Positions 1 through 64,000 of a stretch of 64,000 bases of DNA are shown here, piece by piece; position 1 is the stretch's first letter, and each line of letters opens with the position of its first letter. Source of the DNA: Parcubacteria bacterium C7867-007. GTDB taxonomy: Bacteria; Patescibacteriota; Minisyncoccia; Phycocordibacterales; Phycocordibacteraceae. A model generated the notes under the pieces. That model had not been told where the DNA came from and searched no databases. It saw nothing but the letters and a program-made list of their open reading frames with translations. The position numbers were made by a program, and so were the translations under genes. The stretch spans positions 141,645-205,644 of the forward strand of contig LFCQ01000003.1 in assembly GCA_001189195.1 (NCBI GenBank). Direction: 5' to 3'.

Positions 1-329
1 GCCACACCAAAGTGGTCTGCTGAGACACAAGCAACTTCCAGCCCATTCGAGTTCTCGATGAACTGTTCTGTAATCAAAACCAGAAAAGGTTCCCTTGCCA
101 TCAAGCGTATCTCGCTCGTTAGGCGGCGTATAAGTTCAGGCGCTTGATCAGGCTTGGTTGTGCAATCGAGAATGATTACACGGTAATTGTCGTGGGGAAG
201 CATGCACAAAGCATGGGAAACCCCATCTACCACATTATGCGTGTAACCTCCCTGGATAATCGCACTACGAACGGTTCCCAGGTGTACCGCCTTGTGGATC
301 GGTCCCTGGTGAATTAGAAGAACTTTCAT
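1..329 (-). CDS. CheY-like receiver-domain protein (degenerate; 5' start inside window, 3' end runs off window)
   Basis: Minus-strand ATG at 327-329. Translation MKVLLIHQGPIHK...YRVIILDCTTKPD...FLVLITEQ has the receiver-domain layout (central Asp in ILD, conserved Thr) but lacks the N-terminal acidic pair. Confidence 0.4.
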   Translation of the reverse strand, partial: MKVLLIHQGPIHKAVHLGTVRSAIIQGGYTHNVVDGVSHALCMLPHDNYRVIILDCTTKPDQAPELIRRLTSEIRLMAREPFLVLITEQFIENSNGLEVACVSADHFGV

Positions 330-361
330 ATGCTTCCCCAAAATCTGTTTCTAGGATCTGC

Positions 362-949
362 ATGCAGATAATCACAGAAGCTAGTTTGGGTCAAAAGAGG
401 TATGGCATACTTAGAGAAATGGACGCCATAAACAATATTGGACTTCAAGTGACAGACTTTGCTTCAAGCGGAGCAGCTAATGCCCAAGTATGGGCAGGGA
501 ACTTCCTGGCACTACTAATCCTGTTCGGGATCATGATTGCTTTTTCCTATAAGGCAGGGCGTGGTGGAATTATTTCACTCCTCGTCGCGTTCTATGCAGG
601 ATACGCCATCTACTCACTATTCCCATTCACCTTAGCGATCATTAATGCGGGTGGTACCCCGATCATGAAGGCAGTCATCAGTATTGTGATCTACGGTATT
701 TGTACGTATATTCCATTCCATTTCATACAGCGCCTCACCACAGGTGGCTTCGGGGTGCTTTCCTTCGTGCCCCGTTTCGTTCTTTCATTCCTTGGTGCTG
801 CATTCCTTCTTGCTCTCGGGTATCACGTATTCCATGTGAGCAACATATACACGTTCCCGGAACCACTGAATACTATATTTGGTCCAGATCAGTATTTCTT
901 CTGGTGGTTCATTGCACCCCTCATAGGACTCATCTTTCTCGTTCATTAG
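362..949 (+). CDS. hypothetical multi-pass membrane protein
   Basis: 195-aa ORF with several hydrophobic helices (LALLILFGIMIAF, ISLLVAFYAGYAIYSLF, FFWWFIAPLIGLIFLV). No recognisable catalytic motif. Confidence 0.5.
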   Translation: MQIITEASLGQKRYGILREMDAINNIGLQVTDFASSGAANAQVWAGNFLALLILFGIMIAFSYKAGRGGIISLLVAFYAGYAIYSLFPFTLAIINAGGTPIMKAVISIVIYGICTYIPFHFIQRLTTGGFGVLSFVPRFVLSFLGAAFLLALGYHVFHVSNIYTFPEPLNTIFGPDQYFFWWFIAPLIGLIFLVH

Positions 950-980
950 TACATACTGGCCGTGGTATAGTCGTCCCTAT

Positions 981-2228
981 ATGGACCTTGCTCAGGAACT
1001 CACCGCACGCGGCCTCATTGAACACACTTCAGCGGATCTCTCAGAGATTCTTAAGACCAAGCGTACGGTCTATTTGGGTGTAGATCCAAGCGCTGATTCT
1101 ATGCAGGCTGGGAACCTTGTGGTGGTATTGCTGATGAAGCGCCTTGCCGACGCAGGACACAAGATCATCCTTTTGGTGGGTGGTGGCACTGGTATGATTG
1201 GAGATCCTCGTGAGAAGGGGGAACGCGCACTTGCAGATAAGAAGATCGTCGAGCGAAACAAGAAAGCAATTAAGGCACAGATGCAGCGCATCATTGGCAC
1301 AAAAGTAACACTCGTTGATAACGCAGACTGGCTCTTAAAGATTAAACTTGTGGACTTTCTCCGTGACATTGGCAAGCATTTCACGGTGAACGAACTAATT
1401 AAGCGTGACATTATCAAGCGTCGTCTTGAGAATCCAGACGATAGCATTTCATACACAGAATTTGCATACAGCCTCCTTCAAGGCTATGACTACATGCACC
1501 TGAATCAAAAGTATGGTGCTGACCTACAGATTGGTGCATCGGATCAGTGGACTAACATTCTTTCAGGGGTTGAATTGATTCGACGCAAGCTTGGAAAAGA
1601 AGCGTTTGCGGTATGCACTCCTCTCATCACAGATGCAAACGGAAAGAAGTTCGGAAAGTCCGAGGGTAACGCGGTGTGGCTTGATGCACACAAGACATCT
1701 CCGTATGCCTTCTACCAGTTCTGGCTTAATCAGCCAGATGAGGTAGTGGAGCGATACTTGAAGTCATACACCTTCATGCAGGTGATGGAGATTGATGCAC
1801 TATGCGAGCTCCATCGTCGCAATCCAGGACGTCGTGAGGCACAGAAGATGCTTGCGCATCAGGTGACTGAAATAGTACACGGAAAAGATGCAGCACTCCG
1901 CAGTATTGCCGTGTCAGAGGCGCTGTATGGTGAACGCACACTCAGTACACTTTCTAAAGAGGAACAAGCTATGGTTCTAGAGGAGGCACCAAGCCTTACT
2001 ATCTCAACTGCAGATCTCGCATACGGATACACAATCATTGATGCGCTCACCAACAGCAACCTCGTGTCATCCAAGTCTGAAGCGCGACGTCTTATTGAAT
2101 CTAAAGGGGTAACGTTGAACGATGAAAAGGTTGATTCCGTGGAAGCAACGCTGTCATCGGAAAACTTCCAAAATGGTCTTGCCATGTTAAAGCGTGGCAA
2201 ACAGATCTCAATTCTTTCACTCTCATAG
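981..2228 (+). CDS. tyrS: tyrosyl-tRNA synthetase
   Basis: 415 aa. Class I motifs include the GGTGMIGDP TyrRS signature, a KMSKS-like KFGKS, and a C-terminal S4-like domain. Confidence 0.93.
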   Translation: MDLAQELTARGLIEHTSADLSEILKTKRTVYLGVDPSADSMQAGNLVVVLLMKRLADAGHKIILLVGGGTGMIGDPREKGERALADKKIVERNKKAIKAQMQRIIGTKVTLVDNADWLLKIKLVDFLRDIGKHFTVNELIKRDIIKRRLENPDDSISYTEFAYSLLQGYDYMHLNQKYGADLQIGASDQWTNILSGVELIRRKLGKEAFAVCTPLITDANGKKFGKSEGNAVWLDAHKTSPYAFYQFWLNQPDEVVERYLKSYTFMQVMEIDALCELHRRNPGRREAQKMLAHQVTEIVHGKDAALRSIAVSEALYGERTLSTLSKEEQAMVLEEAPSLTISTADLAYGYTIIDALTNSNLVSSKSEARRLIESKGVTLNDEKVDSVEATLSSENFQNGLAMLKRGKQISILSLS

Positions 2229-2249
2229 TCAGGTTTTCTTTATAAAAAT

Positions 2250-2936
2250 TTGATCATCTCATTATGGCTTATTTGTCATAGTGAGTGCGTGACTGCTCTC
2301 ACACTAACTCAACAATGTTCAGCAATTAAACTCTACCAGGGCGGCATGAGTGCACCGATGATTGCTAAACATTTTTTGGTGAGCACTGATGCAATTTATT
2401 ACACGCTTCGACACCACAACATTCCTCGACGTTCTCCATCAATGAATAGTGCAATTTGGTTTGCTGCAAAACCACTTTCATATGAGCTCAAGAAACATTT
2501 AACCTATTCAGAGGAACAATTAAAACTTGCAGCAATAATGCTGTACTGGGCAGAAGGGTACAAAGTGGGAAAGCAAACCTGCGTTGATTTCACCAATTCT
2601 GACCCAGATATGCTAGTCGTATTTCTGAGATTTCTCAGAGAGATTTGTAGAGTAGACAGCTTGAGAATTCGAGCAGCGATGTATTGTTATGAAGATCAAA
2701 ATGTTATTGCACTAACTCAATTCTGGTCTGAACTGTTGTCTATTCCTGAAAATCAGTTCACGAAGCCGTATGTAAAAAAGCAGGTGGCTCCTGGCCGCCA
2801 GGGGCCACGCATGATCCATGGCCTTGTACATATCCGGTATTGTGATAAAAAGTTACTACGACAGATACTGAATTGGATAGATGAGTATCGTGCCGAATGC
2901 GTCGGTGGTAGAGTGGTCAATTACACGACACTGTAA
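2250..2936 (+). CDS. LAGLIDADG-like homing-endonuclease-type protein with N-terminal HTH; 3' end overlaps tRNA-Tyr
   Basis: 228-aa ORF. The N-terminal HTH-like segment is AIKLYQGGMSAPMIAKHFLVSTDAIYYTLRHHNI. The segment LKLAAIMLYWAEGYKVGKQTCVDFTNSDPDMLVVFLRFLREI resembles a LAGLIDADG motif plus the downstream beta/alpha core of single-motif homing endonucleases. The stop codon TAA at 2934-2936 is the UAA inside the tRNA-Tyr anticodon loop (cUGUAAa). Confidence 0.5.
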   Translation: MIISLWLICHSECVTALTLTQQCSAIKLYQGGMSAPMIAKHFLVSTDAIYYTLRHHNIPRRSPSMNSAIWFAAKPLSYELKKHLTYSEEQLKLAAIMLYWAEGYKVGKQTCVDFTNSDPDMLVVFLRFLREICRVDSLRIRAAMYCYEDQNVIALTQFWSELLSIPENQFTKPYVKKQVAPGRQGPRMIHGLVHIRYCDKKLLRQILNWIDEYRAECVGGRVVNYTTL

Positions 2937-2984
2937 ATGTCGCGGCTTCGGCCTACGAAGGTTCGAATCCTTCCCGGCGCACCA
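2899..2984 (+). tRNA. tRNA-Tyr (anticodon GTA), type II with long variable arm, CCA encoded
   Basis: The cloverleaf folds by hand. Acceptor GCGUCGG pairs with CCGGCGC (one G-U). U8 is present. D-stem GUAG pairs with UUAC, and the D-loop has A14 and GG. Anticodon stem CGACA pairs with UGUCG, and the loop CUGUAAA has U33, anticodon GUA and A37. The variable arm is a GGC-UUCG-GCC hairpin. The T-arm GAAGG-UUCGAAU-CCUUC is identical to the E. coli tRNA-Tyr T-arm. Discriminator A is followed by CCA. Confidence 0.9.
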
Positions 2985-2992
2985 AAGTGTAT

Positions 2993-3034
2993 GAAGAATG
3001 GCAGGCCCTAAAGCTTGCCATTCTTCTGTTTTAT
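2993..3034 (+). terminator. rho-independent terminator after tRNA-Tyr
   Basis: Perfect 11-bp stem gaagaatggca/tgccattcttc with a 12-nt loop, followed by tgttttat. Confidence 0.7.
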
Positions 3035-3106
3035 CCTATTATGTCAATACGGCCCGAGGGGTCGTTTTAAGTTACTTTTTGGGGAGAATACCAGGTGGAA
3101 TCAACT

Positions 3107-3670
3107 ATGAAAGGTCCGGTAACGGAAGCCGGCTATCGGCGGCAGGAGTGCCGTGTGAATACGGCGAAGACTATCCTCAACCGGTGCACCGATGAACTCA
3201 CCGGCGACCGCTGCGGGGAAAACTCCACAGGGGAGGGAAAGGCCATCGACCGCGCTTGCGCGGGCACTGAGCGGGATACCGCTCGGGCGAGATGGGAGGC
3301 TGAAGTGAGAACACTGAACAGCATCTCGATCGCTCAGGAACCCACCGCCAACTGCCACGTGTGCACCGGGCATCCGGTGACCATCAAGTGGATCGATCCA
3401 CCGGCCAAGAAAAAGGTTGGGGAGACCGAAACGGTGATCCTGGGTGGCTTCGGCGAGAGCTGGGACAACGTGGACCACGACGGCACCGTGCTGGGCCCTC
3501 CAACACGGAGCTATAATTCGCCGTTCGGTTCGGCTCTGAAGGGAGCTGCTATGGGCGACGAGCCCTACTTCATGGGTCCTGGCCACAATGGGTCTCGACC
3601 TGTCGAGCTCTGTTTCAAGGTTCTTGCGATCGGCGAAACACGCATCGCCGAGCTGCAGGCTGCAGCGTAA
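3107..3670 (+). CDS. hypothetical protein encoded on a GC-rich (~60%) island
   Basis: ATG at 3107 sits 8 nt downstream of AGGTGG; the upstream GTG at 3095 lies inside the RBS. The frame shows strong GC3 periodicity, unlike the flanking genes. The opposite-strand ORF 3101-3694 is Arg/Ser/Leu-rich antisense noise. The protein has 4 Cys in the first 70 aa and an NCHVCTGHP segment. No family recognised. Confidence 0.5.
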   Translation: MKGPVTEAGYRRQECRVNTAKTILNRCTDELTGDRCGENSTGEGKAIDRACAGTERDTARARWEAEVRTLNSISIAQEPTANCHVCTGHPVTIKWIDPPAKKKVGETETVILGGFGESWDNVDHDGTVLGPPTRSYNSPFGSALKGAAMGDEPYFMGPGHNGSRPVELCFKVLAIGETRIAELQAAA

Positions 3671-3689
3671 GCTGCCTGTCCAGAAGGAC

Positions 3690-3728
3690 AACATATGTGC
3701 GCCGCGGATCGTTGGGGTCCGCGGCGTT
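3690..3728 (+). terminator. rho-independent terminator closing the GC-rich island, 37 nt upstream of trpS
   Basis: 9-bp stem cgccgcgga/tccgcggcg with a 9-nt loop, followed by ttctctttttt. Confidence 0.6.
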
Positions 3729-3764
3729 CTCTTTTTTATATTCAGCCTGTGCTATCGTAGGGTC

Positions 3765-4718
3765 ATGAACGCAGACAAGCTTGTACTCCTCTCCGGCATT
3801 AAGCCAACTGGTGAGATTCATATTGGTAACTATTTTGGTGCTATTAAGCAATTCGTTGAACTCCTTAATGATGATTCTCATCAGGGATTTGTATTTATTG
3901 CGGACTACCACGCACTTAATTTCATACAGGATGCTGCAGAGATGAAGCGCCTTACGCGGAATCTCGCACGCACCTATATCGCTTGCGGCCTTGATCCAGA
4001 GAGGGTTGTTCTCTTTAAACAGTCTGATGTTTCAGCACATACGGAGCTTGCGTGGATCTTCGACACCATAACCACCATGCCATATCTCATGCGTGCACAT
4101 GCATTCAAAGACGCGGAGGCAAAGAACAAGGAGATTGTGGTGGGTACCTTTAACTACCCAATGCTCATGGCAGCAGATATTCTTCTCTATAACGCATCAG
4201 TGGTACCTGTGGGACAAGACCAGAAGCAGCATATTGAATACGCACGTGATACTGCAGAGAAGTTCAATCGTATCTTTGGTGAAACATTCCGTCTTCCGGA
4301 ACCACATATTCTTTTAGACGTTGCAGTGGTACCAGGTATCGATGGACGCAAGATGAGCAAGAGCTACGAGAACACTATCCCGCTGTTTGCATCTCGTGAT
4401 GAGATCACTGAGGCAGTTATGGGCATCGTCACTGACTCTAGTGGTGACCGTCCTGAAAACGTATACGCAATCCATCGCCTTATTAAGACCGACGAAGAAC
4501 TTGCGTCGCTGTATGAAGAACACAAGGGCAAGTACAAAGCACTGAAGGAAGCACTCATCGAGGATCTTGATACATTCATTGCGCCAATGCGCGAGCGATT
4601 TGAAGCACTCACTACAGATGCAGAAATAGATGAGATTCTTCACAAAGGAGGTGCCCTTGCGCGTGAGCGTGCTGAGGCTAAGATGGATGAAGTCCGTCGA
4701 GCAATCGGCGTCCGCTAG
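3765..4718 (+). CDS. trpS: tryptophanyl-tRNA synthetase
   Basis: Start taken at MNADKLVLLSGIKPTGEIHIGNYFGA (HIGH-type motif IHIGN), with KMSKS at KMSKSYEN. The 5' in-frame extension back to 3588 overlaps the upstream terminator and GC-rich gene, so I rejected it. Confidence 0.88.
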   Translation: MNADKLVLLSGIKPTGEIHIGNYFGAIKQFVELLNDDSHQGFVFIADYHALNFIQDAAEMKRLTRNLARTYIACGLDPERVVLFKQSDVSAHTELAWIFDTITTMPYLMRAHAFKDAEAKNKEIVVGTFNYPMLMAADILLYNASVVPVGQDQKQHIEYARDTAEKFNRIFGETFRLPEPHILLDVAVVPGIDGRKMSKSYENTIPLFASRDEITEAVMGIVTDSSGDRPENVYAIHRLIKTDEELASLYEEHKGKYKALKEALIEDLDTFIAPMRERFEALTTDAEIDEILHKGGALARERAEAKMDEVRRAIGVR

Positions 4719-4730
4719 AGGAGGTCTTTC

Positions 4731-4934
4731 GTGCCCCAAGTTACATTCACTGGTGAGAATCACTATGGTCAATTGGCCAGGTGGCGCACGTCGATGGCGA
4801 GCCGTTTCGAAGGCTTTGCCATTCTTGAACACAGGAACAAGGTAGGGACGGTTACGGTCGACTACTTCATCCCTGAAGATTCAGCCACCACAGACACCAC
4901 TTGTCCCTGCTGCGGCAGGGGGCCCGGAGCCTAG
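4731..4934 (+). CDS. small hypothetical protein (67 aa) with Cys-rich C-terminus, GTG start
   Basis: GAGGAGG lies 7 nt upstream of GTG at 4731, directly after the trpS stop. GC3-rich frame. The C-terminus is TTDTTCPCCGRGPGA. The stop codon lies in the loop of a downstream hairpin. Confidence 0.45.
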   Translation: MPQVTFTGENHYGQLARWRTSMASRFEGFAILEHRNKVGTVTVDYFIPEDSATTDTTCPCCGRGPGA

Positions 4935-4955
4935 CGGTTCCGGGTCCTACTTTTA
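4923..4955 (+). terminator. putative rho-independent terminator
   Basis: cccgga-(10 nt loop)-tccggg, followed by tcctacttttac. Confidence 0.45.
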
Positions 4956-4974
4956 CATGCTATTTTAGTGATAT

Positions 4975-6306
4975 ATGGAACGAACGCTCATAGGGGAGCT
5001 TAGCAGCAAAGCAGGCGAAACTATCACTATCAACGGATCAGTGGATGTTCGCCGTGATCAGGGCAAGCTCGTATTCTTCGACTTCCGGGACCGCTCAGGC
5101 ACCGTGCAGGGAGTCGTGCTTCCTGGCAATGAGGTTCTTATGGAGATTGCAAAGACCGTTCGCAACGAATTCATCGTGAGTGTTAGCGGTATCGTTAACA
5201 AGCGCCCTGAGAAGAACATCCAAGCTGATAAACAGAACGGAGACATTGAGCTTGAGATTAAGGAGATCGAGGTACTTTCTTCTGCAGACATACTACCCTT
5301 TGAGCTTGATGCGGAACTCAACCTCGACACCTATCTCGACTATCTTCCACTAACTCTTCGTACTAAGCGGGCTCGCGCTATATTCAAGGTGCAGTCTGAG
5401 ATTGCTCGTTCATACCGCGCATTCCTTAACAGCGAAGGGTTTATTGAATTCCAGGCACCAAAACTTATTGGTGATGATGCAGAGGGAAGTGGAGAAGTGT
5501 TTGAGGTTCCGTACTTCTACGGAAAGACAGCACACCTTGCAACAAGCCCGCAGCTCTATAAGCAGATCATGGTGGGTGCGCTCGAGCGCGTATTCAGCAT
5601 CGGCATCGTATTCCGTGCAGAGAAACACAGTACCGCTCGTCACCTGAACGAATACACATCTATGGATGTGGAAATGGGATACATCACCGATCATCGTGAT
5701 GTGATGAAGATGGAGAACCGTCTCATGCAGTATATTGCTGCCGACCTGCAGAAGAACTGCTCTGCAGAATTCACTCTCCTGGGAGCAGAAGTACCCGTGG
5801 TGCCAGACGAGATTCCTTCTATGAAGTTACGCGCGGCACAGGAACTAATCTTTAAAGAAACAGGGAAGGATAATCGTAACGAACCAGATCTTGAGCCTGA
5901 GGATGAACGTTGGCTTTGTGAATGGTCAAAGAAAGTACATGATTCTGATTTCGTATTCGTAACACACTATCCTGTTTCAAAGCGTCCCATGTACACCACG
6001 GAGGACCAGACTGACCCTGGCTTCACCAATGGGTTTGATCTTCTGTTCCGTGGTGTTGAGATCACTACGGGTGGGCAGCGACGTCATGAGTATCAGAATC
6101 TTATAGACGGTATCAAAATGAAAGGCCTTGATCCTGAGAAGTTCTCGTACTACCTTCAAGCCTTCAAGTACGGTATTCCTCCTCATGGGGGATGGGGAAT
6201 GGGCCTTGAGCGCCTCACCGCAAAGTTCCTTGGTCTTGCAAACGTAAAGGAAGCAACGCTATTCCCTCGTGACATCAACCGTATCGACACGCTTCTTTCA
6301 GACTAA
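4975..6306 (+). CDS. aspS: aspartyl-tRNA synthetase, archaeal/eukaryotic-type class IIb (possibly non-discriminating)
   Basis: 443 aa with an N-terminal OB fold. Motif 2 is FRAEKHSTARHLNEYTSMDVEM and motif 3 is GGWGMGLERL. Its length and motifs fit the short AspRS form rather than the long bacterial form. Confidence 0.82.
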   Translation: MERTLIGELSSKAGETITINGSVDVRRDQGKLVFFDFRDRSGTVQGVVLPGNEVLMEIAKTVRNEFIVSVSGIVNKRPEKNIQADKQNGDIELEIKEIEVLSSADILPFELDAELNLDTYLDYLPLTLRTKRARAIFKVQSEIARSYRAFLNSEGFIEFQAPKLIGDDAEGSGEVFEVPYFYGKTAHLATSPQLYKQIMVGALERVFSIGIVFRAEKHSTARHLNEYTSMDVEMGYITDHRDVMKMENRLMQYIAADLQKNCSAEFTLLGAEVPVVPDEIPSMKLRAAQELIFKETGKDNRNEPDLEPEDERWLCEWSKKVHDSDFVFVTHYPVSKRPMYTTEDQTDPGFTNGFDLLFRGVEITTGGQRRHEYQNLIDGIKMKGLDPEKFSYYLQAFKYGIPPHGGWGMGLERLTAKFLGLANVKEATLFPRDINRIDTLLSD

Positions 6307-6312
6307 CCACTC

Positions 6313-7059
6313 ATGGACACCGTCACCGAACAGGAAGTGCGGACACCATTCACGATACAGACGAGCGGCCATGAAGGTCCACTTGAGCTGATTCTTGAAC
6401 TCATCGAGAAGCGCAAGCTGCAAGTAAATGAACTATCACTTTCACAAGTCACTGACGACTTCATAACCTACGTGCGCACACATGAGGCATTCCCCATGGA
6501 GGACGCTTCGAACTTCATTGGTGTCGCAGCAACACTTCTTCTTATAAAGTCTCGATCTCTTATTCCTGAGATCGAACTCTCAACGGACGAGGAGCAGGAT
6601 GTTGATGATCTTAAGCGTCGCCTAGAGCAATATGAAAAGGCTCGTGAGGCATCACGAGCACTCGCACAATTGTTTGGCAGGAACGTGATGGTATCAGCAG
6701 GGGAGAAGGCGCCCGAAGTGATGTTTGCACCAAGCCGAGATCTCAATCTTGAAACACTACAACAGGCACTCACGACTGCGCTCACCGCTCTTGAAAAGGA
6801 AGAAAGGCTTCCTGAAGTACGGGTAAAACCTACCATCTCACTTGAAGATATGATGGATGACCTTAAGCGTCGTGTTGAACGGGCCATGACCATGTCCTTC
6901 AAAGAGTTCACGGGAGAGAAAACAGAGCGTGTGGAAATGATTGTCTCATTCCTTGCACTCCTTGAGTTGGTCAAGCAGGGGCATGTGGAAACGGAACAAT
7001 TTGGTGCCTTTGGTGATATTCGTATCACTAATACGAGTTCGAACGTGCCACGGTATTAA
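6313..7059 (+). CDS. scpA: segregation and condensation protein A
   Basis: N-terminal ELILELIEKRKLQVNELSLSQVTDDF is the typical ScpA kleisin N-terminus. It is followed directly by scpB. Confidence 0.8.
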   Translation: MDTVTEQEVRTPFTIQTSGHEGPLELILELIEKRKLQVNELSLSQVTDDFITYVRTHEAFPMEDASNFIGVAATLLLIKSRSLIPEIELSTDEEQDVDDLKRRLEQYEKAREASRALAQLFGRNVMVSAGEKAPEVMFAPSRDLNLETLQQALTTALTALEKEERLPEVRVKPTISLEDMMDDLKRRVERAMTMSFKEFTGEKTERVEMIVSFLALLELVKQGHVETEQFGAFGDIRITNTSSNVPRY

Positions 7060-7106
7060 TTTACTTGCCTAGACATTCCCCCAAAATATAGCTTTCCAGA
7101 GACTGT

Positions 7107-7676
7107 ATGGTGCGGTATTCTAAGCACTATATGGCGCTTTCCCCTGCAGCCACTTTGGAGGCCGTACTATTTGCGTCCGGTGAGTCTATGAGCAAAGAAC
7201 GCCTGGCCACCATGCTAGGTGTTACAGGAGACCTACTTGAGGCAGGGCTTGCTGAGCTCGGCAAAACCCTCCATGGGCGTGGATTGGCTCTCATTGATTC
7301 AGGAGCTGAGGTGGAACTACGCACAGCACCCGAAGCAGCAGATATTATTCGCAAACTGCGTGAGAGCGAACTGTCTCGGGATCTTGGGAAAGCTGGTCTA
7401 GAAGCACTTGCACTTATTCTGTACAAGGGGGGTGCAACCCGCAGTGAGGTGGATTGGGTACGTGGAGTTAACTCAACCGCTGCAATTCGATCACTCCTTA
7501 TGCGTGGATTGATTGAACGCAGTGAAGACACAGGAGATCGCCGTCGTGCACGATACACCGCAACGGTGGACGCGCTTGCGCACTTGGGGGTACGCACCAA
7601 GGAAGAACTCCCACACTTTGCAGACATGCAGGCTGCATTTGCTGTACATGAAACTCAAGAAGAGCCGAACGCATGA
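7107..7676 (+). CDS. scpB: segregation and condensation protein B
   Basis: LEAVLFASGESMSKERLATMLGV winged-helix ScpB signature, positioned after scpA. Confidence 0.8.
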   Translation: MVRYSKHYMALSPAATLEAVLFASGESMSKERLATMLGVTGDLLEAGLAELGKTLHGRGLALIDSGAEVELRTAPEAADIIRKLRESELSRDLGKAGLEALALILYKGGATRSEVDWVRGVNSTAAIRSLLMRGLIERSEDTGDRRRARYTATVDALAHLGVRTKEELPHFADMQAAFAVHETQEEPNA

Positions 7677-8635
7677 ACCTGAACGAAACACCATTCTTCG
7701 AGAGACACAAAGATCTCCTTCAGTCGGGGAGTGTATTGCTTGTGGGTACCGTACTACTTACCGGAGCAGCCGTGGCAGCACTATCCTCATTTGAAACAAT
7801 ACCTGAACCAGTACAAACGGCTGCTGCAGTGAATGCACTCCCTGCACCAGATGCCTATGAAAACATGCGTCTCATAGCAGACTCTGCAATCGTCTACGAC
7901 CTCGTAACAGGGGAGGTTTTGTATTCAAAAGATGCAGACCGTTCGCTACCACTTGCCTCAATCACAAAGCTCCTCACGATGTACGCTGCAGCAGGCACGC
8001 TGCAAGATGCGTCACCTGTTTCAATAACCCTTGATGCTCTCGAGGAAGAAGGGGAGAGCGGGTTTATTGAGGGAGAGACCTTTATGTTCAAGGATCTTGC
8101 ACGCCTAACCCTCGTTGCTTCCTCTAACGATGGGGCAGCAGCAATTGCCCATGCCGCTGCCTCTAGCAAGAATACCGATGATGAACAGCTCCTTGCTGAT
8201 GCAGCATCGGTTGCAGGCCTAAGTCACACACGTGCCGCAAATGGAACAGGGCTTGATATTGATACTACTGAAGCCGGTGCGTACGGTTCTGCACGAGATG
8301 TTGCAACTCTTGCAGGCAAACTATTAGCTAAAGCTCCTGCAATTGCCGGCAGTACTGTTGCACGCTCTATTACGGTTCGTTCACAAGATGGAACGGTACA
8401 CACACTACCCAACACCAACCAAGACGTGGTGCAGGTACCTGGCATCCTTCTTTCAAAGACCGGATACACAGACCTCGCAGGAGGCAATCTTGTGGTGGTA
8501 TACGACGCAGGATTTGGTCATCCAATAGCCGTAGTGGTGCTTGGCTCAACACGGAACGGACGTTTTATTGATGTTGAAAGCCTGATTCGTGCTACCGGGG
8601 CGCACTTTGCAGGCGTTAGTGATAGTTATAGATAA
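7673..8635 (+). CDS. D-alanyl-D-alanine carboxypeptidase (S11, PBP5/6-like)
   Basis: SxxK motif in LPLASITKLLT, SxN in VASSNDG and KTG in SKTGYT. Start overlaps the scpB stop (ATGA). Confidence 0.8.
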   Translation: MNLNETPFFERHKDLLQSGSVLLVGTVLLTGAAVAALSSFETIPEPVQTAAAVNALPAPDAYENMRLIADSAIVYDLVTGEVLYSKDADRSLPLASITKLLTMYAAAGTLQDASPVSITLDALEEEGESGFIEGETFMFKDLARLTLVASSNDGAAAIAHAAASSKNTDDEQLLADAASVAGLSHTRAANGTGLDIDTTEAGAYGSARDVATLAGKLLAKAPAIAGSTVARSITVRSQDGTVHTLPNTNQDVVQVPGILLSKTGYTDLAGGNLVVVYDAGFGHPIAVVVLGSTRNGRFIDVESLIRATGAHFAGVSDSYR

Positions 8636-8636
8636 T

Positions 8637-9701
8637 ATGCTTATCTTCGATGCAGCTCGTGTACTCATTCCATTCGTGATCTCCTTCGCGGTGGGTATTG
8701 CTGCTGCACCTCTCCTCACGCACTATCTATACAAACACAAGGCATGGAAGAAGAAGGGGGGTAAAGGGAAAGGGATGGGTGATGATACCGGCACACCTCT
8801 ATTTGATGGCCTCCATAAGGAGCGTGAGGTCTCCACACCACGCATGGGAGGCATCTTGGTATGGGGCACGGTACTTGCAACAGTACTAGGTCTCGCTATT
8901 TTAGGATGGGTCGTCCCAGAACCCTTTGCGGCTCTGGACTTCGTTAATCGTGGACAAACATGGCTTCCTCTCTTCGCGCTTATCGTGGGAGGTCTTGCAG
9001 GACTTGCTGATGACGTTCTTGAGGTAACAAAGAGTGCAGGGGGTCTTTCACTGAAGTGGCGCCTTCTTATCGTTGCAACCTTCGGTCTATTCGCAGGCTG
9101 GTGGTTCTACGCAAAACTTGGTGTTTCAGCCGTAGGACTTCCTTTTGTTGGAGCAATACCGCTTGGTGCGTTCTTTATCCCATTCTTTATATTGGTAGTG
9201 CTGGCTATCTACGCCAGTGGGGTCATTGATGGTATCGATGGCCTTGCAGGAGGAATCTTCGCCATTATCTTTATGGCATATGCAGGAATAGCTTTTGCAC
9301 AGAATCAGGTAGCGCTTGCAGCACTTTCAGCAAGTATTTCAGGTGCAACCTTTGCCTTCCTCTGGTTCAATATTCCACCTGCCCGATTCTATTTATCTGA
9401 AACAGGCAGTATGGCGCTCACCATGACACTTGCGGTCATTGCATTCTCCGCAGACGTACTGGGTGATGGAGTGGGTGTTGCCGTGCTTCCGATCATCGCA
9501 TTCCCCCTATTCATAACTGTGGTGACCAGCATGCTCCAGGTATTCTGGAAGAAAGTATTTAAAAAGAAACTGTTCCATATCGCTCCCATCCATCATCATT
9601 TTGAAGTACTGGGTTGGCCTGCATACAAGGTTACGATGCGCTATTGGATAATTACGATCATTGCAAGTATCTTCGGTATTGCCATTGCGCTTCTTAAGTA
9701 G
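8637..9701 (+). CDS. mraY: phospho-N-acetylmuramoyl-pentapeptide transferase
   Basis: Multi-TM protein with the HHHFE signature (IAPIHHHFEVLGW). Start chosen at MLIFDAARV just after the upstream stop. Confidence 0.88.
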   Translation: MLIFDAARVLIPFVISFAVGIAAAPLLTHYLYKHKAWKKKGGKGKGMGDDTGTPLFDGLHKEREVSTPRMGGILVWGTVLATVLGLAILGWVVPEPFAALDFVNRGQTWLPLFALIVGGLAGLADDVLEVTKSAGGLSLKWRLLIVATFGLFAGWWFYAKLGVSAVGLPFVGAIPLGAFFIPFFILVVLAIYASGVIDGIDGLAGGIFAIIFMAYAGIAFAQNQVALAALSASISGATFAFLWFNIPPARFYLSETGSMALTMTLAVIAFSADVLGDGVGVAVLPIIAFPLFITVVTSMLQVFWKKVFKKKLFHIAPIHHHFEVLGWPAYKVTMRYWIITIIASIFGIAIALLK

Positions 9702-9739
9702 GGGATAGGTGGCCCTACACAAATGCTACAGTAGGTAGC

Positions 9740-10861
9740 ATGAAAGCCCTGCGCTTTAGTCTTTCCGGTGATCGCGTCTTTGCGAGCATCGTACTCATAC
9801 TGGTAGTTGCAGGAATTGCCATCTTTGCGAGCGCGGCGCTTGGTCTTCTTGCTCGTGCCGGTGCTGCACCAGGAAGAATTGCGCTCACACAGATACTCCT
9901 CGGTCTCATACCGGGCATCATTGCATTGTTTGGACTACGTTTCCTGGCACCGAAACTTCTATTGAAGTTCGTTCTGCCCGTGTATGTGGTTACGATTATC
10001 CTCACCCTCCTTACCTTTACGCCACTGGGCGTAACCATCAACGGTGCGACACGCTGGATTGAGCTTGGGTTCACCACGGTTCAACCAGGAGAGTTCCTTA
10101 AGGTGTCTGTGATCCTCATGATGGCTGCATACCTCGCCCATGCAAAGCAAAAGATCACCGATTATCGACATGGACTCATTCCATTTGCAGCAATTGTGGG
10201 TATCCCTAGCATGATTCTCCTCCTGCAACCAAACACTTCAACGGTGCTTATTGTTGGAGGGGCCTGTGTGGTCATGTATTTCCTTGCAGGCGCCCCATGG
10301 AGAGACTTTGCGATCATTGCTGTCTGTACACTTGTTGCCCTTACCGCACTGGTGTTTATGAGGCCGTACCTAATGAACCGTGTGATGACCTTCATTAACC
10401 CCGCGGCAAATGCGCACACGAGTGGGTATCAGATTCAGCAGTCACTTATCGCCATTGGCTCTGGAGGATTGTTAGGAAGAGGGTTTGGACAAAGTGTACA
10501 GAAGTTTAACTATCTCCCCGAACCCGTTGGAGACTCGATCTTTGCGGTATACGGCGAAGAGTTTGGGTTCCTTGGTACCGTCTTACTCATCTTGTTATTT
10601 GTTGCATTTGCTATGCGTGGCTTAATGATTGCGGCTGAAGCCTCCACACAATTTGGGGCACTAGCGGTGACAGGTCTTACCCTTATTATTACCTTTTCCG
10701 CATTCTTAAATATTGGAGCCATGCTCAGTATTCTTCCACTCACTGGTTTACCTCTACCCTTCATTAGTCATGGAGGAACTGCCCTTATGTCTGCACTTGC
10801 CTCAGTGGGTATCATTCTCAACGTGGCTGCGCATCGTACAAAGAAAAGAGCTGCTCTATAG
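9740..10861 (+). CDS. ftsW: SEDS-family cell division protein FtsW
   Basis: 373-aa polytopic membrane protein of the FtsW/RodA family, sitting between mraY and murG. Confidence 0.8.
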   Translation: MKALRFSLSGDRVFASIVLILVVAGIAIFASAALGLLARAGAAPGRIALTQILLGLIPGIIALFGLRFLAPKLLLKFVLPVYVVTIILTLLTFTPLGVTINGATRWIELGFTTVQPGEFLKVSVILMMAAYLAHAKQKITDYRHGLIPFAAIVGIPSMILLLQPNTSTVLIVGGACVVMYFLAGAPWRDFAIIAVCTLVALTALVFMRPYLMNRVMTFINPAANAHTSGYQIQQSLIAIGSGGLLGRGFGQSVQKFNYLPEPVGDSIFAVYGEEFGFLGTVLLILLFVAFAMRGLMIAAEASTQFGALAVTGLTLIITFSAFLNIGAMLSILPLTGLPLPFISHGGTALMSALASVGIILNVAAHRTKKRAAL

Positions 10862-10863
10862 CT

Positions 10864-11298
10864 ATGGAATGCCGTAAAGGGATCGATTATACAGGAATCA
10901 GTGTTGCGTTTTCATGTCACGATGGTGAAGGGAATTATCTTCTCTCCAAAAGAACAGACCAGTGCCGAGATGAGCATGGAAGATGGGAGTCAGGAAGTGG
11001 TGCGGTAGATCTTGGTGAGGATGTTATAGAAGCTTTAATTAAAGAGATTTCTGAGGAATACGGAACCAAACCCATCAGTTATGAGTTTATAGGGTTCCGT
11101 GACCTGCATCGAGAGCATAATGGAGAACAAACTCATTGGCTCGCCATAGACTTTAAGGTACTGATTGATCCAGCCACAGTGATTAACGCTGAGCCACACA
11201 AACATGATGAGATTGGGTGGTTCAAGTTGGGTGCATTTCCAGAGCCGCTTCACTCGCAACACCCAGCATATTTAAAGAAATACGAAGAAATCCTCTAA
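10864..11298 (+). CDS. NUDIX hydrolase
   Basis: Nudix box GSGAVDLGEDVIEALIKEISEEYG matches GX5EX7REUXEEXGU. Confidence 0.8.
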   Translation: MECRKGIDYTGISVAFSCHDGEGNYLLSKRTDQCRDEHGRWESGSGAVDLGEDVIEALIKEISEEYGTKPISYEFIGFRDLHREHNGEQTHWLAIDFKVLIDPATVINAEPHKHDEIGWFKLGAFPEPLHSQHPAYLKKYEEIL

Positions 11299-11335
11299 GG
11301 ATCAGTGCACCGTGGTATAATCGTGTAAATTACTT

Positions 11336-12511
11336 ATGAAAATCGTGTTTACGGGCGGCGGCACTGGCGGACATTTCTATCCTATTATTGCGGTTGCTGA
11401 AGCCGTACAGAAGATCGTTGTGGAGGAGCGGTTGCTCCCTCCAACCATGTACTACATTGCACCCGTTCCCTATGATGAGCAGGCATTGTTCGAAAACAAC
11501 GTTCAGTTCATTGCATGCCCGGCAGGGAAGCTGCGACGCTATTTCTCAGTGAAGAACTTCACCGACTTCTTTGTTACACTCTCAGGATTCATTCGTGCTT
11601 TTTTCACGCTCCTAAAGATCTATCCTGATGTGGTCTTTTCAAAGGGAGGCTACGCTAGCGTACCAACTGTATTGGCAGCGCATCTCCTTCGTATTCCAAT
11701 TATTATTCATGAGTCTGACTCAAAACCAGGAAAGGCAAACCTCCTTGCTGCTAAGTATGCATACCGTATTGCAGTGACATTCAACTCTTCAATACCGATG
11801 TTCCCACCGAAGACGCGTGAGAATATTGCACGCACTGGTATTCCTATCCGTGCGGCACTTGCAACACCACTTCCGCAAGGAGCTGCACAGGAACTCGGTC
11901 TCGACACCACTGTCCCTACCATTTTCATTCTTGGAGGTTCAACAGGTTCCAAGAAGATTAATGAGGTGGTACTTCAGGCATTACCTGGCTTAGTGAGTTT
12001 TGCCAATGTTATTCATCAAACTGGCAAGGATAATTTCGTTGAGGCAGAAGGTACCGCAAAAGTAGTGTTGGGTTCAAGTGAGCATGCTAATCGCTATCAT
12101 GTATTTCCATTCCTAGGACGAGACGCCATGCGTATGGCAGCGGGTGCTGCGTCGCTAGTTATCTCACGCGCAGGAGCAACCTCCATTACAGAGATCTCAC
12201 TCTGGCACAAACCCTCGATTCTCATTCCTATTCCTGAATCGGTGAGCCACGATCAACGCACCAATGCATACGCCTATGCACATACAGGTGCTGCGGTAGT
12301 GCTAGAGGAGCACAATATGACTCCCCACATCTTTGCGTCTGAAGCTCGTCGTATCCTCGGTGATCAGAACGTGTGGCAAACCATGGCTAATAACACTATG
12401 AGCTTTGCTAATGCAGACGCAGCAGCGTTGATTGCCACAGAACTTATACGTATTGGTAAGTCACACAACCCAACAGAAGCTGCTACTGCTGCAGCACAAA
12501 CACCCGTATGA
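11336..12511 (+). CDS. murG: undecaprenyl-PP-MurNAc-pentapeptide-UDP-GlcNAc GlcNAc transferase
   Basis: N-terminus MKIVFTGGGTGGHFYPIIAV is the MurG G-loop 1. GT-B fold length. Confidence 0.88.
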   Translation: MKIVFTGGGTGGHFYPIIAVAEAVQKIVVEERLLPPTMYYIAPVPYDEQALFENNVQFIACPAGKLRRYFSVKNFTDFFVTLSGFIRAFFTLLKIYPDVVFSKGGYASVPTVLAAHLLRIPIIIHESDSKPGKANLLAAKYAYRIAVTFNSSIPMFPPKTRENIARTGIPIRAALATPLPQGAAQELGLDTTVPTIFILGGSTGSKKINEVVLQALPGLVSFANVIHQTGKDNFVEAEGTAKVVLGSSEHANRYHVFPFLGRDAMRMAAGAASLVISRAGATSITEISLWHKPSILIPIPESVSHDQRTNAYAYAHTGAAVVLEEHNMTPHIFASEARRILGDQNVWQTMANNTMSFANADAAALIATELIRIGKSHNPTEAATAAAQTPV

Positions 12512-13827
12512 CCGTAAAGACCCGTATCGCTCCTAGTCCCACAGGGTGGCTCCATATTGGAACCGCACGCACAGCATTATTCTGCTATCTCTATGCAAAA
12601 CACCATGGCGGAAAGTTTGCTATTCGTAGTGAAGATACCGATCGTGCACGTAGTCTTCCTGAATATGAGGAAGAGATTCTCGCGGGTCTTGCATGGCTCG
12701 GTCTTGAACATGATGAGTTCGTACGTCAAAGTGAACGGGTATCACGACATCAGGAACTTCTTGAGAAACTCGTTGAAGAAGGCAAAGCGTATGTATCTGA
12801 GGAAGAGAGCAAGAGTGAGGCAGGGAAGATGGTACAGATTGTACGACTTAAGAATCCTGGCAAGAGTGTAACGTTCACTGACCTTGTTCGCGGTGAGATA
12901 ACCTTTGATACTTCAGACCTAGGGGACTTCGTTATTGCACGTGCCATTGATGATCCGCTCTATCATTTTGCGGTAGTGGTAGACGATATGGATATGGAGA
13001 TAACTCATGTGATTCGTGGTGAAGACCATATTTCAAACACCCCACGCCAGATTCTTATTCAAGAAGCACTGGGTGCTCCTCGTCCTGCATACGCACACCT
13101 TCCGCTAATCCTGGCACCAGACCGTACCAAACTATCTAAACGTCATGGTGCGACCTCAATCGCAGACTATCGCTCCGAGGGTTTTCTCCCAGAAGCATTT
13201 GTTAACTACATCGGTATGCTTGGGTGGAATCCCGGCAATGATAGGGAGGAATATTCACTTGCTGAATTTGTTGAGGCATTTGAGCTTGATGGGGTACAGA
13301 AGCATGGGGCAATCTGGAATCGCGAGAAACTGCTTGATGTGAATCAACAGTGGATGCGAAAGCTTTCTGATGAGGACTTTATAGTTCAAGGAGGCATCAC
13401 TGCGCCAGACGATACAAAACTTCGTATGATCGTTCCACTTCTCAAGGAACGGGCAAAAACATTTAAAGAGGCACGTGACATGATCACGGGTGAGCTCGCG
13501 TGTATGTTCAGTGCCCCAACTCTAGACACAGCGCTCCTCACCGTAAAGGATGTGGGTGGAAATACTGCTACACACTTACAGAGGCTTTTAAATCTGTTTC
13601 CTGACCTTCATGAGGGAATGACTGCAGATGAGATTAAAGCGGTACTCATGCCCTACGCAGACACTGTTTCAAAAGAAGAGGGGGGACGTGGGGCAGCTCT
13701 TTGGCCCCTACGCTATGCGCTTTCAGGCGAGGAACGGTCACCAGACCCCTTTACACTCATTTCTATTCTTGGAGCAGGAGAAAGTGGCGTGCGCATCCAA
13801 AATGCCCTTGATATACTGAAAGGATGA
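12508..13827 (+). CDS. gltX: glutamyl-tRNA synthetase
   Basis: HIGH motif in PSPTGWLHIGTART and KMSKS as KLSKRHG. Start overlaps the murG stop. Confidence 0.88.
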   Translation: MTVKTRIAPSPTGWLHIGTARTALFCYLYAKHHGGKFAIRSEDTDRARSLPEYEEEILAGLAWLGLEHDEFVRQSERVSRHQELLEKLVEEGKAYVSEEESKSEAGKMVQIVRLKNPGKSVTFTDLVRGEITFDTSDLGDFVIARAIDDPLYHFAVVVDDMDMEITHVIRGEDHISNTPRQILIQEALGAPRPAYAHLPLILAPDRTKLSKRHGATSIADYRSEGFLPEAFVNYIGMLGWNPGNDREEYSLAEFVEAFELDGVQKHGAIWNREKLLDVNQQWMRKLSDEDFIVQGGITAPDDTKLRMIVPLLKERAKTFKEARDMITGELACMFSAPTLDTALLTVKDVGGNTATHLQRLLNLFPDLHEGMTADEIKAVLMPYADTVSKEEGGRGAALWPLRYALSGEERSPDPFTLISILGAGESGVRIQNALDILKG

Positions 13828-15194
13828 GTTCCTTCAGTACCATTGTTTCAACTAAAAATGTAGGCCGCGGTATTGTTGGTGTGCTTTGTTTGCTCGTACT
13901 CGCAAGCAGTGCACCCGAGAATCTGGTGTTTGCGCAAACCGCAACAGAAGTACAAGAAAAGATTGATGATCACAATGCGAAGATCAAAGCGCTTGATGCA
14001 GAGATAGCTGCATATCAACAGCAGCTCAATGTATTAGGGGGACAGAAGCAAACCCTGACTTCAGCTATTAAATCAATTGATGTTTCTCGTCAACAAACCA
14101 CTACTCAAGTGAAGGTGACGGAAAATAGGATTGGTGCCACTGACCTACAGCTTTCGCAGATACGTCGTGAAATCGCCACCAAGCAGGATCTCATTGAGCT
14201 AGACCGTGATGCGGTTGCTCAGGCTCTTCGTAATATGCAGTTGGCGAATCACACTACGCTTGTAGAGCAAATACTTGGCGCTGACACCCTCACAGAGGCC
14301 TGGACCGACATAGATCGCTTCACTAGTATCACGGACGCATTACGTGCCCAGGTAGAAGCTCTTTCAGGAGCAAAGATTGCTCTTGCGGGAGAAGAAAATA
14401 ATGCAGCTGCGGCCCGTGAAAAGCTTGCATCTCTGCAGAAAGAATTGGTGACTCAACAGAAAGCACTTGATGCAAATAAAGCAGCTAAGGCTGCTCTCCT
14501 TACGCAAACAAAGAATCAGGAAGGAACATACCAATCTCTCATTGCAAAGAAGCGTGCAGAGCAGAAAGCATTCGAAGCAGAGCTCTCTGCACTTGAAGAT
14601 AGTCTTAGGGTGACGGTTAACACAGGCAGCATTCCTCATGTAGGAAGCGGGGTACTTGCATGGCCATTCTCAACCACCTTTGCACAAAGCTGTCTTGGAA
14701 AGGCGGGCGCACTCAAGAACAACTTCTGTATCACTCAGTATTTCGGTACCACTCCTTTCTCAACTGCGAATCCACAGGTATATAACGGCTCAGGCCACAA
14801 TGCGATCGATATCGGTATGCCGGTTGGTACACCGGTACTTGCGGCTCTTTCCGGTACGGTATTAGGTACAGGAAACACTGATGCGGTACCTGGTTGCTAC
14901 TCATTTGGTAAGTGGGCACTAGTTAAACATGCTAATGGACTTGCGACACTGTACTCACACCTCTCACAGGTTTCTGTAGCAGCAGGGCAGGCAGTTTCAA
15001 CTGGTGACGCTGTTGGATACTCGGGCATGACCGGCTATGCAACCGGACCACATCTCCACTTTGGTGTGTATGTATCTCAAGCAACACAGATTATGACGCT
15101 TCAAGCATATCGTGGGGCAACCACTCCTTGTGCAAATGCACGTATGCCTGTTGCTCCTAAGGATGCGTACTTGAATCCGATGTCGTACCTATAA
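13824..15194 (+). CDS. M23 family peptidase with N-terminal coiled coil (EnvC-like)
   Basis: Signal/TM N-terminus and a long coiled coil. C-terminal M23 motifs HNAIDIGMPVGTPV and HLHFGVY. Start overlaps the gltX stop. Confidence 0.8.
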   Translation: MSSFSTIVSTKNVGRGIVGVLCLLVLASSAPENLVFAQTATEVQEKIDDHNAKIKALDAEIAAYQQQLNVLGGQKQTLTSAIKSIDVSRQQTTTQVKVTENRIGATDLQLSQIRREIATKQDLIELDRDAVAQALRNMQLANHTTLVEQILGADTLTEAWTDIDRFTSITDALRAQVEALSGAKIALAGEENNAAAAREKLASLQKELVTQQKALDANKAAKAALLTQTKNQEGTYQSLIAKKRAEQKAFEAELSALEDSLRVTVNTGSIPHVGSGVLAWPFSTTFAQSCLGKAGALKNNFCITQYFGTTPFSTANPQVYNGSGHNAIDIGMPVGTPVLAALSGTVLGTGNTDAVPGCYSFGKWALVKHANGLATLYSHLSQVSVAAGQAVSTGDAVGYSGMTGYATGPHLHFGVYVSQATQIMTLQAYRGATTPCANARMPVAPKDAYLNPMSYL

Positions 15195-15204
15195 AAAGAA
15201 AAGA

Positions 15205-15241
15205 GCCGACGCGCGGACGAACTAGTCGTCTTTGCGTCGGC
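15205..15241. terminator. hairpin between convergent genes (likely terminator, mainly for the minus-strand gene)
   Basis: gccgacgc...gcgtcggc 8-bp stem with an inner gacg/cgtc stem. T-rich run on the minus-strand side. Confidence 0.45.
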
Positions 15242-15263
15242 CCTGTTTCGCCGCTGGTATCCG

Positions 15264-15752
15264 TCAGACCTTCCTGTTGGTGTTGACCTCGCCTCTACCA
15301 AGCATTGGCTGAAGACCTATAGGCCAATCAACAACTTGTAAGTTACCGGGCGAGAGATCCCACCCAGCCCGATACATCACGAACTGGACCGTGTATCCGT
15401 CCAAGGTCGTGTGTTTCAAGGTAACAAACATGAGCTTATGATGCTCATCATGGAATGCCACCGGAATTGCATCCAGGTTAATCCGTAGATCAACGAGTTG
15501 AGACCGTGCTCTCTTCCACGCACCTCCACGGAACTGCTTGATCTCCTTATGCGGATGATGTGGATCTGGACGAACTCGAGGTCCTCCCACAATCATGTGC
15601 ACATCGGAAATCCTGAGATGCTTTTCTTGGAGAAATAGATCGATTGTTGCTCCTTGAAAGAGTCCTGTTTGGAGACCCTCCGCCAAGTTGCGGAATGGCT
15701 GCCCCAGAGCAAACAGTTCCAAATCGTTAGGAACGAGCGTGTTCATGTGCAT
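15264..15752 (-). CDS. hypothetical protein
   Basis: 162-aa ORF with His-rich segments (PDPHHPHKE, FHDEHHKLM). No family recognised with confidence. Confidence 0.45.
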   Translation of the reverse strand: MHMNTLVPNDLELFALGQPFRNLAEGLQTGLFQGATIDLFLQEKHLRISDVHMIVGGPRVRPDPHHPHKEIKQFRGGAWKRARSQLVDLRINLDAIPVAFHDEHHKLMFVTLKHTTLDGYTVQFVMYRAGWDLSPGNLQVVDWPIGLQPMLGRGEVNTNRKV

Positions 15753-15853
15753 TACCCCTATTGAATCTAATATCTTTATAACCTGTTTAATTTAAAATGT
15801 CAATTTAGTGAATTTCATCGGTGCGTAATACGTATGTGCTAGGGTTTATACAT

Positions 15854-16759
15854 ATGCAAAAAATCATCCCTCATCTCTGGTTTGATACTCAAGCAAAGGA
15901 AGCAGCAGAGTTTTATGTCTCTGCATTTAAGGATTCAAAGATTACGAACATAACCACACTGCAGGATACTCCTTCTGGGGATGCCGATACCGTGTCATTC
16001 AATCTTTCAGGGTACTCGTTTATGGCCATAAGTGCTGGACCATACTTCACACTGAATCCGTCTATCTCATTCATGGTGAACTTTGATCCATCACGAGATG
16101 AGCACGCAGAAACATATCTTCGTGAACTATGGAGCAAACTTTCTGAGGGTGGTAAGGATCTCATGCCACTTCAGGAGTATCCATTCAGCAAACTATATGG
16201 ATGGACTCAGGATAAGTTCGGAGTATCGTGGCAGCTCATTCTCTCAGATTCTGATGGTGAACCCCGACCATTTATAATTCCATCGCTCCTGTTCGTTGGC
16301 GACGTGTGCGGCAAGGCAGAGGAAGCAGGGGACTTCTATCTTTCCGTATTTAAGGATGCAACGCGTGGAATTATTGCTCGATATCCTTCGGGCATGGATC
16401 CAGAGAAAGAAGGCACACTTATGTTTAGCGACCTTCAACTTGAAGGACAGTGGTTCACGGCAATGGATAGTGCGCAGGATCATAAGTTCGCTTTTAGCGA
16501 AGCGGTATCATTTATCGTGAATTGCGATTCCCAGGAAGAAATTGATTACTATTGGGACAAACTCTCAGCGGTCCCAGAGTCTGAGCAGTGTGGCTGGCTT
16601 AAGGATAAGTTCGGAGTATCGTGGCAGATTGTTCCCGCAATAATGAATGAAATGATGCGCGATGGCTCTCCAGAACAAATCAAACGTGTTACCGAAGCAT
16701 TCTTGAAAATGAAGAAGTTTGATATTGCAACACTTGAAGAGGCGTACAAAGGTGGGTAG
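15854..16759 (+). CDS. tandem PhnB-like/VOC (3-demethylubiquinone-9 3-methyltransferase-domain) protein
   Basis: Two repeats of the IIPxLWF...YGWxxDKFGVSWQ(L/I) signature typical of PhnB-like glyoxalase-fold proteins. Confidence 0.65.
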   Translation: MQKIIPHLWFDTQAKEAAEFYVSAFKDSKITNITTLQDTPSGDADTVSFNLSGYSFMAISAGPYFTLNPSISFMVNFDPSRDEHAETYLRELWSKLSEGGKDLMPLQEYPFSKLYGWTQDKFGVSWQLILSDSDGEPRPFIIPSLLFVGDVCGKAEEAGDFYLSVFKDATRGIIARYPSGMDPEKEGTLMFSDLQLEGQWFTAMDSAQDHKFAFSEAVSFIVNCDSQEEIDYYWDKLSAVPESEQCGWLKDKFGVSWQIVPAIMNEMMRDGSPEQIKRVTEAFLKMKKFDIATLEEAYKGG

Positions 16760-16809
16760 GGGAGTTATGTACACACAGAGAACAAGAGTTCTCTTGTATA
16801 CTCAACGTA

Positions 16810-17376
16810 ATGCGAAAGACAAAGTACGCACGCGCGCTTGAGCATCTTGAGTGGGATGTAGTGATTATTATATTCAGTATTCTTCTTGCACTTCTCCTTG
16901 TAGAGGTGGGGGTATTTGAACGCTTCCTAAGCTTTGCGCAGGGGTTGGATCTTGTTGCTGCGTTCATTGCAGGGATCTTCTTCACTTCCACGTTCACCAT
17001 CGCACCCGCCACAATCGCCTTTGTCGAAATAGGCACTACGGCAAACATGATCCCTGTCTCTATCGCAGGCGCACTGGGTGCGGTATGTGGAGACATGATT
17101 ATCTTCCTCTTTATCCGCGACACCATTATGGAGGACCTCAAAACAGTGCTCCGAAAAAGGAACTACCACAAAATCATCGCCTTTACGCATGGAGGCATCA
17201 TGCGTTGGCTCTCTCCTGTTATTGGTGCGCTTATCATCGCCTCGCCACTTCCAGACGAATTCGGACTAACGATAATGGGAATGTCTAAAATGCGCTCGAT
17301 CTATCTTATTCCAATTGCCTTTGTTATGAACTTCCTGGGTATCTGGGCGGTCATATCTATTGCTACTGCACTTTAA
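16810..17376 (+). CDS. hypothetical membrane protein
   Basis: 188 aa with 5-6 hydrophobic helices. Confidence 0.5.
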   Translation: MRKTKYARALEHLEWDVVIIIFSILLALLLVEVGVFERFLSFAQGLDLVAAFIAGIFFTSTFTIAPATIAFVEIGTTANMIPVSIAGALGAVCGDMIIFLFIRDTIMEDLKTVLRKRNYHKIIAFTHGGIMRWLSPVIGALIIASPLPDEFGLTIMGMSKMRSIYLIPIAFVMNFLGIWAVISIATAL

Positions 17377-17434
17377 TTTGATTTTAGATATAAACGTGTT
17401 ATAAACACTTTAGACGCAAGCAAAGGAGCCAGCA

Positions 17435-17980
17435 ATGGCCGTTGAAAACATTGCCGATCTGGTTCCTGTGCTGGGACCACATTTTCCTCGTCGCTTGACC
17501 TTTTTTACCGCAGGAGTGATGACGCCAAGTTCTGAACCAGGCCACTGGGAAATTCCTCTGACGCATACCGCAAGTGGACGCCGTCCCTTTACCCTGATGC
17601 TGCGCTGGGATGGGCATCTCAAGCTTAAGGGCTACATTCATATCGACAACGTGGTGCCAGCCCCCTATGCTGCGATGCTTGACTACAAACTTAAAGAAAT
17701 ATCAGTGTTACTTCCCCCAGCGACAGAGGGAAGGTCGTACAGTCTGGAAGTGGGGATCGACAACAAGACCTCGACCAGTACGCTGGTTCAACTAAGTTTC
17801 TGGTTACATATGTCTCCCTCACTTGAAGCAGTGTTTGTTTCTGGTCGACCGTTCAGTGATTTCCAGAAGGACCTCTTCTTCGGCTGGCTGGATCCTTACA
17901 TGAATCGCATGAGCGTATACGGGGCTCTGATCTACAACCTACACAACGAACTCAAGAACAAGACTAGTTCACTCAGCTAA
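17435..17980 (+). CDS. hypothetical protein
   Basis: AAGGAG RBS 6 nt upstream of ATG. 181-aa ORF with no recognised motif. A bidirectional terminator hairpin follows at 17981-18031. Confidence 0.5.
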   Translation: MAVENIADLVPVLGPHFPRRLTFFTAGVMTPSSEPGHWEIPLTHTASGRRPFTLMLRWDGHLKLKGYIHIDNVVPAPYAAMLDYKLKEISVLLPPATEGRSYSLEVGIDNKTSTSTLVQLSFWLHMSPSLEAVFVSGRPFSDFQKDLFFGWLDPYMNRMSVYGALIYNLHNELKNKTSSLS

Positions 17981-18031
17981 TCAGCAAGGTAACCTTGCAC
18001 TATCGGCTTCCTCTTTCTGAGGTGGCCGATT

Positions 18032-18676
18032 TTATTTAGTATCACGAACACGCCACAACACTCGACTCGCAAAAGTACGATGTGGTGACCATTTTGCTGC
18101 AATGACCTCAAGCTGTTTCACAGGTACATCTTTGGGCAGATTATAGAGCTGCTCAATGGAGCGGCGCAGACCAAGATCACCCGGTGAGAATACATCTTCT
18201 CGTTCTAGTGCAAACATTAGAAACATTTCTGCGGTCCAACGACCAATACCCCACACAGAACTCAATTGAACGATTGCTTCCTCCTCAGGGATCTTCTTTA
18301 ACTTCTCCAGCTTTAATTCACCAGAAAGTATTACCTTGGAAAGTTCTTTAAGGGATTTGACCTTTGCTGCTGAGAGACCTGCCTTGCGTAGGGTGGGGGT
18401 ACGAAGTTTGGTTATAGCTTCAGGAGATACTTGGCCCCCACATGCAGTTTTAAGGCGCTCCCATATAGTGTCTGCTGCTTTTGTTGATAGTTGTTGTCCC
18501 ACAATTGCCCCTGCCAGTGCCTCAAACAACTTCTTATAGGAACGACGGTGACCTTTCCGATTCAGGATCTCATCTGCATGGGGCAGGGAAGCGGCATAAA
18601 GGATGGGGTCTACTGCTCGCAAGTGAAGTATGGGAGGAGCACCCTTTCCCCCTCTACTGGCTTTCGCTGACTTCAT
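18032..18676 (-). CDS. HhH-GPD DNA glycosylase (AlkA-like 3-methyladenine DNA glycosylase)
   Basis: IVGQQLSTKAA segment, helix-hairpin-helix VWGIGRWTAEMFLMFAL, and catalytic Asp in FSPGDLGLRR. Confidence 0.78.
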   Translation of the reverse strand: MKSAKASRGGKGAPPILHLRAVDPILYAASLPHADEILNRKGHRRSYKKLFEALAGAIVGQQLSTKAADTIWERLKTACGGQVSPEAITKLRTPTLRKAGLSAAKVKSLKELSKVILSGELKLEKLKKIPEEEAIVQLSSVWGIGRWTAEMFLMFALEREDVFSPGDLGLRRSIEQLYNLPKDVPVKQLEVIAAKWSPHRTFASRVLWRVRDTK

Positions 18677-18698
18677 AGGGCCAGTATACTGGATCTAT

Positions 18699-18905
18699 AT
18701 GGTACGTCTTATTGTCTGGGTCGTGGTGGGCCTGTTGGCTCTGTCTTTCTTCGGAGTATCTTTACGAAGCCTCGTAGAATCACCTACCAACCAGGAGAAT
18801 ATCTCTTTTGTCTCGCAACTCCTTAAGCAAGGCTGGGGTTCAATAAGCATGTGGGTACATGCAGTGATTGATCCGATCATGAGCTTCATACGCCTACCTT
18901 TCTAA
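18699..18905 (+). CDS. small hypothetical membrane protein
   Basis: Start chosen at MVRLIVWVVVGLLAL to avoid overlap with the upstream minus-strand gene. One TM helix. Confidence 0.35.
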   Translation: MVRLIVWVVVGLLALSFFGVSLRSLVESPTNQENISFVSQLLKQGWGSISMWVHAVIDPIMSFIRLPF

Positions 18906-18906
18906 T

Positions 18907-19155
18907 ATGGAAGAGAAACCTATCTCCATAACCATTCCTCAAGAAGCTCGACCGTCCTTTTCTAATGCTACACAGGTGACTGTTTCTGATGATTCAGTGG
19001 TGCTTCAATTTGCATACGTACGTCCAGACCACACCACCGGCCAACTTGTTTCTGAAGTAGTGCTTTCTCCTAAGCATGCGATTGATTTTAGTCGTGCACT
19101 TGATGCAACTATTAAGCAGCACTTCACTCGACACCTCGAGGATCTTGGTCTATAG
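18907..19155 (+). CDS. small hypothetical protein (DUF3467-like pattern)
   Basis: 82 aa, start-coupled to the previous ORF. The NATQVTVSDDSVVLQFAYVRP segment resembles DUF3467 family proteins, but weakly. Confidence 0.4.
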   Translation: MEEKPISITIPQEARPSFSNATQVTVSDDSVVLQFAYVRPDHTTGQLVSEVVLSPKHAIDFSRALDATIKQHFTRHLEDLGL

Positions 19156-19263
19156 ACCGCCTCATAAGGCCCTTTCTGGTCTTCATGAAATACACAGCAC
19201 TGAAAGCGTATAAACACAGTAGTCAGTAGCAACTCACTGACACTCATTAATTTACTGATAGAT

Positions 19264-19497
19264 ATGAAAACGCTACTTTTCGGTGCTCTCGCATTAGCTG
19301 CTGTTGTCGCTGCTCCAAGCGCTTCATACGCACTAACATATGCCTACGTTAACCAAAGCGGTGAAGTAATGACCATGGAGGCGGCAAACCCAAACCAGGC
19401 CATTATGACCGCCCCAAACATCGGACTTCACAGTGGTGTGATGCTGCTTACCGACAGCTCAGACCCCGTGATAGGTGATTCAGTAGACGGCGTCTAG
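19264..19497 (+). CDS. small secreted protein
   Basis: Signal peptide MKTLLFGALALAAVVAAPSASYA, 77 aa, followed by a strong terminator. Confidence 0.5.
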   Translation: MKTLLFGALALAAVVAAPSASYALTYAYVNQSGEVMTMEAANPNQAIMTAPNIGLHSGVMLLTDSSDPVIGDSVDGV

Positions 19498-19524
19498 CTC
19501 TTTCTGCTCTTTGGGTAGTACAAA

Positions 19525-19548
19525 GGGGGCCGGCTTCGCCGGCCCCCT
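19525..19548. terminator. strong hairpin terminator (GGGGGCCGGC-UUCG-GCCGGCCCCC)
   Basis: Perfect 10-bp GC stem with a UUCG tetraloop, flanked by gtacaaa/ttgtac. Confidence 0.7.
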
Positions 19549-19612
19549 TGTACATTTACTTCATGAAGAAATTGTTTTCTATTTTGGGCACCTTGATACA
19601 CTACTAACATAT

Positions 19613-20671
19613 ATGAAATACGCACCCCTACTTCTCATCCTCCTCATCAGTGTGCCGTTTGGTGCAGACGCAGCATCAAAAAGGCCATCATGTGAGCTTA
19701 CTGTTACGTCATCACATGGAGAAACATCATTTAGCAAAAAGGCTACCGTATTCGCCACCCAAGGCGAGACGATCACTCTTGCATGGGAGAGTGAGAATGC
19801 AACAAGTGCAAAAGATTCAGACGGCGAATCAATATCACGTTCTGGTTCTCGCTCAATAACAGTGACTGATGATGAGTCATACACATATACCTTTAATACG
19901 GGTAGCAAGAAGGTATCGTGTTCAGTGAACGTTCTCATTGCCGAGGGAGCATTTGATAGCAGCTCACTATCAAATGCTAGTGCAAAGCCCACCGTTACAG
20001 GCACTGCGGAAGGTACCAAGATTGTTCGTGTTGTTATTAGTGAAAAAGAGGGTAACCATATTGTCTTTACCAGCAAAGATATACGGGTGAAAAGAGGAGA
20101 GTGGTCTGTGAAGCTCAACAAGTCATTGGATAATGACACCTACGACATATCCTTATATGGCGATAAGCGGTACAAACTTAATAAGCTCGCAGATGGAACA
20201 TTGGGTATTGGAACGAAAGTGTCTGCTTCAGCAGGAACGGGCACAGGAAGTCTCAGCGCAAGCATGCTGCCACTTCTGAGTGGTGGGTCTGCAGGCCCAT
20301 ACGGTTCAGTACCTGTTGCATATCTCAAAGTCACTAATACAAGCCCATCAGTGGCATTTCTTGCAGGCGTAACCCTTAAACAAAATGGGAGCGCGAATGT
20401 ATCAAGTGTTACGAGCTTCAGTACCGTGGATGACAAAGCGCTCAACCGCTCAAGCGCTATAGCAAACTTTAGAAACAATGTTGCGTATATACCACTCAAC
20501 GCAAGTATTCTTGCTGGCCAGACCCGTATATACAGCATCAAGGCACAGCTTGGACAAAACCTCGCTCCAGGAGCATCACTTATACTTGATGTACAATCGC
20601 TTGATACAAAGAGTTCTCTGAACGCTTCACTCCCTCTACGGGGTGTTACGTGGGTACTTCGTGGCTATTAG
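19613..20671 (+). CDS. secreted Ser/Thr-rich beta-rich surface protein (hypothetical)
   Basis: Start at MKYAPLLLILLISVPFGADA (signal peptide). The upstream in-frame extension from 19511 overlaps the terminator, so I rejected it. No catalytic motif. Confidence 0.55.
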   Translation: MKYAPLLLILLISVPFGADAASKRPSCELTVTSSHGETSFSKKATVFATQGETITLAWESENATSAKDSDGESISRSGSRSITVTDDESYTYTFNTGSKKVSCSVNVLIAEGAFDSSSLSNASAKPTVTGTAEGTKIVRVVISEKEGNHIVFTSKDIRVKRGEWSVKLNKSLDNDTYDISLYGDKRYKLNKLADGTLGIGTKVSASAGTGTGSLSASMLPLLSGGSAGPYGSVPVAYLKVTNTSPSVAFLAGVTLKQNGSANVSSVTSFSTVDDKALNRSSAIANFRNNVAYIPLNASILAGQTRIYSIKAQLGQNLAPGASLILDVQSLDTKSSLNASLPLRGVTWVLRGY

Positions 20672-20746
20672 GCACTTCAGGCCGTTGTACGGAGTGCGAT
20701 TAGGATTTATCCTATAGGTATATTATCCAACGTTAGCTCTTTACTC

Positions 20747-21970
20747 ATGACTCGTACCACTATCTCTTCCGCTGCCGGAATTATGTTCTTCACCATTGCT
20801 GCAGTGGTGTCTGTTCCAACAACCTCAGAAGCAGCAACCAGCTGCACCTTCTCTCGAGATCTCGCACTTGGTGCTGAGGGTGAAGATGTGCGCTGTCTGC
20901 AGAAATACCTGAACGATTCAGGGTTCACCATCGCAGCAACGGGCGTGGGTTCTCCAGGGTACGAGACAACTCAGATGAAAGATCTAACGGTGAAGGCTCT
21001 CACCAAGTGGCAGGAAGCAAACAGCATCTCTCCTGCAACAGGAGCATTCGGTCCAAAGTCTCGTGCTGCATTTGCTGCACTTGCTGGTGGCGTAAGCAGT
21101 CCAAAGCCAACCACCACACCGACAACGGTTGATACAGAGGCAAAAACAAAGCTTGAAACCCTCCTCCTACAATTGAAAGCACTGCAAGCAGCAACACCTC
21201 CTGTTTCCAACACCCCAAAGCCAACCACAAGCAACTCTGGAGTACAGAAGACCATTCTAGATACCCTAGAGATGATTGATGATGCAGAGGATCAGATTGA
21301 TAAGGCAGCAACAGACGCAAACCTTATAAGTGCAAAGGAAGAACTGAGTGATGCTAAAGAGGATTTGTTTGATGCTATCCGCGCATACTTTAAGGGAGAC
21401 ATGACACGTGCTGCCAAAGATGCAGAGAACGCTCTTGATAATGCGCGTGATTCCTTTGAAGATGCGGGGGGTGAATCTGAGGACGATAAGGTAGAAAGGG
21501 ATCTCGATGACGTAGAAGAACTTATTGAGCAGGTAGAGGATGCCATCGATGATGCTGACGATGATGGCAAGAATGTATCTGAAGCACGAAAGCTTATAAA
21601 GAAGGCGCAGACAGAACTTGATAAGGGGTATACAGCGTACGAAGACGAAGAGTATGAGGAAGCTGAGGACCTTGCAGACGAAGCACGCGAACTAGCAAAC
21701 GATGCGGAAGATGAGATTGGAAGTGATAACAAAGCAGACGCAAAAGCTGAGATCCGTGATGCACAAGATGCTATTGATGATGCTGAAGCAGCAGTAGAAG
21801 ATGCAGAGGATGACGATGATGATATTGGAGATGCAAAGTCATACCTAAGCAAAGCAAAGAAAGCGCTTGATAATGCTGAAAATAGCTACGATGACGAAGA
21901 GTATGACGATGCAATTGAACATGCAGAGGATGCTCAGGATTACGCGAAGGATGCAGAAGACGAACTGTAG
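20747..21970 (+). CDS. secreted protein with a peptidoglycan-binding domain, Pro/Thr linker and highly acidic repetitive C-terminal region
   Basis: Signal peptide, then a PG_binding_1-like segment (CLQKYLNDSGFTIAATGVG...ALTKWQEANS), a PT-rich linker and about 230 aa of D/E-rich imperfect repeats (DDAEDxIDKA..., EDAEDDDDDIGDAK). Confidence 0.65.
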   Translation: MTRTTISSAAGIMFFTIAAVVSVPTTSEAATSCTFSRDLALGAEGEDVRCLQKYLNDSGFTIAATGVGSPGYETTQMKDLTVKALTKWQEANSISPATGAFGPKSRAAFAALAGGVSSPKPTTTPTTVDTEAKTKLETLLLQLKALQAATPPVSNTPKPTTSNSGVQKTILDTLEMIDDAEDQIDKAATDANLISAKEELSDAKEDLFDAIRAYFKGDMTRAAKDAENALDNARDSFEDAGGESEDDKVERDLDDVEELIEQVEDAIDDADDDGKNVSEARKLIKKAQTELDKGYTAYEDEEYEEAEDLADEARELANDAEDEIGSDNKADAKAEIRDAQDAIDDAEAAVEDAEDDDDDIGDAKSYLSKAKKALDNAENSYDDEEYDDAIEHAEDAQDYAKDAEDEL

Positions 21971-21984
21971 GGTATGCTGGGCTG

Positions 21985-22194
21985 ATGCAGGAAGTCGTAC
22001 ACAATAAGGTTAGTGAATACCGCACTGCGGCCAACATAACCCAGGAAGAACTTGCTGTAGCTATTGGAGTTAGCAGACAAACAGTCATAGCTATTGAAAA
22101 AGGGAACTATGCACCCTCAGTCTTGCTAGCACTTAAAATAGCGCGATACTTTAAGAAACCCCTTGAAACAATATTCACTCTCCGCCATGCCTAA
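21985..22194 (+). CDS. XRE-family (Cro/C1-type) HTH transcriptional regulator
   Basis: 69 aa. NITQEELAVAIGVSRQTVIAIEKGNYAPSVLLALKIARYF is a canonical Cro/C1 HTH. Confidence 0.8.
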   Translation: MQEVVHNKVSEYRTAANITQEELAVAIGVSRQTVIAIEKGNYAPSVLLALKIARYFKKPLETIFTLRHA

Positions 22195-22552
22195 CGCCAT
22201 GACTCTCCAGGTACTTTCCAGTCTTGTGCTTTTTGCACTAGGCGTTGCATTCCTTAATCCCTTTCATCTGTGGATGACCACCATGACTCATATGGTCATA
22301 TTAGGGTTCCTCGTTGCTGCATTCGGGGTATTCGCCGCACTACTTCTTCGTGAGCAAGCAGGGGATGAGCGAGAAACAACACACCGTATGCTTGCAGGAC
22401 GTGGCGCATTCTTAGTGGGCGCCACTATTCTCTTGGTGGGTATTGTTTGGCAAGCCTATACAGGTTCGGTAGACACATGGCTTGTTCTCGCCTTGTGTGG
22501 CATGGTGTTAGCCAAAACCGCTATTCGCTTCTACGGAGATCGCCGGATGTAG
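22187..22552 (+). CDS. membrane protein partner of the XRE regulator (DUF2975-like arrangement)
   Basis: 4 TM helices, overlaps the XRE stop. The start is ambiguous (22163, 22187 or 22199). Confidence 0.5.
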   Translation: MPNAMTLQVLSSLVLFALGVAFLNPFHLWMTTMTHMVILGFLVAAFGVFAALLLREQAGDERETTHRMLAGRGAFLVGATILLVGIVWQAYTGSVDTWLVLALCGMVLAKTAIRFYGDRRM

Positions 22553-22631
22553 CTGGGGATAAACATGTAAAGTAGACTTTACATGCATTCATAAAGGGAT
22601 ATCATATATTCATTAGCTACTAAGCAATTTT

Positions 22632-22910
22632 ATGATGAACAAGCAAGCAATCTGGATCGTACTTATTATTATCGTTCTTGTCGGAGGTGCAGCGGCATAC
22701 GCGATGAGCGAAAAGTCCAAGATGGAAAAGATGGAGGCAGAAAAAATGATGATGGAGGGTGATGCAATGATGGCAAGCACCTCAGATGCGATGATGCAGG
22801 GAGAAGACAAAATGATGCAGGGTGATGCAATGATGAAAGCCGAAGGCACGATGATGAAAGGAGACGATGCCATGATGAAGGCAGAGGGCGGTGCGATGAT
22901 GGCTCAGTAA
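22632..22910 (+). CDS. secreted methionine-rich repeat protein (~24% Met)
   Basis: N-terminal TM/signal IWIVLIIIVLVGGAAAYA followed by tandem GDAMM(K/A)xEG-type repeats. About 22 Met in 92 aa, and the nucleotide sequence shows tandem 27-30 nt repeats. Confidence 0.6.
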   Translation: MMNKQAIWIVLIIIVLVGGAAAYAMSEKSKMEKMEAEKMMMEGDAMMASTSDAMMQGEDKMMQGDAMMKAEGTMMKGDDAMMKAEGGAMMAQ

Positions 22911-22916
22911 CACACA

Positions 22917-24659
22917 ATGACACTCCTCTTCATATCGTTCATAGCGGGGTTGCTAACGGTGCTTGCACCCTGCATTCTGCCGCTATTGCCGGTAGTGGTG
23001 GGGAGTTCAGCCGCAGGGCGCAGCCGCCTCACTCCCTACGTGGTAGTGGGGTCGCTTGCGGTATCAGTGATCCTGTTTACCTACCTCCTAAAGGTATCGA
23101 CCGCATTCATTACGATCCCACCCTATGTGTGGACGATCATTTCTGGTGGTGTACTGATCTTCTTTGGTCTAACGCTCGTATTTCCCGCACTGTGGGAAAG
23201 AATTCCTGGAGTTGCAAAACTTTCTAGCGAAGGCAACAAGCTGGCAGGGAAAGGGTACCAGAAAAAGAGCTTTGCCGGTGACGTACTCATTGGAGCTGCA
23301 CTTGGTCCTGTGTTCTCAAGTTGTTCACCAACGTACTTTGTGATCCTTGCATCGGTACTCCCTGCAAGTTTCGCACTGGGTACTCTGTATTTGCTCGCGT
23401 ACGTGTCAGGTCTTTCAATCTCACTCCTTGCCATCGCGCTTCTTGGTCAGCGGTTTGCAGATAAACTTTCTGGAATTGCTGATCCTAAGTCTCGTGTAAA
23501 ACGTACAATCGGTGTCCTCTTCGTTATATTAGGCCTCCTTATCGTCACAGGTATCGAGAAGAAAATCGAAGCAGGCATTATAACAAGTGGTTTCTTTGAC
23601 ATTACGAAAGTTGAGCAGTTCCTCTTGAAAGCATCAGATGGTATGGGTATGGAAAACAAGGGTACCGCAATCGGTATGCTCACCCAGGGTGAGAAAGCAA
23701 TGCGTTATCAGGAGGTTCCTGAACTAGTGTCTCCGGACACATACCTAAACACAGGTGGTCAATCTATTAACCTCGCACAATACAAGGGTAACAGTGTGGT
23801 ACTTGTCGACTTCTGGACATATAGCTGTATTAACTGCCAACGTACAACTCCATACCTCACTCAGTGGCATGGAAAATATAAAGATAAGGGTCTCGTAATT
23901 ATCGGTGTACACACTCCAGAATTTGCCTTCGAGAAAGATAAGACAAACGTGGAGAAGGCTCTTAAGGAGTTCGGTATCGAATACCCGGTTATTCTTGATA
24001 ATGAATACAAGACTTGGAATGCCTTTGGTAACCGTTATTGGCCACATAAATATCTAATCGATATCGATGGATACATTGTGTATGACCACATAGGGGAAGG
24101 GGAGTATGACGTAACTGAAAAGGCGATTCAGGCAGCACTTGCAGAACGAGCAGCACGTCTTGGAGAATCTGTAGACAGTATTGACTCAGGCATTGTGTCT
24201 GTAGACGGAGTCGAGGGTTCACGTGCACAGAGTCCAGAAACGTATTTTGGTAGCGACCGCAATCAATACCTCAGCAATGGTATGTCGCGAAGACAGGGGA
24301 TTCAGACCCTTACCTTCCCAACCACCAATACACTCAATGCGCTATTCCTGCAGGGGGTATGGAATTTCTCTCCTGAGTATGCGGTCCCGGCATCTGGTGC
24401 CCGTGTCCGCTACACATACAATGCACGCGACATATACTTTGTTGCGAGCGCATCATCACCCGTAACAATCAAGGTACTGCGGGATGGTGAACCCGTAGGA
24501 ACCTTCGCAGGAAGTGATGTCGATCCAAAGACTTCAACCGTCACGGTTAACCGAGATGGTCTCTATAAGCTCATCCATGATGAGTCAGTAGGTGTTCACA
24601 CTATTGAACTAATCATTAATGGTGACGGTCTAAAAGCATTCACGTTCACGTTTGGATAA
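22917..24659 (+). CDS. CcdA/DsbD-like membrane thiol-disulfide transporter fused to a TlpA/ResA-like thioredoxin domain and a C-terminal beta domain
   Basis: CcdA conserved cysteines (LAPCILPLLP and GPVFSSCSPTY), about 6 TM helices, and the thioredoxin WCxxC motif in DFWTYSCINCQRT. Confidence 0.78.
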   Translation: MTLLFISFIAGLLTVLAPCILPLLPVVVGSSAAGRSRLTPYVVVGSLAVSVILFTYLLKVSTAFITIPPYVWTIISGGVLIFFGLTLVFPALWERIPGVAKLSSEGNKLAGKGYQKKSFAGDVLIGAALGPVFSSCSPTYFVILASVLPASFALGTLYLLAYVSGLSISLLAIALLGQRFADKLSGIADPKSRVKRTIGVLFVILGLLIVTGIEKKIEAGIITSGFFDITKVEQFLLKASDGMGMENKGTAIGMLTQGEKAMRYQEVPELVSPDTYLNTGGQSINLAQYKGNSVVLVDFWTYSCINCQRTTPYLTQWHGKYKDKGLVIIGVHTPEFAFEKDKTNVEKALKEFGIEYPVILDNEYKTWNAFGNRYWPHKYLIDIDGYIVYDHIGEGEYDVTEKAIQAALAERAARLGESVDSIDSGIVSVDGVEGSRAQSPETYFGSDRNQYLSNGMSRRQGIQTLTFPTTNTLNALFLQGVWNFSPEYAVPASGARVRYTYNARDIYFVASASSPVTIKVLRDGEPVGTFAGSDVDPKTSTVTVNRDGLYKLIHDESVGVHTIELIINGDGLKAFTFTFG

Positions 24660-24727
24660 CTAATTTCTTGGGTTCTTGTACACACCGCACCCTTAGTGCG
24701 GTGTTTGCGTACTATAGAATAAGAACT

Positions 24728-24961
24728 ATGAAGAATACTAAACGAAGGGAGGGTCGTACGTGGACGATGCTCAAAAGATTGGTCTCACCAAAGACCCCTC
24801 TTGGCGGCGCACTGATCGGTGGTGCCTGTGTGGTTCTATTATTCATATCGTATTCACTTGTCAGTGGACAAAGTCCTGAGGAATCTCGTACTAAGTTCGT
24901 AGAGAAGTATCAGTCTATTAACCAGACTGCATATCGTGCCTCTGCAAAGAATTCCCGTTAA
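24728..24961 (+). CDS. small membrane-anchored hypothetical protein
   Basis: Weak RBS. One TM helix (LGGALIGGACVVLLFISYSLV). Immediately upstream of the pilin gene. Confidence 0.3.
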   Translation: MKNTKRREGRTWTMLKRLVSPKTPLGGALIGGACVVLLFISYSLVSGQSPEESRTKFVEKYQSINQTAYRASAKNSR

Positions 24962-24965
24962 TACT

Positions 24966-25691
24966 ATGAAAAAAACTCTACGAAGTAATCGCGGCTTTAC
25001 ACTCATTGAACTCTTGGTGGTGATTTCGATCATTTCACTGGTAGCAAGCCTTACCTTTGCAAACATAACTAGCGCTCGTACAAAGGCACTTGATACTCGC
25101 AAGAAGGCAGACCTCACCACCATTCGTACGGCGATTCAGTCATACACCTTGGATAAGGGTCGTGCTCCAAACAACTATGATTGCACGGGTGGTACCTGTG
25201 TGGTCAACAATGCACGCACAACCATTGCTATTGAAGATGCTCCTGGTGCAGCAGCAACCGAAAGCGGCCAAGCATACAATGCAGCAATGCAGGAGCTTGT
25301 CACCAACAAGTATCTTCCCGCAGTACCACGATCCCCGGGTGGTGCAGGCTACGCCTATTACAACTATGGTTCAGGCACTTCTGCAGGAGCCGTAATTGCA
25401 ACATCACTTGATGCTGAGGTTGCTTCTGAAAAAGGTGCAACGGGTAGCTGTCGCCCATTCCCTGGAGCTGGTGGTAGCGGTTCAGGTGGTGAGATAGGGG
25501 GAGGTGGTGGAGGAGGGGGAGGTTTTGAACTAGACCCCCTTGATCCAGGTGAACTGGGTGGAGACATCTGCTTGTACTTTGATGGTGATGTTCTGTATGA
25601 AGGACCCTGTCCTCTTGGCTTTGACTCAGATGCACCAAACATCTGCAGCGCATCACTCTCGAAAGACTTTTGTCTCTGCAGCACGTACTAA
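24966..25691 (+). CDS. type IV pilin/pseudopilin (prepilin-type N-terminal cleavage/methylation domain)
   Basis: MKKTLRSNRG|FTLIELLVVISIISLVA class III signal. Has a Gly run (GGGGGGGGG) and a Cys-rich C-terminus. Confidence 0.8.
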   Translation: MKKTLRSNRGFTLIELLVVISIISLVASLTFANITSARTKALDTRKKADLTTIRTAIQSYTLDKGRAPNNYDCTGGTCVVNNARTTIAIEDAPGAAATESGQAYNAAMQELVTNKYLPAVPRSPGGAGYAYYNYGSGTSAGAVIATSLDAEVASEKGATGSCRPFPGAGGSGSGGEIGGGGGGGGGFELDPLDPGELGGDICLYFDGDVLYEGPCPLGFDSDAPNICSASLSKDFCLCSTY

Positions 25692-25702
25692 AGAGTTAAA
25701 AA

Positions 25703-25741
25703 CAAAAGAACCTAGTTATGCTAGGTTCTTTTGTTTTTTAT
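25703..25741 (+). terminator. rho-independent terminator after the pilin gene
   Basis: Perfect 13-bp stem caaaagaacctag/ctaggttcttttg with loop ttatg, followed by ttttttat. Confidence 0.8.
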
Positions 25742-25791
25742 AGACGAGAATGATTGTTCTATGCTCTAATACTTTTGGAAAGGAGATCGTT

Positions 25792-26028
25792 ATGGGCTCA
25801 TGGAAAAATGCACACACCAGCGCACTCCGGGCTAGGGATGCTCTTCAAGGACCGCACCAGGTCGCACACCATGCACCAGGACGTATTACAGACTTCGCCA
25901 TCGGTGATTTGGTTCGCGTTGTAAAGACTGGTGTCACCGCACGAGTGACAGGCAAGACATCCTGGGGTGACCATTATCTCGAGGGACTTCCTAACTTCTA
26001 CTCGGGCTCTCAGCTAGAGAAGGCCTGA
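25792..26028 (+). CDS. small hypothetical protein (78 aa)
   Basis: AAGGAG 7 nt upstream of ATG. Moderately GC-rich. Contains a GDLVRVVKTGVTARVTGKT segment. An 11-bp-stem terminator follows at 26043-26069. Confidence 0.45.
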   Translation: MGSWKNAHTSALRARDALQGPHQVAHHAPGRITDFAIGDLVRVVKTGVTARVTGKTSWGDHYLEGLPNFYSGSQLEKA

Positions 26029-26173
26029 GAAGATGACCAGAATCCCTGGTATGGGCGCCTTTGCTCAACAAAGGCGCCCTCTATCGTCACTTTTGACTTT
26101 CTATAAAAAATCATTATTATAAGTTTCAGTACCAGAGTTCCTATCAACAACATAGACCGAAAGGACATGCTTG

Positions 26174-27622
26174 ATGCACCGCATCATTCCCGATTGGACC
26201 AGATGGGCGGTACCCATACTAGGGATACTTTCCATTCTGGTCTTTGTGCCCTCGCTGATCTACTTCAGCCGGGCAAACGATCACCAGGACTACAGCAAGG
26301 TTCCTGCACTCACCCCAGCACAATACACTGCTGAGGTGAAGGCAATCGTTGCCGCTACATACGCGGCTCCGACTGAGGACCCTGCGGACTACTACCGTAC
26401 GGCGATTCGCGCTCAGAACTTCAACGTTATGGAGGAGCGCTTCCGTCGTGATCACCCTGCCGAATGGCAGAGACTCGCGCACAAGCGTTCCGCCAGCATG
26501 ACGTTCAACGTCGGGCTCTTGATGAATGAGTACGAACAGAAGTTCGGCCATTCAACAATGGTGGATACTGCGGACCGTATGCGTCCGTGGATGAACGAGC
26601 AGATCGGATCGATTTCAGCACCCCCGGACCAAGTCCGGCTGGACAAGGCAGGCTGGTGGTTCGTTCGTGGATACATCATGTGTGTTCTGCTCAGCGTGCT
26701 GTTCTACATGGCGCGTCTCAAGCAGGAAGGCATGCTGATCTGGCCCGAGATGACCACAGGCTTCCTGTTCTTGGCCGCGTTCACTGGCCTTGGCGTCGTC
26801 ATGATCTACCCTCGGAACATCGATCCAATCGTGCAGATCAAGCGGGCCTGGCGATTCATCGCTGGTCTCGCTGCTGGTTCCATCTCGCTTGCGGGAATGG
26901 CTGGCATGGCTAACGCGCGAGAACGTCTGGAAAGCAGCGCGGCCGAGAACGCCAAGGTGTTTATCCTTCCGTTCGTTCCGATGCCTGAGTTCTCGTTCTC
27001 AAGTGGTGTCATGTCGTCAAAGGTGACTGGCAACGGCACCCGCGTCAACGATGGCATCACGTACACCGGTGGTGTGCACGCAGCCTTCGCTGGTGGCGTG
27101 GACTTGGATCTGTCCGGCACCAGGCAAGCTACGGGCAACGCGTCGGATGAGATCGACTACACCATCTCGAAGACGATGAAAGGAAAGGCAGGGTCGGTTA
27201 CGGCCGGCTTCGCCTATTTCGATATCGTCCCGGTGGGCAGAAGCAAGGGAGGCGACATGATCTCCCCCTTCATCAGTCTCGAGCACAAGCTCGGGTACGG
27301 CCTGACGGCCTTCGCGAAGGCGGACGGATACTTCCTAACGCACGGACCTCCAACCAACAATGGCTTCGACGTGATTGCCGGACTCAAGGGAAGCACGCAA
27401 GTGCGCTCTCTGAGGTTCGATCACTCCGTCTCGGCCGTTCTGAGCGACGGTCCGTTCGGACAGTCTGCAGGCACGACCCTGCGCTTCGACGAGGCAATCT
27501 CAGTGCCCGTCACAAAGCGTCTGCGGGCTTCCACCAATTTCAAGCTCTTCGTTCCTATCCAAGGATCGAAAGGTCGAGAAATGGACGTCTCTGGCGGCCT
27601 CGGTCTGAACTACGCGTTCTAA
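26174..27622 (+). CDS. GC-rich (~58%) hypothetical membrane protein with a beta-rich C-terminal domain ending in an OMP-like aromatic residue
   Basis: AAAGGA RBS. N-terminal TM plus three central TM helices. The C-terminal ~230 aa show alternating hydrophobic beta pattern and end in GLGLNYAF. GC3-rich codons. Confidence 0.55.
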   Translation: MHRIIPDWTRWAVPILGILSILVFVPSLIYFSRANDHQDYSKVPALTPAQYTAEVKAIVAATYAAPTEDPADYYRTAIRAQNFNVMEERFRRDHPAEWQRLAHKRSASMTFNVGLLMNEYEQKFGHSTMVDTADRMRPWMNEQIGSISAPPDQVRLDKAGWWFVRGYIMCVLLSVLFYMARLKQEGMLIWPEMTTGFLFLAAFTGLGVVMIYPRNIDPIVQIKRAWRFIAGLAAGSISLAGMAGMANARERLESSAAENAKVFILPFVPMPEFSFSSGVMSSKVTGNGTRVNDGITYTGGVHAAFAGGVDLDLSGTRQATGNASDEIDYTISKTMKGKAGSVTAGFAYFDIVPVGRSKGGDMISPFISLEHKLGYGLTAFAKADGYFLTHGPPTNNGFDVIAGLKGSTQVRSLRFDHSVSAVLSDGPFGQSAGTTLRFDEAISVPVTKRLRASTNFKLFVPIQGSKGREMDVSGGLGLNYAF

Positions 27623-27645
27623 CCGATCAACAGCTTCGACTACTG

Positions 27646-27681
27646 ATCTACTTGGGCCCGGCAACAAAAGCCGGGCCCTTT
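27646..27681 (+). terminator. rho-independent terminator
   Basis: gggcccggc-aacaaaa-gccgggccc followed by ttttcattta. Confidence 0.7.
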
Positions 27682-27894
27682 TCATTTATATACACACAAG
27701 AAAAGAGGGAAGTGAGCTCCCCTATCCGAGATAAAATGTGGCCCACTTTATAAATAGGATTGGGAGGGAAGCCGATCTCGGATAGACACACTGGCATCCG
27801 AGATTAATAAACAATAGCAATGTCCTGGTCAGGAGGGTCTGCAGGGAGGTACTCAGTACTTCGTAGATGATAAAGAAGGGACAATGATCAAGTC

Positions 27895-28113
27895 ATGAGC
27901 TCAATCCAGCCGCATTTGTATATGTGGGACGTGAAAGATATATTGTACGACGTACTAGTATCAAAGGCCCCTGCTGATTCAATAAAGAAATTTACTCCAA
28001 CCAACTTCTGTACTTTGTGCCCTTCTCTTCCCTGTTACGGGTGTGCGGTCATCGGAGATGAACTTGCTCACGTCTATGCAAAATATTTCTGTATCACTAA
28101 TTTCACAAAATGA
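27895..28113 (+). CDS. possible small Cys-rich ORF in a long AT-rich intergenic region (low confidence)
   Basis: 72-aa ORF containing CTLCPSLPCYGC. Weak RBS, so it may be non-coding. Confidence 0.2.
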   Translation: MSSIQPHLYMWDVKDILYDVLVSKAPADSIKKFTPTNFCTLCPSLPCYGCAVIGDELAHVYAKYFCITNFTK

Positions 28114-28185
28114 ACCACTTCCCCGAAAATCACTTTTTACCGGTGGGGAAGACCTTATATAGGTAATTTATAAAATGAGAAAAGG

Positions 28186-28216
28186 GAGCGTCCGCTCCCC
28201 TGCTCTCTGCCTTTTA
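28186..28216 (-). terminator. rho-independent terminator for the LOG-family gene
   Basis: Minus-strand read gggagcggacgctccc followed by ttttctcatttt. Confidence 0.6.
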
Positions 28217-28224
28217 TGAAGACT

Positions 28225-29016
28225 TTAGCAGCTTGTCACATTCTTCTGAATATATGCCATGGCATCATCTACGCTGTCTGTGAGGAAGTAGAGATCGAGG
28301 TCTGAAGCATCGATAGCGCCATGCTCAGCAAGAAGCTTTGTCTTGAAGAACTCTATGAGTGGCTGCCAGTACTCAACACCAAAGAGAACGATTGGAATAG
28401 GACGGATCTTTTTAGTCTGTACGAGTGTAATGATCTCTGTGAACTCATCGAGCGTGCCATATCCTCCTGGGAAGAAAATGTATACATCTGAAGAGTATGC
28501 AAGCATCACCTTACGTACGAAAAAGTGATCGAATGAAACAGTATCGGTAAGGTACTGATTGAGACCCTGCTTGATACCAAGATTAATGTTGAGACCAACA
28601 GAGGCACCCCCAGCTTGATGTGCTCCCTTGTTAGCGGCTTCCATGATACCGGCACTTCCTCCCGTAATAACTGCATATCCCGCCTTGGCGAGACGGCCTG
28701 CTAACTCGGTTGCTGCTTCATAGAAGACTGGTTCAAATGTCTGACGCGCCGTACCAAAGAAGCTTGCGGCAAGACCATACTTTCCGATGAGTTCGAAACC
28801 ACTGACAAACTCGGCCATGATCTTAAACACACGCCAACTCTCAAGCTGTGCTGGCTTGCACACTAATGGCTGATGTACCTCAGGTACCTCCCTCTTCCCT
28901 GTTTGGATTGCTTGGGCAAGTTTCTGTCCCATCACTTCGTGATGTTCTTCAAGCAACGGCAACACAGGCGGAACGACGCTCGGTTCCGTTTGTTCAGGCA
29001 CTAAATGTTCGTCCAT
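28225..29016 (-). CDS. LOG family protein (cytokinin riboside 5'-monophosphate phosphoribohydrolase-like, TIGR00730)
   Basis: PGGYGTLDE motif, GxGxxG-like AVITGGSAGIMEAANKG, and an N-terminal extension of about 75 aa. Confidence 0.78.
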   Translation of the reverse strand: MDEHLVPEQTEPSVVPPVLPLLEEHHEVMGQKLAQAIQTGKREVPEVHQPLVCKPAQLESWRVFKIMAEFVSGFELIGKYGLAASFFGTARQTFEPVFYEAATELAGRLAKAGYAVITGGSAGIMEAANKGAHQAGGASVGLNINLGIKQGLNQYLTDTVSFDHFFVRKVMLAYSSDVYIFFPGGYGTLDEFTEIITLVQTKKIRPIPIVLFGVEYWQPLIEFFKTKLLAEHGAIDASDLDLYFLTDSVDDAMAYIQKNVTSC

Positions 29017-29597
29017 GGTATCGAATACGTTTCAAACTCCGGTAATAGAGTTTTAGTATACGCCATGCGTGAGAACACTTCGGCATGGGATAACGCACCC
29101 GTGAGTGCGTTATGTGGTTTTGGTTCTTCAGGAATGCCGCAGTACTTCAGAACAGCATCTAAATTAAGAGCCGAGTGGTTATGCGCGGTTGGTGGTATGA
29201 CGCCGTTCAGCGTCATGTGAGTCCACGCAAGAGTGTGCACATCTAGGGTTCTTTGTGCGAATGCTGATTCCACTCCTGCACGACGTGCTGCGGCACGAAT
29301 AAATGAAGCGTCGAATGCAACATTCTGTGCGAGAAGGGTTCTGTTCTGTGGACGATCCATTGCCCATGCAATGAATGCAGTTACCAGCTCGGCTTCAGAC
29401 TTCTTAGTTGGATCTATTGCCTCTTCCTTACTAAAGCCATTCACGGCAAGTGCTTCATCTGTAATATGAGCACCGTCCCAGATACGGCATTCGTCATAGA
29501 ACTGGTTAGAAGGGTTATCGGTATCAACGGCACCAATTGAAAGAATAGATGCCTTGGCAGGATCTATACCACTTCCCTCGATATCAACCGCGATCAT
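29001..29597 (-). CDS. DEDD-type 3'-5' exonuclease (DnaQ/RNase T-like)
   Basis: Exo I motif MIAVDIEGSGIDP (DxE), and a downstream YxxxD-like segment. Confidence 0.7.
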   Translation of the reverse strand: MIAVDIEGSGIDPAKASILSIGAVDTDNPSNQFYDECRIWDGAHITDEALAVNGFSKEEAIDPTKKSEAELVTAFIAWAMDRPQNRTLLAQNVAFDASFIRAAARRAGVESAFAQRTLDVHTLAWTHMTLNGVIPPTAHNHSALNLDAVLKYCGIPEEPKPHNALTGALSHAEVFSRMAYTKTLLPEFETYSIPWTNI

Positions 29598-29618
29598 TCC
29601 CTAAGTATACCAATCTCT

Positions 29619-30020
29619 CTAGAGCCCCTTACAGTTCTTGGCTGCTCGATATCCTGCCGCTTCTGCCTCAGCCCGTGATGCAAAGGTTACAAGTTTTTCA
29701 GGAGTGATACGCTTTGCTGCTGAACACGTTGGGAGGTAGTAGACCTCACCTGTTTTAGACGCAACCACAATCCCGTCAACAGGAGCAGCTGGTTTAGGCG
29801 CGATAGCTGCTGCAGCGGCTGCAGCCTGAGTGGGTATTCCAGGGACAGAGCTAGTAGTGGTCGCTGGACCTATTCCCCGCTGCTCTGGAGTGAGGTTTTC
29901 GATCCAAAGCTGATCCTGCTGTGCCCCATTTTCCCGTTCGATCAGTATTCCTAAACCTATACCACTGAGAATGGCTAAGATGAGAGCCCCAGCCCAAAAA
30001 GCATCCTTTGGGATCCTCAT
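29619..30020 (-). CDS. membrane-anchored protein with an Ada-like Cys4 metal-binding C-terminal domain
   Basis: Start at MRIPKDAFWAGALILAILSGIGLGIL with GGGGAG RBS. The C-terminal segment KTGEVYYLPTCSAAKRITPEKLVTFASRAEAEAAGYRAAKNC resembles the Ada N-terminal zinc-binding domain pattern. Confidence 0.45.
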   Translation of the reverse strand: MRIPKDAFWAGALILAILSGIGLGILIERENGAQQDQLWIENLTPEQRGIGPATTTSSVPGIPTQAAAAAAAIAPKPAAPVDGIVVASKTGEVYYLPTCSAAKRITPEKLVTFASRAEAEAAGYRAAKNCKGL

Positions 30021-30115
30021 AGCGAGCTCCCCTACCCTACTGGCCAGGGAACGGCCTGAACCCTTGTCTGGTGCCTGAGGTTCTGCTATAGTCATGAGAC
30101 TAAAGAATAGCATCT

Positions 30116-30397
30116 ATGGCACATACAAAGGCTGGAGGATCAACAAAGAACGGACGCGACTCAAACCCTAAATTCCTCGGGGTGAAGCTCGCTGCAGGCC
30201 AGGAGGCACGTCCAGGCATGGTTATCGTACGCCAGCGCGGTACCAAGGTTATGGCAGGTCAGAACGTGAAGGTCGGAAAAGACCACACACTTTACTCTAT
30301 GATTTCGGGTATCGTCTCTTTCCGCGACAAGCGTAAGACCAATTTTGATGGTCGTGTGGTACGCCGTAAGGTGGTAGACGTCCTCGCTTCCGCATAA
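30116..30397 (+). CDS. rpmA: 50S ribosomal protein L27
   Basis: [24 protein letters not shown]...IVRQRGTK...GKDHTLY is the canonical L27 sequence. Confidence 0.92.
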
Positions 30398-30421
30398 GGA
30401 AAACCTGGAGTTTTAGTCAAA

Positions 30422-30465
30422 AAGACCCCTGTCTCAATACGAGACAGGGGTCTTGACTCTTTGTC
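30422..30465 (+). terminator. terminator hairpin after rpmA
   Basis: 14-bp stem aagacccctgtctc/gagacaggggtctt with loop aatac, and a weak T tract. Confidence 0.6.
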
Positions 30466-30545
30466 AAGAATGTGATAATCTCCTGCCAGAACCCGGAATG
30501 TGCGAATTCCGTCAGTGGTTCTTTGCAAACCAAAATAGGTGTCTA

Positions 30546-31754
30546 ATGCAAAGTGTCCGAAACTGGTGGACGCTAGCTTTCAGCGTCTTCACCCTCATCC
30601 TGATGCTAAGCCTTCCCGGCTTGGCAGAAGCCAAAGATCTCGGTCCAAACGGCCTCAGGGCCGCCTGCACCACCGACCTGCTCAAGCACGTCGGCATGAA
30701 TAACGAGGAGGCCAGACGCCTTCCCGTTGGATTCAAGGTGAGCTACATGAACCGGGAGTTCAAGCTCACCAAGAGTCCGCCGAAGTCCCTCTGGGGCGTC
30801 TGTGAGATCCTCGTCAAAGACGGGGTCTACACCAACGCGAACGTCTTGCATAGCACTGCACCGGCGAAGCCTCCGATTCCGGAAGCGAAGCCTGTGCCTG
30901 CTCCCAAGCCGCCCGTGGCCGCAACGCCGCCGGCACCTGAAGCTGCTCCTGTGGCGCCTTCTCCGCCGAAAGCCGAAACGCCCGTCGCTGAGCCGCCCAA
31001 AGCAGCAAAAGCGCCGGAACCGACGGCTGACACGCCGCCTGTATACGGATCGCCCACCATCGTCGACAAGATGTGGTTCGCGACCCGTGACTTCTTCGGT
31101 GGACTGAACGATTGGCGGAAGCAACATCCCGTCATCGCATCGTCCATCGGAATACTGATCATTCTGATTCTGATCGGTCTCTTCTTCTTCATAAAATGGC
31201 GGGGCGAAGGTTCGGCTGAAACTGATGAGGAAGATGAAGATGAGGTGGAGCAGACTCACGATGAGAACGCTCCTGACTACGTCGACTACGAAACCATACT
31301 CCCGATTGCCGCAGCTGAAGAAGCTGCACTCGAACAACCGCCGATCCCGCACTACATGGTGCTCTCGGACGACGAGTTCGAGAGACAAGCCGTGGCTGCA
31401 GGTTTCGGTCCCAAGGCATCCGAAACAACCCAGAAGCGCTATCGCGCAGGGCTCGCTGTGATCGGTTTCCGTCCGGACAAGGAGGAAGCCCAACGACGAG
31501 GAAAGCTCGTCGACTCGCGCAGCGTGGAAGAGGAGTTCGATTTCCAGGACGCTAACGACAATGACGAAGTCACCACCGAAGCTCCTTCGATCGAACCCTT
31601 GCCTGATCTACCCCCTCTCACCGATCAAGAGCGGGCGGCGATCGGCGAAGACCTTGCTGCTGCCAGAATGATCGTCAACGAACATAAGGCCGCAACTCGC
31701 GGTACCGGTGTTCCGGAACCGTTTTCCGACAAGCTGGCCGGCAAGCCCATCTGA
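30546..31754 (+). CDS. GC-rich (~60%) single-pass membrane protein with a Pro/Ala-rich linker and an acidic C-terminal tail
   Basis: Start at MQSVRNWWTLAFSVFTLILMLSLPGLAEA (signal peptide). A PAPKPP/PEA-rich linker, TM helix VIASSIGILIILILIGLFFFIKW, then a D/E-rich tail. Confidence 0.55.
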   Translation: MQSVRNWWTLAFSVFTLILMLSLPGLAEAKDLGPNGLRAACTTDLLKHVGMNNEEARRLPVGFKVSYMNREFKLTKSPPKSLWGVCEILVKDGVYTNANVLHSTAPAKPPIPEAKPVPAPKPPVAATPPAPEAAPVAPSPPKAETPVAEPPKAAKAPEPTADTPPVYGSPTIVDKMWFATRDFFGGLNDWRKQHPVIASSIGILIILILIGLFFFIKWRGEGSAETDEEDEDEVEQTHDENAPDYVDYETILPIAAAEEAALEQPPIPHYMVLSDDEFERQAVAAGFGPKASETTQKRYRAGLAVIGFRPDKEEAQRRGKLVDSRSVEEEFDFQDANDNDEVTTEAPSIEPLPDLPPLTDQERAAIGEDLAAARMIVNEHKAATRGTGVPEPFSDKLAGKPI

Positions 31755-31816
31755 GCCCTAGGCTCACTCGCAGACACCTATTTCGCAGCATAGAGCTGCA
31801 CTCGCACACAAAGAAG

Positions 31817-31852
31817 GCGACGCTCCCCCGTGGGACCGTCGCCTTTTCTTAT
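31817..31852. terminator. bidirectional terminator hairpin between convergent genes
   Basis: ggcgacg-(14 nt)-cgtcgcc followed by ttttctta on plus. A T tract is also present on the minus side. Confidence 0.6.
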
Positions 31853-31867
31853 ACCCTATGAGGAATA

Positions 31868-32293
31868 TTACTCAGCCTCAATTGAGATGGTGATGGAACC
31901 AAAGTTCTCACCGTATGCAACAGGGATATCAAATGATCCAAGTTCCTTGATAGGCTTCTCGAGCTTAATTGCTTCGAGGGGAAGCTTTGCCTCTTCCGCG
32001 ATCTCTTTTGCATCAACGGCATCATATAGGTGACCCTGTTCATTTGCCTTCTTTAGGATAGATACACGAGTCTCAGCGAGTGCTGAAAGGCGCTCTTCGA
32101 TAAGCTTTGCTTCAACAGAGCGCTTCTCATCAGACTGCTGTTTAACACCTTCAGCGCGCTTGATAGCTGCAGGGGTGGCAAGAACGGCAAGACCGCGTGG
32201 AATAAGCATGTTTAGACCATGTCCATCAGACACATCTAGCACGCTGCCTGCACGGCCCATATCACGAACATCTTTGAGTAGTACGACTTTCAT
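31868..32293 (-). CDS. rplI: 50S ribosomal protein L9
   Basis: MKVVLLKDVRDMGRAGSVLDVSDGHGLNMLIPRGLA is the L9 N-domain signature. Start taken at MKVVLL. Confidence 0.85.
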   Translation of the reverse strand: MKVVLLKDVRDMGRAGSVLDVSDGHGLNMLIPRGLAVLATPAAIKRAEGVKQQSDEKRSVEAKLIEERLSALAETRVSILKKANEQGHLYDAVDAKEIAEEAKLPLEAIKLEKPIKELGSFDIPVAYGENFGSITISIEAE

Positions 32294-32379
32294 ATAGGTG
32301 TATCCTAGCGTTTTGCGGCCCATCCCGCAACCCACCGTAGTTGACAATATACTTATATATTTCTTATTTACATTCCGGG

Positions 32380-33672
32380 TTAAGAGCCGGTATTGAGGAA
32401 CAGAATTGCCCGATCCATCTGTGGATCCTTGTCTGCTTTAAAATCTTCAAAAGTGCGCTCCACTTTTATATCTGGCAGTACGCCTCCATTAGAGATTGAA
32501 CGACCTGAAGGGGTGAGCCAGCGTGCGATAGTCACTTTGAGTGATCCTTTTCCAATCTTAACGAGTTCCTGAACAGATCCTTTTCCAAATGAGTGGGTAC
32601 CAACAATCGTAGCGACTTTTGCATCCTGAAGTGCCCCAGCAAGAATCTCTGATGCTGATGCTGAACCTTGATCTTGGAGTATCACTACCTGTATGCCTGC
32701 AGGAACTCCTCCTGATCCACTGCTCTTGTGTACAATGTTCTCTTCCTTACCTTTATAGTCTTCCGTTACGATCGGGGTACCACTTGGAAGGAAGTGGCTT
32801 CCAATAGCTACCGCCGCATCCAGATACCCTCCTGGGTTACCGCGTAGATCAATGATGAGTTTCTTCGCTCCATTCTTACGCATGTCTGCAAGTGCTCCCT
32901 CAAACAGATCGGCGGAGTTGGCGGTGAAGGTGTAGAGCGCAATGGTATAGATACCTGTCTTAGCATCGTATTCAGTATCAATAGTTGGTACGTTGATCAC
33001 GTCTCGTACTACTGGTATTTCAAGTGTTCCCTCATCTCGATAAATCGTGAAAGTGACCGTGGTCCCCTTCTTTCCACGAATCTGTTGAACTGCTTCCTCA
33101 ACGGAGATGTTCTCTGTGGAGTTCCCATTAATTTCTATAATCAAATCACCGGGACGGAGTCCTGCACGCTCTGCAGGTGACTCCTTAAGGGGCGCAATGA
33201 TGGTGAGTACCCCTTCTTTGCTCAACCCAATCTCAGCACCAATACCATCAAAGTTTCCTGCAATGTCATCCTCGAAGATCTTTGACTCTTCTGGAGGGAA
33301 GAAGGTGGTATATGGATCTCCATAGGCGGTGGTGAGACCCTGAATAGCTCCCCATACAATTTCTTGCTTGGTAGGTGGTGTGCTGGTTGCGTGTGTTTCA
33401 ACAAAACGCGCATTAAGCACGTTATATACCTTCCAAAAATCAGTGAAGTCTATTGATTCATCAGGAGTTGCGCTAAGTCCGTCACCAATGAGGGGGATGT
33501 TAGAAAATACTCTGGTTCCTCCTGTTGAACCAACCGTTAGTCCTGCTGCAAATCCAAGTGCAAGCACCAATAGAATAATCAACACGTTCCGTACGGTACG
33601 TGTGTATTTCTTCTGCGGTGCAGGAGCAGCATCGAAGGCTGATTCGTCTTCGGTAAACGGCACTTCATCCAT
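32380..33672 (-). CDS. S41 carboxyl-terminal processing protease (PDZ domain)
   Basis: N-terminal TM, PDZ, and LIIDLRGNPGGYLDAAVAI S41 active-site region. Confidence 0.82.
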   Translation of the reverse strand: MDEVPFTEDESAFDAAPAPQKKYTRTVRNVLIILLVLALGFAAGLTVGSTGGTRVFSNIPLIGDGLSATPDESIDFTDFWKVYNVLNARFVETHATSTPPTKQEIVWGAIQGLTTAYGDPYTTFFPPEESKIFEDDIAGNFDGIGAEIGLSKEGVLTIIAPLKESPAERAGLRPGDLIIEINGNSTENISVEEAVQQIRGKKGTTVTFTIYRDEGTLEIPVVRDVINVPTIDTEYDAKTGIYTIALYTFTANSADLFEGALADMRKNGAKKLIIDLRGNPGGYLDAAVAIGSHFLPSGTPIVTEDYKGKEENIVHKSSGSGGVPAGIQVVILQDQGSASASEILAGALQDAKVATIVGTHSFGKGSVQELVKIGKGSLKVTIARWLTPSGRSISNGGVLPDIKVERTFEDFKADKDPQMDRAILFLNTGS

Positions 33673-33753
33673 AGCGGCAATGGTAGCATGTGACCACTTA
33701 AATCACGTGTGTATTAAACATCTATTCACACGTGTGCAGGCTATACTGTCTAC

Positions 33754-34671
33754 ATGCTTACTCGCCACACCCGCAACGGCGTCACGTGGGTTGATCTTGA
33801 ATCTCCAACTCGTCAGGAACTGCAGAGTGTTGTTGCTGAGTTCGATATTGATACACGTATTGAAGAGGAAATCATTACTCCTACCGCCTATCCGTTAATT
33901 GTTGCCTCTGAAAAGTACGTATATCTAATACTGCACTTCCCCACCACTGATCCCCGAGGAGGTGCAAAGAATCAAGAGATAGACTTCATTGTTGGAAAGC
34001 ATTTCATGATTACCGCGAGGTATGAAGTGATTGATTCCATTCATAATCTGCAGAAAGTATTTGAAGCAGAAGAGCTCCTTGGTCTTCCCGATAAGCATAC
34101 GAATGCAGAAGGGTTACTGGAGCGCCTGCTGCGCCACCTCTATGCCGCACTAGGCGAAGAAACAGAGCATGTGGCCCGCATGCTCGAACGTATCGAACAT
34201 GATATATACACCGGCAAAGAACGTGAGACTGTTATCAATTTATCTAAGGTTAGTCGTGTGCTTCTCCGCTTCGATACCGCACTCACGCGCCACTCTGATT
34301 CACTTACCAGCTTCCTCAACGAGCTCACTTCGCCATCATTCTTTGGAAAAGAATTTAGGGAACATATTAATCACATTGAGGCAGAGCGCAGTCACGCTGC
34401 AGGACTTGTATCAAACTACCGTGCCGTCACCACTGAACTTCGTCGCACCAACGACTCTCTCCTCACCACCAAGCAGAACGCCATTGTTACGCGCCTCACC
34501 ATCATGGCATTCGCAACGTTCCCCCTTACCGTTATTGCAGGTATCTTCGGTATGAATACCGTTAATATGCCATTCGTGGAGTCTCCATGGGGTTTCTGGA
34601 TCATCCTTGGCATCATGGCACTCACCGTTCTTGGCTTCGTATCATTCTTTAGGTTTAGGAAGTGGTTGTAG
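33754..34671 (+). CDS. corA: CorA-family Mg2+/Co2+ transporter
   Basis: Two C-terminal TM helices with the GMN motif (IFGMNTVNMPF). Confidence 0.82.
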   Translation: MLTRHTRNGVTWVDLESPTRQELQSVVAEFDIDTRIEEEIITPTAYPLIVASEKYVYLILHFPTTDPRGGAKNQEIDFIVGKHFMITARYEVIDSIHNLQKVFEAEELLGLPDKHTNAEGLLERLLRHLYAALGEETEHVARMLERIEHDIYTGKERETVINLSKVSRVLLRFDTALTRHSDSLTSFLNELTSPSFFGKEFREHINHIEAERSHAAGLVSNYRAVTTELRRTNDSLLTTKQNAIVTRLTIMAFATFPLTVIAGIFGMNTVNMPFVESPWGFWIILGIMALTVLGFVSFFRFRKWL

Positions 34672-34677
34672 AGGTAC

Positions 34678-35358
34678 ATGAATAAGAAGACACTTTCAAT
34701 CAGCACTATCGCTGTGTTGGCGATAGTGCTGCTATTTGTAATCGAGCAATTTATACAAGCGAGCTATGTTGTTAAGACGGGTTTGAAAGTTTTACTGCTT
34801 CTGATCATTCCGCTTGCATGGGCATTCATGTATGAACGAAGTCAGATTAGTACCATTCTTGGGCTTCGTACATTCAGAAGCAAAGAACTTCTTCCTGGTC
34901 TTTTGATTGGAGCAGGCTCATTTATCATTATCATTGCAGCATACGCGATACTTGGACCCTTTATTGATTTCTCAAACATCGCACACAATCTTGAGACTAA
35001 GCTTGGCATAAACGCTTCAAATTTCTTGTTTGTTGGTCTCTATGTAATATTCATTAATTCACTCCTTGAAGAATTCTTCTTTAGAGGGTTTATGTTCTTG
35101 AATCTGAAAGATCGCATTAGCGTGTGGACAGCGTACATACTTTCAGCGGGTGCATTTGCTATTTACCATGTCGCAATCATAAAGGGTTGGTTTAACCCAG
35201 CCCTTATGGCACTGGCCCTACTCTCCCTTTTTGTAATTGGACTTGTATTTAATAAATTGAATAGTCGGTCGGGACACTTCCTAAATTCCTGGATTGCACA
35301 CGCAATGGCAGACAGTGCAATAATCTTGGTTGGTTGCAGAATATTTGGAATATTATAG
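34678..35358 (+). CDS. CPBP/CAAX-family intramembrane metalloprotease
   Basis: EEFFFRGFM (EExxxR motif), FxxxH in AIYHVAII, and a second His in AHAMADS. Multi-TM. Confidence 0.72.
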   Translation: MNKKTLSISTIAVLAIVLLFVIEQFIQASYVVKTGLKVLLLLIIPLAWAFMYERSQISTILGLRTFRSKELLPGLLIGAGSFIIIIAAYAILGPFIDFSNIAHNLETKLGINASNFLFVGLYVIFINSLLEEFFFRGFMFLNLKDRISVWTAYILSAGAFAIYHVAIIKGWFNPALMALALLSLFVIGLVFNKLNSRSGHFLNSWIAHAMADSAIILVGCRIFGIL

Positions 35359-35395
35359 GTCTGAAAATGTAGCATGGATATGCTACCGTATACCC

Positions 35396-36877
35396 ATGTG
35401 GCCATTTCGTTCAGGTAAGCAGAGTGCTCTGTTGGAGACACCTATCTTTTTTACCAATACCCTCAGTGGCAAGAAAGAACTCTTTGCCCCCCTTCGTCCA
35501 GGAAATGTGACGATGTATTCATGCGGACCAACGGTATATAACCGTGCTCATATCGGTAACCTACGTCCATACGTGTTCTCAGATCTCATTGCACGAGTAC
35601 TCGAGCAACGCGGTTTTCGAGTACGTCGTGTAATTAATATTACGGATGTTGGCCATCTCGTTTCAGACGCAGATGATGGTGAAGACAAGATGGAGAAGCG
35701 TGCACGTGAGACCGGTGAATCTGCAGAAGATATTGCTGCTAAATATACTTCTCTCTTTCAAGAAGATATTGCTGCATTAAATATTGATACCGGTAGTATT
35801 CTCTTCCCTCGTGCAACACAGTACATCCCTGAACAGATTGCCATCATACAAACCCTTGAGAAAAAGGGTCTCACGTACCGCATTAGTGACGGTATATATT
35901 TTGATACCAGTATGTTTCATGGATATGGAAAGCTTGGCGGCATCCCCGTCTCCCACATAAAGGATGGTTCTGCAGCTTCGTTAGAAGACCGCATTGATCT
36001 TGCAGCGCGTGGACGCATTGCAAAGAATGATCAGAAGCGTAATCCTGCAGACTTTGCACTCTGGAAATCTTCTCCTGCCGGTATGCAGCGTCGACAGCAG
36101 GAATGGCAGAGTCCATGGGGTATGGGCTTCCCTGGTTGGCACATTGAGTGTTCTGCCATGAGCAAGGCATTGCTCGGTGAACAAATAGATATTCATACCG
36201 GAGGAATGGACCACATCCCCATTCATCACAACAACGAGATTGCACAATCTGAAGCAGCGAGTGGTCGAACCTTTTCTAGATTCTGGATACACAATGCCTT
36301 CCTCACTATGGAGCATGAAAAGGTTTCTAAGTCTTTGGGGAATGTTATTTATCTCTCAGAAATAATTGAAAAGGGATACGATCCATTAGCACTGCGCTAC
36401 CTCTTCCTACAAGCACATTACCGCAGCCCCGTCTCATTCACCTGGGATTCCCTTACCGCGTCTCATGAGGCATTGGTACGTCTCCGCAAAGGGGTTGCTG
36501 AACTTAAGGAGGCAGCAAAAGGAATAAGTGCCCCTTCTGAACTTCAAGACCGCATGATCACTCTCATGCGTGATGATCTAGGTACCCCCCAAGCACTTGC
36601 GCTTCTTTGGGAGACGGTTAAGGATGAAGACCTTCCACCAAAACAGGCCTGGGGAGTTGTTGAGGTGGCAGAAGCAGTACTTGGTCTCAATCTTATAGAG
36701 GGACAAAGCGCAACCGATATTCCTAAAGAGATCCAAGAACTCGCACAGAAGCGCCTACATGCTCGTCTTTCTGGTGATTATGCTGAGGCAGATCGGATTC
36801 GTATCCACATTGAAAACAGTGGATATCTTGTGGATGACACCCCTTCTGGGCCAGTGTTGACGAAGAAGCTCCGGTGA
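35396..36877 (+). CDS. cysS: cysteinyl-tRNA synthetase
   Basis: MYSCGPTVYNRAHIGN (HIGH) and KMSKSLGN. The exact start is uncertain; I chose the ATG at 35396. Confidence 0.83.
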   Translation: MWPFRSGKQSALLETPIFFTNTLSGKKELFAPLRPGNVTMYSCGPTVYNRAHIGNLRPYVFSDLIARVLEQRGFRVRRVINITDVGHLVSDADDGEDKMEKRARETGESAEDIAAKYTSLFQEDIAALNIDTGSILFPRATQYIPEQIAIIQTLEKKGLTYRISDGIYFDTSMFHGYGKLGGIPVSHIKDGSAASLEDRIDLAARGRIAKNDQKRNPADFALWKSSPAGMQRRQQEWQSPWGMGFPGWHIECSAMSKALLGEQIDIHTGGMDHIPIHHNNEIAQSEAASGRTFSRFWIHNAFLTMEHEKVSKSLGNVIYLSEIIEKGYDPLALRYLFLQAHYRSPVSFTWDSLTASHEALVRLRKGVAELKEAAKGISAPSELQDRMITLMRDDLGTPQALALLWETVKDEDLPPKQAWGVVEVAEAVLGLNLIEGQSATDIPKEIQELAQKRLHARLSGDYAEADRIRIHIENSGYLVDDTPSGPVLTKKLR

Positions 36878-36889
36878 TAGAATAGGGTA

Positions 36890-38251
36890 ATGTCTGACCA
36901 CCTCGTACGCATCCCGCCACAAAGCCTCGATGCAGAACGTGGACTTCTTGGTTCCCTTCTCCTTAAACCTGATGCTCTGCATGATGTCTCTGACATTGTT
37001 AAATATGATTCTTTTTATGCAGAGAAACACCGCATCATATTTGAAGCGATGCGTGATCTTTCAGATCGAGGTGATCCCATAGATATCCTCTCACTCTCAG
37101 AGCGTCTTGTTGCAAAGAGTGCTCTTGAACGTGCTGGCGGTCGTGCATACATTGCTGAACTGGCAAATAACGCACCGGCACCGGGCAACTACTCCCACTA
37201 CGCAGAGCTCGTCGCAAAGAAGCATGTGATGCGTGCACTTATTGATACTGCACATGAAATCACTGAGGCTGCATACGATGAAGGGCAAGAGACCGCTCAA
37301 GTGCTTGATAGCGCGGAGAAAGCAATCTACGCCATTGGTAACTCATCCTCCGCTCACAAGTTCGTAGCGATTGCTGATAAGTTGGATGCAACCTGGGATC
37401 GTATTGAAACCCTTTCCAAGAGTGATGGTGCTATTCGTGGTACTCCAACCGGGTTCCCTGAACTTGATACTCTGCTTTCTGGTCTCCATCCATCAGATCT
37501 CATCATTCTTGCCGCACGTCCTTCCGTTGGTAAGACGACACTCGCACTCGATATTGCGCGCAACACTGCCATTCGCCACGGTACCCCTGTTGGTATCTTC
37601 TCACTTGAAATGAGTGCGGAGCAGTTGATTGATCGTATGCTTTCTGCAGAGTCGTACGTTAATGCATGGAAGATTCGCACCGGTACCGTGAAGGCAGAAG
37701 AAGATTTTGCACGTATACGCGATGCGCTTGAATCCCTTTCTAAGGCACCGATCTACATTGATGATAAAGCGGGAAACAACATTCTTGCCATGCGTGCTGT
37801 TGCTCGTCGCCTTAAACGTGAACGAGGCATTGGTCTCATCATAGTTGACTACCTACAGCTCATGGCACCCACCAACACAAAGAACTCTGAATCTATGGTG
37901 CAGCAGGTTACGGAAATCTCACGTTCCCTTAAGTCTCTTGCACGCGAGCTTGAAGTACCGGTCCTTGCCCTCTCACAGCTCTCTCGTGCCGTGGAGCAGC
38001 GTGGTGGCAAGCCACGTCTTTCAGACCTTCGTGATTCGGGAAGTATTGAACAGGATGCGGACGTGGTGATGTTCATTCACCGTGAAGATAAGAATAATAA
38101 AGAAAGTGATCGGCCCGGTATCGCAGAAATACTTATTGAGAAGCATCGTAACGGACCAACTGGTTCTGTTGAACTCTTCTTTGATGACAAGCGTTCAACC
38201 TTCCAGTCTATAGATAAGTCTGGGTACGGTGAGTTTGCGAACGAATTCTAA
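36890..38251 (+). CDS. dnaB: replicative DNA helicase
   Basis: DnaB N-terminal domain, Walker A ARPSVGKTTLALDIA, and a RecA-like C-terminal domain. Confidence 0.9.
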   Translation: MSDHLVRIPPQSLDAERGLLGSLLLKPDALHDVSDIVKYDSFYAEKHRIIFEAMRDLSDRGDPIDILSLSERLVAKSALERAGGRAYIAELANNAPAPGNYSHYAELVAKKHVMRALIDTAHEITEAAYDEGQETAQVLDSAEKAIYAIGNSSSAHKFVAIADKLDATWDRIETLSKSDGAIRGTPTGFPELDTLLSGLHPSDLIILAARPSVGKTTLALDIARNTAIRHGTPVGIFSLEMSAEQLIDRMLSAESYVNAWKIRTGTVKAEEDFARIRDALESLSKAPIYIDDKAGNNILAMRAVARRLKRERGIGLIIVDYLQLMAPTNTKNSESMVQQVTEISRSLKSLARELEVPVLALSQLSRAVEQRGGKPRLSDLRDSGSIEQDADVVMFIHREDKNNKESDRPGIAEILIEKHRNGPTGSVELFFDDKRSTFQSIDKSGYGEFANEF

Positions 38252-38252
38252 T

Positions 38253-38852
38253 ATGGATAGAGTCGATGATCTTGCCCGTGCATTTGAGCGATTCCCTGGC
38301 ATTGGTCCACGCCAGGCAAAGCGCTTTGTATATCATCTCCTTTCCACTAACGTGAACGATCGCAGTCGCCTTGCAGACCTTATCGCACGCATTGGCGAAA
38401 GCGTTGCGCAGTGCCGTGAGTGTATGCGGTACTGGAGTGGTTCTGGTGAGCTTTGCATATACTGTGCAGATCGTTCACGAGATGACTCAATGTTAATGGT
38501 GGTTGAAAAGGATCAGGACCTTGCTGCTATTGAGCGCACCGGCGCATATCGTGGTCGCTATTTTGTACTAGGTGGTGTTCTTACCCTTTCTGGTAAGGGC
38601 GCTATTCGTGAGGCTGAACTTATTCAGCGTGTGGAGCGACGAACCCATGAGGGACTGCAGGAGATCATCCTTGCTCTTTCAGCTACGAGTGAGGGTGAAC
38701 ATACCGGAGATCATTTGCGTGAACGTCTCTCACCACTGCGTGAGCACGTGAAGTTAACGGTACTGGGTCGTGGACTCTCAACAGGTTCTGAACTTGAATA
38801 CGCAGACTCCCCCACTCTTTCAAGTGCATTGCAGAATCGGAAGGAGACGTAA
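38253..38852 (+). CDS. recR: recombination protein RecR
   Basis: FERFPGIGPRQAKRF HhH, C4 zinc finger (CRECMRYWSGSGELCIYC), and Toprim domain. Confidence 0.85.
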   Translation: MDRVDDLARAFERFPGIGPRQAKRFVYHLLSTNVNDRSRLADLIARIGESVAQCRECMRYWSGSGELCIYCADRSRDDSMLMVVEKDQDLAAIERTGAYRGRYFVLGGVLTLSGKGAIREAELIQRVERRTHEGLQEIILALSATSEGEHTGDHLRERLSPLREHVKLTVLGRGLSTGSELEYADSPTLSSALQNRKET

Positions 38853-39749
38853 TTAGGAAAACTGTTCTCGTGTTTGATTAACAATCTCAAGCCGCACTGG
38901 GTCATTCTTCAGTTCCCCTACGTCAATATTCTGTTTCTCCGCACGAACGTTCTGTATTGCATCGTACGCTTGTTTATACGCCTGAGCAGTCTCAAGCTGG
39001 CCAAGTCGTACCGCGTATTGATGCATCTTAGTTAGCTGGAACCCTATCTGATCAACAATGAGACGTTGTACAGGATGAATGCCAAGTGCTTTATTGTTAT
39101 TAGCCATCCATAGTCCTGCAACCTCCTCTACAACTGGTTGCCCGACACCTACCACCGTACGTGCAACATGCAATCGAGGACTCTTATCGGTTGAATCCTG
39201 GTTTCTAAAGTATTGAATAGACCCCAGATCTCCTCGTTCTATTTCATTACGAATTGCAGCAATCTTTTTTGCAATATCACTTGTGCCAAAGGTCACATCC
39301 ACGGCAAGTGCGAGTACCTGCGAATCTTGCTCAGGAAGATTCCATTCAACAACCATATCTACTTTGTTTACGAAATCATCATACGGAGCAGTGCGCAGTG
39401 TACTCGCATTACTTCCAAGCCATTCACTCATCTCAGACTGCATAAGCACTATCGCTTCAAAGGTATCTGCAATCTTCTTCGAATTAATCTCTGGTATAGA
39501 ACGTTCACTAGCGAATTTACGTTTGAGACGATCACCCAGTGCGATGTCGCTTTGCACGCGTCCCACACCATATTCTTTTATAAAATCCTTCTCTTGAATT
39601 CCATAGTCTGGGTTAGAAAGCACTTCAGACTCTGCGCGTGCGTAGGCACTCTCCATGAGCGGTGAAAGTTCAACTCGTCGTTCACGTTTGTGATCAATCG
39701 AACGTATGAGCGATTGCTCAGGGTTATACATGTAATTAGTATAGTGCAT
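38853..39749 (-). CDS. hypothetical protein (ORFan, 298 aa)
   Basis: Long ORF with plausible composition and no recognisable motif. Terminated by a perfect 15-bp-stem hairpin region shared with rplU. Confidence 0.45.
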   Translation of the reverse strand: MHYTNYMYNPEQSLIRSIDHKRERRVELSPLMESAYARAESEVLSNPDYGIQEKDFIKEYGVGRVQSDIALGDRLKRKFASERSIPEINSKKIADTFEAIVLMQSEMSEWLGSNASTLRTAPYDDFVNKVDMVVEWNLPEQDSQVLALAVDVTFGTSDIAKKIAAIRNEIERGDLGSIQYFRNQDSTDKSPRLHVARTVVGVGQPVVEEVAGLWMANNNKALGIHPVQRLIVDQIGFQLTKMHQYAVRLGQLETAQAYKQAYDAIQNVRAEKQNIDVGELKNDPVRLEIVNQTREQFS

Positions 39750-39750
39750 A

Positions 39751-39785
39751 AAGAAAGAAGCCCGCGAGGTGCGGGCTTCTTTCTT
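39751..39785 (-). terminator. terminator hairpin downstream of rplU
   Basis: Perfect 15-bp stem aagaaagaagcccgc/gcgggcttctttctt with a 5-nt loop. Confidence 0.7.
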
Positions 39786-40112
39786 TTATCCGATCGAATC
39801 GATCTTAACTTTCACGTGAGGCTGGCGGTGACCGCGGCGCTTGAGGTATCGGCTCTTTGCCTTGTACTTCACCACGTCAATCTTCTTTGCGCGTCCAACT
39901 ACTGAAACGGTACCGGTTACGGTAGCGCCCTTTACGAGAGGTGCACCAACATTGGTGGTCTTGCCATCATCGGTAAGGAGAACCTGGTCGAAGACAATAG
40001 AATCACCCTTCTTGGTGTCTACGGGACCACGAGCAAGCTTCTCAATGGTAATGACGGCGCCTGGAGCGACGACATACTGCTTCCCTCCGGTCTTGATAAC
40101 AGCGTACTGCAT
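39786..40112 (-). CDS. rplU: 50S ribosomal protein L21
   Basis: MQYAVIKTGGKQYVV is the canonical L21 start. Confidence 0.9.
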   Translation of the reverse strand: MQYAVIKTGGKQYVVAPGAVITIEKLARGPVDTKKGDSIVFDQVLLTDDGKTTNVGAPLVKGATVTGTVSVVGRAKKIDVVKYKAKSRYLKRRGHRQPHVKVKIDSIG

Positions 40113-40136
40113 ATAAAGGCCATACTAGGCTATTTC

Positions 40137-40172
40137 CCATAAAAAGCAAGGCCGCCCGGGATCCGGGCGGCC
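40137..40172 (-). terminator. GC-rich palindromic hairpin (ggccgcccgg-gat-ccgggcggcc) with a T tract on the minus strand, upstream of rplU
   Basis: 10-bp perfect GC stem. Minus-strand downstream sequence ttgctttttat. Could be a terminator or attenuator between rmuC and rplU. Confidence 0.5.
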
Positions 40173-40182
40173 AGGTGGGCGC

Positions 40183-40377
40183 CTATGCAAGTTTGCACGC
40201 ATGAACCCTGTAGCAGAAGCTTGGCTGCACCTCAATGACAGCCCGTTCTGAGCTCTTGTATGGGTGGATTCCTGTCTTGCTAAGCAGGAATATGAGGCCT
40301 ACAAGGCCCATTAGAATCAGTAGGGCGATGAGCAGCGGGTCGAAACGGTATTTACGGGGATCTTGCATAATGAGCAC
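40183..40377 (-). CDS. possible small membrane protein (64 aa)
   Basis: GGAG-like RBS 8 nt upstream. One TM helix LLIALLILMGLVGLIFLL. Low confidence. Confidence 0.3.
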   Translation of the reverse strand: MLIMQDPRKYRFDPLLIALLILMGLVGLIFLLSKTGIHPYKSSERAVIEVQPSFCYRVHACKLA

Positions 40378-40446
40378 TCCGACTCAAAAGCGTGGCGAAC
40401 CACGAATACTCCCTCCACAATAACTGTATACCCCTTTGGGTTATGT

Positions 40447-41511
40447 TCAATCGTCCTCACTGCCTGGCTTATCAAGCAACAGGGGGTCTAGACCAATCTT
40501 TGCACCATCGATACGGAATACGTCTTTCTCAATCTTTCCGAGCTCCTTAGTACCACTATTATAGTGACTTACGGCGGTACCGAGTGCATTCCCAAGTTTC
40601 TTATAGTATTCCTCGTATGAGCCGATGTGTTTTCCAAGCTCCCCCACTCGCTTCTGAATCTCAACAGCTTTCTGCTCAATCTCAAGTGCTTTAAGTCCCT
40701 GCATCACCGTCTGGAGGTATGCGAGGAATGAAGTTGGAGAAACAATGATCACTTTGTATTTAGATGCGGCACGTTGAATCAGGTTCTCGTCTTCTCCTGC
40801 ACCCACTTGGTTCGTGAGGAGATCGTAGTAGATACCTTCTGAAGGAATGAACATGAAAGCGAAGTCCATGGTGTCTTCGTCTGGACGAATGTACTTTGCG
40901 GTTTCCGTTATGCGCAGCTTAAGATCGTTCACAAAAGCCTTTTCAGCATTTGCTCGCTCAACACTTCCCACCGGAGTTCCTACGAAGCGATTGTAGTTAT
41001 CGAGGGAGAACTTTGAGTCCACGGGCACTAACTTCTTATTGATCACGATTACCGCATCAACAACTTCTCCATTCTTGAATGGGTACTGGATTCTGTAGTC
41101 TTCCGGAGACATAACATTCTTAAGAACCGTCTCAAGATAATACTCACCGAGAATACCGCGCTGCTTTGGGTTCTTGAGAAGGTCTTGGAGGGACTGCAAT
41201 TGTTCAGCATAGGTTTGTGTCTGTCGTCCAATCTCCTTCACTGAGGTGAGTTCTTCTGTGATCTCACGAATAAGTCGCATGGACTGATTCCCTTGCTCTC
41301 GCATGGTTTCGTGTACCTGTTTAGAGGATTCGTTCATACGAGCATCGAGCGCACGTTCCAACTTTTCAATCTGTCCCTGCATCATCATGAAGCCAGTACC
41401 CTCATCCTTAGGGAGACGATTCTTTTCGTTCTGACGCATGATGAGCCAGAGACCAATACCTTGTATGAAAACGAGTGCCAGCACGATAAGTCCGATTGAA
41501 AGTGGATCCAT
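40447..41511 (-). CDS. rmuC: DNA recombination protein RmuC
   Basis: N-terminal TM, long coiled coil, and a C-terminal RmuC domain pattern. Confidence 0.8.
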   Translation of the reverse strand: MDPLSIGLIVLALVFIQGIGLWLIMRQNEKNRLPKDEGTGFMMMQGQIEKLERALDARMNESSKQVHETMREQGNQSMRLIREITEELTSVKEIGRQTQTYAEQLQSLQDLLKNPKQRGILGEYYLETVLKNVMSPEDYRIQYPFKNGEVVDAVIVINKKLVPVDSKFSLDNYNRFVGTPVGSVERANAEKAFVNDLKLRITETAKYIRPDEDTMDFAFMFIPSEGIYYDLLTNQVGAGEDENLIQRAASKYKVIIVSPTSFLAYLQTVMQGLKALEIEQKAVEIQKRVGELGKHIGSYEEYYKKLGNALGTAVSHYNSGTKELGKIEKDVFRIDGAKIGLDPLLLDKPGSEDD

Positions 41512-41575
41512 AGAGAGATTATACGATGCTGCCCCACCGCTGCGCTATCGAACAGGCACGTGATACACTCTCCCC

Positions 41576-42031
41576 ATGACCCTCCACGAAACACTTAAGA
41601 AAGGCATCCCGGACGCACTTCGCGCCAAGGATGAAGTACGCCTTCGCACTCTCCGTTCTGTTGTTACCCTTATGACCAACGAAGTGGTGGCAAAGAAGCG
41701 TAAGCCAGATGAATTCCTCACGGACGAGGAAGCACTCGCGGTACTTAAACGTGCCGCAAATCAGCGCAAGGATTCTATTGAGCAATTCACCGCAGGTGGA
41801 CGTCCTGAACTTGCAGAACCTGAGATCGTTGAGCTTGAGGTTATCAACTCTTTCCTCCCCACTCTTATGTCTCGTGAAGAGATTGAACCCATTGTTAAAG
41901 CAAAGATTGCTGAGCTTGGTGTAACCGATAAATCAGGTGCCGGAAAACTCACAGGTTCACTAATGCAGGAACTCAAGGGAAAAGCAGACGGTGGCGATGT
42001 GAAGGCGGTTGTGGACGCACTCCTTTCATAA
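41576..42031 (+). CDS. GatB/YqeY domain protein
   Basis: 151 aa. LKKGIPDALRAKDEVRLRTLRSV...LSREEIEPIV matches the YqeY family pattern. Confidence 0.75.
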   Translation: MTLHETLKKGIPDALRAKDEVRLRTLRSVVTLMTNEVVAKKRKPDEFLTDEEALAVLKRAANQRKDSIEQFTAGGRPELAEPEIVELEVINSFLPTLMSREEIEPIVKAKIAELGVTDKSGAGKLTGSLMQELKGKADGGDVKAVVDALLS

Positions 42032-42035
42032 TCCT

Positions 42036-42063
42036 TTGACTTTTAGTGCGTCGGCACTATTAT
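42036..42063 (+). promoter_or_regulatory. sigma70-like promoter (TTGACT-16-TATTAT)
   Basis: Near-consensus -35 and -10 with 16-nt spacing, immediately downstream of the yqeY stop. Confidence 0.45.
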
Positions 42064-42095
42064 ACCGACAGTACCCACGGCGACGGAGAATTCCG

Positions 42096-42479
42096 GTGAC
42101 CAGGTTCGTTCCCTACAGTGAAGTTACCCGCGAAGAAATTCGTACGGGCATTAAGCACGCAAGCTCGAAGCATCATCTGATGTTCAGTCTTGAAGAAGAC
42201 AAGGCACGGAGAATTGCCAACCGAGCGGGCAGAAATATGCACGAGAGGAACTGGAAACGCGATCGGGCGATACCAGAAGCTGTTCAAAGCGTGCTTGCTC
42301 CCGACTCGCGCAGCGGGATCTATGCTAAGGCGTACAATTCTGTCGTTTCGAAGATCTTCAGCGACCGAAGCGCCAAGGCTCGCAAACACGCAGCTTTGCT
42401 TCGCCGCCAAGCGAGTGCACCGTATCGGCCTCCAGTGCAACTGAGCTTCCGCTTTGTACTGGACAAGCCTCTTCGGTGA
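42096..42479 (+). CDS. small basic (Arg/Lys-rich) hypothetical protein; start uncertain (GTG at 42096 with GGAG RBS, or ATG at 42180)
   Basis: Self-contained unit with promoter, RBS, ORF and terminator hairpin (ggccgc...gcggcc followed by tttctcg at 42483-42510). GC-richer than its neighbours. Confidence 0.35.
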   Translation: MTRFVPYSEVTREEIRTGIKHASSKHHLMFSLEEDKARRIANRAGRNMHERNWKRDRAIPEAVQSVLAPDSRSGIYAKAYNSVVSKIFSDRSAKARKHAALLRRQASAPYRPPVQLSFRFVLDKPLR

Positions 42480-42533
42480 GAATTGATGGCCGCTGTCTTT
42501 GGACGGCGGCCTTTCTCGTACTACAGTAGGGGG

Positions 42534-43343
42534 ATGAAGAAGTACGTAGTACTACACAAAAGAATAGGTCAGACACCTCTCGAGACCATTCAAGAGTGGC
42601 AGGAGAGGAATCCTAAATACTCTGATATACCTGCCACCTACGCAGGACGTCTTGATCCTATGGCTAGTGGTGTATTGCTCGTGCTACTTGGAGAGGAGTG
42701 CAAGAAGAAAGATAAGTATCTTGGGTTAGACAAAGAGTATGAGATTGAAATACTTCTAGACCTTTCAAGTGACACAGGTGATGTGCTTGGTATTATTTCA
42801 GATACAGAGACATGCAGTACTCCATCTCTTAATGAAGTGCAGAAGGCATGCAAAAAGGAAGTTGGTTCTCAAACACTCCCCTACCCTGCCTTCTCTTCTA
42901 AAACAGTTGATGGTGTTCCACTATTCCTCCACTCACTTCGGGGAACGCTAAGTAGTATTGAGATCCCAACGCACACTGAAACATTTCATTCAATTAAAGT
43001 TAGCTCTTTAGCAAACATTACGAGCGAACAACTACAGAAGCGTGTTACCGAAATGCTTGCGGTAGTTCCTCATTCAGACGAACCTACGAAAGAGCTAGGG
43101 GCTGATTTCCGTATACATGCTGTTCGGAACTCATGGACTACCGTCCTCCTTCAACCTGAACGAACCTTCACTCTTATTCGTCTACGGGTTACTTGTGGTT
43201 CTGGTGCGTATATGCGTACTCTTGCAGAACGCATCGGTGTCTCTCTTGGTACTACAGCACTCGCACTGTCTATTCATCGAACCCGTATGGGTACCCGTAC
43301 CTCCTTTGGTCCCCTATCTGTTTGGACAAAGCTGTATTCCTAA
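42534..43343 (+). CDS. truB: tRNA pseudouridine(55) synthase TruB-like
   Basis: Catalytic Asp motif AGRLDPMASGVLLVLLGE. Confidence 0.82.
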   Translation: MKKYVVLHKRIGQTPLETIQEWQERNPKYSDIPATYAGRLDPMASGVLLVLLGEECKKKDKYLGLDKEYEIEILLDLSSDTGDVLGIISDTETCSTPSLNEVQKACKKEVGSQTLPYPAFSSKTVDGVPLFLHSLRGTLSSIEIPTHTETFHSIKVSSLANITSEQLQKRVTEMLAVVPHSDEPTKELGADFRIHAVRNSWTTVLLQPERTFTLIRLRVTCGSGAYMRTLAERIGVSLGTTALALSIHRTRMGTRTSFGPLSVWTKLYS

Positions 43344-43345
43344 CA

Positions 43346-43375
43346 TTGACATTTATTAAATACAGGGTGTATAAT
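43346..43375 (+). promoter_or_regulatory. consensus sigma70 promoter (TTGACA-18-TATAAT)
   Basis: Exact consensus hexamers, directly after the truB stop and 22 nt upstream of the RBS of the small gene. Confidence 0.6.
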
Positions 43376-43397
43376 ACTTGCAGGTTAGGAGCACGCT

Positions 43398-43595
43398 ATG
43401 GATATGAAGGAGCTACAAGAGATTGTCTCTCGCGCCTTCAGCGGGAGCGTCTCATCAGACGACCCGATCACCAAAGCCATCGCGGTAGTGGTGATCATAG
43501 TTATTTTCGTGTGGGCAGGGACTTCGTCCCACACCCGCGTTAAGAAGCAGCGTGAACACGCAAAACGCGGGTATTATGACTTTCGCAGGAAGTAA
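43398..43595 (+). CDS. small single-TM protein (65 aa)
   Basis: AGGAG 7 nt upstream of ATG. Hydrophobic core AIAVVVIIVIFVWAG and a basic C-terminus. Followed by a terminator. Confidence 0.55.
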   Translation: MDMKELQEIVSRAFSGSVSSDDPITKAIAVVVIIVIFVWAGTSSHTRVKKQREHAKRGYYDFRRK

Positions 43596-43601
43596 CTGCT
43601 G

Positions 43602-43640
43602 CCCCCAGACAACTGTCTGGGGGTTATCGTTTCCCTTTGA
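43602..43640 (+). terminator. rho-independent terminator
   Basis: 10-bp stem cccccagaca/tgtctggggg followed by a T-rich tract. Confidence 0.7.
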
Positions 43641-43703
43641 CCGTTTATACAAATAATTGTATATTCACAGCGGACGTTTTTCACAACTTGAGGGGTATCA
43701 CCC

Positions 43704-45578
43704 ATGAAACTCATCGCAATCTTAGTGATACTCTTCTCCCTGTTCAATGTGGAGGTGAGCTACGCGAAGGACAAGCCGATCGGTGGCCTCTGTGGAGGTT
43801 CGTTTGTTGGCTCCAACACCTGCGTATGGAATGAAGACACTCACGAGTGGACCGAAACGTACGTGGGCTGGGACAACTGGGAATGGCAAGCTATCTCCGA
43901 TCAGCCTGAACGAGCGGACACCATCCGCCGGATGCATCTTCCCCGGCAGGTGCCGGTCGAGAAGAAATACTCGGTCAGCCTGAACACGGAAGCGTGCCTG
44001 AAGCCGGAGTATCAGCTCCTGCTTAGCGCTGCGGTTCTGCTACCTTCGAATCGAAAACCAATCACGGCTTCGCGTCGTGTGGTGATCATAAACGTTGAAG
44101 GTGGAGATTGGCCTGAAGAATCTCGCATCTGGCCGCACCTCGGTATCAACTACGTGGGCACAGTCGCGAAGCAAGAAGGATACGAGGTTGTTCTGTACGA
44201 TGAACTCATTCAAGGGCGCAAGCCACTGAAGGAGATTGTTCGTCCGGGAGACATCGTTGGCCTGAGCCTTGTGACCACCGGCATCGAGCGCGGCGTTATC
44301 GTCGCACAAGAAGCCAAGGTGCTCGGCGCCTGCTATGTGATCGCTGGAAATGACTCCGCAATGTTCCGTGCCAGACAGCTCCTTGAGCTACCTGGTCGGC
44401 CCATTGATGCCGTCTTCACCAGCAACAGTGTCGTCACCATCCGGGAGTTCTTCCGGAATGCCGACGCAGTGATCGCAGATTCAATGCAGATCGAACAAGT
44501 GGCAACAGCGCCTGAACAGGTACCATACGTTTCCAACGAGCATGACGGAGTTGCGCTCGAACGGAAAGCATACACCGCAGAAGACTTCTTCTTGGTCCCT
44601 GATCTCTCGCTCTTCAGCGACGAGTACTGGGAACTCGTTCGCGCTGCGTATCGTTCGCAGTTCGGACACAAGCACCAAGACTCTGCTAACGTTCACAATG
44701 CCATCGCACTTCTCGCGCAAGGCTGTGGACGAGCAGGTATGGGAGACATCTGTGACTACTGCACCATCCGCCACGTGGCGAATGTGGTTCAACCCTCGCC
44801 TGGGTATCTTGAGGAAACTCTCGCTACATACCGGGCACACGGCGTGAACACGTTCTTCAATGTGACAGACTCGGCCTTTGAGATGGGAGTGCTCGCAAAA
44901 CAGCTCGAAGAAGCTGGTCCTGTGGATACACTCATCATCTACGGTCGGGCGCAGGCTATCGCGCAGCGTCCTGATCTTCTTGAACGCTGGAAGAGTTGTG
45001 TGAGCGAACGACTGCTCATCAACTGCGGTATGGACTCAGGAGATGAACGTATCCTGCAAACCGGCATTCACAAGTCCGGAAGCAAGGTTGGGTCTCGTCT
45101 CCAGGAAAACTATAGGACTCTCGCTAATATTAAGGCGGCGGGACCTAAGGTTCATCTGCATTTCTCGGTGATCTTCGGTTCTCCCGGAGAGACCCATGAG
45201 TCGTGCGAAGCCACACTGCAGTTTGTACAGCATGCTATCGACACACTGGGTGAACAACTCGATGTCGTTGAGGGCGATGTCTTCTGGGTTAACTTCGGAG
45301 CACCGTGCAGCGAAATCTTCACGAACTACGAAGCGACACAGAAGCGTGCTGCACTTGCTGGGAAAACTATCTCCCAGGATGAGTGGCAACAGTGCTTTGG
45401 TCGTCACGCAGACGAACTTGTCGTGCCGGAGGAGTCCCAACAAGCTTGGTATGCCTTCTTCACGAACATCACCATCGAAGATGCGTGGGCATACAACGCT
45501 CAAGTTCGTGAGATGCTGACGCAAGTTCCTGGACATATCACGGGCCGTGAATATGCGTTCAGACCACCAACGGTGTGA
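43704..45578 (+). CDS. B12-binding-domain radical SAM-like protein (class B family) with an N-terminal signal-peptide-like segment and an atypical Cys motif
   Basis: GAGGGG RBS. N-terminus MKLIAILVILFSLFNVEVSYA. B12-binding-like Rossmann segment VVIINVEGGDWPEESRIWPHLGINYVGTVAKQEGYEVVLYD. Cys triad AQGCGRAGMGDICDYC (CX9CX2C rather than CX3CX2C). Class-B radical SAM downstream motifs INCGMDSGDERILQTGIHKSGS and AAGPKVHLHFSVIFGSPGETHESCEATLQF. GC about 55%. Confidence 0.6.
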   Translation: MKLIAILVILFSLFNVEVSYAKDKPIGGLCGGSFVGSNTCVWNEDTHEWTETYVGWDNWEWQAISDQPERADTIRRMHLPRQVPVEKKYSVSLNTEACLKPEYQLLLSAAVLLPSNRKPITASRRVVIINVEGGDWPEESRIWPHLGINYVGTVAKQEGYEVVLYDELIQGRKPLKEIVRPGDIVGLSLVTTGIERGVIVAQEAKVLGACYVIAGNDSAMFRARQLLELPGRPIDAVFTSNSVVTIREFFRNADAVIADSMQIEQVATAPEQVPYVSNEHDGVALERKAYTAEDFFLVPDLSLFSDEYWELVRAAYRSQFGHKHQDSANVHNAIALLAQGCGRAGMGDICDYCTIRHVANVVQPSPGYLEETLATYRAHGVNTFFNVTDSAFEMGVLAKQLEEAGPVDTLIIYGRAQAIAQRPDLLERWKSCVSERLLINCGMDSGDERILQTGIHKSGSKVGSRLQENYRTLANIKAAGPKVHLHFSVIFGSPGETHESCEATLQFVQHAIDTLGEQLDVVEGDVFWVNFGAPCSEIFTNYEATQKRAALAGKTISQDEWQQCFGRHADELVVPEESQQAWYAFFTNITIEDAWAYNAQVREMLTQVPGHITGREYAFRPPTV

Positions 45579-45598
45579 GTGAATATAGATAACTGACC

Positions 45599-45630
45599 CC
45601 GCGTCTTTATGGCGTGGGGTTCTTTGTATA
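45599..45630 (+). terminator. rho-independent terminator after the radical SAM gene
   Basis: ccccgcg-(9 nt)-cgtgggg followed by ttctttgta. Confidence 0.55.
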
Positions 45631-45680
45631 AAAGATGAGATTCAAATGCAAAAGCCGCCTTTCGGCGGTATTTGCTCGTG

Positions 45681-45752
45681 TGACCCTACGGGGAATCGAA
45701 CCCCGATTTCCTGCGTGAGAGGCGGGCGTCCTAACCGTTAGACGATAGGGCC
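45681..45752 (-). tRNA. tRNA-Glu (anticodon CTC), CCA not encoded
   Basis: Reverse complement GGCCCTATCGTCTAACGGTTAGGACGCCCGCCTCTCACGCAGGAAATCGGGGTTCGATTCCCCGTAGGGTCA. The acceptor pairs 7/7 (one G-U). tRNA-Glu-type D-arm. Anticodon loop CUCUCAC (U33, CUC, A37) with one C-A mismatch in the anticodon stem. T-arm CGGGG-UUCGAUU-CCCCG. A hairpin gccgcc-tttc-ggcggt followed by a T tract lies downstream on the minus strand. Confidence 0.75.
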
Positions 45753-45832
45753 ATGCAATTGGTTATACCAGAGAAGTGAGTACAAGAAAAGTGACGCACC
45801 ATTCAGGCGCGCCACATTCTTCACTACTTAGC

Positions 45833-46138
45833 TTAGCGTTGGTACCGCCGCATTCGGCAAGGCGATACCTGTCCTTCGAAATCTCTCAGGATCATGTACC
45901 CCGAGGGAAGGATCTCGAGGATCTCATACCCAGTACCGGGCGCATTGAGAAACACCGCTGATCCCCCAACCCTAAACCCCTGTACTTCGATGGCGGCCAA
46001 GCGTGCATCACGCAATGAGCCAACCTTTGGTCCAGAAGGTTTTCGAAGCTGCTCATCCACCGTGCGGAAAGTGAGAGAAGTTACCATCTCTCGAAACTGC
46101 CCTCTACCGTTAGTCTTGTACATCTTTGCGAACCCCAT
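45833..46138 (-). CDS. hypothetical protein adjacent to tRNA-Glu
   Basis: GGAGAG RBS before the second ATG. About 101 aa with no recognised family. Confidence 0.35.
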   Translation of the reverse strand: MGFAKMYKTNGRGQFREMVTSLTFRTVDEQLRKPSGPKVGSLRDARLAAIEVQGFRVGGSAVFLNAPGTGYEILEILPSGYMILRDFEGQVSPCRMRRYQR

Positions 46139-46200
46139 TACGTTTCTCTCCAACTAACCTACCGGGCACTATACTCCCCTTTCAGTATTTGTATAGCAAC

Positions 46201-47493
46201 TTATATACTCTTCCACTGCTTGCTCTGACGAACCAGATGTTCTTGATCTTCTGAAGTGCTGAGGAGTGCTTCGGTGATACGTTCGGTACGAATCGACTGA
46301 GAGCCTTTAATGAGTACAACGTCTCCCTTTCCGATAAGCTCCGCAAGCATCGGTGCCGCTTCCTCAGAGGTACTAAATTGCTGTATGGAGGTTTCTGGCA
46401 TACCTGCTTCTAGTGCAGCAGCGGCAATACCACGTGCACGAACTCCAATCGTAACGAGAAGATCTGTTTGTCTTGCTGCAAGAGTACCAATACGCTCATG
46501 CTCCTCAAAGGAATACCTGCCAAGCTCAAGCATGTCTCCGAGTACCGCTATACGTCGTAGTTTTCGTTCACCAGCAACAAGATTGAGGGACGCGAGTGCC
46601 TCAACCGTGGCTGCGGGAGAAGCGTTATATGAATCATCAATGAGCGTTGATCCATTTTTGCCATTTAAAATACGAGCACGGCCTGGAGGCGGAGCATACG
46701 ACGTAAGGCCTTTAAGAGCTTCGGGTACCGTGAGACCTAGAGCGATGGCTGTTGCTATTGCAGCGGCAGGCGCATACAGCGCTGGCTGACCAACAGTACC
46801 CGGTACCGTGAGCAGGTGTTCTTCAGAACCAATGTGAAGTAGTGCCTCCATACCTACAATGTTTCCATCTTCAACATGTACCTTCGGCTGGGTTATGCGC
46901 ACATCTGCATGTTCGCTTACACCAAACGTCATAGTGCGCGCCGTTAAGCGCGCACTCATCGCAATCGCATACTCATCCTCTGCATTCATGATGAGTGGCA
47001 TACCCTCGTCAAGTGCATAGGCAGGATAGAATTCCTCCTCGCGTACTGCAGCAGGTGTTGGATAGGCTTCAACATGTACCGGAACTTCAGGAAGCTTTGT
47101 TACAACAACCGCATCTGGTAGTGCGATCTTCATAATCTTTGCGAGGTCCCCAGGACGATCTGCACCTACTTCAAGCACTAGCATGTTTGGGTAGTGACTT
47201 GGGAAGAAACGGAGCGCAAATGCTTCACCAAATACCTTGAGCCATGCGCCTGGGTTTGCCCAAGGACTGTCTACGCCAACAATGGTAAGTGGTACTCCAA
47301 ACTCACTGTTATAACTCTTGTCACTCTTTCGTACTAAATAGATTCCCGACAATGCTGCAGCAACCGCGTCCTTTGTTGATGTCTTCCCCACACTTCCCGT
47401 CACCATCACAATCTTCGGCTTGTACTTGCGAACGATACCGGCAGCAAGCCAGCCTAGTACCGATGCGAAGATGCTACGAAGAAGTGTTTTCAT
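46201..47493 (-). CDS. murF: UDP-N-acetylmuramoyl-tripeptide--D-alanyl-D-alanine ligase
   Basis: VTGSVGKTSTK P-loop, NSEFGVPLT motif, and Mur ligase layout. Confidence 0.82.
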   Translation of the reverse strand: MKTLLRSIFASVLGWLAAGIVRKYKPKIVMVTGSVGKTSTKDAVAAALSGIYLVRKSDKSYNSEFGVPLTIVGVDSPWANPGAWLKVFGEAFALRFFPSHYPNMLVLEVGADRPGDLAKIMKIALPDAVVVTKLPEVPVHVEAYPTPAAVREEEFYPAYALDEGMPLIMNAEDEYAIAMSARLTARTMTFGVSEHADVRITQPKVHVEDGNIVGMEALLHIGSEEHLLTVPGTVGQPALYAPAAAIATAIALGLTVPEALKGLTSYAPPPGRARILNGKNGSTLIDDSYNASPAATVEALASLNLVAGERKLRRIAVLGDMLELGRYSFEEHERIGTLAARQTDLLVTIGVRARGIAAAALEAGMPETSIQQFSTSEEAAPMLAELIGKGDVVLIKGSQSIRTERITEALLSTSEDQEHLVRQSKQWKSI

Positions 47494-47499
47494 AAATGG

Positions 47500-49227
47500 T
47501 TATCGTGTGTAGGTCGCCCGATCTGGTGGTACATCATAATAATTGATCAGGAAGTGCGTAAGATCCATGAAGGGGTGCGTGAGGGTTTCAGATGCATACT
47601 GTACACCCTGCGGCTTCTTGGTATAGAGCAGAATGATGTACTTGGGGTCAGATGCGGGGAAATAGCCAAAGAATGAGTGGAAGTATAGGTTTGCGTAGTA
47701 CTTCCCATCAGGACCCGCAATTTGTGCCGTACCTGTCTTTGCCGCTACACTCATCTCCGGAATCTTCACCGTACCATTACTCAGCTTCTCGTCCACCACC
47801 TTCACGAGCATACGAGTGGTGTCATCTACGGCTGCAGGACTAAATACCTGCTGTGGATCTCCCCATGTTAGTTTCTTAACCACCCCAGACTCAAGACGAA
47901 TGGCCGTTGCTAGGTGCGGTGTTACGACCTTCCCATGGTTCGCAAGTGCTCCCAGTCCACGAATGGTTGCAATAGGGGTAGTTGCAATACCCTGCCCGAA
48001 GGAAGCCGTATCATATTCCACGTCACGGGGACTCTCTAGGTTATGAATGTCACCGCGAATTTCACTTGGTAGGTCGATACCTGTTTCAGTACCAAAACCA
48101 AGCTTTGTGAAATATGTACGGAATCCGGAGTGCCCGAGCTTTGTTGCAATAAATGACGCACCAACGTTTAGCGATTGCGAGAGAATCTCCTGCATGGGTG
48201 TGGTACCACGTGCCTTGAGGTCGTGGTTACAGATGCGCTTCTTATTCACTTCAATACAGCCTGTGTCGTTATATACCGTCTCGGGTGTTATCACTCCTGC
48301 ATCAAGTCCTGACGCCATGGTGAGTGCTTTAATAATGGACCCGAACTCATACCGACTCTCTACTAGATGGTTACTGAAGTAGTTACTATTTTCGTTCTGG
48401 AAATTGTTTGGATCAAAGGAAGGATACACATCAAGTGCAATAATCTCTCCAGTTTCAGGATCCATGATAATACCTCCTGTTTCTTCACTGCCATACTGGT
48501 CATTAATTGCCTTAAGGGTTTGATCAAGCTTCTCTTGTACGATTGGCTCGATAGACGTGATCACATCTCCCTGCCGAGCAGTTTTCGGATCAGAGACAAC
48601 GCTATCAAGGTTTGCAAACAATTCCGCAAAGAAATTACCAAACGCACCTTCACCTTGCTGGTGCAGTACGTCATCATAGTACCGCTCCAGACCAAAGCGA
48701 CCTGCGATGGTGTTGTCATCTAGGTATCCGGTGAAGCCAACAGACTGGGCTCCCTTTGATCCTGCAGGATAGGTGCGCCATCGTTCACGCTCCACAATTA
48801 CTCCTGGGATATCTTTTGCAGAGAGCGCACGCCCTGCTTCATCACTAATCTTGTGGCCAATAACTTCATAGGGGTCCTCTTTCTTTGCTGCAGAGGCGAA
48901 GAATTCCTCTCGGCTGGCATCGGGTACTGCCTCAAGAATTGCAGTGTACGCAACCTCTGGGTCTTCTAGGTGTGAAGGGTCAATGGCTATAAGGAATCCA
49001 GTTGCCACGGTTGCTGCTGATAGATAGGTACCGTCCTTTCGAGTAAAGAGGATGGAACCACGATCATACAATTCCTGACTTGAGCTCACATACTGACGTT
49101 CAGCACGTAGTGAGTATTCATGTGCATGTACGATCTGTACAAAATAGAGACGAAGTACGAGAAAGAGCGCCAGGAAAATAATGACGCCAGAAACGATACG
49201 TAATCGCAATCTGAACGCCCTTCGCAT
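47500..49227 (-). CDS. ftsI: class B penicillin-binding protein (FtsI-like transpeptidase)
   Basis: N-terminal TM. SxxK (GSIIKALT), SxN (SQSLNVG) and KTG (KTGTAQ). Positioned between ftsL and murF. Confidence 0.82.
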   Translation of the reverse strand: MRRAFRLRLRIVSGVIIFLALFLVLRLYFVQIVHAHEYSLRAERQYVSSSQELYDRGSILFTRKDGTYLSAATVATGFLIAIDPSHLEDPEVAYTAILEAVPDASREEFFASAAKKEDPYEVIGHKISDEAGRALSAKDIPGVIVERERWRTYPAGSKGAQSVGFTGYLDDNTIAGRFGLERYYDDVLHQQGEGAFGNFFAELFANLDSVVSDPKTARQGDVITSIEPIVQEKLDQTLKAINDQYGSEETGGIIMDPETGEIIALDVYPSFDPNNFQNENSNYFSNHLVESRYEFGSIIKALTMASGLDAGVITPETVYNDTGCIEVNKKRICNHDLKARGTTPMQEILSQSLNVGASFIATKLGHSGFRTYFTKLGFGTETGIDLPSEIRGDIHNLESPRDVEYDTASFGQGIATTPIATIRGLGALANHGKVVTPHLATAIRLESGVVKKLTWGDPQQVFSPAAVDDTTRMLVKVVDEKLSNGTVKIPEMSVAAKTGTAQIAGPDGKYYANLYFHSFFGYFPASDPKYIILLYTKKPQGVQYASETLTHPFMDLTHFLINYYDVPPDRATYTR

Positions 49228-49228
49228 A

Positions 49229-49522
49229 TTAGCGGCCAGCGAACGTGAGTCCGTCTGGAAGATTAGCTCCTGCTACATACTGCACGTTGGTGGGGCGAAC
49301 AAATCCGAGTGAATAGGGGTTCGTTGAATCAAGAGTTCCGATTGCTACATAGTACTTGCTTTCAAGCGTACCAATTGCTGCCTGTGCATCACGAATAGAG
49401 CTGAGTGCTTGTGTTTGCCACGTGGCAAACAGGATCGTGGCGACGATCAGACCGAGGTATACCATCACCAACACCCCTGCAGAGATGGAGAGAACGGGGA
49501 TGAGGCGTGTTGGCATGGTCAT
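49229..49522 (-). CDS. ftsL: cell division protein FtsL-like small membrane protein
   Basis: Single TM (VLSISAGVLVMVYLGLIVATILF), positioned between rsmH and ftsI. The 5' extension overlapping rsmH was rejected. Confidence 0.5.
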   Translation of the reverse strand: MTMPTRLIPVLSISAGVLVMVYLGLIVATILFATWQTQALSSIRDAQAAIGTLESKYYVAIGTLDSTNPYSLGFVRPTNVQYVAGANLPDGLTFAGR

Positions 49523-49527
49523 AGGTG

Positions 49528-50475
49528 TTACGCGAGTGATAATGCGGATCGATCGAATGCTTCTGTACATTCAATCTGTCCATTGCAACGCTCAAAGACA
49601 CGAAGCTTTGCGCTACGTGAGCGCGGATTCTTTGTCATCTCTGCAGTGCTGGGTACCAGTGGTTTCTTGTTCACTAGCTTCCCTGTTCCCTGATACACCG
49701 CATCACGAAACATACCCTTCACAATGCGATCTTCAATACTGTGGAAGGTGATGACGGCAATGCGGCCCCCGGGAGCGAGGTGTGTGAGTGCACCAGTGAG
49801 GCCTGCACGAAGTGCACCAAGTTCATCATTAACTGCAATGCGGAGCGCTTGGAAAGTCTTTGTTGCAGGGTGCAGGCGGCGGTGCTGATACCAGCCAGGT
49901 GTTCCTGCTGTTACCGCCTCAGCAAGTTCTGAGGTGGTGAGTATGGGGCTGTTCTTTCGGGTTAGTACAATGGAGCGTGCAATACCACGTGCAAAGCGTT
50001 CTTCTCCGTACGTAAAGATAATATCTGCGAGTTCTTCTTCTGTTGCAGAGTTAACAAGGTCTGCTGCTGTCTTGCCCTCTTCTGGTGAACCATAGGTCAT
50101 GTACAAAGGTTCTTCTGTCTTAAATGAGAATCCGCGGCCTGCAGAAAGATGGAAGCTGCTCCATCCAAGATCAAAGAGTGCTTTGTCTATAGACTCAATA
50201 CCTTCATGTTCAAGGATGGCTTCCAGGTTACGGAAGTTGTTGTGCGCAAGAATAGTGCGTGGTCCCTCTGCATTCGACACCACTTGTGCAGCGCGTCCAA
50301 TAGCATCCTCATCAGCATCGATACCAATGAGTGTTCCTTCTGCACCAAGGCGACTACGCAGCTCACGGAAGTGCCCTGCCCCACCAATGGTTCCGTCCAC
50401 CACCACATCATCTGGTTGAATATCTAGAGTTTCTAGACATTCTGTTAGAAGGACGCTCTCGTGGACCTGTTCCAT
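49528..50475 (-). CDS. rsmH: 16S rRNA (cytosine1402-N4)-methyltransferase RsmH (MraW)
   Basis: SAM motif VDGTIGGAGHF and a conserved C-terminal region. Sits downstream of mraZ. Confidence 0.88.
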   Translation of the reverse strand: MEQVHESVLLTECLETLDIQPDDVVVDGTIGGAGHFRELRSRLGAEGTLIGIDADEDAIGRAAQVVSNAEGPRTILAHNNFRNLEAILEHEGIESIDKALFDLGWSSFHLSAGRGFSFKTEEPLYMTYGSPEEGKTAADLVNSATEEELADIIFTYGEERFARGIARSIVLTRKNSPILTTSELAEAVTAGTPGWYQHRRLHPATKTFQALRIAVNDELGALRAGLTGALTHLAPGGRIAVITFHSIEDRIVKGMFRDAVYQGTGKLVNKKPLVPSTAEMTKNPRSRSAKLRVFERCNGQIECTEAFDRSALSLA

Positions 50476-50477
50476 AC

Positions 50478-50897
50478 TTATGCAAGCGTCTCCGCTAGTT
50501 CGTCTGCGGTACTCTCAATTTCCTTTGTGTATGTCTCCCACGCTACTTCGTCCCAAATCTCAACACGCTCATTTACGCCCGCAATAACGCTCTTCACACT
50601 GAGCGCGGCAAAGCTCTTTAGATAATCAGGAACAAGGATACGCCCCGCTGAATCGACATCTGCTTCATTTGCTCCAGCAAGCATTAATCGTGAGAGACCT
50701 CGTCCTGCCTTGCTTCCTGTGGAGTGTGCTGCCAACTTAGCTGCTTCCTTCTTCCATGCCGTCTTTGGATACACAAAGAGACAGTGATCAAGACCGCGCG
50801 TAACGATAACGGAGCTACCAAGTTCCTTCCGGAATTTAGCCGGAAGTGAAATGCGATTCTTCGCATCGAACGTGTGACGATATTCTCCGATGAACAT
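50478..50897 (-). CDS. mraZ: transcriptional regulator MraZ
   Basis: MFIGEYRHTFDAKNRISLPAKFRKELG is the canonical MraZ start, with a duplicated domain. Confidence 0.9.
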   Translation of the reverse strand: MFIGEYRHTFDAKNRISLPAKFRKELGSSVIVTRGLDHCLFVYPKTAWKKEAAKLAAHSTGSKAGRGLSRLMLAGANEADVDSAGRILVPDYLKSFAALSVKSVIAGVNERVEIWDEVAWETYTKEIESTADELAETLA

Positions 50898-50935
50898 TAG
50901 TGTTGTGGCAGCGGTTTAAGGGGAATGCAATTCAT

Positions 50936-50982
50936 TCCCACTTCATCCCACTAGAGTGTAAGTATATGACACAACTTCCCAC
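50936..50982 (-). promoter_or_regulatory. putative MraZ-box direct repeats (GTGGGA x3 on the mraZ strand) in the mraZ promoter region
   Basis: tcccac appears at 50936, 50946 and 50977 on the plus strand. The first two are spaced exactly 10 nt apart, as in known MraZ operator repeats. Confidence 0.4.
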
Positions 50983-51167
50983 CCTGCCCTATTTATCCCC
51001 ACAACTAAGGGTTATTTGTCCTTTGACAGTAGTGCTCTAAGCAATGTATGCTGGGAACACATGGTTTCATACGTCCGTTACTTTATCTTCAAGCATATCT
51101 TCGGCCTAACCCCGGTCGAGGTTTCGATTGAGATTTCTAAGTAGCAGGACTTCCCCACAGAAATTTG

Positions 51168-51202
51168 AATCGAGGCTTTGACCACCGGTCAAAGCCTCGA
51201 TT
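51168..51202. repeat. 35-bp perfect palindrome (16-bp arms, 3-nt centre), a candidate operator or RNA hairpin
   Basis: AATCGAGGCTTTGACC-ACC-GGTCAAAGCCTCGATT, located about 40 nt upstream of the 51242 ORF in the mraZ-divergent intergenic region. Confidence 0.55.
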
Positions 51203-51241
51203 CGTTTGTACCTTCATAGCAGAAGAAGAGGGAGAAAAGTA

Positions 51242-51763
51242 ATGTTGCAACAAGTTGAGTATGCAATTTCGTTGATTGACCTCAGGGCAATGGCGGTATA
51301 CGGCCGCCTAGCAGAGACACTGGGGCAAATGGTTGCCTTCTATAACCAGGGAGAGCTGAGCCAGCATGTGCAGCTACAGCTGATCGAAGAGGATGAGAGT
51401 GGCGAACTAGCTCCTGCTCCGACCAGTTCCGTTGCGCTGTTCACGTGCACCACGATACACACATTCCCGAATAGGTTCTTTAGGGTTATTACACCCGCAA
51501 ACCGTGACGGCACAGCAAGTCGCGCGGCGTTAGGTCCTCACGTTCCGGAATGGGCGAGATCTTCTCGGATTCAAGTGGCGATTAATCCTGGAGTGAGTCT
51601 GGACAGGGTCGACAAGACCTTAAGGCGTCCTTGTCTCGATATCGCGTGCAGGCATCTGCACCGCGACTTGGGAGGGGTATCGCAACCCAAGAAGAAACGT
51701 GTTCCCTACTCTTCGGGGCATCGTGCACAACGCGATCGACCCTACTTCTTTGAACTGTGCTGA
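51242..51763 (+). CDS. hypothetical protein (GC-rich ORFan, 173 aa)
   Basis: GGGAGAAAAG RBS before ATG at 51242. Followed by a strong terminator at 51789-51821 (gatggcgccc-tttgc-gggcgccatc followed by a T run). Confidence 0.45.
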   Translation: MLQQVEYAISLIDLRAMAVYGRLAETLGQMVAFYNQGELSQHVQLQLIEEDESGELAPAPTSSVALFTCTTIHTFPNRFFRVITPANRDGTASRAALGPHVPEWARSSRIQVAINPGVSLDRVDKTLRRPCLDIACRHLHRDLGGVSQPKKKRVPYSSGHRAQRDRPYFFELC

Positions 51764-51788
51764 CTTTCTTGTCTCTACGAATAAAAGC

Positions 51789-51821
51789 GATGGCGCCCTT
51801 TGCGGGCGCCATCTTCTTTTT
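51789..51821. terminator. bidirectional rho-independent terminator
   Basis: 10-bp perfect stem and a T-run of 8 on plus. Also T-rich on the minus side, serving lysS. Confidence 0.75.
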
Positions 51822-51824
51822 GTA

Positions 51825-53294
51825 TTAGTCGCTACGAGGTCTCATGAGTGGGAAGATCTGTCCTTCACGAATAGATACTCCTTCCATGACACTGAAGAGT
51901 CTTTCAGATACTCCGAAACCGAATGCGGGTGGCATACCGTATTCAAGAGCCTCCACGTATGAGATGTCATTCATCTGCGCTTCGTCATCACCCTGGTCAC
52001 GCAGTTCCTGCTGATGTGCAAAACGTCCTGCCTGATCGATAGGATCATTGAGTTCAGTGAATCCCTTGCCCATCTCAGAACCTCCAAGGATCACTTGGAA
52101 TCGCTCCACCACACGATCATCTTCCTTGCTGCGCTTTGCCAATGGCTCCATGTATGCAGGGACACCAATGAGGAAACCAGGACCAGAGAGTCCTTTGCGT
52201 ATCTGCTTCCAGAGGAGATCGATACCTCGTTCCTTATTGAATCCATCTTCAGGAACAGGAATACCCGCCTTCTCCATTGCTTTCCCCACTTCCGCTGCAT
52301 CAGTTTCAAGCGGATCAACACCGAAGGATTCTTTGATAAGAGCGCAATAGTTATAAGTCTGCCATGCAGCACCGAAGTCCACCTCCACATCCTTGATGGT
52401 GAAGATACGAGTGCCATATACCTCATCAGCAATAGTGCGGTACAGGTCGGTGATCATGTTCATGCCGTGGCGATAGTCTTCAAACGCTTCGTAGAATTCA
52501 AGTTGGGTGTAGTCCTGAGCATGTTCAAAGGACATACCCTCGTTACGGAAGATACGACCGATCTCAAAAACTTTAGGGAGTCCAGCCACCATCAATCGCT
52601 TCTGCCAGAGCTCACCTGCTGAAATACGGAGATACACATCGATGTCGAGTGCGTTGTGATGGGTAACAAAGGGGCGCGCATCTGCCCCACCTGTAGTAGT
52701 TTCAAGTACCGGTGTCTCAACTTCAACAAACCCCTTCTTAAGGAGGTACGTACGAATAACATTCCAGAATAGGGAGCGACGGCGAATACGATCTGCTGTT
52801 TCTTTGGAGAGAAGAATATCCAAATATCGCTTTCGGAAGCGTTCATCTTCATCTTTAATACCGTAGAACTCGTCTGGTACGGGAGTAAGAGACTTCGCAA
52901 GCATGCGCCAACTTGCTGCTTGCAGTGAACGCATACCACGCTTGGTGGTGAATGCAAAACCAGGTACCTCGATGATATCTCCCGTATCAACCGCCTGTTT
53001 AAATAGTTCAAACAACTCCTGCTTGAGATCTGCGTCTTGTTGAAGGACCACTTGAGCTTTCTCAGTACCATCAAAGAGATCAACGAACATAACTCCTCCT
53101 TGATCACGGATGCTCATGATGCGTCCTGCGATTGTAATAAGTGCGTGTTCACGCTCAAGCGCCTGATGCTTGTACATGAAATCACTGAGGGTATGCGAGC
53201 GGTTCACCTGTGCAGGATATGCCTCCATCCCCGCCTCTTTAAGCGTCTCTATCTTAGCGAGCCGCTCTTTGCGGATCGTTTCTACATCTGCCAT
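51825..53294 (-). CDS. lysS: lysyl-tRNA synthetase (class II)
   Basis: Start at MADVETIRKERLAKIETLKEAGMEAYP. OB fold plus class II motifs. Confidence 0.88.
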   Translation of the reverse strand: MADVETIRKERLAKIETLKEAGMEAYPAQVNRSHTLSDFMYKHQALEREHALITIAGRIMSIRDQGGVMFVDLFDGTEKAQVVLQQDADLKQELFELFKQAVDTGDIIEVPGFAFTTKRGMRSLQAASWRMLAKSLTPVPDEFYGIKDEDERFRKRYLDILLSKETADRIRRRSLFWNVIRTYLLKKGFVEVETPVLETTTGGADARPFVTHHNALDIDVYLRISAGELWQKRLMVAGLPKVFEIGRIFRNEGMSFEHAQDYTQLEFYEAFEDYRHGMNMITDLYRTIADEVYGTRIFTIKDVEVDFGAAWQTYNYCALIKESFGVDPLETDAAEVGKAMEKAGIPVPEDGFNKERGIDLLWKQIRKGLSGPGFLIGVPAYMEPLAKRSKEDDRVVERFQVILGGSEMGKGFTELNDPIDQAGRFAHQQELRDQGDDEAQMNDISYVEALEYGMPPAFGFGVSERLFSVMEGVSIREGQIFPLMRPRSD

Positions 53295-53388
53295 ATGTCC
53301 CCAGATTAGCACATGTTGCGTTCCATTTGTTTAGTTGTATGGTTCCTATAGAGGCCAGCACTCGGCAGGCACCTCCAGGAGGAACAAG

Positions 53389-53592
53389 ATGCTGAAGGTC
53401 TTCTTTTGTACTTTACTGCTGTCTCTGGCGTGCCTGATTGGCTTCGTCATCAGCACCATTTCGCCGGCGGCCCTGTTCGCCCCCATCAAGGAACCGACGC
53501 TTCTGTGGTCTGGCATGATCTTCTTCTCCACGATCGCCGCGGTCTGTGGTTCCCTATACCTGATCAAGATGGAGCTGAGCAAGCCAAAATAG
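53389..53592 (+). CDS. small two-TM membrane protein (67 aa), GC-rich
   Basis: AGGAGG RBS 6 nt upstream of ATG. Followed by the bidirectional terminator 53610-53655 (aacctccgcg-ttaacac-cgcggaggtt). Confidence 0.5.
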   Translation: MLKVFFCTLLLSLACLIGFVISTISPAALFAPIKEPTLLWSGMIFFSTIAAVCGSLYLIKMELSKPK

Positions 53593-53662
53593 AAGGCAGT
53601 GGCCTCCAATCAAAAAGAAAACCTCCGCGTTAACACCGCGGAGGTTCCTTCTTTACATTGTG

Positions 53663-54136
53663 TTATGCAACCTTCTCTACGTGATAGGTCTGCTTTCCGT
53701 TTGGAGTTTCAAAGGTGAAGCTATCTCCCTTCTTCTTCCCCATTAGTGCAGCACCGAGTGGTGAAACGTGTGAGAGCTTGTGTGCGCGCATGTCTGCTTC
53801 TTCTGAGCCAACGATCATGTACTCGTGCATATCAGAACCACCATCTTTCTTGATAACAACTGATGAGCCGAATCCAACAACATCCTTCTTCTTGCCGTCA
53901 GTTACGATCTTTGCACGCTTAACAAGTTCCTCAAGCTTTCGGATACGTTCTTCAGTTGCAGCCTGAAGATCTCGTGCCTCCTGGTATTCAGCGTTCTCAG
54001 AGAGATCACCAAGCGATCGAGCATACTCAAGATTCTTTGCTATTTCGGTACGACGAACCGTCTTAAGGTTTTCTAGTTCCTTAACCATTTCATCGAACTT
54101 CTCCTGGCTCACCATTGTTTCTAATTCTGTCGTCAT
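53663..54136 (-). CDS. greA: transcription elongation factor GreA
   Basis: GDLSENAEYQEA motif in the coiled-coil N-domain, plus the FKBP-like C-domain. Confidence 0.9.
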   Translation of the reverse strand: MTTELETMVSQEKFDEMVKELENLKTVRRTEIAKNLEYARSLGDLSENAEYQEARDLQAATEERIRKLEELVKRAKIVTDGKKKDVVGFGSSVVIKKDGGSDMHEYMIVGSEEADMRAHKLSHVSPLGAALMGKKKGDSFTFETPNGKQTYHVEKVA

Positions 54137-54198
54137 GTGAAAATAAAGTGAAAGTAACCGTATTGTACGTGGCTCAGTCTGCGCGTCAACAACCCAGA

Positions 54199-55863
54199 TT
54201 ATTTGAAAAAGTCAGGTGAAGCAGCACGAAGGTTCGTGAAGAAATGATGCATTGCGTAGATACCACCAATACTGGTTCCTGCAGGACCCTTCTCCATTAC
54301 CACTGCGTATACATATTTAGGGTTTTCGTATGGGAAGAATCCCACTGCCCATGTGTTATAGAACTCATTACGAAACCCAAGTTGGGCGGTGCCGGTTTTC
54401 CCGGCAATCCGTACAAAAGAAAGGTCATTCAACCCCAGGGACGTTCCTTCAGTGACACCAAGACGCATACCTTCGCGTGCCACCTGGAGTGCTGCCTGGC
54501 TCACAGGAATACTCTGCCCTGCTAGCGGTGGGTCTTTTATTAGTGTTGGCTTCACAAGCTTCCCTCCATTTGCAACAGCAGCAATAGAGCGAGCTGCTGC
54601 AAGTGGAGTGATCTGCATAGCATACTGGCCGATGCCTGTGTGGTAGGTGTTGCCAATACGCCATGGCTCTTTAAGTGTTTCTTCCTTCCACGCTGGTGAA
54701 GGGACAAATCCACTCTTTTCTCCCGCTAGTTCAATACCGGTTGGCTTCGTGAGACCAAATGCCTCATACCAATACTTAAGACGCTCGATTCCAAGGCCCT
54801 TCTGGGCACCAAAACCGCCCGTTACGCTATAGAAATAGACGTCAGAGGACCAAGCGATGGCATGACGCATATCCATGGCACCTAGCGCCTTCCAGTCCTT
54901 AAAGACCGTTGGGTTTTTGGGATCATAGGGGTTAGGGATAGAGATTGAGCCACTTGAATAGATTGAAGTTTCTGGCGCAATAATACCGTCGGTCATAGCA
55001 CCGCTTGTAATGAGGGGCTTAACAATGGAGCCTGGGGTATAGAGACCATTCACGGGACGATCAAGGTATGGCTGACGCGAGTCACGTGAGTAACTGGCAA
55101 TGATGTCAGAGGGTCCTCCACTAGATAGTACGTTTGGATCGTATTCAGGGTATGAGACCAGTGCAATAACTTCTCCCGTATTTACATCCATCAACACACC
55201 CGCACCACCTTGATACGGTACTTTGTCTGCCGTCTCTTTAATGGCGTCATAGAATGCCCGCTGTGCATGCGCATCGATGGAAAGAGTGAGTGATTCACCA
55301 TGCTGTGCAGGCTTCACACTTCCCTGACTCTGCACATGACCAAGAGCATCCTCTTCAACAAGGAGGGTTCCATTCTCTCCTGAGAGTGTTTCATTGAAAG
55401 CAGATTCAACTCCTGCAAGTCCGGTGATTACGGTGTCATAGTAGTGACCTGAAGAGTCCTTCTTCGGATAAGAAACATATCCGAGCAAATGACCAAAGCC
55501 TGGTGATTCATACGTCCTCTTTACTGATCCATCGTCACTTTCAACATTAGACACTAGAGAAACTCCATTGCGATCGAGAATAGCACCCCGCTGTGCGAAG
55601 AGGACTTCAGGACGCAAGCGATTACGTTCGCTCTGACTCGCATACTTGCTTCCTTGTATAAGTTCGAGGTTTGCAGCTTGCGCAACAAGTGCGCCAAAGA
55701 TCAGGAAGGAAACGATAAACAGTCCCAGATAGGTTGATTGACCAATGGGTTTTTCGAGACGACCCTCTAGACTGCTTTGATTGAATTCAGGCAGGTTCGT
55801 AGCATCCAGGAAGATGTCATCCGGATTGAGTTCTGGATCCTTATAATGCCTTCTGCCAAACAT
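54199..55863 (-). CDS. mrdA: class B penicillin-binding protein 2 (elongasome transpeptidase)
   Basis: SxxK (GSIVKPLI), SxD (WSSDVYF) and KTG (KTGTAQ). Downstream of mreBCD. Confidence 0.8.
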   Translation of the reverse strand: MFGRRHYKDPELNPDDIFLDATNLPEFNQSSLEGRLEKPIGQSTYLGLFIVSFLIFGALVAQAANLELIQGSKYASQSERNRLRPEVLFAQRGAILDRNGVSLVSNVESDDGSVKRTYESPGFGHLLGYVSYPKKDSSGHYYDTVITGLAGVESAFNETLSGENGTLLVEEDALGHVQSQGSVKPAQHGESLTLSIDAHAQRAFYDAIKETADKVPYQGGAGVLMDVNTGEVIALVSYPEYDPNVLSSGGPSDIIASYSRDSRQPYLDRPVNGLYTPGSIVKPLITSGAMTDGIIAPETSIYSSGSISIPNPYDPKNPTVFKDWKALGAMDMRHAIAWSSDVYFYSVTGGFGAQKGLGIERLKYWYEAFGLTKPTGIELAGEKSGFVPSPAWKEETLKEPWRIGNTYHTGIGQYAMQITPLAAARSIAAVANGGKLVKPTLIKDPPLAGQSIPVSQAALQVAREGMRLGVTEGTSLGLNDLSFVRIAGKTGTAQLGFRNEFYNTWAVGFFPYENPKYVYAVVMEKGPAGTSIGGIYAMHHFFTNLRAASPDFFK

Positions 55864-55865
55864 GC

Positions 55866-56126
55866 TTACATAATACGTGTTTTGAGGAATGAACGCACGA
55901 AAAAGACCGAAACGCAGATTATTAGACCGAATATGCTTGCGAAGGGCAAATAGCCGGTTGGTTCATAGAGGAGATCTGTTAGCATCCCTATAACAATTGC
56001 AATGGGTGGAAAGATGAAGGCTGCACATACGGCAAGAATAGCCGTTATCACACTTGGAAAAAGAAAGGGTGAGATGCAGGCAACGGCGATAATGCCAATG
56101 CGTGCTGCAGGTGGTATGTGCATCAT
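55866..56126 (-). CDS. mreD: rod shape-determining protein MreD-like small membrane protein
   Basis: 86 aa with 3 TM helices, positioned between mreC and PBP2. Confidence 0.5.
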   Translation of the reverse strand: MMHIPPAARIGIIAVACISPFLFPSVITAILAVCAAFIFPPIAIVIGMLTDLLYEPTGYLPFASIFGLIICVSVFFVRSFLKTRIM

Positions 56127-56926
56127 GGATTCATTCGTTCGATGGTGACCCAGGTTAGGGAGAAAGGGTTCAGATAGGGATGCACATGCAGCACAACATT
56201 CGGTGAAGATGGAGAACTGTCTATACGTGCCACCTGACCAACGGGAAGCGCTCCCGCACCTGCAATGTATACTCCCTGCCCCTCCATGACTCCTGCTGCT
56301 TTGGATAGTTCGGCGGTGAAGCCACCGGAACCAGAACCTTTTAGCATAACGGGAACACGGGTATCACCGGTCCACGCTGCAGTTTCAAGACCAGGATTTG
56401 AGTACAGGGTGATACGTGATGAGCGCGTAGAGACACTTGCAACGGTTCCTAGTGGCGTACCCCCAGGTCCGTAGGCTATAGCACCCAGTGACACACCAGA
56501 GGAGGTGCCCTGATCTATGATAAGCACGTCATATGGTGCTACAGGTGGTCTCGCCAATACTGCAGCAAGAATACCGGCGGTTGCCTCTGTGCGTGAGCCA
56601 AGCAATGCCTGCAAATCTTGTGCGCGGGTATTCAATCGGAGATTTTCAGCCTGCAGTGCCACATTCTCCGTGAGCAAACGATCACGTTCCCTTCCAAGCA
56701 TTTCTGCACTAGAGAATCCTCGTGTTACATACTGCACCCCTCCGGAAAAGTACGCACCCACATGCCATACCGGTGAAGCAATGGCAATAAATACTCCTGG
56801 TGCCGCGAACCGTATGATCGCCAGCACTACCATCATTAAAATAAGCACGCCCGCAATTACCTGCCCTGGAGTGGCAAGCGCGTTGCGACTACGAGCACTA
56901 GTTCTGCGTAAGGACGGCCTCTTCAT
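56123..56926 (-). CDS. mreC: rod shape-determining protein MreC
   Basis: Start taken at MKRPSLRR. The longer predicted ORF overlaps mreB. N-terminal TM, coiled coil and beta domains. Confidence 0.7.
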   Translation of the reverse strand: MKRPSLRRTSARSRNALATPGQVIAGVLILMMVVLAIIRFAAPGVFIAIASPVWHVGAYFSGGVQYVTRGFSSAEMLGRERDRLLTENVALQAENLRLNTRAQDLQALLGSRTEATAGILAAVLARPPVAPYDVLIIDQGTSSGVSLGAIAYGPGGTPLGTVASVSTRSSRITLYSNPGLETAAWTGDTRVPVMLKGSGSGGFTAELSKAAGVMEGQGVYIAGAGALPVGQVARIDSSPSSPNVVLHVHPYLNPFSLTWVTIERMNP

Positions 56927-57953
56927 GCATGAATGATTCTTCCCACATTCGTGGATTCTCAGTAACAATACCCGTACCCCGTACCACTGCAGTGAGTGGA
57001 TCATCTGCAACAAATACAGGTACTCCAAGCATCTTTGCGAGAAGCTCGGGAAGTCCGCGCAGCAATGCACCTCCCCCAAACACTGTTACGCCTCGCTCCA
57101 GTACATCTGAAAGTAGTTCTGGCGGTGTGCGTTCAATCACATCTTTCATTGCCTCCATTAAGCTATCCATGGAAGGTGCAAGTGCTTCACGTATATGTGC
57201 ATCAGTGAGAATGACTTCTCGAGGCAGTCCTGTTGCAAGATCACGTCCACGAATCGGACGCTCTAATATTTCATCAAGAGGTAGCACGGCGCCAATGGCA
57301 ATCTTTGCGTCCTCTGCGGTACGCTCACCAATTGCCAGAGAGAACTCACTGCGGACAAAATCAATAATATTATCGTTCAAACGATCGCCAGCCACCTGTG
57401 AACTCTTTCCTGCAACCGTTCCCCCAAGGGCGATCACGGCAATGTCTGTGGTACCTGCGCCAATATCCAGCACCATGGTACCAATTGCTTCATTAATAGG
57501 CAGCTTAGATCCAATTGCACCTGCCATCGGTTCCTCAAGAATATATACTTCACGTGCACCGCTGGTGAGTGCTGCATCACGTACTGCACGGCTTTCTACA
57601 TTCGTTACACCCGTTGGAACACCCACCACTACACGCGGTCCGAACAATCGAGTGCGACCACTTTGTGCCTTATGAATAAGGTATGCAAGAAGTTCCTGGG
57701 TCACTTCGAAGTCGGAAATAACCCCATGAGAAAGGGGCCGTACTGCTTTAATGTGCGGTGGTGTTTTCCCAAGCATAGCCTTAGCTGCATTACCCACCGC
57801 AACTACTTGTCCTGTTTTCTCATTCACCGTTACTACAGAAGGTTCATTAATAACTATGCCGCGTCCACGTACATACACCAGTGTGTTACCCGTACCGAGA
57901 TCGATACCAATATCGCTCGAGAAGAGTGAGTTAGTACTAAAACGCTTTGCCAT
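56898..57953 (-). CDS. mreB: rod shape-determining protein MreB (actin homologue)
   Basis: DLGTGNTLVYVRGRGIV phosphate-1 motif, and actin-fold motifs throughout. Confidence 0.92.
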   Translation of the reverse strand: MAKRFSTNSLFSSDIGIDLGTGNTLVYVRGRGIVINEPSVVTVNEKTGQVVAVGNAAKAMLGKTPPHIKAVRPLSHGVISDFEVTQELLAYLIHKAQSGRTRLFGPRVVVGVPTGVTNVESRAVRDAALTSGAREVYILEEPMAGAIGSKLPINEAIGTMVLDIGAGTTDIAVIALGGTVAGKSSQVAGDRLNDNIIDFVRSEFSLAIGERTAEDAKIAIGAVLPLDEILERPIRGRDLATGLPREVILTDAHIREALAPSMDSLMEAMKDVIERTPPELLSDVLERGVTVFGGGALLRGLPELLAKMLGVPVFVADDPLTAVVRGTGIVTENPRMWEESFMHEEAVLTQN

Positions 57954-57958
57954 AAAAG

Positions 57959-59221
57959 TTATGTGGAAACTGAGCCCATGTGTGAGAGGAGCTCGGTACG
58001 AGTTACCTTCTTCACTTCTCCTGTTGCACGGTCTACAACCTCAACCAACCCACTCGAGATGGTGTCCTTTCCAACAAGAATACGTGTTGGGATACCAATC
58101 AGATCACTGTCAGCCAACTTCTCACCTGCACGCGCATCGCGATCATCATAGAGAACCTCAACACCAACTGCAGTTAGTTCTTCATACAGAGAATCTGCGT
58201 AAGCGACCACCACTTCATCATTTGCTACGAGTGAAAGAAGATGAATACCATACGGCGCAACTGACGCTGGCCATACAATTCCCTTATCGTCTGAAAGTAG
58301 TTCAACAATAGTTCCCATCAAGCGACCGATACCAATACCGTACGCACCGAATACTGCTGGCTTATCAATACCGTCCTCATCTTTGAATGTAACACCAAGC
58401 TCCTTGGTATACCGTGTTCCGTACTTGAATATGTTACCCACCTCAATAGACTTTGCTTCACGCAGGGTCTCGCGCTTTACACCAAGTCCCTCCAGGATGT
58501 CGTCCTTCATCACCTCTTCGTTCACGGCGATGTTCTGAGAGTCATCAATGTATATGATATCTTCTCCTGCATCACAGACCGTTTGGAACTCATGACTAAA
58601 CTGAGAGAACATGCCGCCTGATGCGAATGTTACGAACGTCTTGTCTCCGATACCAGCACGATCATATACGTTCTTGTATGCCTGAATAGCCTTCTCATAG
58701 AATGCATCAAGTTCTTCTTCGGTGCGATTGAAAGAATACATATCTTTCATCATGAATTCTCGGCCACGCATGATACCGCTCTTTGCGCGTAGTTCATTAC
58801 GGAACTTAGTCTGGAACTGGTAGGTGTATTTTGGGAGATCACGATATGAGTTCACATGATCACGCATCATACGTGCCATTGGTTCTTCGTGAGTACAACC
58901 AAGACCAAGTTCGGTATCATTCTTTAGTTTTGTCTTAAACCAAACATCAACTTTCTCATCATCCCAACGATCCGTAGCCTTCCAGATCTCTGGATCCTGA
59001 AGCGCAGTGAGAGAAAGTTCCTGACCACCAATGGCATTCATCTCCTCACGGATTACTCCCTTGATCTTCTCTATCACACGCATACCAAGAGGCAGATAGT
59101 CATATGCACCTGCCATTTCCTTATGAACGTAGCCTGCACGAATTAGGAGTTGTGCATTCTTTGATACTTCATCTGCCGGTGCTTCCCGGCGAGTCTTTGT
59201 GAAAAGGTGTGTTTGCCGCAT
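57959..59221 (-). CDS. proS: prolyl-tRNA synthetase, short form lacking the INS editing domain
   Basis: N-terminus AQLLIRAGYV...AGAYDYLPLG is typical of ProRS. Class II core plus anticodon-binding domain. Only 420 aa. Confidence 0.75.
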   Translation of the reverse strand: MRQTHLFTKTRREAPADEVSKNAQLLIRAGYVHKEMAGAYDYLPLGMRVIEKIKGVIREEMNAIGGQELSLTALQDPEIWKATDRWDDEKVDVWFKTKLKNDTELGLGCTHEEPMARMMRDHVNSYRDLPKYTYQFQTKFRNELRAKSGIMRGREFMMKDMYSFNRTEEELDAFYEKAIQAYKNVYDRAGIGDKTFVTFASGGMFSQFSHEFQTVCDAGEDIIYIDDSQNIAVNEEVMKDDILEGLGVKRETLREAKSIEVGNIFKYGTRYTKELGVTFKDEDGIDKPAVFGAYGIGIGRLMGTIVELLSDDKGIVWPASVAPYGIHLLSLVANDEVVVAYADSLYEELTAVGVEVLYDDRDARAGEKLADSDLIGIPTRILVGKDTISSGLVEVVDRATGEVKKVTRTELLSHMGSVST

Positions 59222-59325
59222 TCCCCACAGTATACGGCTCTTAGTTCCCTTCGCAAAAGGTGTTTGCCAGTCTGTAGTAAGTGTTGTACGGTCAGAGTAG
59301 ATTCAACACAGGCGGGAGCCAGAAA

Positions 59326-59835
59326 ATGTATTCCTTCACTGACAAGACTGTTCTCGTCCTTACGCGAGGAGGTTCTTTCGATAAGATCTATCCTGAGGGC
59401 AAAGGAACATATGAATTTGTCTTTCCAAAGAAAAGCGCCGTATACGAAATTATCGAAAGAATGCGTTTAACAAACATTCGTGTTCACTCCATGAATCCGA
59501 TGGACAGCCTGGACATGGATGTATCTGATTATCGAGCAACTGCACGGCAATGTATAACTGAACCTGAAGAAAGACAGGTAATAGTCCACGGCACTGACGG
59601 TATAATTGAGGTAGCTTCACGTATCACGCAGCATGATCTTCCCAAGACTATCGTGGTCACAGGTTCATCATTACCTGCGTGCGTTCGCGGTTCAGATGCA
59701 GACACCAATTTTGCTGGGGCTATTTGTGCAGTACGAATTCTTCCTTATGGCGTATACATACACATGCATGGGAGAACCTTCCGGTGGGATGAGTGCGAGA
59801 AAAACGACCTGGGTCAATTTGTTCCACTACCATGA
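59326..59835 (+). CDS. asparaginase/glutaminase-like N-terminal-domain protein (short)
   Basis: KTVLVLTRGGSF and VIVHGTDGIIEVASRI resemble the type I asparaginase TGGT and hGTDT motifs, but the catalytic Thr of the first motif is replaced. Confidence 0.4.
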   Translation: MYSFTDKTVLVLTRGGSFDKIYPEGKGTYEFVFPKKSAVYEIIERMRLTNIRVHSMNPMDSLDMDVSDYRATARQCITEPEERQVIVHGTDGIIEVASRITQHDLPKTIVVTGSSLPACVRGSDADTNFAGAICAVRILPYGVYIHMHGRTFRWDECEKNDLGQFVPLP

Positions 59836-59870
59836 AATTGATCGAGCGCCCATAGTGGCGCTCGATACTT

Positions 59871-60962
59871 TTATGCGAAGAGTTTAAACACGTCGTGTGC
59901 AGATACGACAATCATCAGTAGAATCAGGAATGCAAATCCAATGGTGTTAACGGTACGTCCCACCCCAGCATTAATGGGCCTTCGCGTAACAGTTTCAATA
60001 AGCACAAAGAGGAGGCGGCCCCCATCTAGAGCAGGGATTGGAATGAGGTTTATGAGTGCAAGGTTGATGGAAATGATAGCCGTGATAACAAGAAGCGCCG
60101 TTAATCCATTGTCTGCAGCACTTCCCACTGCCCCAGCAATACCTATAGGGCCTGTCACCTGTGCGAGGTTCGTGGAGAACGTAAAGATACCTCCAAAGAA
60201 ATGCGCAAGACCAATTGCAGTTTGTTTCGTGAGTTCCCAAGTTAGAACTGCCCCTTGAATGGGTGCTTCATACCACGTAACAGCAACAGTACCCACCGAA
60301 GAAACGGCCACACCCAAACCAATGCGCCATGGCTCCGCTGCAATAACACCACTCTGTGGAGTTGCCACAATGGTTATGGGTTCATTGTTTCGTTCAACTT
60401 CAAACGTGAGAGGAGTGAGGGTACGATCATCTGCAACATATGCAGTGAATGCATCAGTTCCTGCCCCCGTAAAGGTTCCATTCTTTCCTTCAACAGAACG
60501 AATCAGGTCTCCCGGCATAAATCCTGCTTCTGCTGCAGGACTTCCTGGAAGTACATCGGCAACAGCAATAACGGCATTAGGGTCCCGCATCGCCTCTTCA
60601 TCAGTGAGTGCACGCTGTGTTCCAAGACCCAGTGACACCACAATAAGTACGTATGCAAACAACAGGTTCATTGCAATACCTGCCACCAACGTTAACGCTT
60701 GAAGAATTTTTGGTCGTGCACTGAATGCATCTCCTCCAGAGGCATCATTAGCGTCTTCCCCATATATACGTACGAAACCACCAAACGGTATCCAGTTAAG
60801 CGTATATTCTGTGCCTCCTTTCTTAAAACCCCAGGCACGCGGAGGGTATCCAATACCAAATTCATCAACGCGCATGCCCGAAAGTTTTGCAACGACAAAG
60901 TGACCAAACTCATGCGCAACGATAAGTGCGACGAGTACGAGGATGAAAAGGATGACTGACAT
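59871..60962 (-). CDS. rseP: RseP-like site-2 protease (M50 zinc metalloprotease with PDZ)
   Basis: HEFGHFVVA HExxH in TM1, a PDZ domain, and a C-terminal LDGG motif. Confidence 0.85.
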   Translation of the reverse strand: MSVILFILVLVALIVAHEFGHFVVAKLSGMRVDEFGIGYPPRAWGFKKGGTEYTLNWIPFGGFVRIYGEDANDASGGDAFSARPKILQALTLVAGIAMNLLFAYVLIVVSLGLGTQRALTDEEAMRDPNAVIAVADVLPGSPAAEAGFMPGDLIRSVEGKNGTFTGAGTDAFTAYVADDRTLTPLTFEVERNNEPITIVATPQSGVIAAEPWRIGLGVAVSSVGTVAVTWYEAPIQGAVLTWELTKQTAIGLAHFFGGIFTFSTNLAQVTGPIGIAGAVGSAADNGLTALLVITAIISINLALINLIPIPALDGGRLLFVLIETVTRRPINAGVGRTVNTIGFAFLILLMIVVSAHDVFKLFA

Positions 60963-61075
60963 TCCCCCAGTTTACACTACCTACATAAATAAGTTCTAAA
61001 ATTCTAACTAAGCTATCTCAGGCTATTCAGCACTAAACTGTCCCTATATTACTCTGTGCGTTCGACTATTAAGTA

Positions 61076-61483
61076 ATGGGTAGCAAGTACGGTCTTAGCG
61101 CGTGGCACAAAATAAAGCATTGGTTGAATACAATGCGTCCTGACCAAACACTCTATTTTAATGAGCGGGAGGTTTGGTTTTGCTACTTGGGGGCAAATGT
61201 AGGGTATGAACAGAATGGACGCGGAAGAGAGTTTTTGAGACCTGTGATAATTGTAAAGAAATACAATAAAAATCTATTTCTTGGTATTCCGTTGACGAGC
61301 AAGGTCAAAAGTACGCCGTATTATTTTCCTCTTGGTGTTATACGTGGATCTACTTCAGCAGCTATTTTAATCCAAACAAGATCACTCAGCTCAAGAAGGC
61401 TTATCAATAAAATTGCGAAGATTGATGTGTGTACGTTTAATAAAATGAAAACAGCCGCCATGACCTGTGTCTTTGGCGACTGA
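61076..61483 (+). CDS. PemK/MazF-family endoribonuclease toxin-like protein (no upstream antitoxin ORF found)
   Basis: REVWFCYLGANVGYEQNGRGREFLRPVIIVKKYNKNLFLGIPLTS aligns by eye to the MazF/EndoA core ([25 protein letters not shown]...). About 35% GC. Confidence 0.65.
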   Translation: MGSKYGLSAWHKIKHWLNTMRPDQTLYFNEREVWFCYLGANVGYEQNGRGREFLRPVIIVKKYNKNLFLGIPLTSKVKSTPYYFPLGVIRGSTSAAILIQTRSLSSRRLINKIAKIDVCTFNKMKTAAMTCVFGD

Positions 61484-61591
61484 TTTCTTTCCCCCCTTTA
61501 GGGGGAGACGACAGGTTTCCCTGAAGCCCAATTGCCTCATCTAATGAGACTGAGGAGAGTGTACCAAATCTTCCTGACCTACTCAACTAAT

Positions 61592-62143
61592 TTACAGCGC
61601 AATCTCTTCGTGCTTTCGCTTGGTCTGTGCCTCAAGCATTTCCACACCTTTGTCTATAAACTTCTGTACTTCTTCCTTTAGCCGCTTTAATTCATCAGCA
61701 CCCATGCCACCCTCTTTCTCAGCTGCCTCAATCTCCTTTATGGCATCGGTACGGTGACCACGTAGTGTTATCTTTGCCTGTTCTGTTTTTTCACCAGCAA
61801 GTTTCTGGAGCATGGTTCGTCGTTCTGCCGTAAGCATTGGGAAGATCACACGAAGACCTGTATCATCCACAGCAACAGAAACACCGAGATCTGCTTCGTT
61901 AATAGCACGCTCAACATCCTTGGTGATCGATTTATCCCAGGGAACGATTCGAAGAGTACGGGCATCTTCAATCGTTACACTCGCTACTGAGGGGATCGGG
62001 GTGCGCGCTCCATAAATCTCTGGCTTGATGGAATCCAGAAGTGTAGGGGTTGCCCGTCCAGTACGAATGTTTGACATCTCGCGCTGAAGCCACTCCTCAG
62101 TCTCCTGGATGTTCGCCTTTAGTTTGGAAAAGTCATATGCCAT
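61592..62143 (-). CDS. frr: ribosome recycling factor
   Basis: MSNIRTGRATPTLLDSIKPEIYG signature. Start chosen at MAYDFSKL. Confidence 0.85.
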   Translation of the reverse strand: MAYDFSKLKANIQETEEWLQREMSNIRTGRATPTLLDSIKPEIYGARTPIPSVASVTIEDARTLRIVPWDKSITKDVERAINEADLGVSVAVDDTGLRVIFPMLTAERRTMLQKLAGEKTEQAKITLRGHRTDAIKEIEAAEKEGGMGADELKRLKEEVQKFIDKGVEMLEAQTKRKHEEIAL

Positions 62144-62217
62144 ATAGAGGGAGTGTAGCAGAAGTGGTGACGGTATAAAAGAATGAGCTGCCCGGACTTC
62201 GCCGGACAGCCACATAT

Positions 62218-62706
62218 TCAGGCGGCTCTTGTTCTGAGCCATGGTTCGGGATATTCCATTACTGGTATCCCATATTCCTGAGCAAACTCACGCTCCTTGC
62301 ATGCTCCAGTTGAACTCTCCCAACCAGGCAAGAACAGCAGCTGCTGGACTAACCCAGACTGAAATAGCGGACCATAGAAGTTAGTGAGGATTCCCATGTT
62401 GTACGGACCGCCACGGTGATGATCAGTGATACGAATGATCACTTTCTGGAACGGGATTTGATTGAACGTTACGTAACTTCTTTCCCGTGCCATCTTCACG
62501 GCATACGCGAATAGGTCCATGTTGGCTTCAAGTGTGCCCAGTCCTCCTGTGGTCATAGGTCCACAGATCTGGTTCACCAACCCGAACTTGCGTAGTTCGG
62601 TTAGCATCTCAATGCCATGGGTAACCGCATCGGCGAATGTTTCGTGAACATCCAGTCGTGCTAGATGTTCCTCTGTCCAGTGATCGTGTTGCACTACACC
62701 CTCCAT
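62218..62706 (-). CDS. hypothetical protein (DUF4406/nucleoside 2-deoxyribosyltransferase-like pattern)
   Basis: QICGPMTTG resembles the YISGPxTG motif of DUF4406 proteins. Weak call. Confidence 0.4.
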   Translation of the reverse strand: MEGVVQHDHWTEEHLARLDVHETFADAVTHGIEMLTELRKFGLVNQICGPMTTGGLGTLEANMDLFAYAVKMARERSYVTFNQIPFQKVIIRITDHHRGGPYNMGILTNFYGPLFQSGLVQQLLFLPGWESSTGACKEREFAQEYGIPVMEYPEPWLRTRAA

Positions 62707-62867
62707 TCCCTGTTAACTCCACTATTCAGGATATAAGCCACTGGAAGATTAGTAAATAAAGTAAGCATAAACAGACTATAAAATATGGCTTTAGTGGCTG
62801 AGTGGGTATACCTACTTAATTCAGCACTATATAAAGCCCGATCTCGTAGCATGAATTATAAGACTTC

Positions 62868-64000
62868 ATGCAAACGGATATACAAGATCTTCTTCGGCGA
62901 AATCCCATCCCTATCGTGCTATTAGTAGATGCGCTTATTGTATCTGCCTACGCACTACGCGCATCTGACATTCATGTTGCACCCGGAACGCACGCACTCC
63001 TTATTCGATTCCGTATTGATGGTCATCTTATTGATGCGCATCAGCTACCACTCACAGTGCACGCTGAAGTGATTGCTCGACTAAAGATACTTGCTGGACT
63101 ACGAACTGATGAACACCAAACCGCACAAGACGGACGGTTTCGTTTCGAACAAGAAGACAAACTAATCGACATTCGTGTTTCCATAGCTCCTACCTATACC
63201 GGTGAGAATGCAGTATTACGTTTGCTTCCGATAGTGGCTACTGCTCCTTCCCTCTCTACATTGGGGTTTTCTGAAGCACAGCAAACTCTCATTCATAAAG
63301 CACTTGCACGCCCGTATGGAATGATACTCACCACGGGTCCCACGGGTTCGGGAAAGACCACGACTCTGTACACACTTCTTACGCAACTTGCAAAGCGTGA
63401 TGTATCGGTAGTTACCATCGAGGATCCTGTTGAGTATGCTCTGGAAGGTATTACTCAAATCCAAACAAATGAACGTACAGGCATAACCTTTGCAGGTGGG
63501 CTACGCAGTATCCTCCGCCAGGATCCAGATGTGTTACTTGTGGGAGAGATTCGTGATACCGAAACTGCCCGCATTGCTACAAATGCAGCACTAACTGGTC
63601 ACCAAGTTCTCTCTACGTTGCATGCGAACAATGCGATTGCAGCCTTTATACGACTTCGTGATTTAGGTGTTGAAAGTTATTTACTTGCATCGACCATATC
63701 ACTAGTTATTGCGCAACGACTCGTTCGTGTGAATTGTACACACTGCGTGGTTCCCATGTTTGCAGATGAAGCCACTACCGCCCTCTTCGATATCACCATT
63801 TACATGAGAAGTGGTGGGTGCAAGCAATGCAACGGTACTGGATTTTCAGGAAGAGTTGGCATCTTCGAACTACTTCTCGTAGACTCCACGATTCGTGACT
63901 GTATTGGGGATGACGATCTGGAAACTCTGTTAGAAGTTGCTATAGGGAGCGGCAGCTTCGTGCCACTCCCTGTTGCGGGGATGCATTTGGTTCATGAAGG
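62868..64000 (+). CDS. pilB: GspE/PilB-family type IV pilus assembly ATPase (3' partial, short N-terminus)
   Basis: Open frame from ATG 62868 to the window end. Walker A TGPTGSGKTTTL, Asp/His boxes, and the tetracysteine motif CTHC...CKQC typical of PilB/GspE rather than PilT. Confidence 0.8.
   Translation, partial: MQTDIQDLLRRNPIPIVLLVDALIVSAYALRASDIHVAPGTHALLIRFRIDGHLIDAHQLPLTVHAEVIARLKILAGLRTDEHQTAQDGRFRFEQEDKLIDIRVSIAPTYTGENAVLRLLPIVATAPSLSTLGFSEAQQTLIHKALARPYGMILTTGPTGSGKTTTLYTLLTQLAKRDVSVVTIEDPVEYALEGITQIQTNERTGITFAGGLRSILRQDPDVLLVGEIRDTETARIATNAALTGHQVLSTLHANNAIAAFIRLRDLGVESYLLASTISLVIAQRLVRVNCTHCVVPMFADEATTALFDITIYMRSGGCKQCNGTGFSGRVGIFELLLVDSTIRDCIGDDDLETLLEVAIGSGSFVPLPVAGMHLVHE

What the first reader, a model, noticed from the sequence alone, without database searches (positions are those of the whole stretch)
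43346..45640. Consensus promoter, a 65-aa TM peptide, then a signal-peptide-bearing B12-binding radical SAM-like protein with a CX9CX2C motif
An exact TTGACA-18-TATAAT promoter drives a tiny single-TM protein with its own terminator. It is followed by a 624-aa GC-rich protein whose central region matches class-B (cobalamin-dependent) radical SAM enzymes: a B12 Rossmann segment, a GMDSGDERIL-type motif and a GSPGETHESCEATLQF motif. The Fe-S-binding triad is spaced CX9CX2C, and the N-terminus looks like a cleavable signal peptide plus an about 80-aa Trp-rich extension. An exported or membrane-anchored radical SAM enzyme would be unprecedented. Alternatively the N-terminus is a membrane anchor. 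The adjacent small gene could be a substrate or partner. This is possibly a horizontally acquired modification system.
Basis: partly seen in the sequence, partly recalled or inferred. Interest (0 to 1): 0.6.

Follow-up and report, generated by a model that had tools for sequence, protein, structure and literature searches.

The report
Membrane-tagged B12-type radical SAM enzyme
The large gene is a real member of an undescribed family of B12-type radical SAM enzymes found almost only in tiny Patescibacteria; it carries a conserved greasy N-terminal tag that more likely tethers it to the membrane than exports it, and the small upstream gene is an unrelated orphan.

Summary
The window comes from Parcubacteria bacterium C7867-007. 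One correction: the cysteine motif is C341-X8-C350-X2-C353, not CX9CX2C.

The 624-aa protein falls below the Pfam cut-offs. A confident AlphaFold model (pLDDT 92.8) matches TsrM, AprD4, MgmA, TokK and CysS, which are class-B architectures (Rossmann domain, radical SAM barrel, C-terminal domain). It belongs to an unnamed family of at least 191 proteins, labelled almost entirely as Patescibacteria. The three loop cysteines and C501 are invariant.

The ~110-aa N-terminal module is translated and conserved in about 5 of 6 members. It has no recognisable fold. It starts with a 12-residue, uniformly hydrophobic, signal-peptide-like helix. Members show no twin-arginine motif, no conserved signal-peptidase site and no second TM segment. 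Export of the catalytic domain is therefore unlikely, and a membrane tether is the best reading.

The small TM gene is an orphan. It is a separate transcription unit and is not conserved next to homologues.

The family shows a persistent, unexplained GC3 excess in 34 of 37 loci. The substrate is unknown.

The parts
43346..43375 (+). Exact sigma-70 consensus promoter (TTGACA-18 nt-TATAAT) for the small ORF
   Evidence: 12/12 match. It is the only exact match in the window, with 0.05 expected by chance.
43398..43595 (+). 65-aa orphan ORF with an acidic N-terminus, one TM span (~residues 27-41) and a basic C-terminal tail. Its SD (AGGAG) is at 43387-43391.
   Evidence: ORF and sequence. The only database match is itself, AB202_01075. 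Pfam, PADLOC and PHROGs give no hit. The sister genome has a 53-aa single-TM ORF at the same position that cannot be aligned to it.
43601..43624 (+). Terminator-like hairpin (10 bp, 7 GC) ending the small-ORF transcription unit
   Evidence: -20.4 kcal/mol, z -4.5. It is conserved in the sister genome, while the ORF upstream of it is not.
43637..43665 (+). The radical SAM gene's own promoter-like site, TTGACC-17-TATATT. The SD (GAGGGG) is at 43690-43695.
   Evidence: 10/12 match. The promoter and 5'UTR are nearly identical in L001. They are also recognisably conserved in L051, whose protein is 78% identical, though only ~300 nt of that contig lie upstream. No Rfam or riboswitch match.
43704..45578 (+). 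624-aa B12-domain/radical SAM enzyme (AB202_01080)
43707..43745 (+). N-terminal uniformly hydrophobic helix (aa 2-14), signal-peptide-like or a membrane anchor
   Evidence: Family median h-region is 12 aa. N-flank charge is +1.4 and C-flank -0.4. Eisenberg <H> is 0.89 and muH 0.15. RR occurs in 0/46 and strict AXA in 5/46.
43704..44042 (+). Family-specific N-terminal module (aa 1-113), Trp-rich, with motifs VEVxYxKDxP, LWGNP..I.YD...HVW.N.N and PxxVPxKK
44076..44483 (+). Rossmann-type B12-binding-like domain (aa ~125-260), with motifs WPHLGxxYVGT and AGNDSA
   Evidence: Pfam B12-binding matches residues 142-233 at 22.6 bits, below GA 32.1. Several homologues carry a precomputed PF02310 hit. 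Fold matches TsrM, TokK and CysS.
44724..44762 (+). Expanded Fe-S cluster loop C341-X8-C350-X2-C353
   Evidence: Positions. All three Cys are invariant in 120/120 homologues. More distant relatives have CX6-8CX2C.
44691..45293 (+). Radical SAM partial TIM-barrel domain (aa ~330-530), including GMDSGDERIL and IFGSPGET (the GxIxGxxE-type motif)
   Evidence: Pfam Radical_SAM matches residues 350-508 at 20.6 bits, below GA 29.5. Supported by AF2 secondary structure and Foldseek hits.
45204..45206 (+). Codon of C501, a fourth invariant cysteine and candidate catalytic residue
   Evidence: Invariant in 120/120. Kept in the nearest N-domain-less relatives P0127 and P0130 but not in the second tier.
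45595..45621 (+). Intrinsic terminator of the radical SAM gene
   Evidence: 11-bp stem followed by a T-run. -21.4 kcal/mol, z -5.1.

Best explanation
The 624-aa ORF is a stand-alone gene with its own promoter, SD and terminator. It encodes a member of an uncharacterised family of class-B-like radical SAM enzymes whose members are labelled almost entirely as Patescibacteria.

Shown here:
- The domain order is a Rossmann (cobalamin-type) domain, a radical SAM barrel and a C-terminal helical domain.
- The cluster loop is expanded to an invariant CX8CX2C.
- C501 is a fourth invariant cysteine.
- No auxiliary-cluster motifs are present.

Inferred from the established chemistry of the superfamily: the three loop cysteines hold a [4Fe-4S] cluster that reductively cleaves SAM to a 5'-deoxyadenosyl radical. 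This radical abstracts a hydrogen atom from the substrate. The Rossmann domain either carries cobalamin for methyl transfer (as in TokK, CysS and MgmA) or is cofactor-free (as in AprD4). C501 may act as a hydrogen-atom donor or acceptor.

The ~110-aa N-terminal module begins with a 12-residue, uniformly hydrophobic helix. It most likely tethers the enzyme to the cytoplasmic face or leaflet of the membrane. The catalytic domains would then stay in the cytoplasm, where SAM, reductant and Fe-S assembly are available. This suggests a membrane-associated substrate, such as a lipid or a lipid-linked envelope precursor. That step is inference only.

The upstream 65-aa TM gene is a separate, fast-evolving orphan gene. 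It is not a partner or substrate.
For: Identity and family:
- P0001 is 100% identical to AB202_01080 of Parcubacteria bacterium C7867-007. At least 191 homologues were found, most 600-630 aa.
- 44 loci were found among 185,579 species genomes. Their labels are Patescibacteria lineages or generic placeholder bin names.

Fold:
- The AF2 model has pLDDT 92.8 and pTM 0.80.
- Foldseek against PDB gives TsrM at 1.6e-15 and AprD4 at 4.4e-15, followed by MgmA, MtaB/MiaB, CysS and TokK.

Motifs:
- C341, C350, C353 and C501 are invariant in 120/120 homologues.
- The SAM-motif equivalents are conserved.

N-terminal module:
- It is conserved.
- The h-region median is 12 aa, with <H> 0.89 and muH 0.15.
- There is no RR motif, no conserved AXA site and no second TM segment.
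- About 1 in 6 homologues lack it, so it is an accessory module.

Stand-alone unit:
- The gene has its own conserved promoter and 5'UTR and its own terminators.
- No neighbour is conserved across 41 loci.

Small ORF: it is an ORFan and is not associated with homologues.
Against: - Pfam scores for both domains are below the gathering thresholds. A family profile finds no PDB sequence relative. Assignment therefore rests on the predicted fold plus motifs.
- No cofactor, activity or substrate is shown.
- The charge distribution (positive N-flank, neutral or acidic C-flank) and the 12-aa h-region fit a Sec signal or type II orientation better than a cytoplasmic tether.
- W30/I40 are replaced together by C30/C40 in this clade, which hints at a disulfide and so at an extracytoplasmic N-domain.
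- pLDDT for the first helix is about 90. It could therefore be a packed part of a soluble domain rather than a lipid anchor.
Confidence: 0.6

Rival explanations
1. The soluble cytoplasmic enzyme reading. The N-terminal hydrophobic helix is a buried or oligomer-interface element of a novel soluble N-terminal domain. That domain might serve substrate recognition or partner binding. It would be neither a signal peptide nor a membrane anchor.
For: AF2 gives the helix and the adjoining strand high confidence: pLDDT 91-95 in the domain-only model and 80-89 in the full-length model. The helix runs directly into a conserved amphipathic beta-strand, [RKN]-[VI]-[DE]-[VI]-x-Y.
Against: Twelve consecutive hydrophobic residues with muH 0.15 leave no polar face. 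The sequence is not conserved; only its hydrophobicity is, which is typical of lipid-exposed segments. A basic N-flank is always present.
Confidence: 0.22
2. A Sec-type signal peptide exports the protein or displays it on the surface. The radical SAM enzyme would then act outside the cytoplasm, or would be delivered to a host cell and matured there.
For: The architecture is signal-peptide-like: basic n-region and a median 12-aa h-region. In this protein S-Y-A fits the -3/-1 rule. Paired Cys in the N-domain occur in two sub-clades. No second TM segment would hold the rest of the chain inside.
Against: Sec export is of unfolded chains. Fe-S assembly, SAM and low-potential reductants are cytoplasmic (established knowledge). 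The twin-arginine motif needed to export a folded Fe-S protein occurs in 0/46 members, and strict AXA in 5/46. The putative cleavage site lies inside a conserved, confidently modelled beta-strand at residues 14-25. About 1 in 6 homologues have no N-terminal module, yet their catalytic residues are the same.
Confidence: 0.05
3. The RiPP-type modification system reading. The adjacent 65-aa peptide would be the substrate of the radical SAM enzyme.
For: A small ORF lies immediately upstream on the same strand. The sister genome also has a small TM ORF at that position.
Against: The two genes are separated by a terminator and a second promoter. The small ORF has no homologue anywhere. The two positional analogues do not align. 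No small TM ORF is found upstream in the other 40 loci or in three close homologues. There is no RRE-like fold, and no SPASM/twitch domain or extra Cys clusters.
Confidence: 0.03
4. The cobalamin-independent chemistry reading. As in AprD4, the Rossmann domain binds no cobalamin. The enzyme would catalyse a dehydration, rearrangement, C-C bond formation or epimerisation rather than a methylation.
For: AprD4 has the highest target-normalised TM-score, 0.69. The usual GGPHA(T) strand motif is AGNDSA here, with the His lost. An invariant non-cluster Cys501 suggests hydrogen-atom return chemistry. By general knowledge, CPR genomes usually cannot make B12.
Against: Most structural neighbours are cobalamin-dependent methylases: TsrM, MgmA, TokK, CysS and Mmp10. 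No sequence rule reliably predicts cobalamin binding in this class.
Confidence: 0.3

Closest known systems
TsrM (PDB 6WTE/6WTF), cobalamin-dependent radical SAM tryptophan 2-C-methyltransferase
   Same: Best Foldseek match, E 1.6e-15 with ~480-500 aligned columns. The domain order is the same: Rossmann B12 domain, radical SAM barrel and C-terminal domain.
   Different: Only 15-16% identical, with TM-scores of 0.47-0.55. By general knowledge TsrM has the canonical CX3CX2C motif. It has no N-terminal hydrophobic module. The NCBIfam TsrM model (TIGR04428) does not hit this protein.
AprD4 (PDB 6FD2), radical SAM 1,2-diol dehydratase with a B12-like domain
   Same: E 4.4e-15 and the highest target-normalised TM-score, 0.69. 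It shows that this architecture can work without cobalamin or methyl transfer.
   Different: 14-15% identical. It is soluble and encoded in an aminoglycoside biosynthetic cluster. It lacks the expanded cluster loop and the N-terminal module.
Other B12-binding-domain radical SAM families (BchE, HpnJ, HpnR, PhpK, MJ_1487-type, RiPP C-methyltransferases; COG1032 'YgiQ-like')
   Same: Weak NCBIfam hits to HpnR, HpnJ, PhpK and MiaB/RimO. Second-tier relatives hit BchE, HpnJ and rSAM_ocin_1 at 1e-12 to 1e-27. JGI labels some homologues as 'YgiQ (UPF0313)'.
   Different: Every score is far below the curated cut-off, for example 20 bits against 650 for HpnR. No existing NCBIfam or Pfam model describes the family.
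Radical SAM clusters with expanded CXnCX2C loops (RadicalSAM.org megaclusters with CX7, CX8, CX9 and CX11)
   Same: Non-canonical spacings, including CX8CX2C, are already catalogued, and some lie in the B12-domain megacluster 2 (PMC9477430).
   Different: Those clusters are uncharacterised, and I could not map this family onto them. The CX8 examples named there are in megacluster 4-6, not the B12 megacluster.
Viperin (RSAD2)
   Same: A radical SAM enzyme held at a membrane by an N-terminal helix (PMC8254119). A membrane-anchored radical SAM enzyme is therefore not unprecedented.
   Different: By general knowledge the viperin helix is amphipathic. Here the helix is uniformly hydrophobic, with muH 0.15. 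Viperin has no B12 domain and is only a weak, partial fold match (rank 32).

Membership tests
Radical SAM superfamily (PF04055) | Profile match at or above Pfam's gathering score | tested here: not met
   20.6 bits against GA 29.5, residues 350-508. Many homologues carry a precomputed PF04055 hit.
Radical SAM superfamily (PF04055) | Three-Cys motif (CX3CX2C or a variant) in the loop after beta-1 of the barrel | tested here: met
   C341-X8-C350-X2-C353 is invariant in 120/120 homologues. It follows strand 332-335 of the model. The spacing is non-canonical.
Radical SAM superfamily (PF04055) | Partial TIM-barrel fold shared with solved radical SAM enzymes | tested here: met
   27 PDB matches at E <= 0.001, almost all radical SAM enzymes. 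The best is 1.6e-15, on a model with pLDDT 92.8.
Radical SAM superfamily (PF04055) | [4Fe-4S]-dependent reductive cleavage of SAM | not testable with these tools
   Needs anaerobic biochemistry.
Class B (cobalamin-dependent) radical SAM enzymes | N-terminal Rossmann-type B12-binding domain preceding the barrel | tested here: met
   Pfam B12-binding matches residues 142-233 at 22.6 bits, below GA 32.1. Homologues carry PF02310. Full-length fold matches TsrM, TokK, CysS and MgmA.
Class B (cobalamin-dependent) radical SAM enzymes | Bound cobalamin and methyl transfer | not testable with these tools
   AprD4 shares the fold without cobalamin. No sequence rule is available.
Sec-exported protein with a cleavable signal peptide | Basic n-region and a 7-15-residue h-region | tested here: met
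   N-flank charge +1.4. The h-region median is 12 aa, range 8-20.
Sec-exported protein with a cleavable signal peptide | Conserved signal-peptidase I site (small residues at -3 and -1) | tested here: not met
   Strict AXA in 5/46 and a loose pattern in 20/37. The site falls within a conserved beta-strand. No trained predictor such as SignalP was available.
Tat-exported cofactor-containing protein | Twin-arginine motif in the n-region | tested here: not met
   RR in the first 12 residues in 0/46 members.
RiPP-maturing radical SAM enzyme (SPASM/twitch, RRE-dependent) | RRE (PqqD-like) domain, auxiliary-cluster Cys motifs and a conserved adjacent precursor gene | tested here: not met
Known anti-phage defence or phage protein families | Match to PADLOC or PHROGs models, or presence on viral contigs | tested here: not met
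   No hits. No relative on IMG/VR contigs.

The most novel reading that the evidence does not exclude
The N-terminal segment is a working Sec signal or signal-anchor. The whole radical SAM enzyme would then be translocated. It would either sit on the surface of the episymbiotic CPR cell or be passed to the host cell, where it would acquire its Fe-S cluster and SAM. This would be the first extracytoplasmic or effector-type radical SAM enzyme.
Probability: 0.05. Interest if true: 0.9.

Novelty: new variant of a known kind. Interest (0 to 1): 0.4.

Why it matters
CPR/Patescibacteria have minimal metabolism, and most of their lineage-specific proteins have no assigned function. This analysis defines one such family. 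It is a strongly conserved enzyme of the B12-domain radical SAM type, with an expanded CX8CX2C loop, an extra invariant cysteine and a novel-fold N-terminal module with a membrane-type tag.

If the enzyme acts on membrane-bound substrates, it could reveal how these episymbionts remodel scavenged lipids or envelope precursors. If the tag really exports it, it would overturn the view that radical SAM chemistry is confined to the cytoplasm.

The practical value now is modest: a well-delimited target family, a confident model and clear experiments.

Full report
**Source and observation.** The 624-aa product is 100% identical to hypothetical protein AB202_01080 of 'Parcubacteria bacterium C7867-007'. 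The sister MAG C7867-008 has an 88% identical copy.
- The only exact TTGACA-N18-TATAAT in the 64-kb window is at 43346-43375, against 0.05 expected.
- An AGGAG Shine-Dalgarno sequence precedes a 65-aa ORF at 43398-43595.
- A stable hairpin lies at 43601-43624, z -4.5.
- The 624-aa ORF at 43704-45578 has a GAGGGG SD and a terminator at 45595-45621, z -5.1.
- Gene GC is 0.545 against 0.487 for the window.

One detail is wrong. The cysteines are at 341, 350 and 353, so the motif is CX8CX2C, not CX9CX2C.

**What the large protein is.**
- By sequence alone it is marginal. Pfam B12-binding scores 22.6 bits (GA 32.1) and Radical_SAM 20.6 bits (GA 29.5).
- NCBIfam gives only ~20-bit hits to HpnR, RimO/MiaB, HpnJ and PhpK, against cut-offs of 250-650.
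- Neither the single sequence nor a family profile finds a significant PDB sequence relative.
- An AlphaFold model built on 96 homologues is confident, with mean pLDDT 92.8 and pTM 0.80.
- Foldseek against PDB returns almost only radical SAM enzymes with an N-terminal Rossmann domain: TsrM (E 1.6e-15), AprD4 (4.4e-15, TM 0.69 on the target), MgmA, MtaB/MiaB, CysS and TokK.
- The usual sequence landmarks of B12-domain radical SAM enzymes can be recognised. These are WPHLGxxYVGT...EVxLxDE after beta-1, VGLS, AGND(S/H)A, FNVTDSxxEM, GMDSGDxxIL and IFGSPGET. I recognised them from general knowledge of the class.
- No SPASM/twitch domain or other Cys cluster exists. Only C341, C350, C353 and C501 are invariant.

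**The family.**
- The word-indexed search found 191 homologues, with the listed 120 at 42-100% identity.
- The exhaustive search of 1.84 billion representatives found only about 20 clusters at 50% identity with E < 1e-100. After a score gap comes a second tier of ~500-aa proteins at E 1e-39 to 1e-20.
- The second tier lacks the N-terminal module. It shares an expanded loop (CX6-, CX7- or CX8-CX2C), a Y..[FY]GH.H motif before the barrel and a W..FTHI motif near the C-terminus.
- Where named, second-tier members come from a Nanoarchaeota MAG and Thermoleophilaceae MAGs. They hit BchE, HpnJ and RiPP-methylase models far below the cut-offs.
- In one genome per species, 44 loci were found. All are labelled as Patescibacteria lineages or carry generic or placeholder bin names.
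- Expanded CXnCX2C loops, including CX8, are already catalogued among uncharacterised radical SAM clusters (PMC9477430). The spacing is therefore unusual but not new.
- No Pfam or NCBIfam model and no paper describing the family was found.

**The N-terminal module.** It is not an assembly or annotation artefact.
- About 5 of 6 homologues have ~100-123 residues before the Rossmann domain. They share the motifs [VI][DE][VI]xYxK[DN]xP, LWGNPxxIxYDxxxHVWxNxN and PxxVPxKK.
- About 1 in 6 start directly at the core. In the genomic loci the maximal ORFs of these forms are only 508-542 aa, so they are genuine short forms.
- The module folds confidently, with pLDDT 89.5 when modelled alone. Its order is helix 2-12, strands 14-25, 38-43 and 48-53, helices 58-77, strand 81-93 and helices 95-112.
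- A disordered, basic linker (114-120) joins it to the core.

**Signal peptide, anchor or neither?**

Points in favour of a signal peptide:
- The first helix looks like one. The N-flank charge is +1.4 and the C-flank -0.4. The h-region median is 12 residues. It is uniformly hydrophobic, with <H> 0.89 and muH 0.15.
- Two sub-clades carry co-occurring Cys pairs in the module. In this clade C30/C40 replace the W/I pair found in most members. That would fit a disulfide.

Points against export:
- No member has a twin-arginine motif, and strict AXA is rare at 5/46.
- The would-be cleavage site lies inside the conserved strand 14-25.
- The second hydrophobic stretch is only 8-12 residues and is absent in some members. 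The chain therefore cannot re-cross the membrane.
- The topology must be all-out or all-in. An all-out radical SAM enzyme exported unfolded by Sec would lack Fe-S assembly, SAM and a reductant (established biochemistry).

My estimates are: a cytoplasmic enzyme tethered by its N-terminal helix, ~0.6; a fully soluble protein with a buried or interface helix, ~0.2; true export, ~0.05. A membrane-associated radical SAM enzyme has a precedent in viperin (PMC8254119), although the viperin helix is amphipathic.

**The small upstream gene.**
- It has all the marks of a real gene: consensus promoter, SD and terminator.
- It matches nothing but itself among 5.8 billion clusters and no Pfam, PADLOC or PHROG family.
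- In the sister genome the DNA between truB and the hairpin has diverged beyond recognition. The hairpin, second promoter and 5'UTR are almost identical.
- A 53-aa ORF of the same design (acidic N-terminus, one TM span, basic tail) sits there, but it cannot be aligned to the window's ORF.
- None of the other 40 loci has a comparable ORF upstream. Nor do two of the three close homologues (65-78% identical) whose upstream DNA is available.
- The promoter and 5'UTR of the large gene are conserved in L001 and L051.
- The two genes are therefore independent units. The substrate or partner idea is not supported.

**Genomic context and mobility.**
- No neighbour is conserved across the family.
- The commonest neighbour is a divergently transcribed TrmB-like HTH regulator, in 9-12 loci. 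It lies mainly beside forms that lack or have a shortened N-domain.
- Close homologues lie in unrelated contexts, such as next to RNR genes, the CCA-adding enzyme or dnaK.
- The gene is systematically GC3-rich. It exceeds its neighbours in 34 of 37 loci, by a mean of +13 points and by more than 2 sd in 16 loci. Here GC3 is 0.598 against 0.449, and ATC makes up 82% of Ile codons against 34%. This looks like lateral transfer.
- However, WIN, L001, L024 and L017 share the RmuC-YqeY-TruB / MurF-FtsI neighbourhood. Between these genomes the enzyme has diverged as much as MurF, FtsI and RsmH have: 44-45% against 43-48% identity. That fits long vertical residence with a persistent GC3 excess.
- There are no att repeats at the adjacent tRNA-Glu, no conserved flanking inverted repeats and no viral copies.
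- I leave the GC3 excess unexplained. Candidate explanations are recurrent transfer and gene-specific codon selection.

**Mechanism.**
- Shown: the domain architecture, the invariant Cys triad plus C501, and the stand-alone transcription unit.
- Inferred from the superfamily: a [4Fe-4S] cluster on C341/C350/C353 cleaves SAM to the 5'-deoxyadenosyl radical, which abstracts a hydrogen atom from the substrate.
- Inferred with low confidence: cobalamin-dependent methylation (~0.3-0.4), against cobalamin-free rearrangement or dehydration chemistry as in AprD4 (~0.3). C501 may be a hydrogen-atom relay.
- Inferred from the tag only: the substrate is membrane-associated.

**Verdict.** This is a real, well-conserved and previously undescribed Patescibacteria-associated variant of the B12-domain radical SAM enzymes, with a novel N-terminal module. 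The striking reading, an exported radical SAM enzyme, is unlikely. The proposed link to the small gene is not supported. Interest is moderate, at 0.4.

Noticed in passing
window 43704-45578 and loci L001-L044: The radical SAM gene is GC3-rich relative to its neighbours in 34 of 37 loci, by a mean of +13 points and up to ~8 sd. This persists even in genomes where synteny and equal divergence suggest long vertical inheritance. Possible causes are recurrent transfer or gene-specific codon selection.
   Followed up: partly
window 26171-27622 and 30453-31754 (+): Two other ORFs stand out for GC (0.576 each; GC3 0.71 and 0.64). Both are hypothetical membrane or secreted-looking proteins with no Pfam or PHROG match. 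The second has a signal-like start, a Pro/Ala-rich spacer, a TM span and an acidic tail.
   Followed up: partly
window 43376-43600 vs L001 7640-7890: Between two genomes that are otherwise ~85-95% identical, the small-ORF segment has diverged beyond alignment. The flanking hairpin, promoter and 5'UTR are nearly identical. Both versions encode an acidic-N, single-TM, basic-C mini-protein. This is a hypervariable cassette-like spot.
   Followed up: partly
window 43684-43656 (-): A weak promoter-like site (GTGAAA-17-TACAAT, 9/12) on the minus strand would drive an RNA antisense to the hairpin and 3' end of the small TM ORF. The layout is reminiscent of type I toxin-antitoxin loci. The match is at chance level.
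   Followed up: no
loci L002, L004, L025, L030, L032, L036, L038: A TrmB-like HTH regulator (~250-270 aa) is divergently adjacent to the homologue. This occurs mainly beside the variants that lack or shorten the N-terminal module.
   Followed up: partly
L045 10139-11502; L050 667-4352: A Thoeris pair (ThsA_Macro and ThsB_TIR) lies ~2 kb from one homologue. Two Gad2-type genes lie near a second-tier relative. The enzyme itself matches no PADLOC model.
   Followed up: partly
L013 and L041 (same MAG, JBGAUV01): One Paceibacteria MAG carries two copies of the family on different contigs.
   Followed up: no
window 42009-42479 (+): A 156-aa basic ORF lies between yqeY and truB and overlaps the end of yqeY. 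It has no Pfam match and no counterpart among the clustered loci.
   Followed up: no
window 24936-25691 (+): A protein with a type IV pilin N-terminal methylation motif (N_methyl, E 1.9e-8).
   Followed up: no
alignment A3 (N-domain): The profile search of the 5.8-billion-cluster database with the N-domain alignment returned no hit at E <= 0.01, not even family members. This negative result says nothing about whether the module occurs in other proteins.
   Followed up: no
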